DNA of 32,000 bases from Nostoc sp. UHCC 0702 (GTDB taxonomy: Bacteria > Cyanobacteriota > Cyanobacteriia > Cyanobacteriales > Nostocaceae), in contig CP071065.1 of assembly GCA_017164015.1 (NCBI GenBank), positions 777,409 through 809,408 on the forward strand, in the 5' to 3' direction. Below the pieces are notes generated by a model that was not told the DNA's origin, ran no database searches, and saw only the letters and a list, made by a program, of their open reading frames with translations. Positions 1 through 32,000 of this stretch are shown here, in pieces. The position numbers and the translations under genes are program-made. Position 1 is the first letter of the stretch. Every line of letters starts with the position of its first letter.

Positions 1-1098
1 GTTAATAATGTGGCAGCAGCAACCCAAGCCAATCTTGTTGTCAACTACCCGAATCTTAATCAACTTAATCCGCAAGTCTCGCTGACTCGTGCCGAAGCAG
101 CAGCAATTTTGTATCAAGCTTTAGTCAGGCAGGGACAGTTACAAGCCCTTGGTAGTAATGTCCCTGCTAGTAGCTATATAGTAGCTAGCAATGCTGGCGG
201 CACTCAAACCAGAAACGATATTGTTTCTCTGGCTGCCTCTAGTAGTTCCTTTTCAACCTTGACTTCTTTATTACAGGCAGCAGGTCTAACAGATATCTTA
301 CAACAACCAGGCCCTTACACAGTTTTTGCTCCCACTAATGAGGCATTTGCGGCTTTGCCCGCTAGCACTTTAGAACAGTTACAGCGGCCAGAGAACAGAG
401 AAGTCTTAATTAAGGTTTTGAGATATCATGTGGTTCCTGGTGCTATAAGTTCTAGTCAACTCTCGACGGGAGAAGTCAAGACGGCTGAAGATGCATCTGT
501 CAACATTAGAGTTGATAGCGCCACTAATCAAGTTTCGGTAAACGAAGCTAGAGTTCTCCAGCCTGGTGTGCAAGCTAGCAATGGCATCATCTATCCAATT
601 AACGCAGTCCTCATACCACCGAATCTTACAGTTAGTCAGCAGCCGCCAAATGGAACCGGTACTACTGATGTGACACCAGGTAGAGCTACTCGTGGAGGCT
701 CCAGTTATATAGGGGTTGCTGGTAACATTGGTTTAGGCGGTGATACTGCGCTGGGCGACACTAACTTTGCGGTCATCAGCAAAGTCGGGTTGACACGGTA
801 TTTATCAGTGCGTCCTTCAGCAGTTTTTGGGGATGATACAGTTGTTCTGGTTCCCTTGACTTTAGATTTTTTCCCACGTCCAGTAAATCCCACAGGTGAG
901 AGAACATTTCCTGTATCTCCTTACGTAGGTGCTGGGGTAGCTATTGAAACTGAGGACGACACTGATGTGGGATTATTGCTAACTGGCGGTATAGATATTC
1001 CTCTAGGTTCTCGTTTTACAGCCACAGGTGCTGTGAATGCAGCTTTTATGGATGACACTGATGTCGGGTTAATACTAGGAGTTGGCTTCAACTTTTAA
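1..1098 (+). CDS. Cell-envelope protein, 5'-truncated at window edge: SLH-like segment + fasciclin (FAS1) domain + C-terminal beta-barrel-like region
   Basis: Frame 1 is open from base 1 (gtt aat aat gtg...), so the GTG at 10 is probably internal. FAS1-like stretch: DIVSLAASSSSFSTLTSLLQAAGL..YTVFAPTNEAFAALP..VLRYHVVPG..NGIIYPINAVLIPP. N-terminal ..SLTRAEAAAILYQALV resembles the end of an SLH motif. The Gly/Asp-rich C-terminus ends in GVGFNF; a terminal Phe is typical of outer-membrane barrels. Confidence 0.75.
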   Translation, partial: VNNVAAATQANLVVNYPNLNQLNPQVSLTRAEAAAILYQALVRQGQLQALGSNVPASSYIVASNAGGTQTRNDIVSLAASSSSFSTLTSLLQAAGLTDILQQPGPYTVFAPTNEAFAALPASTLEQLQRPENREVLIKVLRYHVVPGAISSSQLSTGEVKTAEDASVNIRVDSATNQVSVNEARVLQPGVQASNGIIYPINAVLIPPNLTVSQQPPNGTGTTDVTPGRATRGGSSYIGVAGNIGLGGDTALGDTNFAVISKVGLTRYLSVRPSAVFGDDTVVLVPLTLDFFPRPVNPTGERTFPVSPYVGAGVAIETEDDTDVGLLLTGGIDIPLGSRFTATGAVNAAFMDDTDVGLILGVGFNF

Positions 1099-1204
1099 AG
1101 TGCTGAAAAAGTCACAAAAAGGCTACAACAGCGAATAAATCAAATGTTTTGCCAATTGCAACGCCTCGAACAGCACAACTTGAGGCGATCGCAATTGGTA
1201 AAAT

Positions 1205-2311
1205 TTACTTGAGAGATTTTGTTGATGCGATCGGTCTGACATTACGTTTTACTGGAGTTCCCCAAATATTAACTTTTCGGTCAAATCCACCGCTGGCCAG
1301 GGTTTGTCCGTCTGGACTAAATGCGATCGCGCTGACCCAATCTCTATGACCATTAAGTGTATTTAATAACTCTCCTGTAGTTAAATTCCACAGCTTAATT
1401 CCATCTCTGCCACCACTAGCAAGGGTTTGTCCATCGGGGTTAATGGCAATGGCGTTTACCCAATTGTTGTGTCCTGTGAAAGTGCGGACTAATTCCCCAG
1501 AGTTGATATTCCAAAGTTTAATTGTGCGATCGCGGCTGGCACTAACTAAATTTTCTCCATTTGGTGTGAAAGCTACGGCACTGACTGCATTAGAATGTGC
1601 TGCCAATTCCCGAATTAATCTACCAGTGCTTAAGTTCCACAGTTTAATCACACCCTTGTAGTCACCACTAGCCAAAGTCTGACCATCGGGACTGATTGCC
1701 ACTGTAAAAATTGAATTATCAAAGCGTACCAGAGTACCCAGTGGGCGCTGCTGTAGCAAATCCCACAAGCGAATCCCGTCTAAAGCACCACTGACGAGAA
1801 TCTTACTATCAGGAGATACAGCTAAAGACAATACATTACTAGTATGTCCTACAAAAGAGCGAGTAAAACTATTATTTTTCAGATTCCAAAGGTTTATCGT
1901 GTGGTCATTGCTACAGCTAGCTAAAGTTTGACCATCTGGCGAAATCACCAAAGATTCTACAGATGTTTTTTGGGCTTTGTTGATAGTACCTAATTTTTTG
2001 CCCTTTTCCAGGTTCCACAAGCGGATCACGCCATCGCTGTCAGCACCGCCACTGGCCAAAACTTTGTTATCTGGACTAAAAGCTAATGATTTAACGGTTC
2101 CTCTATGTCCAGTTAGGCTATAAATTAGCTGAGGATTGGCAAAATTAGCTGGAGTTTGGGAGTTTTGTGATACTTGGGCAGCGGCTTGTGCAACATAAGT
2201 GTAAAACCCTTGAACAGTAGTTAATCCAAGGGCAACAGTTGCCATAAATAGCAGAATCATATTTGGGCGCACTACAGAATTACTTGCAGCACCTTTTCCC
2301 TCACTACTCAC
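1205..2311 (-). CDS. WD40-repeat protein with N-terminal membrane anchor
   Basis: 368-aa ORF. Hydrophobic N-terminal segment (MILLFMATVALGLTTV) is followed by about 7 repeats of the GH..V.S.AFSPDGQTLASG..D..IKLWN type. An alternative start at the internal Met (MILLF) is possible. Confidence 0.85.
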   Translation of the reverse strand: MSSEGKGAASNSVVRPNMILLFMATVALGLTTVQGFYTYVAQAAAQVSQNSQTPANFANPQLIYSLTGHRGTVKSLAFSPDNKVLASGGADSDGVIRLWNLEKGKKLGTINKAQKTSVESLVISPDGQTLASCSNDHTINLWNLKNNSFTRSFVGHTSNVLSLAVSPDSKILVSGALDGIRLWDLLQQRPLGTLVRFDNSIFTVAISPDGQTLASGDYKGVIKLWNLSTGRLIRELAAHSNAVSAVAFTPNGENLVSASRDRTIKLWNINSGELVRTFTGHNNWVNAIAINPDGQTLASGGRDGIKLWNLTTGELLNTLNGHRDWVSAIAFSPDGQTLASGGFDRKVNIWGTPVKRNVRPIASTKSLK

Positions 2312-2356
2312 TAATTTTTCCTCACTATTTAAATAATTATTAGTCAGCAGTCAGTG

Positions 2357-2445
2357 GTGAGTCAGTGCGGTCTTGGGGGTTTCCCCCATGAGCAACCGAC
2401 GATCTTCGCAGCGTTAGCGAGCTTGCGAGCGTCACCCGAAGGGTT
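2357..2445 (+). repeat. GC-rich dispersed repeat, copy 1 (GGGGGTTTCCCCC core)
   Basis: gtgagtcagtgcggtcttgggggtttcccccatgagc...gagcgtcacccgaaggg closely matches the reverse complement of 21005-21095. Its modules recur at about 20850-20915. Confidence 0.7.
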
Positions 2446-2462
2446 AGTAGTTAAAGAAAAAT

Positions 2463-2499
2463 AACTAACAACTGACAACTAACAAATGACAAACAACAA
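2463..2499. repeat. Degenerate heptamer tract (ACAACTR-like STRR)
   Basis: aactaacaactgacaactaacaaatgacaaacaacaa, read directly. Confidence 0.6.
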
Positions 2500-2510
2500 T
2501 TTAGCACTCC

Positions 2511-2840
2511 TTACTGGGGTGGTTTTTTCTTAGTAACGGTCAACATAGGTAGAGTCGGACTAGATGAGCGAGAGGGCAAGTAATGTTGTACTACAGGCTC
2601 CTCTGGGATAGAACGGCGTTGCTGGACACGCCATAACTTAAAGGCGAGGGCTACCCCTGCTGTCCCCAAGCCAAAGGCAAACAATGACCAGCTATCATCA
2701 AATCCACCAATCAGGGCATCTACCACACCTACGGTGATCAATACACTGACTAGTGGGTCTTTCCTGTAGGTTGATTTCAAAAAACGAGGTAATACAGCAT
2801 TCATCACAGCTTGGTTTATCAAGTTTACCTTTTGTGTCAA
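2511..2840 (-). CDS. Small hypothetical membrane protein (two predicted TM helices)
   Basis: 109-aa ORF. Hydrophobic segments LVSVLITVGVVDALIGGF and LFAFGLGTAGVALAFKLW. The listed start is TTG; an in-frame ATG at 2804 (MNAVLPRF...) is an alternative. No family recognised. Confidence 0.5.
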   Translation of the reverse strand: MTQKVNLINQAVMNAVLPRFLKSTYRKDPLVSVLITVGVVDALIGGFDDSWSLFAFGLGTAGVALAFKLWRVQQRRSIPEEPVVQHYLPSRSSSPTLPMLTVTKKKPPQ

Positions 2841-3048
2841 GTTACCGAGAATACCTCACCTTAGAGTTCTCCTGCTGATGAAAAGCATCTAAATATTAGA
2901 ATTTTCTTCAGTAGAGTCACAAGTGTAGTAATTAACTAGCTTGCATGTATTATTTGCATTTTTTAGCTAACACTGACACTTTTTGGTGTGCTTCATAGTT
3001 ATAGACGGCAAATCATGGGAGGTAGTTCACTCTGAATCGATATAGTCA

Positions 3049-3075
3049 AAACCAGCTAGATATTCCAGCTGGTTT
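3049..3075 (-). terminator. Hairpin downstream of the HLIP gene (weak terminator candidate)
   Basis: aaaccagct-agatattcc-agctggttt gives a 9-bp perfect stem. On the minus strand the stem ends in TTT followed by T. There is no long U-run. Confidence 0.3.
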
Positions 3076-3114
3076 AAACTGTTCTAATTACTAGCTTACA
3101 ACTTACTGAAACAA

Positions 3115-3256
3115 GGCGGGGCGGGGGAGCAGGGGAGGTGGGGAGCGGGGGAGATGGGGAGCGGGGGAGGTGGGGAGCGGGGGAGATGAGGGAGAAATAA
3201 CTCCTAACTCCTAACTCTTAACTCCTAACTCTTAACTCCTAACTCCTAACTCTTAA
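3115..3256. repeat. Composite simple-repeat block: (GGGGAGNN) octamers, gagaaataa linker, then (AACTCYT) x8 heptamers
   Basis: 3115-3195 reads ggggagca ggggaggt ggggagcg ggggagat and so on. 3199-3254 is eight AACTCCT/AACTCTT units. The same architecture recurs at 22179-22341. Confidence 0.9.
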
Positions 3257-3263
3257 TTCAGCA

Positions 3264-3434
3264 CTACTTTAGTCCGAGCCATGATAACACGCCTTGATTG
3301 GTGAGGTACTCAATCAAGACCATCAAGCCGAAGCCAATCATTGCGGCTCGACCATTCAATCGTTCAGCATATTCATTAAAGCCAAATTTCGGCTCTTCCA
3401 GTTTGGGGGTAACTGTTGGTTGTGGTTGTGACAT
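3264..3434 (-). CDS. hli: High-light-inducible protein (HLIP, one-helix CAB/ELIP/HLIP family)
   Basis: FGFNEYAERLNGRAAMIGFGLMVLIEYLTNQG is the canonical HLIP chlorophyll-binding helix. I place the start at the second Met (MSQPQPT, 3434) rather than the listed 3458. Confidence 0.85.
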   Translation of the reverse strand: MSQPQPTVTPKLEEPKFGFNEYAERLNGRAAMIGFGLMVLIEYLTNQGVLSWLGLK

Positions 3435-3785
3435 GTTCAAGAAACCTCTTTTTGGCAAACGGGATTTGATAGCGAGAAGTCTGGGTGGAGGTTGACTCCA
3501 AACAGAACTTCGGTATGTTTTGAGATGATGGCAGTGCTTGAACCCGAAGATAGCTTGAAAAAGCTAGCTGTTTGGTGGGAGGAAGCTCTGCAACAGCGAT
3601 CTTAACAAATTGTAATTATTCTTTATATATTGTATAAATCTGACGTTAATAGTCAAGAGTAAGACTTTGCGGGTTTTATAGTCAGTTTGAAAACGTTAGG
3701 GTGGTATGTAGTTAAGCAGAATACGGAAGTGCTTGTCTAAGACTGGCAGGCTAAAGTGGAACAAAAAATTTATTAGAGGCGGTAT

Positions 3786-4877
3786 ATGGAAATTGGCGTT
3801 CCCAAGGAGACTAAGGATCAGGAATTTCGGGTAGGTTTGAGTCCTTCTAGCGTGCGCGTGTTGCGAGAAAATGGTCATGCCATCTTTGTCCAGACACAAG
3901 CAGGTAATGGTGCTGGATTCACTGATGATGATTATGCAAGTGCTGGGGCGGAGATTGTCTCTACACCAGAAGCAGCTTGGAATCGGGAGTTAGTGGTCAA
4001 AGTTAAAGAACCACTGGTCAGTGAATATCAATTTTTGCAAAAGGGACAGATATTATTTACTTATCTACATTTAGCTGCCGATCGCAAATTAACTGAGAGT
4101 TTAATTGATTGTGGCATTTGTGCGATCGCCTACGAAACTGTAGAGTTGCCTGGTGCTAACAAGCTACCTCTACTTACCCCCATGAGCGTGATTGCTGGTC
4201 GGCTATCAGTACAATTTGGGGCGAGGTTCCTAGAACGCCAACAAGGTGGTAGAGGCGTTCTTTTGGGCGGCGTACCTGGAGTCAAACCGGGTAAAGTAGT
4301 GATTTTAGGTGGTGGTGTTGTCGGCACAGAAGCAGCTAAAATTGCCGTAGGCATGGGTGCGATCGTGCAAATTTTAGATGTAAATGTCGAGCGTTTATCC
4401 TACCTAGAAACTTTATTTGGTTCTAGAGTCGAATTGCTTTACAGCAACTCTGCCCATATCGAAGCCGCCGTGAAAGAAGCTGACTTACTAATTGGTGCTG
4501 TTTTAGTCCTAGGACGTAGGGCACCAATACTAGTATCCCGCGAATTGGTCAAACAAATGCATCCTGGTTCTGTAATTGTTGATGTCGCCGTTGACCAAGG
4601 TGGCTGCGTGGAAACTTTACACGCCACATCCCACACCAATCCAGTGTACCTAGAAGAAGGTGTAGTACATTATGGCGTACCTAATATGCCAGGTGCAGTA
4701 CCTTGGACAGCAACACAAGCACTCAACAACAGTACACTGCCTTATGTCGTCCAATTGGCAAATCTGGGCATTAAGGCACTAGGAGTTAACCCAGCATTAG
4801 CCAAGGGTGTAAATGTACAAAATCATCGCTTAGTGCATCCTGCTGTGCAGGAAGTGTTTCCTGATTTAGTCAGTTAG
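3786..4877 (+). CDS. ald: Alanine dehydrogenase
   Basis: 363 aa. N-terminus MEIGVPKETKDQEFRVGLSPSSV and NAD-binding motif VVILGGGVVGTEAAKIA are typical of L-alanine dehydrogenase. Confidence 0.9.
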   Translation: MEIGVPKETKDQEFRVGLSPSSVRVLRENGHAIFVQTQAGNGAGFTDDDYASAGAEIVSTPEAAWNRELVVKVKEPLVSEYQFLQKGQILFTYLHLAADRKLTESLIDCGICAIAYETVELPGANKLPLLTPMSVIAGRLSVQFGARFLERQQGGRGVLLGGVPGVKPGKVVILGGGVVGTEAAKIAVGMGAIVQILDVNVERLSYLETLFGSRVELLYSNSAHIEAAVKEADLLIGAVLVLGRRAPILVSRELVKQMHPGSVIVDVAVDQGGCVETLHATSHTNPVYLEEGVVHYGVPNMPGAVPWTATQALNNSTLPYVVQLANLGIKALGVNPALAKGVNVQNHRLVHPAVQEVFPDLVS

Positions 4878-4927
4878 ATTTTACTAAATTTAGATTACCC
4901 ATCGTTCTTGCAAAACAGCCTCTCTAA

Positions 4928-4951
4928 CCCCTCCTCGTTTGCAAGGAGGGG
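4928..4951 (+). terminator. GC hairpin after ald (terminator candidate)
   Basis: cccctcct-cgtttgca-aggagggg followed by gaatttgatatt. The stem is 8 bp and the T-run is short. Confidence 0.35.
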
Positions 4952-4985
4952 GAATTTGATATTAGATTGTGCCAAATTTATGAAG

Positions 4986-5132
4986 CTGACTTTTCACGTC
5001 ATGTGGAAAAGTTAACGCCAGACCTAACCCCCCAGTCCCCTTCCCTTCAAGGGAAGGGGGAGCAATTAAAGCCTCTCTCCTTATAGGGGAGAGGAATGGA
5101 AGCGGGGTTTTCCAGATCCCGTGAAAAGTCAG
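4986..5132. mobile_element. MITE copy A (147 bp) with 13-bp perfect terminal inverted repeats and 10-bp target-site duplication
   Basis: TIRs are ctgacttttcacg (4986-4998) and cgtgaaaagtcag (5120-5132). It is flanked by identical atttatgaag at 4976-4985 and 5133-5142. An internal hairpin reads ccccttccc-ttca-agggaagggg. A second copy lies at 29406-29597. Confidence 0.85.
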
Positions 5133-5134
5133 AT

Positions 5135-5845
5135 TTATGAAGAACTGCAAAAATGATTCAGATAATTATAAAGTTCACGGAATAAAGGACACCTTCGCTG
5201 TACTTCCAATGGATTAATATATTCTAATAGAGCAGGTGTATGCAATCCTTTAGAATAGCGTGTGGAACTGCTATCAAATTCTTCTAAAACACTTGAATCG
5301 ACTAGTGCTTGTGATAGTTTTTCTTGACAACAATTTCTTTGATGGTCATACTCACTAAAGGTTTCTGGGTCATCAAAAGGAATATTGATTTGCGTACTCA
5401 GCCACCAACGCATACGCTGATGTCTACTTCTAAAGTCTGGATGTCGAGCTACTGAATTATTCCAATCTGCTATTATCCAAGCTTCCAGTTCAGGAGCAGC
5501 AAATCCAACAAATATTGGAATATCAGTATTTCCTGATATTGCTGACAATATTATTTCTTTTTGCTGTATCGGATCGCGGCAATCTAAATCATCAAAAATT
5601 AAAATTAAATTACATATATTTGGTTCATATTGTAAACCTTTTGGTAACTCTCGCTGGATTTGCTCGATTAAACTTCTACCAGTTCTGCCATAACTATTTA
5701 TTTTATTAGGTTTAGGGCCAGGTTTTTGACTAATTGGTGTTTTTCGTTGAAATGAACATCCAGGAAAATTTTTTCTTAAAAAAGGAATTAGTCCTCTAAC
5801 TTCAGCTTCCCCACCGCCAGCGAAAACCCATACTACCACGGCCAT
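5135..5845 (-). CDS. Toprim-like protein, DUF4276-type (partner of upstream ATPase)
   Basis: 236 aa. N-terminal strand plus acidic motif VWVFAGGGEAEV, DxD-type motif LILIFDDLDC, then APELEAW. This order fits a Toprim-like fold and my recollection of DUF4276. Its ATG at 5845 overlaps the upstream ORF stop by 13 nt. Confidence 0.6.
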   Translation of the reverse strand: MAVVVWVFAGGGEAEVRGLIPFLRKNFPGCSFQRKTPISQKPGPKPNKINSYGRTGRSLIEQIQRELPKGLQYEPNICNLILIFDDLDCRDPIQQKEIILSAISGNTDIPIFVGFAAPELEAWIIADWNNSVARHPDFRSRHQRMRWWLSTQINIPFDDPETFSEYDHQRNCCQEKLSQALVDSSVLEEFDSSSTRYSKGLHTPALLEYINPLEVQRRCPLFRELYNYLNHFCSSS

Positions 5846-7149
5846 CCTCCAATACTAGGGTCGCCAACACGGTATAAATCACCTAATTGCCATCCTTCTT
5901 CTAGTTTTTCATTCAGCATTTCTTGGGAGAGTTTTTTTAGATAAAAATGCTTTTGATCTTCTGAAGAAAAGCAAAATACACTTTCTAAACAATCTGTGAA
6001 ATGATCTAGAAGATCAGGACTGTGTGTAGTAATAATTATTTGAGTTTTTCTAGCAGCTTTTTTAATCCACTCTGCTAAAATTGGCATCCATGATACATGC
6101 AATCCTAGTTCTGGTTCATCGATTACCAGTAATGAAGGAAGAACTGGCGAATGTAATATAGTAGCCCAACAAAGCATCCGCACAGTTCCATCTGACATTT
6201 CATTAAGATAAAAAGGTTCTTTTATATCATAAAAATGCCACTCTAATGTCAAAGACAAACGACCAGAACGTATTGGTCTGAGACGACGAGTCTTTGGTAA
6301 TATAGCCTTCATTGCTTGGTTAATACTTTCTTCAAAGTCTATATCTTGCTGAGTTAAATTATCTAAAACTAGAGGTAAATTGTCTCCGGTTAAAGATAAA
6401 TAAAGATCGCTTCCCCCTATTTTAGGTTCTGACATCCTAATCAAATTTAAATCCATATTATTGGCATTATAAAATTGCCAACTTGAGACTAATTCGATTA
6501 AAGCTCTTCTAATTTTATAAACAGATGTATTTTCAGGAGGATATTGGCTATCTTCAAGCAACCGGGGGATAGCATTAAGACCTAATAAATTAGTTGGTAT
6601 ATTATCTAAGCCTTCAAAATGAGTTGTTGGAACTTGACCTGGCTCATCATATACTGATACAGCACCCTTGCCAGATTCTCTGTCATGAAACTTATAGTAA
6701 TAAAAAGGATTAAATGTAGTTGTATCATATAAATTTTCCCCACTATATAAGTATTCTTCCGCAATACTAACTCCTCTTGGTTTCTTTCTATTCACAAAAA
6801 TTTTTAAATCAAGGATAGTACTATCTTTTGTATATATAATTACTTGTGGATTTTCCGGGAAACAAAAACAGTATGCAAGTCTTACTCTAGCAGGACTTTC
6901 TACATTGACATCTAAAATTCTATTACCTCCAATTTGGGCAACTGCATCCTCAAAACCACTGACACTACGACTGTCATCTGGTATTTTAGTTAGGCTATCC
7001 TTGAGAAATTTCAAGCAACTGATAAAATTGCTTTTACCTGAACCGTTTGAGCCTATAAATATATTGAGATTTTTGAGTCGTACTATTTGCTCTGAAGACA
7101 AGTTTTTATAGTTTTTAGTCACAAGAAAGCGAAGATGAGGTTGATTCAT
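5833..7149 (-). CDS. ABC-like ATPase (AAA_15/AAA_21 type, OLD/AriA/AbiLi-like ATPase module)
   Basis: 438 aa. Walker A GSNGSGKSN (K39), signature-like MSDGTVR, Walker B LLVIDEPELGLH, H-loop-like IITTHSPD. The coding sequence is AT-rich. Confidence 0.8.
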   Translation of the reverse strand: MNQPHLRFLVTKNYKNLSSEQIVRLKNLNIFIGSNGSGKSNFISCLKFLKDSLTKIPDDSRSVSGFEDAVAQIGGNRILDVNVESPARVRLAYCFCFPENPQVIIYTKDSTILDLKIFVNRKKPRGVSIAEEYLYSGENLYDTTTFNPFYYYKFHDRESGKGAVSVYDEPGQVPTTHFEGLDNIPTNLLGLNAIPRLLEDSQYPPENTSVYKIRRALIELVSSWQFYNANNMDLNLIRMSEPKIGGSDLYLSLTGDNLPLVLDNLTQQDIDFEESINQAMKAILPKTRRLRPIRSGRLSLTLEWHFYDIKEPFYLNEMSDGTVRMLCWATILHSPVLPSLLVIDEPELGLHVSWMPILAEWIKKAARKTQIIITTHSPDLLDHFTDCLESVFCFSSEDQKHFYLKKLSQEMLNEKLEEGWQLGDLYRVGDPSIGGWPW

Positions 7150-7645
7150 AACAGTAAAAACTTTCTAGATAATTTGCAATTCTATAATACTATTTATTCA
7201 ATTCTACACACTCAGCATGTATAGCAAATCATAAATACTTTAATTAACTCAATCTGAAAAAAAGTAATATAAATGTAACTTTTGGTATATTTGCACCAGC
7301 CGTGCAACATTTATTCTAAAGTTGAGGCTAGTTAATGGAGAGAATCTATAAAATTTTGATTCGGTTGACTGGTGCGATCGCGGCTGTAACTGACATTTCA
7401 GTATATTTTTATACGTACAATTTAGAGACTACAGTTATGAAGATTTATTAAAGGGCTATAGCTAAAACTTGTAATCTAGACTATTACTTCATGTCAAATT
7501 TTAGTATAAATTGTACATCTTAGATTTTGGTTTTGATCTAGCTATAGACATTTCAATAGAATTTAACAGTGGTATTAATTGGGTATTTTTTCAAAGGGCA
7601 GTATTTTTTTTACGCCATGATAGAAGCACAACATGAGGAGGTTGT

Positions 7646-8659
7646 ATGGAGACGCTAAAGTATTTTCTACCACAGATATGGTTTGTGATTTTAGCTCTCT
7701 TTCTCTTTTTATATGTGATGCTTGATGGGTTTGATTTGGGGGTAGGGATATTGTCTCTTACCGCCTCCGATGAAAAACGCCGTAGCGTTTTGATGACCAG
7801 CTTAAGCAATATTTGGGATGCGAATGAAACTTGGCTGGTTCTGATGGCGGGAGGTCTGTTTGGCGCGTTTCCCCTAGCTTACAGCACGATTTTGAATGCT
7901 TTGTATATCCCAATTATCATCATGATATTTGGATTCATCTTTCGTGCTGTGGCATTTGAATTTCGGGAGTTAGCAAACCGAAAATTATTTTGGAATTTTG
8001 CTTTTGGTGCTGGAAGTTTTAGCGCCGCACTCGGTCAAGGATTTGCTCTTGGTGCTGTGTTAAAAGGTATCAATGTTGATGAGCAAGGGCACTTTATCGG
8101 TACAACTTGGGACTGGCTAAGTATTCCCACAGTATTGGTAGCTTTGACGTTGATTCAAGGATATGTGTTGATTGGTTCAACTTATCTAATTTGGAAAACT
8201 ACAGGAGAATTACAAGACACACATTACAAAACTGCAAAAATTGCCGCTTGGACAACGTTAATTGGTGCCATTTTTATTACGATTACCACACCGATATTTT
8301 ATGAAAGTGTAAGGTCACGCTTATTTGATCGACCCCTAGTTTTTATTTTTGCAGTTATTCCGCTGCTGGGAGTATTATTAATTTCTCAACTCCTTACTAG
8401 TCTTATTCGGAAACAAGAAAGAGCGCCTTTTATCTGGACTATTCTATTATTTTTGTTGTCGTTCGTTGGCTTAGGATTGGTTGTCTTTCCTTACATCATT
8501 CCGCCTGAGATTACCATCTATGAAGCATCTGCTGATCCTAGTTCGTTGGTAATCATGTTGATATTTATTGGTTTACTGATTCCCGTAATGCTGTTCTATA
8601 ACCTTTATCAGTACATTGTTTTCCGAGGTAAGGTAACTGGTGGTCACTACGGCGAATAA
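7646..8659 (+). CDS. cydB: Cytochrome bd-type quinol oxidase subunit II
   Basis: 337 aa, polytopic. The N-terminus ...VMLDGFDLGVGIL...IWDANETWLVL..GGLFGAFP aligns by eye with E. coli CydB (TDGFDMGVGML...HWDGNQVWLI). GGAGG lies 9 nt upstream of the ATG. Confidence 0.85.
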   Translation: METLKYFLPQIWFVILALFLFLYVMLDGFDLGVGILSLTASDEKRRSVLMTSLSNIWDANETWLVLMAGGLFGAFPLAYSTILNALYIPIIIMIFGFIFRAVAFEFRELANRKLFWNFAFGAGSFSAALGQGFALGAVLKGINVDEQGHFIGTTWDWLSIPTVLVALTLIQGYVLIGSTYLIWKTTGELQDTHYKTAKIAAWTTLIGAIFITITTPIFYESVRSRLFDRPLVFIFAVIPLLGVLLISQLLTSLIRKQERAPFIWTILLFLLSFVGLGLVVFPYIIPPEITIYEASADPSSLVIMLIFIGLLIPVMLFYNLYQYIVFRGKVTGGHYGE

Positions 8660-8718
8660 ACAGAAGTAGCCATCATCAACTGCGTACAGCAAAATAAATG
8701 AAAACTCTTTGTGTCTTG

Positions 8719-8756
8719 GTGTCTTTGTGGTTCAATATTTTTTACCACAAAGACAC
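8719..8756. other. 13-bp perfect hairpin downstream of cydB
   Basis: gtgtctttgtggt-tcaatatttttt-accacaaagacac. No U-run follows on either strand, so it may be a repeat element rather than a terminator. Confidence 0.3.
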
Positions 8757-8950
8757 AAACGTACAAAGTATATCAGTGTGCGTTACAGCGTTAAGCCTAA
8801 GCACCCCTGCACCCCTTAAAGAGTGGTGAGATACCATAACGGTCTTGACTGTATCTATGTAACTATATTTTAATGGCTCAAATAATCAAGCCTTAACAAT
8901 GTTCAACCATCAGGCAGCCCATTGCCTCCTCAAACAGATAATATTTAAAT

Positions 8951-10717
8951 ATGAACGCTACACAAGAACAACTAAAAGTAAAATTTGAGCAGGCTTTGGT
9001 CGCGGCTTTTGGCGCTGAATACGTCGGCGTAGATCCGATTTTGGTTACTGCTAGCAATCCTAAATTTGGTGATTATCAGGCGAATGTGGCTTTATCCTTA
9101 AGTGGAAGGTTAGGAAAGCAACCAAGAGCGATCGCTGCTGCTATTGTTGAGAAACTAGATGTATCAGACATCTGCAAACCGCCAGAAATAGCCGGGCCTG
9201 GTTTTATAAATCTCAAGCTGAAAACAGAGTACCTCCAAGCGCAACTGCAAGCTATTCAAGCAGATTCCAGACTAGGAATTCCAGCGACAAAAACGCCCAA
9301 GCGGGAAGTTGTGGATTTTTCTAGTCCCAACATTGCTAAAGAAATGCACGTGGGACACTTGCGTTCTACGATTATTGGTGATTCTATCGCCCGTGTTCTG
9401 GAATTTCAGGGACATGATGTCCTACGGTTAAATCATGTAGGTGATTGGGGTACGCAGTTTGGGATGTTAATCACCTACTTGCGCGAAGTTTACCCCGAAG
9501 CGCTGACTACTGCTAATGCTTTAGATATTGGAGATTTAGTTACTTTTTATCGCAAAGCTAAATTGCGGTTTGATGCAGATGAAGCTTTCCAAGAGACAGC
9601 ACGGCAAGAAGTGGTAAGATTACAAGCCGGTGCAGAAGATACACTTCATGCTTGGAAACTATTGTGTGAACAATCACGCCAAGAGTTTCAAGTAATTTAC
9701 AACTTATTAGATGTCAGTGTCATAGAACGGGGAGAATCTTTCTACAATCCTTTACTTTCAACAGTGGTAGAAGATTTAGAAAAATCCGGTTTACTAGTAG
9801 AAAATCAAGGTGCAAAATGTGTTTTTGTAGAAGGGTTTACTAACAGAGAAGGTGAACCTTTACCCTTGATTGTGCAGAAATCTGATGGCGGTTATAACTA
9901 CGCTACGACAGATTTAGCAGCTCTACGTTACCGGATTCAACAAGATGATGCCAAACGGATAATTTATGTAACAGATGCAGGACAAGCAAACCACTTTGCC
10001 CATTTCTTTAAAGTAGCAGACAAAGCCGGATGGATTCCTGAAGATGTGGAACTTGTACATGTTCCTTTTGGTTTGGTGTTAGGGGAAGATGGTAAGAAAT
10101 TCAAAACTCGTTCTGGGGATACAGTACGGTTGCGAGATTTGTTAGATGAAGCAATTTCTCGTGCGCGTGCAGACTTAGAAATTAGATTGAAAGAAGAACA
10201 ACGCAAAGAAACTGAAGAATTTATTCATGAAGTTGCTGAAGTAGTTGGGATCAGTGCAGTTAAATATGCTGACTTAAGCCAAAACCGCACCAGCAATTAC
10301 ATTTTTAGTTACGACAAAATGCTGGATCTCAAAGGTAATACCGCGCCCTATATGCTGTATGCTTATGCGCGAATTCAAGGTATTAGCCGCAAGGGTGAAA
10401 TTAACTTTGAGGAGTTGGGAGACAATGCCAAAATTTTGTTGGAACATGAAACAGAATTGACGCTAGCAAAGTACTTGCTTCAACTAGACGAAGTGATTAA
10501 TACTGTAGAGCAAGATTTATTGCCTCATCGTTTATGTGAATATTTGTACGAACTGAGTAAAAAGTTTAATCAGTTTTACGATCGCAATCAAGGAGTTCGG
10601 GTGCTGGATGCTGAAGAACCGCAGCGAACATCCCGCTTGGTTTTATGTGATTTGACTGCGAAAACTCTAAAGTTGGGATTATCTTTGCTAGGGATTAAAG
10701 TACTAGAAAGGATGTAG
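8951..10717 (+). CDS. argS: Arginine--tRNA ligase
   Basis: 588 aa. Class I HIGH motif in [21 protein letters not shown]. The overall layout and the C-terminal anticodon-binding region ending ...VLERM are typical of ArgS. Confidence 0.92.
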
Positions 10718-10724
10718 GAAGTTG

Positions 10725-10753
10725 TTGACTGATGATTGATGACTGATGACTGT
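10725..10753. repeat. Heptamer tract (TGAYTGA-like) just after the argS stop
   Basis: ttgactgatgattgatgactgatgactgtt, read directly. Confidence 0.7.
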
Positions 10754-10798
10754 TAATAGTCAGGGAGAAGTAATTACAGGAGGATATGTTTTTAAGGT

Positions 10799-11180
10799 GA
10801 TATCATATTCGCTTGATTACTTATTAAAACCGAAGAACCCCACCCCGCCAAAGCTATGCTTTGTCTCCCCTCCCCGTCAACGGGGAGGGGTTGGGGGTGG
10901 GGTTATCATATGTACTTGGCGCTTACTGGGAAATGCTATATCATATCCGCTTGATTACTTATTAAAACCGAAGAACCCCACCCCGCCAAAGCTATGCTTT
11001 GTCTCCCCTCCCCGTCAACGGGGAGGGGTTGGGGGTGGGGTTATCATATGTACTTGGCGCTTACTGGGAAATGCTATATCATATCCGCTTGATTACTTAT
11101 TAAAACCGAAGAACCCCACCCCGCCAAAGCTATGCTTTGTCTCCCCTCCCCGTCAACGGGGAGGGGTTGGGGGTGGGGTG
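10799..11180. repeat. 138-bp tandem repeat, 2.8 near-identical copies, each with a nested GC-rich hairpin
   Basis: Units start at 10799, 10937 and 11075. I see a single mismatch, tattcgc versus tatccgc. Each unit contains aaccccacccc...ctcccctccccg-tcaa-cggggagggg-tt-gggggtggggtt. The third copy is truncated after the hairpin. Confidence 0.9.
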
Positions 11181-11261
11181 CAATGATTGCGGGAATTATA
11201 ACTAATTAACTGGACATCATTGAAACCTGTTGTTGCATAGGCTGAAATGGCGGTTTTACGT

Positions 11262-12971
11262 GTTTCAATCCCCTTGCGGGGTAGTAGGAAGTTGAAACTG
11301 AAAAAGCCAAGCTCACAGACAAAGAACAGTATAGTTTCAATCCCCTTGCGGGGTAGTAGGAAGTTGAAACCATTAGCGCGTAGCTTTGGGAGAACTTCTT
11401 CAAAGTTTCAATCCCCTTGCGGGGTAGTAGGAAGTTGAAACTTCTGCCCAAATGTCCGCAGATAAGCTCTACTTGTTTCAATCCCCTTGCGGGGTAGTAG
11501 GAAGTTGAAACAAAATGTGTTTTTTCATCTCTTCTGAGATATCAGAAATGTTTCAATCCCCTTGCGGGGTAGTAGGAAGTTGAAACTACAATTTCAATGC
11601 TTGGGAAATCATCGTATTCAATGTTTCAATCCCCTTGCGGGGTAGTAGGAAGTTGAAACTGCTGACATGTGCCAACTTGCCTTAAATCAAGTTTCAATCC
11701 CCTTGCGGGGTAGTAGGAAGTTGAAACTCTTAAGTTTTGGTGCAAGTATTTCAACTATGTTTGGTTTCAATCCCCTTGCGGGGTAGTAGGAAGTTGAAAC
11801 TTGCATAATCCCTTTGTTGCTTTAGAATCCCGGCACGTTTCAATCCCCTTGCGGGGTAGTAGGAAGTTGAAACTCTATCGTTAGCTTCCCTGGCAAACCG
11901 AATGCATCGCAGTTTCAATCCCCTTGCGGGGTAGTAGGAAGTTGAAACTCCCATAAAGGCTTGCTCTACACTTGATGCTGAAGTAGTTTCAATCCCCTTG
12001 CGGGGTAGTAGGAAGTTGAAACGCATCAGCAGCTTTTACCCAAGGGGTTACTCTCAGGTTTCAATCCCCTTGCGGGGTAGTAGGAAGTTGAAACTCGGTT
12101 TTGGGAAATCCGGGGTGACTGGGTACAGTAAGTTTCAATCCCCTTGCGGGGTAGTAGGAAGTTGAAACAATCCCGATCCCTCCTCATTCGCAAAGCTGTT
12201 GACCGTTTCAATCCCCTTGCGGGGTAGTAGGAAGTTGAAACAGTTCACGATATAGATTTAGCAACCGCTTTTCCTGAGTTTCAATCCCCTTGCGGGGTAG
12301 TAGGAAGTTGAAACATAGATTTTTCTAAGTCAGGACAATAATACAAATCATTGTTTCAATCCCCTTGCGGGGTAGTAGGAAGTTGAAACTTTTGAGAACA
12401 TATATTGGCTATATATTCAGTCCATAGTTTCAATCCCCTTGCGGGGTAGTAGGAAGTTGAAACACGATGATAGAACAGGTATTACTATAGGTAGCATTGG
12501 TTTCAATCCCCTTGCGGGGTAGTAGGAAGTTGAAACCAAAGGGTATATGTCACGCTTCGGACAAAGGATGAGTTTCAATCCCCTTGCGGGGTAGTAGGAA
12601 GTTGAAACAGTAAACTTTTACATTTGCTTGATTTATCGTAAATTGTTTCAATCCCCTTGCGGGGTAGTAGGAAGTTGAAACTTGATGAACTGCGATCGCT
12701 TCTTGCACAGTATGAAGGTTTCAATCCCCTTGCGGGGTAGTAGGAAGTTGAAACTAGGTAAAGGTTCCATCGCGTCTGCAACTGCTCGTTTCAATCCCCT
12801 TGCGGGGTAGTAGGAAGTTGAAACTTTTTTTCCTTTGTTCTAATAAAATCATATTTATCGGTTTCAATCCCCTTGCGGGGTAGTAGGAAGTTGAAACTTA
12901 CCCATCACCAGAATTATACGAAGAATACCCCAAGGTTTCAATCCCCTTGCGGGGTAGTAGGAAGTTGAAAC
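11262..12971 (-). CRISPR. CRISPR array: 24 identical 37-nt repeats and 23 spacers of 31-38 nt
   Basis: Plus-strand repeat is GTTTCAATCCCCTTGCGGGGTAGTAGGAAGTTGAAAC. Repeat starts: 11262, 11334, 11405, 11475, 11550, 11623, 11691, 11764, 11837, 11912, 11986, 12058, 12132, 12205, 12278, 12353, 12427, 12500, 12572, 12645, 12718, 12788, 12861, 12935. Minus orientation is inferred because the reverse complement ends with hairpin CCCCGCAAGGGG plus ATTGAAAC, a Cas6-type 8-nt handle layout. A degenerate remnant (11190-11226, only ..cattgaaac conserved, 35 nt before repeat 1) lies at the left end. Confidence 0.95.
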
Positions 12972-13334
12972 CCTACCCTCTGAAACTGCTACTGAGCAAG
13001 GTTCCTGTGAGGGTTTTTGGCGGGGGAGAAATTTGGATGATTTTCAGCCGCACTTATTGCAAAATACTTGCATTTACCCAAACTATCGAAACGCTGTAAT
13101 TATTGATTTATCAAGGTTCTGGCGATTTTGGCGGCACTCCAGGGATTTTACTCCCGCTTCGCCCTGCCAAACATCAAGCTGATTACATGATTATATAATC
13201 ATTGTTCTCGATTGTCGAGGTTTTCTCAACTATATGTAACGGCAATTCATGAGTAGCCCTGAAGTGAATCAAGCTAAACCTCACATAGAATTGGTATAAA
13301 GACGCAATTCGCACTTTCATAGGAGTATCCAGCT
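12972..13334 (-). promoter_or_regulatory. Putative CRISPR leader / divergent promoter region
   Basis: 363 nt of non-coding DNA at the end opposite the degenerate repeat. It contains a perfect 16-bp palindrome ATGATTATATAATCAT (13187-13202) with TATAAT readable on both strands, and a repeated ttttggcgg motif. Confidence 0.35.
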
Positions 13335-13994
13335 GTGCAGCCGGACTTAATAGGCTTGGAAATTAGCAAGGGAGAATTGAGACGTTTGACTGGATTCGAT
13401 CCAGATGATGTCTTTCGACCTTCTATTATCAAAGACCGCAAGAAACGATTAGGGTTTTTTATCAATGAAATATTTTTGTCCCTAGCTTTAACCCCAATTA
13501 TTGTTGGTGCTATTTATGCATTTATTATTCTACCAACAATTGGTTCTTCAATTAAACTAGGAATTATCTTATTAATTCTAGTGCCAATTGCCGTAGTCGT
13601 GGCGCGATCGCTATGGCGGCACTTCACCTGTCCCAAAGCACTGACAATACTTTTAGATGAAGTCGATAAATATCACCACGTTGTCAAAGCCATAGATATT
13701 AATGACCAATTGGCAATATCCACAAACTCCCAAAACAGTATAAATGAGCGAGATCAAATCATCGCCGCCCTGCAACTGATTAGAGAAAATTTAGTCCTCG
13801 CTTTAAAAAGTGAACGAATTTTGCGAGATAATAAACAACTACTTGCTAATAACCAAGAGTTATTTGTGAATAATTTAGCTAACCTGCAAGCTTTGCAAGC
13901 TAGCAGCCAAGCCAGCGAATATAGTCAACTTTTAAATGAATCTTTACAAATTGCCCTTGATGTCCAAGCAGAAATCAAAAAATTACAGCATTAA
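13335..13994 (+). CDS. Hypothetical membrane protein with C-terminal coiled-coil-like region
   Basis: 219 aa with a GTG start preceded by AGGAG. Two hydrophobic helices (FFINEIFLSLALTPIIVGAIYAFIIL and LGIILLILVPIAVVVA). The C-terminus is rich in Q/L/N heptad-like sequence. No family recognised. Confidence 0.55.
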   Translation: MQPDLIGLEISKGELRRLTGFDPDDVFRPSIIKDRKKRLGFFINEIFLSLALTPIIVGAIYAFIILPTIGSSIKLGIILLILVPIAVVVARSLWRHFTCPKALTILLDEVDKYHHVVKAIDINDQLAISTNSQNSINERDQIIAALQLIRENLVLALKSERILRDNKQLLANNQELFVNNLANLQALQASSQASEYSQLLNESLQIALDVQAEIKKLQH

Positions 13995-14076
13995 GCCAGA
14001 ACGACTTCAAAATCCAAATAGGTGAGTAAGAATAAACATGACTACGTTACAAAACCTAAATACCCCTGAAACCGTA

Positions 14077-14137
14077 ACAACTAACAACTGACAACTGACA
14101 ACTGACAACTGACAACTGACAACTGACAACTGACAAC
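14077..14137. repeat. STRR heptamer tract (CAACTGA)n
   Basis: acaactaacaactgacaactgacaactgacaactgacaactgacaactgacaacc, read directly. Confidence 0.9.
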
Positions 14138-14176
14138 CCTCACAAGTCAACTTTATTGACGCCACCTACCTATTAA

Positions 14177-15526
14177 ATGAGTAACAAACCGAAAATAATT
14201 GTCCTAGATGATGATCCTACAGGTTCTCAAACAGTCCATAGCTGTTTGCTGCTAATGCACTGGGATGTGGACACTTTACGTACTGGCTTAAAGGATGATT
14301 CGCCGATTTTTTTTGTGCTAACCAATACTAGAGCCATGACGCCAGAGTCAGCAACAGCTGTGACTAAAGAAGTTTGTCAAAACTTGAAATTGGCATTAGC
14401 CGCTGAAGAAATTACAGATTTTCTCATTGTCAGCCGTTCTGATTCTACCTTGCGGGGACATTACCCAATTGAAACTGATGCGATCGCTACTGAACTCGGC
14501 CCATTTGATGCTCATTTTCTCGTCCCGGCATTTTTTGTTGGCGAAGCCTCTCGAAGAGAAGGCGGACGCATCACCCGCGATAGCATACATTACTTGATTA
14601 TCGATGGTACACCTACCCCAGTCCATGAAACTGAGTTTGCTAAAGATTCAGTCTTTAGCTACCATCACAGTTACTTGCCTAAGTATGTAGAAGAAAAGAC
14701 TCAAGGACAAATTCCTGCTGAATCAGTAGAAAGATTTTTACTTGCAGACATCCGTGCTGGTAGTCTCCAACGCTTGCTGAAACTCAGTAAGAATCAGTGC
14801 GCTGTGGTAGATGGTGAAACACAAGCTGATCTCAACACCTTTGCTGTAGATATATTAGCCGCTGCGAGTCAAGGAAAACGCTTTTTGTTTCGCAGTGCTG
14901 CCAGTATCTTAACAGCTTTGGCTGCTTTGCCTCCCCAACCCATTGCCGCAGAAAACATGGCAAAATACGTCCGGCAAGGTAAACCAGGTGCAATCATTGT
15001 GGGTTCCCATGTGAAAAAGACAACTCAGCAATTAGAAACGCTATTGCAAGCAGAGGGAACAGCAGGAATCGAAGTGAATGTGGCACAATTACTTGATGAC
15101 GGAGAAAATAAATCTGCCCAACTGTTAAGCGATATCCTAGAAAGTACACGAGCAACACACAACGCTGGTAAAACACCAGTGATTTATACCAGTCGTCAGG
15201 AACTTACTTTTAAGGATGCTAAAACACGGCTAGACTTTGGGGTGAAAGTTTCCAGTTTGTTAATGGATATTGTGCGCGGTTTACCATCTGATATAGGATT
15301 TTTAATCAGCAAGGGTGGCATTACCTCCAACGATGTTTTAAGTACTGGTCTTTCTCTGAGATCAGCTCGATTGCTTGGTCAAATTTTACCTGGTTGTTCG
15401 ATGGTGATTACCAACTCAGACCATCCACAGTTTCCCAATTTGCCAGTGGTGCTGTTTCCTGGTAATGTTGGCGGTGCTGATGCTTTGGAGACAGTTTACA
15501 AAAGATTAAGTAAAAATACTAAGTGA
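14177..15526 (+). CDS. Four-carbon acid sugar kinase family protein (DUF1537/YgbK-like)
   Basis: 449 aa. The N-terminal IIVLDDDPTGSQTVH motif and overall size are typical of the family. Confidence 0.75.
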   Translation: MSNKPKIIVLDDDPTGSQTVHSCLLLMHWDVDTLRTGLKDDSPIFFVLTNTRAMTPESATAVTKEVCQNLKLALAAEEITDFLIVSRSDSTLRGHYPIETDAIATELGPFDAHFLVPAFFVGEASRREGGRITRDSIHYLIIDGTPTPVHETEFAKDSVFSYHHSYLPKYVEEKTQGQIPAESVERFLLADIRAGSLQRLLKLSKNQCAVVDGETQADLNTFAVDILAAASQGKRFLFRSAASILTALAALPPQPIAAENMAKYVRQGKPGAIIVGSHVKKTTQQLETLLQAEGTAGIEVNVAQLLDDGENKSAQLLSDILESTRATHNAGKTPVIYTSRQELTFKDAKTRLDFGVKVSSLLMDIVRGLPSDIGFLISKGGITSNDVLSTGLSLRSARLLGQILPGCSMVITNSDHPQFPNLPVVLFPGNVGGADALETVYKRLSKNTK

Positions 15527-15550
15527 TGGCTGATGACTGATGGCTGATGA
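15524..15550. repeat. Heptamer tract (TGATGRC)n starting at the stop codon of the kinase gene
   Basis: tgatggc tgatgac tgatggc tgatga. The first TGA is the stop codon at 15524-15526. Confidence 0.8.
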
Positions 15551-15648
15551 TACCATTTCACTCAATTACTGATACAAATCCAAAGCACCCCTGCACCCCT
15601 GCACCCCTGCACTGCCTATTTGTATCAAAATTAAAGTAAAACGGTATG
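15549..15648. repeat. Imperfect palindromic element with a (GCACCCCT)x3 centre
   Basis: Arms gataccatttcactcaattactgatacaaat and atttgtatcaaaattaaagtaaaacggtat match at roughly 23 of 30 positions. They flank ccaaagcacccctgcacccctgcacccctgcactgcct. The related motif aagcacccctgcacccct occurs at about 8800-8817. Confidence 0.5.
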
Positions 15649-15747
15649 ACTGATGGCTGTCATCAATGAAGAATTACATGGGGTGGTTTTTTATTTGTCA
15701 GTCTTTAAGAATTTCTCGGTGTATCTTTGTCTTTTGGCTGGTGCTAC

Positions 15748-16800
15748 ATGACTTCTGATTTTACTGTCCCCGATATAGAGCCAAATTCCGCACTTTCTGA
15801 TGCAGAATCAATCTCTCACCTTTCGGATATGGAGGTCAATTCTACCGTTTCTGATAGAGATCCTAATCCTATTATCCCGGATGCAGAACTAAATTCTGTC
15901 CTGCTTTATTTAAAGTCAAATTCTGGCCCTATTGACCTAGAGTTAGACTCTGCAATCCCTAATATCGAGTTAAATAATTCTACCGCCACTGACGTAGACT
16001 TAGATTCTGCTTTTTGGGATATCAATTCTACCGAATCACCAATAGTAGGAAATAAATTAAAAAATCATAACCAAGTCAAGTTAAAAACTGAAGAGGGACG
16101 ATTACTAGTAATTTTACCTACAGAAATTCAAGTACCTGCCTCAGAAGTTACTTGGTCTGAAATGTGGCAACAATTGAAGTTGCGATTAATGGCAGGCGAT
16201 CGCCTGCGTACCCAGAATACAGCAGTGCATCTCATAGCACAAGACCGCTTACTTGATGGCAGACAACTGCAAGAACTCGCCGAAGCATTCAGCGAAGTGC
16301 AACTGCAACTCAAATCTGTAGCAACAAGTCGCCGTCAAACTGCGATCGCAGCTGTCACATCCGGCTATTCTGTAGAACAACTACAGCCACAAACCTCTCT
16401 CAGTTCTGAAATCAACGCCAACTCCACACCCCAAGCAGATGCCCTATATCTAGAAATGACAATACGTTCTGGAGTAGAAATTCGCCATCCCGGTACGGTA
16501 ATTGTCTTGGGAGATATAAATCCAGGTGGTATTGTAATTGCAGAAGGAGACATTTTAGTGTGGGGACGTTTAAGAGGAATTGCTCATGCTGGTGCAGCAG
16601 GCAATCGTGATTGTCTAATTATGGCTGTGCAAATGGAACCAACTCAATTGCGAATCGCCGATGCAGTCGCCAGGGCACCAGAAAAATCGCCGACGCAGTT
16701 TTTCCCAGAAGTGGCACATATGACGCCCCAAGGAATTCGCATTGCCAGGGCCAATGATTTTTCCAGAAATCAATTCAACAGGATCAATCAAGCTACATAA
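15748..16800 (+). CDS. minC: Septum site-determining protein MinC with extended acidic repeat N-terminus
   Basis: The C-terminal beta-helix region GTVIVLGDINPGGIVIAEGDILVWGRLRGIAHAGAAGN...QLRIADAVARAPE is canonical MinC. I place the start at ATG 15748 (MTSDF) rather than the listed TTG at 15727. It is followed by minD and minE. Confidence 0.85.
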   Translation: MTSDFTVPDIEPNSALSDAESISHLSDMEVNSTVSDRDPNPIIPDAELNSVLLYLKSNSGPIDLELDSAIPNIELNNSTATDVDLDSAFWDINSTESPIVGNKLKNHNQVKLKTEEGRLLVILPTEIQVPASEVTWSEMWQQLKLRLMAGDRLRTQNTAVHLIAQDRLLDGRQLQELAEAFSEVQLQLKSVATSRRQTAIAAVTSGYSVEQLQPQTSLSSEINANSTPQADALYLEMTIRSGVEIRHPGTVIVLGDINPGGIVIAEGDILVWGRLRGIAHAGAAGNRDCLIMAVQMEPTQLRIADAVARAPEKSPTQFFPEVAHMTPQGIRIARANDFSRNQFNRINQAT

Positions 16801-17016
16801 CTATATAACTTGAAACATGAAAAAGGTAGACCCATCAGCTTTGGCGCAAGCTAGGATAAAAATTAAAGGATGAAATAAAAATATTCATACCTCGCTCTAG
16901 TCAGCGAGACCAGATATTTATTTATCTGATACGATACTTCATACTTTATACTTCAATTTACATACTTCAATTTACTGTTTTATATTTCCTGAACGCCAAT
17001 CGAGCGCATTCACATC

Positions 17017-17823
17017 ATGACTCGCATTATTGTGATCACCTCCGGTAAAGGAGGGGTGGGTAAAACCACAGTTTCAGCAAATCTAGGCATGGCTTTAGCC
17101 AAAAAAGGGCGGCAAATAGCCCTAGTTGATGCTGATTTTGGTCTGAGAAATTTAGATTTGCTCCTCGGACTCGAAAATCGCATCGTTTATACTGCCGTAG
17201 AAGTCCTATCTAGGGAGTGTCGTTTAGAACAAGCTTTAGTGAAAGACAAGCGACTACCAAACCTCGTACTTCTACCAGCAGCCCAAAATCGCTCTAAAGA
17301 TGCAGTCAATCCCGAACAAATGAAGTTATTGGTGAATGCACTGGCACAAAAGTATCAGTATGTAATCATCGATAGCCCCGCCGGCATTGAAAACGGATTT
17401 AAAAATGCGATCGCACCCGCCAAAGAAGCCTTAATTGTCACCACGCCAGAAATTTCTGCCGTTCGTGATGCTGACAGGGTAGTCGGGTTACTAGAAGCAC
17501 AAGGTATCAAGCGCGTGCATCTAATAATTAACCGTATTAGACCCGCAATGGTACGAGCAAATGATATGATGTCAGTGCAAGATGTTCAGGAACTTCTGGC
17601 AATACCCCTCATTGGAGTCATCCCTGACGATGAGCGTGTTATCGTCTCTACCAATCGTGGCGAACCATTGGTATTAAATGATACTCCGTCAATAGCCGCC
17701 TTAGCCTTTGATAACATTGCTCGTAGATTGGAAGGGGAAACGGTAGAATTTCTGGATCTCGACTCAAACCAAGACAACATCTTCGCTCGTCTGCGAAAAT
17801 TGTTGTGGACTAAAATAGTTTAA
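17017..17823 (+). CDS. minD: Septum site-determining ATPase MinD
   Basis: 268 aa. Deviant Walker [29 protein letters not shown], and a C-terminal amphipathic helix [10 protein letters not shown]. Confidence 0.95.
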
Positions 17824-17858
17824 CTGATTTTCCAGTCTCCGCCTCACACCTATTTGCA

Positions 17859-18215
17859 ATGATTGAACTTTTAGAAAGACTTTTTTCTCGCAGTCCTGAC
17901 GACAGTCGCGCTCAAGTGAAACGTCGCCTACAATTGGTGATAGCTCACGATCGCGCCGCCTTAGAACCTCAGATTTTAGAAAAAATGCGGCAAGAAATCT
18001 TAGAAATAGTCTGCCGCTACGTCGAAGTTGAAACCAACGGGTTAGAATTTTCTCTAGAAAGTAACCAACGCACAACAGCTTTGATTGCTAACTTACCCAT
18101 CCGTCGGGTGAAAGAAGCTTTGCCTGAAACACCTGAATTAGAAAGCAGCCAGCAATCTCCTAAAAGTAAGGAGTCAGGAGGAAGCAATACATTGGGTGGC
18201 TTTACCGACTTGTAG
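17859..18215 (+). CDS. minE: Cell division topological specificity factor MinE (with C-terminal extension)
   Basis: [11 protein letters not shown]...[16 protein letters not shown]...[11 protein letters not shown] is typical MinE and lies directly after minD. About 35 extra Ser/Glu/Pro-rich residues follow at the C-terminus. Confidence 0.9.
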
Positions 18216-18401
18216 CAACTGCTTTATCACTTGCTATTAACATTCAAAAATTAAAGGATTCCACAGGGATTGTATTGAGAAAAACTATTGCTTTTTTTAA
18301 GCCAAATAATATAATTTTCACCTGGTAGCCGCACTTTATTCACTACTACTTAGTGTTATGTATCTTTCTTGGTATCTTAGAGGATGTTTTAAAAGTTTTG
18401 G

Positions 18402-18575
18402 GCGAATATAATTCGCTACTACACAGGCAAAGTCCACCTACCCTTCTCCTTCGGAGACGCTTACGCGAACGGGTTCTGCAAAGCAGTACGTGGACTAATG
18501 AAAAAGTAAGCATCTCAACCCGCGCAGGCGGGTTTTGTCTGTATAGCCGTGACTTCTAGTCGCCAGGGCTAGTCG
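18402..18575. repeat. GC-rich structured intergenic element (dispersed-repeat-like)
   Basis: It contains several short hairpins: gcgaata-t-aattcgc, agtccac...gtggact, and aacccgc-gcag-gcgggtt. A related gcgggaaacccgc module occurs inside MITE copy B (about 29519-29531). No full second copy is seen in the window. Confidence 0.3.
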
Positions 18576-18754
18576 TAAATTAGACTTTACCAGCAATGCG
18601 CTGGCTTCCCAAGGCGCTGCTGTCATGGGAGATTTTTTCGTGCCCCATGCCCAATGCCCCATGCATAAGTCCTAAATATTTTCAATCAGCAACGCCAAAA
18701 AAATTCCCGTTATCGCCAAAGCAGACAACGGGAGTCGATAAAACTTTCGAGAAA

Positions 18755-20074
18755 CTATCTAGAAGCAACTTGTGGCCCAGCCCAAATCTCTGTAAGTTTT
18801 TCACCGAAAGTAATAGGCTGATCTGCATCTGTTGTATTTACTGTCTTACCATCACTAGCAACTTGTACTAAGGGCCAGTTTTCTTCTCCCATCTCACCGG
18901 CACGGAACAGTACATTATTTGGTTGGTTTTTACTCCAACCTAACAACACTGCAATCTTCTCATGCTCATCTTCTTTTTGAGCGGGAGCAACAGTATTAGT
19001 TTGATTTTTTTGCCGATCCCAAATTACAGCATGGTCTGTAGCATCGCCAGTATTAAATATTCCTTCAAACTTGCGTGCTAAAAAGCGATCGCTTTTTTCT
19101 GACCAGCTAACAGGAACTAACACCCCTATTTTACCGTTGTTTTCGTCTGATTCTGACACCGAAACATTTGTCCTTAATAAAGGATCGCTGGTAGTAGTAG
19201 TGGAAGCCATTACCCGTAACTTCTTAGTTTGTTTATCTTCAACAAATAGAACACTGGTAACTTTGCTGTTATACATCTGGGGTTTTACTTCCATTTGTAC
19301 TCTGCTATAAACCACATATCTGCCATCAGGAGACAACACAGGCACACTCCGGTAATAGCGCACTCCAGAACCTTTGGCACCTACTGTTTCTTGAGTTGCT
19401 AAAATCCATTTCCAAGGTATAGGATGAGGACTGCCGATAGGGTCTGCTTGTGCTGTTTGAGCCTCATCAGGTTGTTCAGCAGGTATTTCTGTTGTGGAGT
19501 CTGGTTGTGATTCTGTAATAATTGGTAGAACTGGCGCAATTTGAGTTGCTGTCAATGTTTTAACAACAGCCATCTTCCTCGCCAAAAAATTATGTTCTCC
19601 TGTCAAAGATTTGATATTATCAGCTTTGTCTTTTGCATCTTTATTAGATTTATCAACAAACTCCTCTGGTATTGGTGCGAGTTCCACCGCTGCCAGCGAT
19701 TTATTAGCAGATAAATCGCTACCTGATAGAGAATAATCTTTAGCTAACAAAGACTGATTTTTGTCCTCTTGTGATGTTGTCTGTTGCCTAACAGCATCCA
19801 TCGGCGATATTAAATCAGATTCTTCAGTACTGGAGTTGGCTTTTGATGGATTTAACCCTTCAGCTAAATCTGATTCACTAACATCAGCTACTTCTTGTGA
19901 AATAGAGTCAGAGTTTCCAGTTTCAGAAGCAACTTTTGGTACTGTTTTTGATTGTTTCGCTGAGGAAGAGTGACCCGATGCTACAACTAAAGGAGCAATC
20001 AACATCACTACAACAACATAATTGAGGAATGGTTGAGCGCGGAACCATCCTGACAGCAAGAGGGATTTAAGCAT
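18755..20074 (-). CDS. Hypothetical secreted or membrane-anchored protein (N-terminal signal/anchor, acidic Ser-rich linker, C-terminal globular domain)
   Basis: 439-aa ORF. N-terminus FLNYVVVVMLIAPLVVASG, then about 200 aa of low-complexity S/E/D/Q sequence. The C-terminal part (..LSPDGRYVVYSRV..) resembles beta-propeller or TolB-like repeats. No confident family. Confidence 0.6.
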   Translation of the reverse strand: MLKSLLLSGWFRAQPFLNYVVVVMLIAPLVVASGHSSSAKQSKTVPKVASETGNSDSISQEVADVSESDLAEGLNPSKANSSTEESDLISPMDAVRQQTTSQEDKNQSLLAKDYSLSGSDLSANKSLAAVELAPIPEEFVDKSNKDAKDKADNIKSLTGEHNFLARKMAVVKTLTATQIAPVLPIITESQPDSTTEIPAEQPDEAQTAQADPIGSPHPIPWKWILATQETVGAKGSGVRYYRSVPVLSPDGRYVVYSRVQMEVKPQMYNSKVTSVLFVEDKQTKKLRVMASTTTTSDPLLRTNVSVSESDENNGKIGVLVPVSWSEKSDRFLARKFEGIFNTGDATDHAVIWDRQKNQTNTVAPAQKEDEHEKIAVLLGWSKNQPNNVLFRAGEMGEENWPLVQVASDGKTVNTTDADQPITFGEKLTEIWAGPQVASR

Positions 20075-20789
20075 GTGTGGACTCTCTAGAGGCGTGGTTG
20101 CTGTGTGAGGAGCAATGATGATGTAGTTAAAAAGCAGGAATTGATTACATGTATAACAACAAACTCACAGATTTAACGAGTTTGTGGAAATAATTTCCTT
20201 AAAGTTTGCAGTTTTTTACAAACGTTCAATCAATATCATTATTAACACCCTTTACTAGCAAATTACTGGTTTTTACGGGATATTGCCAGCACAAAAATAA
20301 CGCAGTTTAACTAAGTAATTACTGCATAAAATCAATAGACTTTTGCCACCTCTAATATCTCAACAACACCAGAAAACTGGCATTAGTTTCAAGAGGATTA
20401 AGCGTATCATGTAAGCTACAGATACTGGCGGCACTAAGGTAGAGCAGAACGGCTGAGCTGTTGAGAGTAGCCTTAGCAATAGCTAAGTCGCAGTAGGCTC
20501 CCCTAATTATCCTGCTACAACAGCACAGACCCCGATAACAGTGGAAGTGAGGCGTTACTTTAAAAGCTGGGAAAGATGACGCACAACATATAATACTCGA
20601 AAATCACTATTATCAACCACCCTCAGCTATAAATTTAATCAGCATGGGAAAATGCAATCATAGACTGAGTTATCATTTGTCAGTCACTAGCTAGGAACGT
20701 ACCATTAACTAATGACAAATGATTATAGGACTTACGCAACTGGCACACTAAATAAAGGTCAGGGTTGTCAAAAGGAGCCACTGCGGTGA

Positions 20790-21095
20790 AGTAGCCCCCG
20801 TCTTGGCTTGGAGCCAGATGGGGGACTACTGAACCCGGTCTTTCTTGGGGTTTCCCCCTCCGGGTGAGGCAGTGACGCTCCTGCGTCGCTAACGCTGCGC
20901 TAACGCAATCGGCAAAAGCCGCTCCTGTCTGCCTCACCAAGTGGAGCAAGTGGCGTTCCAGAGTCAATAGTCCAAAAAAGCTAAATTTTTGACTATTGGC
21001 TATTGACCCCTTCGGGGTGACGCTCGTTCCTCGCTACCGCTTCGCTAATGCCAGTCGCTCATGGGGGAAACCCCCTCTTGGCCGCGCTGGCTCAC
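20790..21095. repeat. Cluster of GC-rich dispersed repeats upstream of fmt (includes copy 2 of the 2357-2445 family at 21005-21095, inverted)
   Basis: The reverse complement of 21005-21095 reads gtgagccagcgcggccaagagggggtttcccccatgagc...gagcgtcaccccgaagggg, matching 2357-2445. The stretch at about 20850-20940 carries ggggtttccccc plus gtgacgctc..gctaacgctgcg modules inside a ggtgaggcag/ctgcctcacc hairpin. Confidence 0.7.
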
Positions 21096-21168
21096 TATTG
21101 ACTGCCTCAACTAAAAAATTATGACAATGCGCGTAAGTCCTGGATTAATGACCAATGACTAAAAACTA

Positions 21169-22173
21169 ATGAAAATCATCTTCTTTGGTACTCCTCAATT
21201 TGCTGTTCCCACCTTAGAAAAGTTGCTGAATCATCCAGAGTTGGAAGTTTTGGGAGTTGTTACCCAGCCAGATAAACGTCGGGAACGGGGAAATAAACTA
21301 ACCCCTTCACCAGTCAAAACCGTTGCGATCGCTCATAATTTACCAGTATGGCAACCCCAGCGGGTAAAAAAACACACTAAAACTTTAAACCAACTCCAAC
21401 AATTAGACGCAGATGTGTTTGTGGTTGTTGCTTACGGACAGATTTTATCGCCACAAATTCTAAATATGCCGAAATTGGGCTGTATTAACGTGCATGGTTC
21501 AATTTTACCTAAATATCGTGGTGCAGCTCCTATTCAGTGGTCTGTGTATAACGGTGAAAAAGAAACAGGCATCACCACAATGTTAATGGATGCTGGTATG
21601 GATACCGGCGCAATGCTACTGAAAGCAACTACACCCATTGGATTGCTGGATAATGCTGAAGAGTTAGCCCAGAGGTTATCTACAATTGGTGGAGATTTAT
21701 TACTAGAAACCCTTTTTAAGCTGGAACGTCAGGAAATTGAACCTGTTCCACAAAATGATTCCCAAGCGACTTATGCACCTTTGATTCAAAAGCAAGATTA
21801 TCATTTAGATTGGTCAAAAAGTGCTATCCAACTACATAATCAAATTAGAGCTTTTTACCCCAACTGTATCGCTAGCTTTCGCACCCAACCATTGAAAATC
21901 ACAGCTACCATTCCCCTTGGTTATGCTGACGATCGCGAGCTACCAATAGAATTAGAGAAAATACAAAAGAAATTGCCGCCTTTAACAAATATATCAGGTA
22001 GCCCAGGAGAAGTAGTAAGCATCGCCAAGGGAATAGGAGCGATCGTCCAAACCGGTGAAGGTTTGTTACTATTACAAAAAGTTCAACCAGCCGGCAAACG
22101 TCCCCAATCGGGGTGGGATTTTGTTAATGGTACTCGCCTAACTGTCGGGGAAGTGTTTGGTCTTGGTATTTAG
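21169..22173 (+). CDS. fmt: Methionyl-tRNA formyltransferase
   Basis: 334 aa. [39 protein letters not shown] (formyltransferase motif), and a C-terminal Fmt domain. Confidence 0.92.
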
Positions 22174-22178
22174 TAAAA

Positions 22179-22341
22179 GGGGAGCAGGGGAGGTGGGGGA
22201 GATGAGGGAGCAGGGGAGCAGGGGAGCAGGGGAGATGAGGGAGAAATAACTAATGACAACTGAGAACTGACAACTGACAACTGACAACTGACAACTAACA
22301 ACTGACAACTAACTCCTAACTCCTAACTCCTAACTCCTAAC
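22179..22341. repeat. Composite simple-repeat block: (GGGGAGNN) octamers, gagaaataac linker, (CAACTGA)n, then (AACTCCT)n
   Basis: The block fills the whole fmt/22323-ORF convergent spacer. G-rich octamers span 22179-22243, CAACTGA-type heptamers 22254-22310 and AACTCCT heptamers 22310-22341. The last tract overlaps the 3' end of the minus-strand CDS. Confidence 0.9.
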
Positions 22342-22688
22342 TTTTGGTAAAAGCGACAAGATTCACAAGGCCCCTCTGGGTTGACTGCACAGCGAATAAT
22401 TTCTGAATGAGCATTATAACAACAGGTAGCATCACCAATTACCCAACGTCCCTCTACTAAAGTTTTTTCTGCTGGTCTTTTAGCAGACTGGACGTAAATG
22501 GCTATAGTATTCAAGCGGTAACGCCCTGATTTTAATTGATATCTGTGGCGGCGTTCTAGAACCGCGTAGGTTTTACCTTCAAAATCCAAATAGTTTCCAG
22601 GTTGAGGAGTCCAATCAAGTTGGACTTTGCCGAGGGTCTGACGCGGATGCGTCAGAATCACCTCGGTTGGTAAAGAGTCTGGCTCCAT
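22323..22688 (-). CDS. Conserved-looking hypothetical protein with Cys-rich C-terminus
   Basis: 121-aa ORF. Cys pattern ..GDATCCYNAHSEIIRCAVNPEGPCESCRFYQ. It may belong to a cyanobacteria-restricted DUF, but I am not certain which. The last codons (LGVRS) and the stop are encoded by AACTCCT heptamers. Confidence 0.6.
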   Translation of the reverse strand: MEPDSLPTEVILTHPRQTLGKVQLDWTPQPGNYLDFEGKTYAVLERRHRYQLKSGRYRLNTIAIYVQSAKRPAEKTLVEGRWVIGDATCCYNAHSEIIRCAVNPEGPCESCRFYQKLGVRS

Positions 22689-23141
22689 AAGCTCATGTGA
22701 TGTGAATTACATTATAAAAATGGTATCGCAGTAGCCTACTCTAGCTTACTCAATTAAGAATATAATTAATGGCTCACTATATTTGGGAATTGATGACTGT
22801 TGACAGTCATCAGTCAACAGTTATCATTTCCTAGAGTTACCAAATAGCAATTAATAAATGAAATCTAAAATAAATATAAATATCTACCCTACCCTTCCAA
22901 TTTTGTGTATTGAAATTACAAAAGCTAGGAAATAATTAAATTTTGAGACACGAAGTACATCCGTTAAAGATACGCATAGACCTAGAAAGACCTTTGGTGT
23001 AAACTTTAGCAGCGAAGGCAACAATTGTTTTGAATGCTTAACAAAGTCATAGCAATTTTACAAACACAGTATAAAGAATTGGCAACATTGGGTAAAGACA
23101 GTAAACAATAGCCATAGCTAGACAAGGAGTTTTGCCAACCT

Positions 23142-25706
23142 ATGCAGCCTATTCGCACATTCAACGTTTCCCCCTCACTACCGCCGCGACTCGAACCGCT
23201 GCGGCGGCTGGCATATAACTTGCACTGGGATTGGAACGTTGAGACTAAAGATTTATTTCGTCGCCTAGACCCGGACTTATGGGAATCTAGCCATCATAAT
23301 CCCGTTTTGATGCTGGGTACTATCTCTCAAGTACGACTTTTAGAAGTTGTCGAGGACGAGGGTTTTCTCGCCCAATTGGATCGAGCTAATCGCCAATTAG
23401 AAGATTATTTGCAGGAACGCACTTGGTATCAAAAACAACGCAGTCAGAAGCCAAAAGAATGCTATGCCTATTTTTCGGCTGAATTTGGGCTAGTAGATTG
23501 TTTACCTGTGTATTCTGGCGGTTTAGGAGTTCTGGCGGGTGATCACCTGAAATCTGCCAGCGATTTAGGGCTACCGCTTGTGGGTGTGGGCTTACTGTAT
23601 CAACAAGGATACTTTGCTCAATACCTCAACGCCGACGGTTGGCAGCAGGAACGCTACCCAATCAACGATTTCTATAACATGACCTTGCACCCAGAACGCA
23701 ATGCCGATGGCTCAGAACTACGGATTGCGGTAGATTATCCAGGGCGCAAGGTGTATGCGAGAGTATGGCGCGTACAAGTGGGAACTGTGCCCCTGTACAT
23801 GTTAGACACGAACATTGAACCCAATAACCCCTACGACCACGACATCACCGATCAGTTGTACGGTGGTGATATTGACATGCGTATCCACCAGGAAATAATG
23901 CTGGGTATCGGTGGTGTACAGATGTTGAAAGCGCTGGGATATAATGTCACCGCTTACCACATGAATGAAGGCCATGCGGGATTCTCAGCCTTAGAACGCA
24001 TCCGCATCCTGATTCAGGAAGAGGGATTAAATTATGCCCAAGCCAAACAAGTTGTGGCTTCCAGCAACATCTTTACTACCCATACACCAGTCCCGGCAGG
24101 AATTGACTTGTTCTCACCGGACAAAATTCTCTATTACCTGGGGTACTATGCAGAAATCTTTGGCTTACCCAAAGAGCAATTTTTAGGTCTGGGGCGTGAG
24201 AATACAGGTGATTTATCTGCGCCTTTCAGTATGGCGGTGTTGGCGTTGAAGATGGCAACATTTTCTAACGGTGTGGCGCAGTTGCATGGTGTAGTCTCGC
24301 GGCAAATGTTTCAGGGTTTGTGGAAGAAAGTGCCAGTAGAGGAAGTACCGATCGCAGCAATTACTAACGGTGTCCATGCCCGTAGTTGTGTTGCTAAATC
24401 AACTCAGGAGTTGTACGATCGCTATCTGGGCCCAAATTGGTCATCAGCACCACCCGATAGCCAATTGTGGGAACGGATGGATGCAATTCCCGATGAGGAG
24501 TTGTGGCGCAATCACCAACGCTGCCGCTTAGACATGATTTTGTATGTGCGGGATCATTTAGTCAAGCACTTGCGCGATCGCGGGGCTTCCGCCTCAGAAA
24601 TTGCCCAAGCCCAAGAAGTTTTAGATCCCAACGTTTTAACCATTGGCTTTGCCCGTCGCTTTGCCACCTACAAACGCGCTACCCTGTGGATGCGTGATAT
24701 TGAACGAATCAAACGGATTTTACTCGCTAACAAAGACCGAAAAGTACAATTCGTGATTGCTGGGAAAGCACATCCTAAAGATATTCCTGGTAAAGAACTG
24801 ATCCGCGATATCAATCACTTTATCCGTGAACAACATTTAGAAAAACAAGTGGTGTTTGTTCCTAATTACGACATCCACATATCTCGGTTGATGGTGGCGG
24901 GTTGCGATATCTGGTTAAATACACCACGTCGTCCGCGAGAAGCCTCCGGTACTAGTGGGATGAAAGCCGCAATGAATGGATTGCCGAATTTAAGTGTCCT
25001 CGATGGCTGGTGGGATGAAGCTGATTACGTCCGCACAGGTTGGGCCATTGGACATGGGGAGAATTACGACGATCCTAATTACCAAGATGAAATAGAAGCT
25101 AATGCTCTCTACGAATTGTTAGAAAAAGAAGTAGTACCACTATTTTACGACCACCGCGATGTTGATGGCTTGCCCCGTCCGTGGGTTGCCAAAATGAAAG
25201 ATGCAATTCGCTTGAATTGTCCATTTTTTAATACAGCGCGGATGGTGGGAGAATATGCACTCAGAGCTTACTTCCCAGCTAGCGATCGCTATCATATCCT
25301 CACTGCTGATAACTTCGCCCCAGCCAAAGAATTAGCCCAGTGGAAAGAAAAACTCAGCGACAACTGGTTTAACATCAAAATCAAAGATATTGATGTATCC
25401 TCAGCTGCGGATATTGAAGTTAACCAAACCGTTGCTGTCAAAGCCAAAATTGACTTGTCAACTTTAACCAATGATGATGTACAGGTAGAACTCTACCAAG
25501 GTGCGATCGATGCCAATGGTGAAATCGTCAACGCTATACCAGTAGTGATGGATTTCCAAGGACAGGATACTCAAAAATTGAGTGTTTACACGGGTGACAT
25601 CACTTATACTACCTCTGGTTTGCAAGGCTTGTCTTTGCGGGTGTTGCCAAAACATCAATATTTATCTAGTCCCTATGAACCAAGGTTGATTGCTTGGGCG
25701 GAGTAA
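23142..25706 (+). CDS. glgP: Alpha-glucan phosphorylase family protein (GT35, DUF3417 N-terminal type)
   Basis: 854 aa. N-terminus LRRLAYNLHWDWN..LFRRLDP is DUF3417-like. Also SAEFGL..LPVYSGGLGVLAGDHLKSASDLG, and EASGTSGMKAAMNG containing the PLP lysine region. Confidence 0.9.
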   Translation: MQPIRTFNVSPSLPPRLEPLRRLAYNLHWDWNVETKDLFRRLDPDLWESSHHNPVLMLGTISQVRLLEVVEDEGFLAQLDRANRQLEDYLQERTWYQKQRSQKPKECYAYFSAEFGLVDCLPVYSGGLGVLAGDHLKSASDLGLPLVGVGLLYQQGYFAQYLNADGWQQERYPINDFYNMTLHPERNADGSELRIAVDYPGRKVYARVWRVQVGTVPLYMLDTNIEPNNPYDHDITDQLYGGDIDMRIHQEIMLGIGGVQMLKALGYNVTAYHMNEGHAGFSALERIRILIQEEGLNYAQAKQVVASSNIFTTHTPVPAGIDLFSPDKILYYLGYYAEIFGLPKEQFLGLGRENTGDLSAPFSMAVLALKMATFSNGVAQLHGVVSRQMFQGLWKKVPVEEVPIAAITNGVHARSCVAKSTQELYDRYLGPNWSSAPPDSQLWERMDAIPDEELWRNHQRCRLDMILYVRDHLVKHLRDRGASASEIAQAQEVLDPNVLTIGFARRFATYKRATLWMRDIERIKRILLANKDRKVQFVIAGKAHPKDIPGKELIRDINHFIREQHLEKQVVFVPNYDIHISRLMVAGCDIWLNTPRRPREASGTSGMKAAMNGLPNLSVLDGWWDEADYVRTGWAIGHGENYDDPNYQDEIEANALYELLEKEVVPLFYDHRDVDGLPRPWVAKMKDAIRLNCPFFNTARMVGEYALRAYFPASDRYHILTADNFAPAKELAQWKEKLSDNWFNIKIKDIDVSSAADIEVNQTVAVKAKIDLSTLTNDDVQVELYQGAIDANGEIVNAIPVVMDFQGQDTQKLSVYTGDITYTTSGLQGLSLRVLPKHQYLSSPYEPRLIAWAE

Positions 25707-25721
25707 AAGTTAGGAGTTAAT

Positions 25722-25767
25722 AGTGAGGAGTTAGGAGTTAATAATTAAAAACTCATAACTCCTCACT
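25722..25767. terminator. 12-bp perfect hairpin between convergent glgP and the DUF429 gene
   Basis: agtgaggagtta (25722-25733) pairs with taactcctcact (25756-25767) across a 22-nt AT-rich loop. The right arm lies within the last codons (NSEEL) of the minus-strand gene. Confidence 0.35.
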
Positions 25768-26493
25768 GTTAACTTTCTTGGGGATGACAATGTAACCTGT
25801 AGTGCGATCGCCTATTACTAGGTTACGTTGTTCGCCCCAATACCACCAGTGTGCTGCAATATAAGCGCAGATCAAACTATCTAGTTTATCTTCGGTTGCT
25901 TTGAGGGCTGCGCCAGTGGTAGGAATTTCTAGAACAAAGGAATCGCTCAAGTGCAGTGGGGGCGAGAGATTAGGTAGGATATCAAGAATATATTGATACA
26001 ATTTAATTAATTCTAAGCGACGCTCACTGATGCGTCCTTTTTTATATTTGAGGATGCGTTCTAAACCAAATAGATGCACGATTGCTGGATGGGGAAAAAC
26101 TTCGATTTGATATCTGCTGAGTTTTTGTGGTTCGATGGTGGGTGCGTGTGCAAAGCCACGCAGTTCTAATGCTAAGCCAAAGTTGACGGTGCGTTCTGCA
26201 AAGGGTAAGTTCATGTTAGCTGGGTAGCAACCAGCGTGATATTTACCAAAGTGTTTGTGGCTGAGTTTGTCGGGTAGGCGGCTACCTGTGGTGTTGGGGA
26301 TGAGGGTGGGTGCGTCTACGGCAATAATTGCTGGTTCGTTTTGTTGTACGCTTTCATCTATCCAACTGAGGATGTCTGCAATGGCTTCTTTGCGGTCTAA
26401 ATCCAATAGTTGCAGTTGTTGATTTGTCCATTTTAAGCAGCATAAGCCGCTTGGTTGGGATTTCCAGCCTAAATCAATGCCAATAAATTTCAT
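25753..26493 (-). CDS. DUF429-type protein (predicted RNase H-fold nuclease)
   Basis: 246 aa. The N-terminal MKFIGIDLGWKS...GLC and ..IIAVDAPT.. match my recollection of DUF429 and an RNase H-like first strand with Asp. Confidence 0.6.
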   Translation of the reverse strand: MKFIGIDLGWKSQPSGLCCLKWTNQQLQLLDLDRKEAIADILSWIDESVQQNEPAIIAVDAPTLIPNTTGSRLPDKLSHKHFGKYHAGCYPANMNLPFAERTVNFGLALELRGFAHAPTIEPQKLSRYQIEVFPHPAIVHLFGLERILKYKKGRISERRLELIKLYQYILDILPNLSPPLHLSDSFVLEIPTTGAALKATEDKLDSLICAYIAAHWWYWGEQRNLVIGDRTTGYIVIPKKVNSEEL

Positions 26494-26547
26494 GAAGATG
26501 CAAAGCGAATTATTAAAATACGTATGACGGAATAAAGCATTTGGCTA

Positions 26548-26916
26548 TTAACGTCTAATTGGTAAAATACGCACTCTAGATAGAGCTTGGTCAACTGTCA
26601 CCAAAGCGCCTGACTCTAGTAAGGTTTCAAACTGGTTTAGGGCTGAAATGACTAAATTTTCGATACTGTTGGGCAAAACGTCTTGGGTGCGAACCTGAAT
26701 GACACTTGGACTATCAGCACCCGTTGCAGCTAGCAAGGAACCAAAGTCTAAATCATGTGTAAAGACAATATACTCATTACTTCTTGCCCACTCCATAATT
26801 ACCGAATCTTTCTCACGAGGATCGCCAACAGTAGACCAATGGACAGCAGAGATATTGTACCTTTCAAAAACCGCAACCCAATCAGGGGAAAGATTCATAT
26901 CAATCAAAATTTTCAT
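26548..26916 (-). CDS. PIN-like toxin, DUF5615 (Mut7-C-like) family
   Basis: 122 aa. MKILIDMNLSPDW...IVFTHDLDFGSLLA is typical of DUF5615. It overlaps the upstream DUF433 gene by 4 nt. Confidence 0.75.
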   Translation of the reverse strand: MKILIDMNLSPDWVAVFERYNISAVHWSTVGDPREKDSVIMEWARSNEYIVFTHDLDFGSLLAATGADSPSVIQVRTQDVLPNSIENLVISALNQFETLLESGALVTVDQALSRVRILPIRR

Positions 26917-27167
26917 GCACTTGTGAGGGGTACTTCAATTTCTTCAGCACGCCATGCTGCATAGGCAAGTGCTTCATAAATATCAGCTTCTTCAAGGTAA
27001 GGATATGCTTTGAGAATATGGCTATTGCTGTGTCCAGATGCTACTAAGCCGACTATAGTACCAACGGTGACACGCATTCCACGAATGCAGGGTTTACCAC
27101 CCATTACTTCTGGATTACGTGTAATTCTAGTGAGATTTTGCATAATATTTTCTTGTTTTCTTGCCAA
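26913..27167 (-). CDS. DUF433 antitoxin-like protein
   Basis: 84 aa. ..ITRNPEVMGGKPCIRGMRVTVGTIVGL...YPYLEEADIYEALAYA is the DUF433 signature. An alternative start is Met at 27143. Confidence 0.8.
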   Translation of the reverse strand: MARKQENIMQNLTRITRNPEVMGGKPCIRGMRVTVGTIVGLVASGHSNSHILKAYPYLEEADIYEALAYAAWRAEEIEVPLTSA

Positions 27168-27267
27168 AGTACAAAAATGACTGCATCACTATTTTTCATT
27201 ATGGACATAGACCAGACGATCGCACCGCTGTTTAATGCAAAAATGTTGAGGGCTTCCAGAAATTGAT

Positions 27268-28479
27268 ATGACACGAAAATGGCTTTCTATTGTGGGTATT
27301 GGCGAAGACGGGTTACAGGGATTAAGCGCGATCGCTCGTTGTGTTGTCAATGAAGCTGAAGTTATTATAGGCGGCGATCGCCATTTGGCAATGTTACCAC
27401 CGGATGATCAACGTGAGAAACTCACCTGGACATCTCCTATTACCGCCTCAGTAGCAGCAATTATCCAGCGTCGCGGTCAGTCAATTTGTGTGTTGGCAAG
27501 TGGCGACCCCATGTGTTATGGCATTGGCGTGACTCTGACGCGGCATATTCCTGTCTCGGAAATGACCATTATCCCCGCACCTTCAACCTTCAGCCTCGCC
27601 TGTGCCAGGCTGGGATGGTCTTTAACTGAGGTGGAAACCTTGAGTTTAAACGCTCGTCCACCTTCGCTACTCCAATCTTATATCTATCCTGGGGCGCGGC
27701 TGTTGATTTTGAGCGAGGGCAAAGATACACCTGCAATTGTTGCTGAGATATTGACAAAACGTGGTTATGGTGGTAGTAAAATCACAGTCTTAGAACGGAT
27801 GGGTGGTAGTCACGAGCGAATTGTGCAAGGTACGGCTGCCTCTTGGAGTGAAACTCAAATTGCTGCTTTAAATGCGATCGCTGTTGATTGTATTGTTGAT
27901 GCTGGGGTTGTGCCTTTGCCGAGGTTGCCAGGGCTATTAGATAACGCCTATCACCATGATGGACAGCTAACGAAGCACGAAGTCAGGGCGGTGACTCTTG
28001 CTGCTTTAGCCCCCACACCGGGAGAGTTGCTGTGGGATGTCGGCGCGGGTTGCGGTTCAATTTCTATTGAATGGCTGCGGACTCATGTTCGGTGTCGAGC
28101 GATCGCAATTGAACAAAACTCTTCTAGACTACATTACATTGCCGATAATGCCGCCGCCCTTGGTACGCCAAACCTGCAAATTGTCGAAGGTAAAGCGCCC
28201 CACGCCCTCAAAGACTTGCCTGCACCTGATGCCATATTTATTGGTGGAGGAGTCACAGCAGAGGGACTTTTCAATATTTGCTGGTCAGCACTGCGCCCAG
28301 GCGGACGTTTGGTGGCAAATGTCGTCACTATTGAAGGTGAGCAAACCTTATTTCAATGGTATCAACAAGTCGGTGGTAATTTTACTCGCATTGCCATCCA
28401 GAGGGCAGAACCCATCGGTAAATTTTTGGGTTGGCGAGCAATGGCACCTGTTACACAATGGGTAGTAGTCAAGTCTTGA
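27268..28479 (+). CDS. cobL: Precorrin-6Y C5,15-methyltransferase (decarboxylating), CbiE/CbiT fusion
   Basis: 403 aa. N-terminal CbiE-like LSIVGIGEDG...VIIGGDRHL. C-terminal CbiT-like SAM site LTKHEVRAVTLAAL..LWDVGAGCGSISIEW. Confidence 0.88.
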   Translation: MTRKWLSIVGIGEDGLQGLSAIARCVVNEAEVIIGGDRHLAMLPPDDQREKLTWTSPITASVAAIIQRRGQSICVLASGDPMCYGIGVTLTRHIPVSEMTIIPAPSTFSLACARLGWSLTEVETLSLNARPPSLLQSYIYPGARLLILSEGKDTPAIVAEILTKRGYGGSKITVLERMGGSHERIVQGTAASWSETQIAALNAIAVDCIVDAGVVPLPRLPGLLDNAYHHDGQLTKHEVRAVTLAALAPTPGELLWDVGAGCGSISIEWLRTHVRCRAIAIEQNSSRLHYIADNAAALGTPNLQIVEGKAPHALKDLPAPDAIFIGGGVTAEGLFNICWSALRPGGRLVANVVTIEGEQTLFQWYQQVGGNFTRIAIQRAEPIGKFLGWRAMAPVTQWVVVKS

Positions 28480-28495
28480 TCAGTAGGGGCGTTGA

Positions 28496-28628
28496 TAGTC
28501 AATAGTCAATGGTCAATGGTCAATGGTCAATGGTCAATGGTCAATGGTCAATGGTCAATGGTCAATGGTCAATGGTCAATGGTCAATGGTCAATGGTCAA
28601 TAGTCAATGGTCAATGGTCAACAGTCAA
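28496..28628. repeat. Long STRR tract: 19 heptamer units (TGGTCAA, with TAGTCAA/CAGTCAA variants)
   Basis: 133 nt equals 19 x 7, counted from the sequence. It fills nearly the whole convergent spacer. The stop codon of the minus-strand Uma2 gene (28625-28627) lies in the last unit. Confidence 0.95.
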
Positions 28629-29314
28629 TTATCCTTTGACAACTGCTTGACAAAATTTTGATGTTCTGGCGAATTTAATCCTTCTTGCAATACTGCTAAA
28701 ACTCTCACCATATCACCTGTCAACAAGGCTGGTACTGCTAACCACAAACCAGGCATTATCTGACTTTTAATAATTCCATTAGCATCTGGTTGCAGAGGCA
28801 CATACTCACTTTCACTCAAACCGAACCAATCCAGACGATTTTCTAAGATTTGCCAAACAATGTATTCTTGAATTCCATTGCGGCGATAAGCCTTTTTTTT
28901 GTCGTGCAAATCATAGGCTGCACTGCTGGCGGCAATTTCTGCTGCTAACTCTGGTGCGCCTTCAATGTAATCATCCTCTGTTAAGCGCGACTGTCCCCCC
29001 AGTTGATGATCAATTAACAAAACTCCATCTGGTTGAGGTTCATTATCTTGATCTAGACGCACTGTTGGATCAATTCCTAACTTGACACCTGGAGTAGCAA
29101 TTTGGTAAGTTCCCAACCAAATAACTATCTTGCCATGTGGTTCAGCATGACGTTCAAAACGTAGGGGAGATGCCACGTAGACGATTCCTTCAATTAGTTC
29201 AGCTTTTTTAATATCGGGTTTTGCCGTGTAACGACGCTCAAATTCATGGCGAGATAAGCGATCGCCATTTTCTAACGGTAGAGTTTGGTTAGGGTGTGGT
29301 TGCTGTCTCACCAT
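28625..29314 (-). CDS. Uma2-family (DUF820) restriction-endonuclease-like protein
   Basis: 229 aa. ..ENGDRLSRHEFERRY..AELIEGIVYVASP..HAEPHG.., PDGVLLID, and APELAAEIAASS are typical of the Uma2 family abundant in cyanobacteria. Confidence 0.8.
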   Translation of the reverse strand: MVRQQPHPNQTLPLENGDRLSRHEFERRYTAKPDIKKAELIEGIVYVASPLRFERHAEPHGKIVIWLGTYQIATPGVKLGIDPTVRLDQDNEPQPDGVLLIDHQLGGQSRLTEDDYIEGAPELAAEIAASSAAYDLHDKKKAYRRNGIQEYIVWQILENRLDWFGLSESEYVPLQPDANGIIKSQIMPGLWLAVPALLTGDMVRVLAVLQEGLNSPEHQNFVKQLSKDN

Positions 29315-29405
29315 CTATCTAGCATCCCTCTGTCAGTCCTAGCTCCTTTATCTTAATAGGGAACTTCAAGAAATAAATTAGCTGGTTTGATGGCTGATGA
29401 CTGAT

Positions 29406-29597
29406 CTGATTTTTCACGTTATGTGGAAAAATAAACCCAGAACCTAACCCCCTAGCCCCCTTCCCTAGTAGGGAAGGGGGAAATTCAAAGCCTCTAACGC
29501 CACTTGCTACAACGCGGGAAACCCGCGCAACGCAGGGCTACCTCCTTGTAGGGCAGAGGAATGGAAGCGGGGTTTTCCAGATCCTGTGAAAAGTCAG
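29406..29597. mobile_element. MITE copy B (192 bp), same family as 4986-5132, with a nested insertion of about 45 nt
   Basis: ctgatttttcacgttatgtggaaaa...cccccttccct-agt-agggaagggg...aggaatggaagcggggttttccagatcctgtgaaaagtcag. Relative to copy A there is an extra aacgccacttgctacaacgcgggaaacccgcgcaacgcagggctac after aaagcctct. The TIRs are imperfect, and it sits inside heptamer tracts, so no clear TSD is visible. Confidence 0.8.
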
Positions 29598-29601
29598 GAT
29601 A

Positions 29602-29636
29602 ACTGATGACTGTTGACTGTTGACTGTTGACTGTCA
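29602..29636. repeat. STRR heptamer tract (ACTGTTG)n, reverse complement of CAACAGT
   Basis: actgatg actgttg actgttg actgttg actgtca, read directly. CAACAGT is the STRR3 unit described for Calothrix (from memory). Confidence 0.8.
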
Positions 29637-29681
29637 GTGATGAACAATTAGAATCAAAGATTTTTCTGTCACTCTGAATTA

Positions 29682-30428
29682 TTAACTTTGCAATTTTTCA
29701 AAAAGCCATGCTAAAGCACCATCAACATCGGCAACTTGTTCCCCTGGTGGTATGGCTGGACGATTTACCATCACAACCTTTAATCCTAATTCCCGTGCAG
29801 CGATAATTTTGGCATAGGTTGCATCACCACCGCTATTTTTGCTCACGATGGTATCGATGTTGTGGTGAATCAGGATTTTTCTTTCATTATCCAGGGCAAA
29901 GGGGCCGCGATCGCACAATATCATCCCTGGCGGAACAACAGCATCAGCAGTCGGCGGGTCAATCATCCGCATCAAAAACCAAATATCCTTCAAATCAGCA
30001 AAGACCGCTAATTCTTGTCTGCCGACGGTTAAAAATACCCTCTGTGCTTGGTTTTTTAAGACAGCAGCCGCCGCTTCGGTATTATCAACTTCCATCCAGC
30101 GATCGCCATTCACTTTTTCCCAAGGGGGACGAATCAACATCAAACGCGGTATACTCACAACAGTTGCAGCAGTTGCGGCATTCCAAGAAATTTGAGTAGC
30201 GAAGGGATGGGTAGAGTCAATGAGCAAATCGATATGCATTTCCCGCAGATAGCTAGCCAAGCCAGTAGCACCACCAAAGCCGCCAATCCGCACACTGCCA
30301 ACTAAAGTTGATGGTTCACGGGTGCGACCGGCTAGAGATGCGATCGCCTCAATTCCTGGGATAGTCGCAACTCTAGCAACTAGTTCAGCAGCATCTCCCG
30401 TTCCACCTAAAATCAAAACGCGCATCAT
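29682..30428 (-). CDS. cobK: Precorrin-6A (cobalt-precorrin-6A) reductase
   Basis: The start is placed at MMRVLILGGTGDAAELV (30428). The body has GGFGG..GLASYLREMHIDLLIDSTHPFA, typical of CobK/CbiJ. The 71 residues upstream in the listed ORF are translations of repeat DNA. Confidence 0.85.
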   Translation of the reverse strand: MMRVLILGGTGDAAELVARVATIPGIEAIASLAGRTREPSTLVGSVRIGGFGGATGLASYLREMHIDLLIDSTHPFATQISWNAATAATVVSIPRLMLIRPPWEKVNGDRWMEVDNTEAAAAVLKNQAQRVFLTVGRQELAVFADLKDIWFLMRMIDPPTADAVVPPGMILCDRGPFALDNERKILIHHNIDTIVSKNSGGDATYAKIIAARELGLKVVMVNRPAIPPGEQVADVDGALAWLFEKLQS

Positions 30429-30621
30429 ATCATGTCCGTTTAAACACTTATGATATCTGTGGAGGTCGGTAATTGGGAATTGGTAATTGGTAATTGGTAA
30501 TTGGTTTTGAGTATTACCTATTATATCATGTCCGTTTAAACACTTATGATATCTGTGGAGGTCGGTAATTGGGAATTGGGAATTGGTAATTGGTAATTGG
30601 TAATTGGTAATTGGTAATTGG
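30427..30621. repeat. 96-bp tandem duplication of the cobK leader, each copy ending in (GGTAATT)n heptamers
   Basis: atatcatgtccgtttaaacacttatgatatctgtggaggtcggtaattgggaattgg occurs at 30427 and again at 30523. Heptamer runs lie at 30468-30505 and 30564-30621. Confidence 0.85.
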
Positions 30622-30653
30622 ATTCTACTATGAGTCATCACATCTCACCCACT

Positions 30654-30793
30654 ACCCATTTACCCATTTACCCATTTACCCATTTACCCATTACCCATTA
30701 CCCATTACCCATTACCCATTACCCATTACCCATTACCCATTACCCATTACCCATTACCCATTACCCATTACCCATTACCCATTACCTATTACC
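30654..30793. repeat. Simple repeat: (ACCCATTT)x4 then (ACCCATT) about x14
   Basis: Read directly. It produces the artefactual PITHYPL ORFs 30611-30823 and 30618-30815. Confidence 0.95.
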
Positions 30794-30888
30794 AAGCAAA
30801 CCGACTATATCGTAAGTAATTAGCCGAACTTGATATCATAGCTTTGTCTGCGTTTTTTGTGTCTCTGCGGTTAGCTAAATTCCTCTGA

Positions 30889-31302
30889 TTAACCTAACGG
30901 TGGAATCCTTGCCAGAATACCCTTTTTTAGAGGCTCAGGTCGCTTTGCCCAAGGTAGTAACCCATCAGCTTTAGCATAGTATTGACTAGCACATTCCAGT
31001 ACAGCAGATGCACTACCCTCAGCAGCTAAATCACCAAACAAATATGTTAACTTGCCACCAGCAGCAAAAGCCACCACGCAGGAACGGTTACAAGCACTCA
31101 TGCATTCCACTTCTTTGATGGGGAAATCATCCCGTAAATCCCAATTTTGTGCAAGGTGCTGAAGCTGTTGTAGGAGTTTTTCACCTCCACTTTCACCTTG
31201 ACGTTTTCCATCTTGCCAAACACTGGCACAGGTTTTACACACAAATAAAGTGTGAACCATACCAGAGGAATTATTGGTAGAAATATTTGCAGTGGCAGTC
31301 AT
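30889..31302 (-). CDS. DUF1636-type Cys-rich metal-binding protein (cobalamin-cluster associated)
   Basis: LFVCKTCASVW...VECMSACNRSCVVAF Cys pattern. The start is moved to Met at 31302 (MTATANI), which has GAGG 8 nt upstream. The listed ATG at 31350 lies inside the riboswitch B12 box. Confidence 0.65.
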   Translation of the reverse strand: MTATANISTNNSSGMVHTLFVCKTCASVWQDGKRQGESGGEKLLQQLQHLAQNWDLRDDFPIKEVECMSACNRSCVVAFAAGGKLTYLFGDLAAEGSASAVLECASQYYAKADGLLPWAKRPEPLKKGILARIPPLG

Positions 31303-31337
31303 CCGTACCTCGCAGATTTGTGGAACTATTAAGTAGA

Positions 31338-31495
31338 CTTCGGCGGGCATCCTGACTCACTTGATTTGAGATTTGGGATTTTTAATCATTTATCTAGAAT
31401 CACAAACTAGTTTACAGTTGCGGGACAGTGCCGGATTTACACCGAACTTTCCCCGTTACCTCTGGTGACTGACCCCCACCAGAACCGAATTGCCC
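31338..31495 (-). promoter_or_regulatory. Cobalamin (B12) riboswitch
   Basis: The minus strand reads ...ctggtgggggtcagtcaccagaggtaacGGGGAAAgttcGGTGtAAAtCCGGCactGtCCCGCaACTGTaAac... This matches the conserved core AGGGAA..GGTG.AA..CC..GC.G..CCCGC.ACTGT.A. It is followed by gAGTCAGGATGCCCGCCg (plus-strand 31342-31357), which matches 13 of 16 positions of the B12-box consensus AGYCMGGAGACCKGCC. Confidence 0.75.
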
Positions 31496-31499
31496 ATCC

Positions 31500-31527
31500 A
31501 TCATACCACTAGTATTCACAATGTAAA
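31500..31527 (-). promoter_or_regulatory. Candidate sigma70-type promoter for the riboswitch transcript
   Basis: Minus strand: TTTACA (31527-31522), 16-nt spacer, TATGAT (31505-31500). This would place the TSS just upstream of the riboswitch core. Confidence 0.3.
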
Positions 31528-31877
31528 CAACCGATAGTACACCGCATTCAGACACGTCTGCAATGGTTTGGCGATCGCGAGGGAATTAGCGCCAATCAGG
31601 AGATGGGAAAAGGGGGTGAGGCTTGGCAAAGATCACCCCTAAACTTACAGATTTATTTCTACTCAAAGACTTATTGAGAAAATTAACTCACTTTTGAAGT
31701 GTTACAAAAGCTGTTATATTAGAGCAATTAAGCTGTCATTTGCTCTATCTTTAGGAAGATAAATCCAAATTAATCCCCCTAACGTTAGACATGAAAGCTT
31801 TTCCTTTGTTGTAACCATTGCTCAAGTCCAGCTTGATAAATCATGTCTCATGTGAAGTAGTCTATTAATCGGTAACA

Positions 31878-32000
31878 ATGATTCATAAACCACATTTCAA
31901 GCCTTGTTACTCCGTTGAAACCATAGAGCCAGACCAAGTATTTCTCTTATCAGAGAGAGAGACAGTTTTGTTGAGCGATCGCTTGTCTTGTCGTGTAGCT
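31878..32000 (+). CDS. 5' end of a gene running off the window; N-terminus resembles TOMM/cyclodehydratase-type (leader-peptide-binding) proteins
   Basis: The frame from ATG 31878 stays open to base 32000: MIHKPHFKPCYSVETIEPDQVFLLSERETVLLSDRLSCRVA. The pattern K-P-x-F/L-K-x-x-Y/F-x-V-E-x-x-E-P-x-x-V-F-L-L-S-E recalls N-termini of cyanobacterial TOMM-type proteins (from memory). Only 41 codons are visible. Confidence 0.3.
   Translation, partial: MIHKPHFKPCYSVETIEPDQVFLLSERETVLLSDRLSCRVA

Follow-up and report, generated by a model that had tools for sequence, protein, structure and literature searches.

Our analysis places the two overlapping minus-strand genes found at 5135-7149 of the window (the whole stretch of 32,000 nucleotides from Nostoc sp. 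UHCC 0702 that was analyzed) in the HEC-01 candidate family. This cassette is probably an intact chromosomal two-gene conflict module of the anti-phage or abortive-infection type, and its organization is most plausibly that of OLD or PARIS split over two genes, with a sensor ATPase and a nuclease effector. HEC-01 is a PADLOC candidate made of an ABC ATPase (HEC-01A) and a TOPRIM-like protein (HEC-01B) (Payne et al. 2024, 10.1101/2024.01.29.577857). The first-pass annotation had presented the ATPase/DUF4276 pair as uncharacterised and without any experimentally assigned function. This does not hold, since the pair corresponds to the HEC-01 candidate, of which two representatives have been tested, and its small protein to the family of Mad4. 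The cassette is thus a member of a catalogued candidate family and not a new kind of system. The features discussed below are the following:

4977 to 5141, no strand, MITE-like element with 34-nt terminal inverted repeats (4977-5010 and 5108-5141)
5135 to 5845, minus strand, DUF4276 partner gene (236 aa when read from the ATG), HEC-01B-like, its product being a putative Toprim-type metal-dependent nuclease
5833 to 5850, minus strand, translational-coupling junction GGAGGATGGCCGTGGTAG, a conserved nucleotide sequence
5833 to 7149, minus strand, ATPase gene, ABC-type (SMC/Rad50-like head), HEC-01A-like (438 aa)
7150 to 7645, no strand, AT-rich intergenic region of 496 bp on the upstream side of the ATPase gene, which is divergent from cydB

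The two ORFs (438 and 236 aa), their 13-nt overlap counted from the ATG at 5845 and their organization as one unit were recovered as first described. The junction comprises a Shine-Dalgarno-like GGAGG (5850-5846), the ATG (5845-5843), an in-frame GTG (5839-5837) and the TAG stop codon of the ATPase gene (5835-5833). It is nearly identical at the nucleotide level in 19 loci located in independent contexts, and the same coupling junction was found in 55 of the 79 genomes, the overlap itself being shared by nearly all of the 79 loci. The ATG is missing from three loci (L019, L029 and L058), the GTG and the GGAGG located 6 nt upstream of it being kept throughout. Since the ATG can be lost and the GTG and GGAGG are always retained, the GTG at 5839 is probably the conserved start of the partner, which would give a product of 234 aa and an overlap of 7 nt. 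The two genes are coupled under either start. In the 19 independent contexts, homology between cassettes ends at the start and stop codons, and no shared inverted repeats, att sites or promoter were found at the cassette ends.

Every motif that had been quoted for the two proteins is present where the first-pass annotation had placed it. The ATPase carries (i) the Walker A motif GSNGSGKSN (G33-x-N-x-S-G-K39-S40), (ii) the signature S319-D320-G321 within MSDGTVR (318-324), (iii) the Walker B motif and D-loop LLVIDEPELGLH (340-351, with I343-D344-E345 and G349-L-H351) and (iv) the H-loop histidine H376 within TTHSPD (374-379). All of these motifs are invariant or nearly so in 64 homologues. The protein matches the Pfam families AAA_21 (1.5e-34), AAA_15 (5e-18) and SMC_N, with a weak RecF match. 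Out of 148 PADLOC families, its best match is HEC-01A (PDLC04175, 168.5 bits, E 5.3e-50), a name borne by eight of the ten top models, the lesser matches including AriA (1e-36), PDC-M07A, AbiLi and mad3. The AlphaFold2 model of the ATPase (pTM 0.80) gave 297 Foldseek matches in PDB at E ≤ 1e-3, led by PtuA, SMC, Rad50, cohesin/condensin heads and GajA (probability 1.00 for all, TM 0.40-0.47 for PtuA, SMC, Rad50 and GajA), the closest structure being PtuA (E 5e-11, TM 0.47). GajA was also matched in a search of PDB sequences; for AriA, the alignment was limited to the ABC motifs. Altogether, profile and fold matches support the assignment of the ATPase to the AAA_21/AAA_15 class of OLD, Gabija, PARIS, AbiL and Septu, in agreement with what had been proposed for it (OLD, Gabija, PARIS and AbiLi). 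A variable beta-rich insert occupies approximately residues 85-180, with an entropy peak at 81-180.

The proposed DUF4276 membership of the small protein was also borne out. The partner matches Pfam DUF4276 (PF14103) over positions 33-191 of the 192 of the profile with 30.8 bits (E 4.3e-07), slightly above the gathering threshold (30.2 bits, whole-protein score), and all 87 of its 87 aligned relatives match this family (best 2.8e-12). Its own PADLOC matches are all to HEC-01B models and are weak (4.8e-05, 21.4 bits, 63 of the 197 profile positions aligned), and HEC-01B is the sole PADLOC partner family matched by 82 partner relatives (best 1.9e-10). The partner motifs are VWVFAGGGEAEV (5-16), LILIFDDLDC (80-89) and APELEAW (117-123). 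Over these 82 relatives (24-58 % identity), the invariant residues are E15, D85, D86, D88, E119, W123, E161, K176, S178 and K199, E15 being also invariant in the 87 close relatives.

For its Toprim-like nature, the first-pass annotation fared less evenly: the acidic motifs on which it had relied are invariant, but Foldseek and profile searches retrieved no Toprim. The AlphaFold2 model of the partner (pLDDT 87.7, pTM 0.85) displays β1 (3-9), β2 (30-34), β3 (80-86) and β4 (111-116), and the C-terminal half that comes after these strands is helical. E15 lies at the boundary between β1 and α1 (13-26) and D85, D86 and D88 at the end of β3, so that E15, the DDxD motif and E119 are placed after β1, β3 and β4, respectively. 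The predicted order β-α-β-α-β-α-β fits Toprim, and acidic residues after β1, β3 and β4 correspond to the published DUF4276/Toprim arrangement (PMC12065111). Furthermore, HEC-01B has been aligned to BpOLD, with a common metal site (10.1101/2024.01.29.577857). Comparison of the partner model with PDB and BFVD gave no significant match (best E 0.02, TM ≤ 0.30, no Toprim in the top 50), the close (A2) and broad (A4) partner profiles matched no chain, Toprim or other, among PDB sequences, and none of the 87 partner members matched Pfam Toprim, Toprim_OLD, DUF4435 or RloB at E ≤ 1. Because these fold and profile searches gave no match, independent confirmation was not obtained, and the Toprim identity is putative, based on E15, D85-D86-x-D88, E119, the strand order and the published remote homology. 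A metal or Fe-S cluster, suggested by seven cysteines conserved in the cyanobacterial clade, was rejected because the broad family keeps only C219 as a near-invariant residue.

The composition of the cassette is foreign, and the cassette is a genuine accessory element. Windowed GC is 0.30-0.36 over 5250-7750 compared to 0.42-0.47 in the flanks. The two genes have a GC content of 0.34 and 0.36 and a GC3 of 0.22 and 0.19, compared to 0.46 and 0.35 for ald; the AT-richness initially noticed was therefore in the right direction, but the value of about 53 % then given for ald was too high. The octamer HIP1 (GCGATCGC), which has 27 copies in the whole window, is absent between 4129 and 7374, as had been largely anticipated. 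This is one of three gaps larger than 3.2 kb in the window and, since the two others are of similar size, it is not significant when considered alone. However, 60 homologous cassettes contain only three sites in 121 kb compared to 0.79 per kb in their flanks (P ~4e-37), a 32-fold depletion of which composition accounts for about 2.6-fold. Low GC and HIP1 depletion of the cassette are seen in all hosts.

Other initial observations about the borders were confirmed as well. The MITE-like element overlaps the stop codon of the partner gene, and a second copy (82-83 % identity) lies at about 29406-29597. In relatives, the sequence that follows the partner stop codon is unrelated, so the MITE is outside the cassette in other genomes. 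On the other side, the spacer of 496 bp (first estimated at about 500 bp) carries a single HIP1 site (7374) and separates the ATPase gene from a cydB gene that is an orphan, cydA being reduced to a decayed remnant at about 7464-7603 recognized by tblastn (45 % over 38 aa) and by blastn (71 % over 102 nt). At the same place, relatives carry cydA-cydB and an intergenic region of 198 bp. The cassette promoter is presumably located within the spacer; a promoter scan of the region found 14 candidates for 11.8 expected, which is not beyond chance, and the terminator scan gave a similar result. The window also contains an orphan CRISPR array located 4 kb from the cassette.

The search for relatives revealed 79 cassette loci in 36 genomic contexts. 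Of these loci, 55 retain the two genes intact and about 17 are decayed. The cassette is absent from 57 of the 60 ald loci of close relatives, and the ald locus of L106 is an alternative-occupancy site. The patchy, accessory nature that had been suspected is thus supported. The partner alone was lost in nine loci and the ATPase alone in three, despite the greater length of the ATPase gene (P = 0.006); this preferential loss is in keeping with a partner that acts as a costly or toxic effector and is kept in check by the ATPase. In L050 and L051, where the ATPase stands without partner, effector swapping was considered and rejected, the DUF4276 gene carrying internal deletions instead. Both genes are under purifying selection, with omega values three to four times that of ald: 0.11-0.34 for the ATPase and 0.21-0.45 for the partner in six of seven pairs, the seventh (L007-L008) giving 1.89 at a dS of only 0.013. 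Synteny is steady inside host lineages, relatives are 65-86 % identical across orders, the cassette tree agrees only weakly with host markers and the alleles of the two genes form mosaics. This branch of the family is largely cyanobacterial (269 clusters at 50 % identity), with further relatives in Desulfococcaceae and in Pseudomonadota MAGs.

The neighbors of the cassette are mainly housekeeping genes, with a few RM and GmrSD genes and sometimes adjacent ParE-type TA genes. The first-pass annotation had proposed a search for enrichment in defence genes, and none was found: with PADLOC models, the frequency of matches among 251 proximal ORFs (within 5 kb, 31 contexts) is close to that of 123 distal control ORFs (6-10 kb), apart from the few RM and GmrSD genes. 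The neighboring "mad3" and "mad8" matches are generic ATPases, since the control shows them too. The upstream gene is co-oriented with the cassette in 22 of 30 contexts, which we do not consider meaningful because neighboring bacterial genes are co-oriented at about this rate anyway. No relatives of the cassette were detected in the plasmid collection or in IMG/VR viral contigs, and the phage collection yielded only three remote matches (22-25 % identity).

Among known systems, the closest likeness is with HEC-01, in which an ABC ATPase gene likewise adjoins, on the same strand, that of a small DUF4276/TOPRIM-like protein. However, the partner scores low (21 bits for the present copy, best 1.9e-10 among relatives), and because of this weak similarity the cassette is regarded as a divergent, largely cyanobacterial HEC-01 branch. 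Furthermore, HEC-01 was found through its embedding in or beside defence systems, whereas the cassette lies outside any Hma system and outside defence islands. One HEC-01 representative showed no defence (10.1101/2024.01.29.577857), and one from a cold seep was later reported to give E. coli B protection from T4, T5 or T7, at least one of these phages being affected (10.1101/2024.09.26.614923). Mad3 and Mad4 of MADS also associate an AAA_15/21 ABC ATPase with a DUF4276 protein. Mad4 belongs to the DUF4276 family and is described as a Toprim (PMC12065111, PMC11464382), the Menshen paper (PMC12065111) naming it a DUF4276 homologue, and the PARIS phylogeny paper places MADS3-4 among the ABC ATPase plus TOPRIM systems. 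However, the scores obtained with NCBIfam MAD3 (71.2 bits for a cut-off of 420) and MAD4 (13.9 for 160) are far too low, and the cassette stands alone, the window containing neither a methyltransferase gene nor any other member of the mad set.

PARIS likewise splits a sensor ATPase and a Toprim-type effector within one operon, and its AriA models match the cassette ATPase (1e-36). According to the PARIS phylogeny paper, the sensing surfaces of AriA vary around an engine that is conserved, and a constant engine with a variable region is also found in the cassette ATPase. The differences are that the cassette partner is DUF4276 and not DUF4435, neither it nor its relatives matching AriB, that PARIS, whose substrate is tRNA, typically resides on prophages and phage satellites and that the cassette clade is chromosomal only. 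OLD and GajA combine an ABC ATPase with a Toprim metal-dependent nuclease, and GajA is matched by the cassette ATPase, but they are fused single polypeptides whereas the cassette has two separate ORFs at all loci; compared to Gabija, it also lacks a GajB-like helicase, and the TM is only about 0.4. Septu and type I-A retrons are two-gene associations of an ATPase and a nuclease effector, PtuA being the nearest fold, but PtuB is an HNH nuclease and not a DUF4276 protein, and the ATPase reaches only 34 bits with the PtuA equivalog (cut-off 500).

The mechanism that we infer, from complex formation and sensing by the insert to nuclease activity, its substrate and a defence phenotype, would be as follows. 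Owing to translational coupling, the ATPase and the DUF4276 protein would be made together, the partner being probably held inactive in a complex. The variable insert (about 85-180) is likely the sensor surface for an infection cue, and ATP binding or hydrolysis by the engine formed by the Walker A and B motifs, signature and H-loop would then release or activate the partner. Its candidate acidic metal site (E15, D85/D86/D88, E119), together with K176 and K199, would cut nucleic acid, and this cleavage would arrest either the invader or the infected cell itself. The arguments against a conflict module are the negative outcome of the first HEC-01 test, the housekeeping neighbors with PADLOC matches no more frequent than in the control, the lack of relatives on plasmids and viral contigs and the lack of a partner fold match to nucleases; the lineage-stable synteny is likewise compatible with a gene pair that has long resided in the chromosome.

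A selfish addiction (toxin-antitoxin-like) module, in which the DUF4276 protein would be the toxin and the ATPase its neutraliser, with phage defence not being the selected function, is unlikely, although it would account for the compact coupled pair, the asymmetric decay, the lack of association with defence islands and the occasional vicinity of ParE-type TA genes. Furthermore, the Pfam text for AAA_21 reads "putative AbiEii toxin, type IV TA system" and AriA is called "antitoxin" by its PDB depositors. However, three loci keep a whole partner beside a broken ATPase (yet a premature stop would abolish the coupled translation of the partner), no cassette was found on plasmids, where addiction modules thrive, plain addiction needs no variable sensor-like insert in the ATPase, and activity triggered by phages is seen in related families (PARIS and one HEC-01 representative). 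Addiction and defence are, moreover, not mutually exclusive. A host function in chromosomal DNA maintenance or repair, with an SMC/RecF/Rad50-type ATPase and a Toprim protein like RecR, is decidedly unlikely. The SMC_N and weak RecF matches, a fold that matches SMC and Rad50 heads as well as it does the defence ATPases, the housekeeping flanks, the orientation shared with the upstream gene (22 of 30 contexts), the lineage-level synteny, the identity kept across orders, the strictly chromosomal location and the purifying selection would all be expected from such a pair. They are set against the lack of the cassette at 57 of 60 close ald loci and its decay in about 17 of 79, its foreign composition with HIP1 depletion in all hosts, its weak congruence with host markers and mosaic alleles, its relatives in Desulfococcaceae and Pseudomonadota MAGs, top profile matches that are all to defence-system ATPases, and omega values three to four times that of ald.

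It is highly improbable that the copy of Nostoc sp. UHCC 0702 is an inactive relic. Its partner ORF is apparently unannotated: the protein collection contains a record 100 % identical to the ATPase (AAA family ATPase, Nostoc sp. UHCC 0702) and none at least 90 % identical to the partner. The MITE over the partner stop codon, the upstream region remodelled by the cydA deletion and the lack of above-chance promoter signal point in the same direction. However, both ORFs are full length with all family invariants, the junction is intact, the C-terminus of the partner coincides with the ends of its homologues, and the comparison with L005 gives omega values of 0.16 and 0.21, which indicates that the copy shows no sign of neutral drift. 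Finally, it is quite unlikely that the partner is an unconventional, non-Toprim enzyme and/or that the clade is renewed by homologous replacement without any vehicle, two propositions that could both hold. The confident model devoid of PDB or BFVD fold match and the invariants E15/DDxD/E119/E161/K176/K199 may point to such an enzyme, which could act on another substrate than OLD, Gabija and PARIS and be switched on differently by the ABC ATPase. The cyanobacterial clade may, for its part, spread from chromosome to chromosome without mobile element, from a shared pool of AT-rich HIP1-free alleles; if so, the clade would be preserving its odd composition and not simply awaiting amelioration.

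Returning to a HEC-01-type conflict module, the 236-aa partner ORF is a real gene of Nostoc sp. UHCC 0702 that is apparently missing from the public protein set. Pairs of this type, associating an ATPase and a DUF4276 protein, belong to the candidate defence systems that are more abundant in environmental genomes, the two published HEC-01 tests disagree and the anti-phage biology of the phylum is poorly explored. The cyanobacterial clade constitutes a natural data set of dozens of intact, coupled and stand-alone copies and offers a mapped ATPase insert and a small set of invariant residues that are candidates for catalysis. Furthermore, its decay patterns suggest that the costly effector is the small protein.

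The cassette consists of two overlapping minus-strand genes, whose coordinates, lengths and 13-nt overlap (taking the ATG at 5845 as the partner start) agree with the first-pass annotation, as do all the motifs that it quoted from the two proteins:

5833-7149, minus strand, ABC ATPase gene (438 aa)
5135-5845, minus strand, DUF4276 partner gene (236 aa from the ATG at 5845)

The junction between them, GGAGGATGGCCGTGGTAG, is nearly identical at the nucleotide level among 19 loci of independent genomic context. Since the ATG is absent from three of these homologous loci (L019, L029 and L058), which all retain an in-frame GTG 6 nt downstream of the ATG position and a GGAGG 6 nt upstream of this GTG, the ancestral start of the partner is probably the GTG (5839-5837), which would give a 7-nt overlap, GTGGTAG. 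Translational coupling of the two genes holds with either start codon. Scanning GTDB with one genome for each species retrieved 79 loci; almost all of them have the partner after the ATPase gene with this overlap, and 55 retain both genes intact.

The ATPase matches AAA_21 (1.5e-34) and AAA_15 (5e-18) in Pfam. Its best PADLOC matches are the models of HEC-01A (5.3e-50), the ABC ATPase of the candidate defence system HEC-01, followed by AriA (1e-36), PDC-M07A, AbiLi and mad3, and it scores well under the cut-offs of the NCBIfam equivalogs for MAD3, PtuA and retron Eco8 effectors. All its ABC motifs are invariant among 64 homologues; sequence variation is focused in a beta-rich insert (residues ~85-180), the catalytic half being nearly invariant. 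Its AlphaFold model (pTM 0.80) matches ABC heads, PtuA at the top and then SMC, Rad50, cohesin and GajA, with TM scores of ~0.40-0.47. Therefore, the protein is clearly an ABC-type ATPase, yet without any close solved relative. The partner scores 30.8 bits against DUF4276 (cut-off 30.2), a family matched by all 87 aligned partner relatives (best 2.8e-12). HEC-01B, the TOPRIM-like component of HEC-01, is the only PADLOC partner family matched by this protein and 82 distant relatives, these matches being weak (best 1.9e-10).

HEC-01, an ABC ATPase with a TOPRIM-like partner, was discovered as a candidate system inside Hma systems, and a representative tested in E. coli gave no protection (10.1101/2024.01.29.577857); a later cold-seep representative reportedly gave E. 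coli B protection from one or more of T4, T5 and T7 (10.1101/2024.09.26.614923). Furthermore, DUF4276 corresponds to the Mad4 family of MADS and is an effector domain in Menshen (PMC12065111), and the PARIS structure paper grouped MADS3-4 and AbiL with ABC ATPase + TOPRIM systems (PMC11464382). In view of this published work on HEC-01 and Mad4, the initial statement that such pairs have no experimentally assigned function is out of date: mechanism aside, HEC-01 representatives have already been tested.

The AlphaFold model of the partner is confident (pLDDT 87.7, pTM 0.85). It comprises b1 (3-9), a1 (13-26), b2 (30-34), a2 (55-73), b3 (80-86), a3 (92-106) and b4 (111-116), with a Lys/Pro-rich disordered loop at 41-54 and, after b4, a helical C-terminal half. 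Locating on this model the residues that are invariant among 82 relatives of 24-58% identity (E15, P37, D85, D86, D88, E119, W123, E161, K176, S178 and K199) shows that b1 is followed by a glutamate, b3 by a DxD and b4 by more acidic residues, the same pattern as that described for DUF4276/HEC-01B as Toprim (10.1101/2024.01.29.577857; PMC12065111). Foldseek comparison of the model with PDB and BFVD gave no significant match and no Toprim protein among the top 50, profile searches of PDB sequences found nothing, and none of the 87 relatives has a secondary match to Toprim-type Pfam families. Therefore, we rate the Toprim assignment as consistent with the data and backed by the literature rather than as independently confirmed here. 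The protein collection contains the ATPase of Nostoc sp. UHCC 0702 at 100% identity and no cluster at least 90% identical to the 236-aa partner (5135-5845; best 86%); the public annotation of this genome apparently lacks this protein.

Nearly all hosts of the 79 loci are filamentous cyanobacteria (Nostoc, Anabaena, Nodularia, Calothrix, Dolichospermum, Microcoleus, Coleofasciculus, Symploca and Laspinema), the few outliers being Desulfococcaceae and Pseudomonadota MAGs. The loci form 36 context groups, the largest of which are 18 Microcoleus-type loci carrying the cassette after acpP-fabF and 14 Nostocaceae loci adjoining ald; other contexts include gidB-pair-sodB, psbN-pair-ParE TA and prfA-pair-HTH/DpnII RM. 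The upstream gene has the same orientation as the cassette in 22 of 30 contexts (median gap 125 bp), to which we give no weight because this is near the usual rate for bacterial neighbour genes. No non-coding sequence is common to different contexts, homology spanning start codon to stop codon only. Relatives of the cassette were found neither on PLSDB plasmids nor on IMG/VR contigs, and GenBank phages yielded three remote matches only (22-25% identity). Calothrix sp. PCC 7716 (AP025018.1) carries two copies in different contexts (L017 and L029): the intact copy follows prfA and adjoins a DpnII-type RM (a neighbour seen in the syntenic loci L088/L089), and the partner of the other is cut to its first 80 residues.

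The cassette had been described as an AT-rich islet, which windowed GC bears out (0.30-0.36 across 5250-7750 versus 0.42-0.47 on both sides). GC3 is 0.22 for the ATPase gene and 0.19 for the partner gene, and 0.33-0.39 for ald, cydB, argS, the WD40 gene and minD. The cassette is AT-rich in every host (GC 0.30-0.39, flanks 0.37-0.51), and Microcoleus at 0.47 is no exception. The accompanying argument from HIP1 proved weak for this single locus and strong for the family. The window contains 27 HIP1 octamers and none between 4129 and 7374, but this gap is one of three exceeding 3.2 kb and is therefore unremarkable taken alone. By contrast, 60 cassettes harbour only 3 sites in 121 kb (flanks 0.79/kb; expected 96; P about 4e-37), a 32-fold depletion of which base composition accounts for ~2.6-fold only.

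The cassette behaves as an accessory element. We compared 60 metagenomic loci that carry a close homologue of this window's ald at their centre (81-94% identity) and have enough downstream sequence: the pair is missing at ald in 57, a site-level count, as the cassette could be elsewhere in the genome; these include some loci with a 93-94% identical Ald and a syntenic WD40 gene. Two of the three pair-bearing loci are decayed. The comparison locus L106 has the ald 3′ end and the cydA 5′ end in common with pair-bearing loci (at most 93% identity with one of them, L009) and 915 bp of unrelated sequence where the cassette sits in these loci. The region downstream of ald is variable in general, its 314 ORFs falling into 184 clusters.

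The 251 ORFs lying at most 5 kb from the cassette (31 independent contexts) gave scattered PADLOC matches: a few type II RM pairs, GmrSD-like HEC-06, generic kinases and methyltransferases. As 123 control ORFs located 6-10 kb away have a similar load, this comparison reveals no clear defence-island enrichment; since the control also includes 'mad3' and 'mad8', such matches reflect generic ATPases. The neighbours in the window encode a fasciclin protein, a WD40 protein, Ald, CydB, ArgS, a sugar kinase and MinCDE. The MITE reported at the 3′ end of the cassette is real, as is the spacer of about 500 bp (496 bp) before a cydB devoid of cydA. In relatives, cydA-cydB diverges from the ATPase gene across a 198-bp intergenic region. 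To judge from the sequence, cydA is deleted in Nostoc sp. UHCC 0702, and the orphan cydB probably no longer provides a working cytochrome bd oxidase. The CRISPR-like array is apparently an orphan, since Pfam detected no cas gene in the 32-kb window and Rfam gave no CRISPR-DR match. The heptamer/octamer tracts presumably are STRR-type repeats of heterocystous cyanobacteria.

4977-5141, MITE-like element (~165-190 bp, internal GC-rich palindromes), 34-nt terminal inverted repeats at 4977-5010 and 5108-5141, the right one overlapping the partner stop codon
~29406-29597, second MITE copy, 82-83% identical
7464-7603, cydA remnant of ~140 bp (45% identity, 38 aa)
7646-8659, cydB
10800-11213, three tandem copies of a 138-nt unit, each with the palindrome CCCCTCCCCGTCAACGGGGAGGGG, between argS and the CRISPR-like array, overlapping a probably spurious 146-aa ORF without Pfam match
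11249-12975, CRISPR-like array ~4 kb from the cassette, 24 identical 37-nt repeats (GTTTCAATCCCCTTGCGGGGTAGTAGGAAGTTGAAAC), unique spacers of ~35-38 nt
2438-2514, 3109-3264, 14047-14165, 22164-22351, 28467-28662 and 30670-30807, intergenic heptamer/octamer tandem repeat tracts (units such as CAACTGA, GGTCAAT, TTACCCA and GGGGAGC)
26548-26916, minus strand, DUF5615 protein, small accessory-type gene
28625-29314, minus strand, Uma2-family putative restriction endonuclease, small accessory-type gene
27268-28479, TP_methylase protein, cobalamin biosynthesis
29682-30641, CbiJ, cobalamin biosynthesis
31325-31504, minus strand, cobalamin riboswitch (Rfam RF00174, 61 bits) adjoining the cobalamin-biosynthesis genes

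Omega is 0.11-0.34 for the ATPase, 0.21-0.45 for the partner in six of seven pairs (the outlier, L007-L008, reaches 1.89 with a dS of only 0.013) and 0.05-0.12 for ald; therefore, both cassette genes are under purifying selection and are less constrained than ald. An inactive relic in the Nostoc sp. UHCC 0702 genome is very improbable. Across the ald-linked group, the identity of the ATPase tracks that of Ald only weakly (rho 0.42, compared to 0.77 for Ald and WD40) and likewise that of the partner (rho 0.33; for example 90% vs 73% for L005-L007), which suggests recombination within or around the cassette. The dS of the ATPase is below that of ald in all seven pairs, an estimate that extreme AT3 bias may lower. 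The partner alone is disrupted in nine loci (L050, L051, L029, L049, L057, L062, L066, L012 and L020) and the ATPase alone in three (L006, L070 and L074), although the ATPase gene exceeds the partner gene 1.85-fold in length (binomial P = 0.006); MAGs are among these loci, so some disruptions could be sequencing errors. L050 and L051 still have the junction, but a deletion has left only the first codons of their partner gene. Such a bias is consistent with the partner being an effector that is costly or toxic, so that losing it would be either tolerated or favoured.

The most likely mechanism, to which we give a measured preference, is that of a stand-alone HEC-01-type, PARIS/OLD-like conflict module. 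The ABC ATPase is co-translated with the DUF4276 effector and, by analogy, would probably sequester it; the variable insert of the ATPase may sense an infection-associated cue, and the ATPase cycle would then license a metal-dependent nuclease activity of the effector, leading to abortive infection or invader degradation. The data themselves establish the family assignments, the coupling, the conserved residues, the selection and the accessory behaviour, and complex formation, trigger, substrate and phenotype are what we infer from analogy. An addiction module is an unlikely reading of the same pair, and a role in host DNA maintenance is a distinctly unlikely one.

Overall, this conflict-module candidate adds a new, divergent and mainly cyanobacterial member to a candidate family already catalogued and is not a new kind of system. 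Its points of moderate interest are the confident partner model without detectable structural neighbour, the absence of a recognisable transfer vehicle, the foreign composition in all hosts despite lineage-level synteny, and a decay asymmetry that points out the effector.
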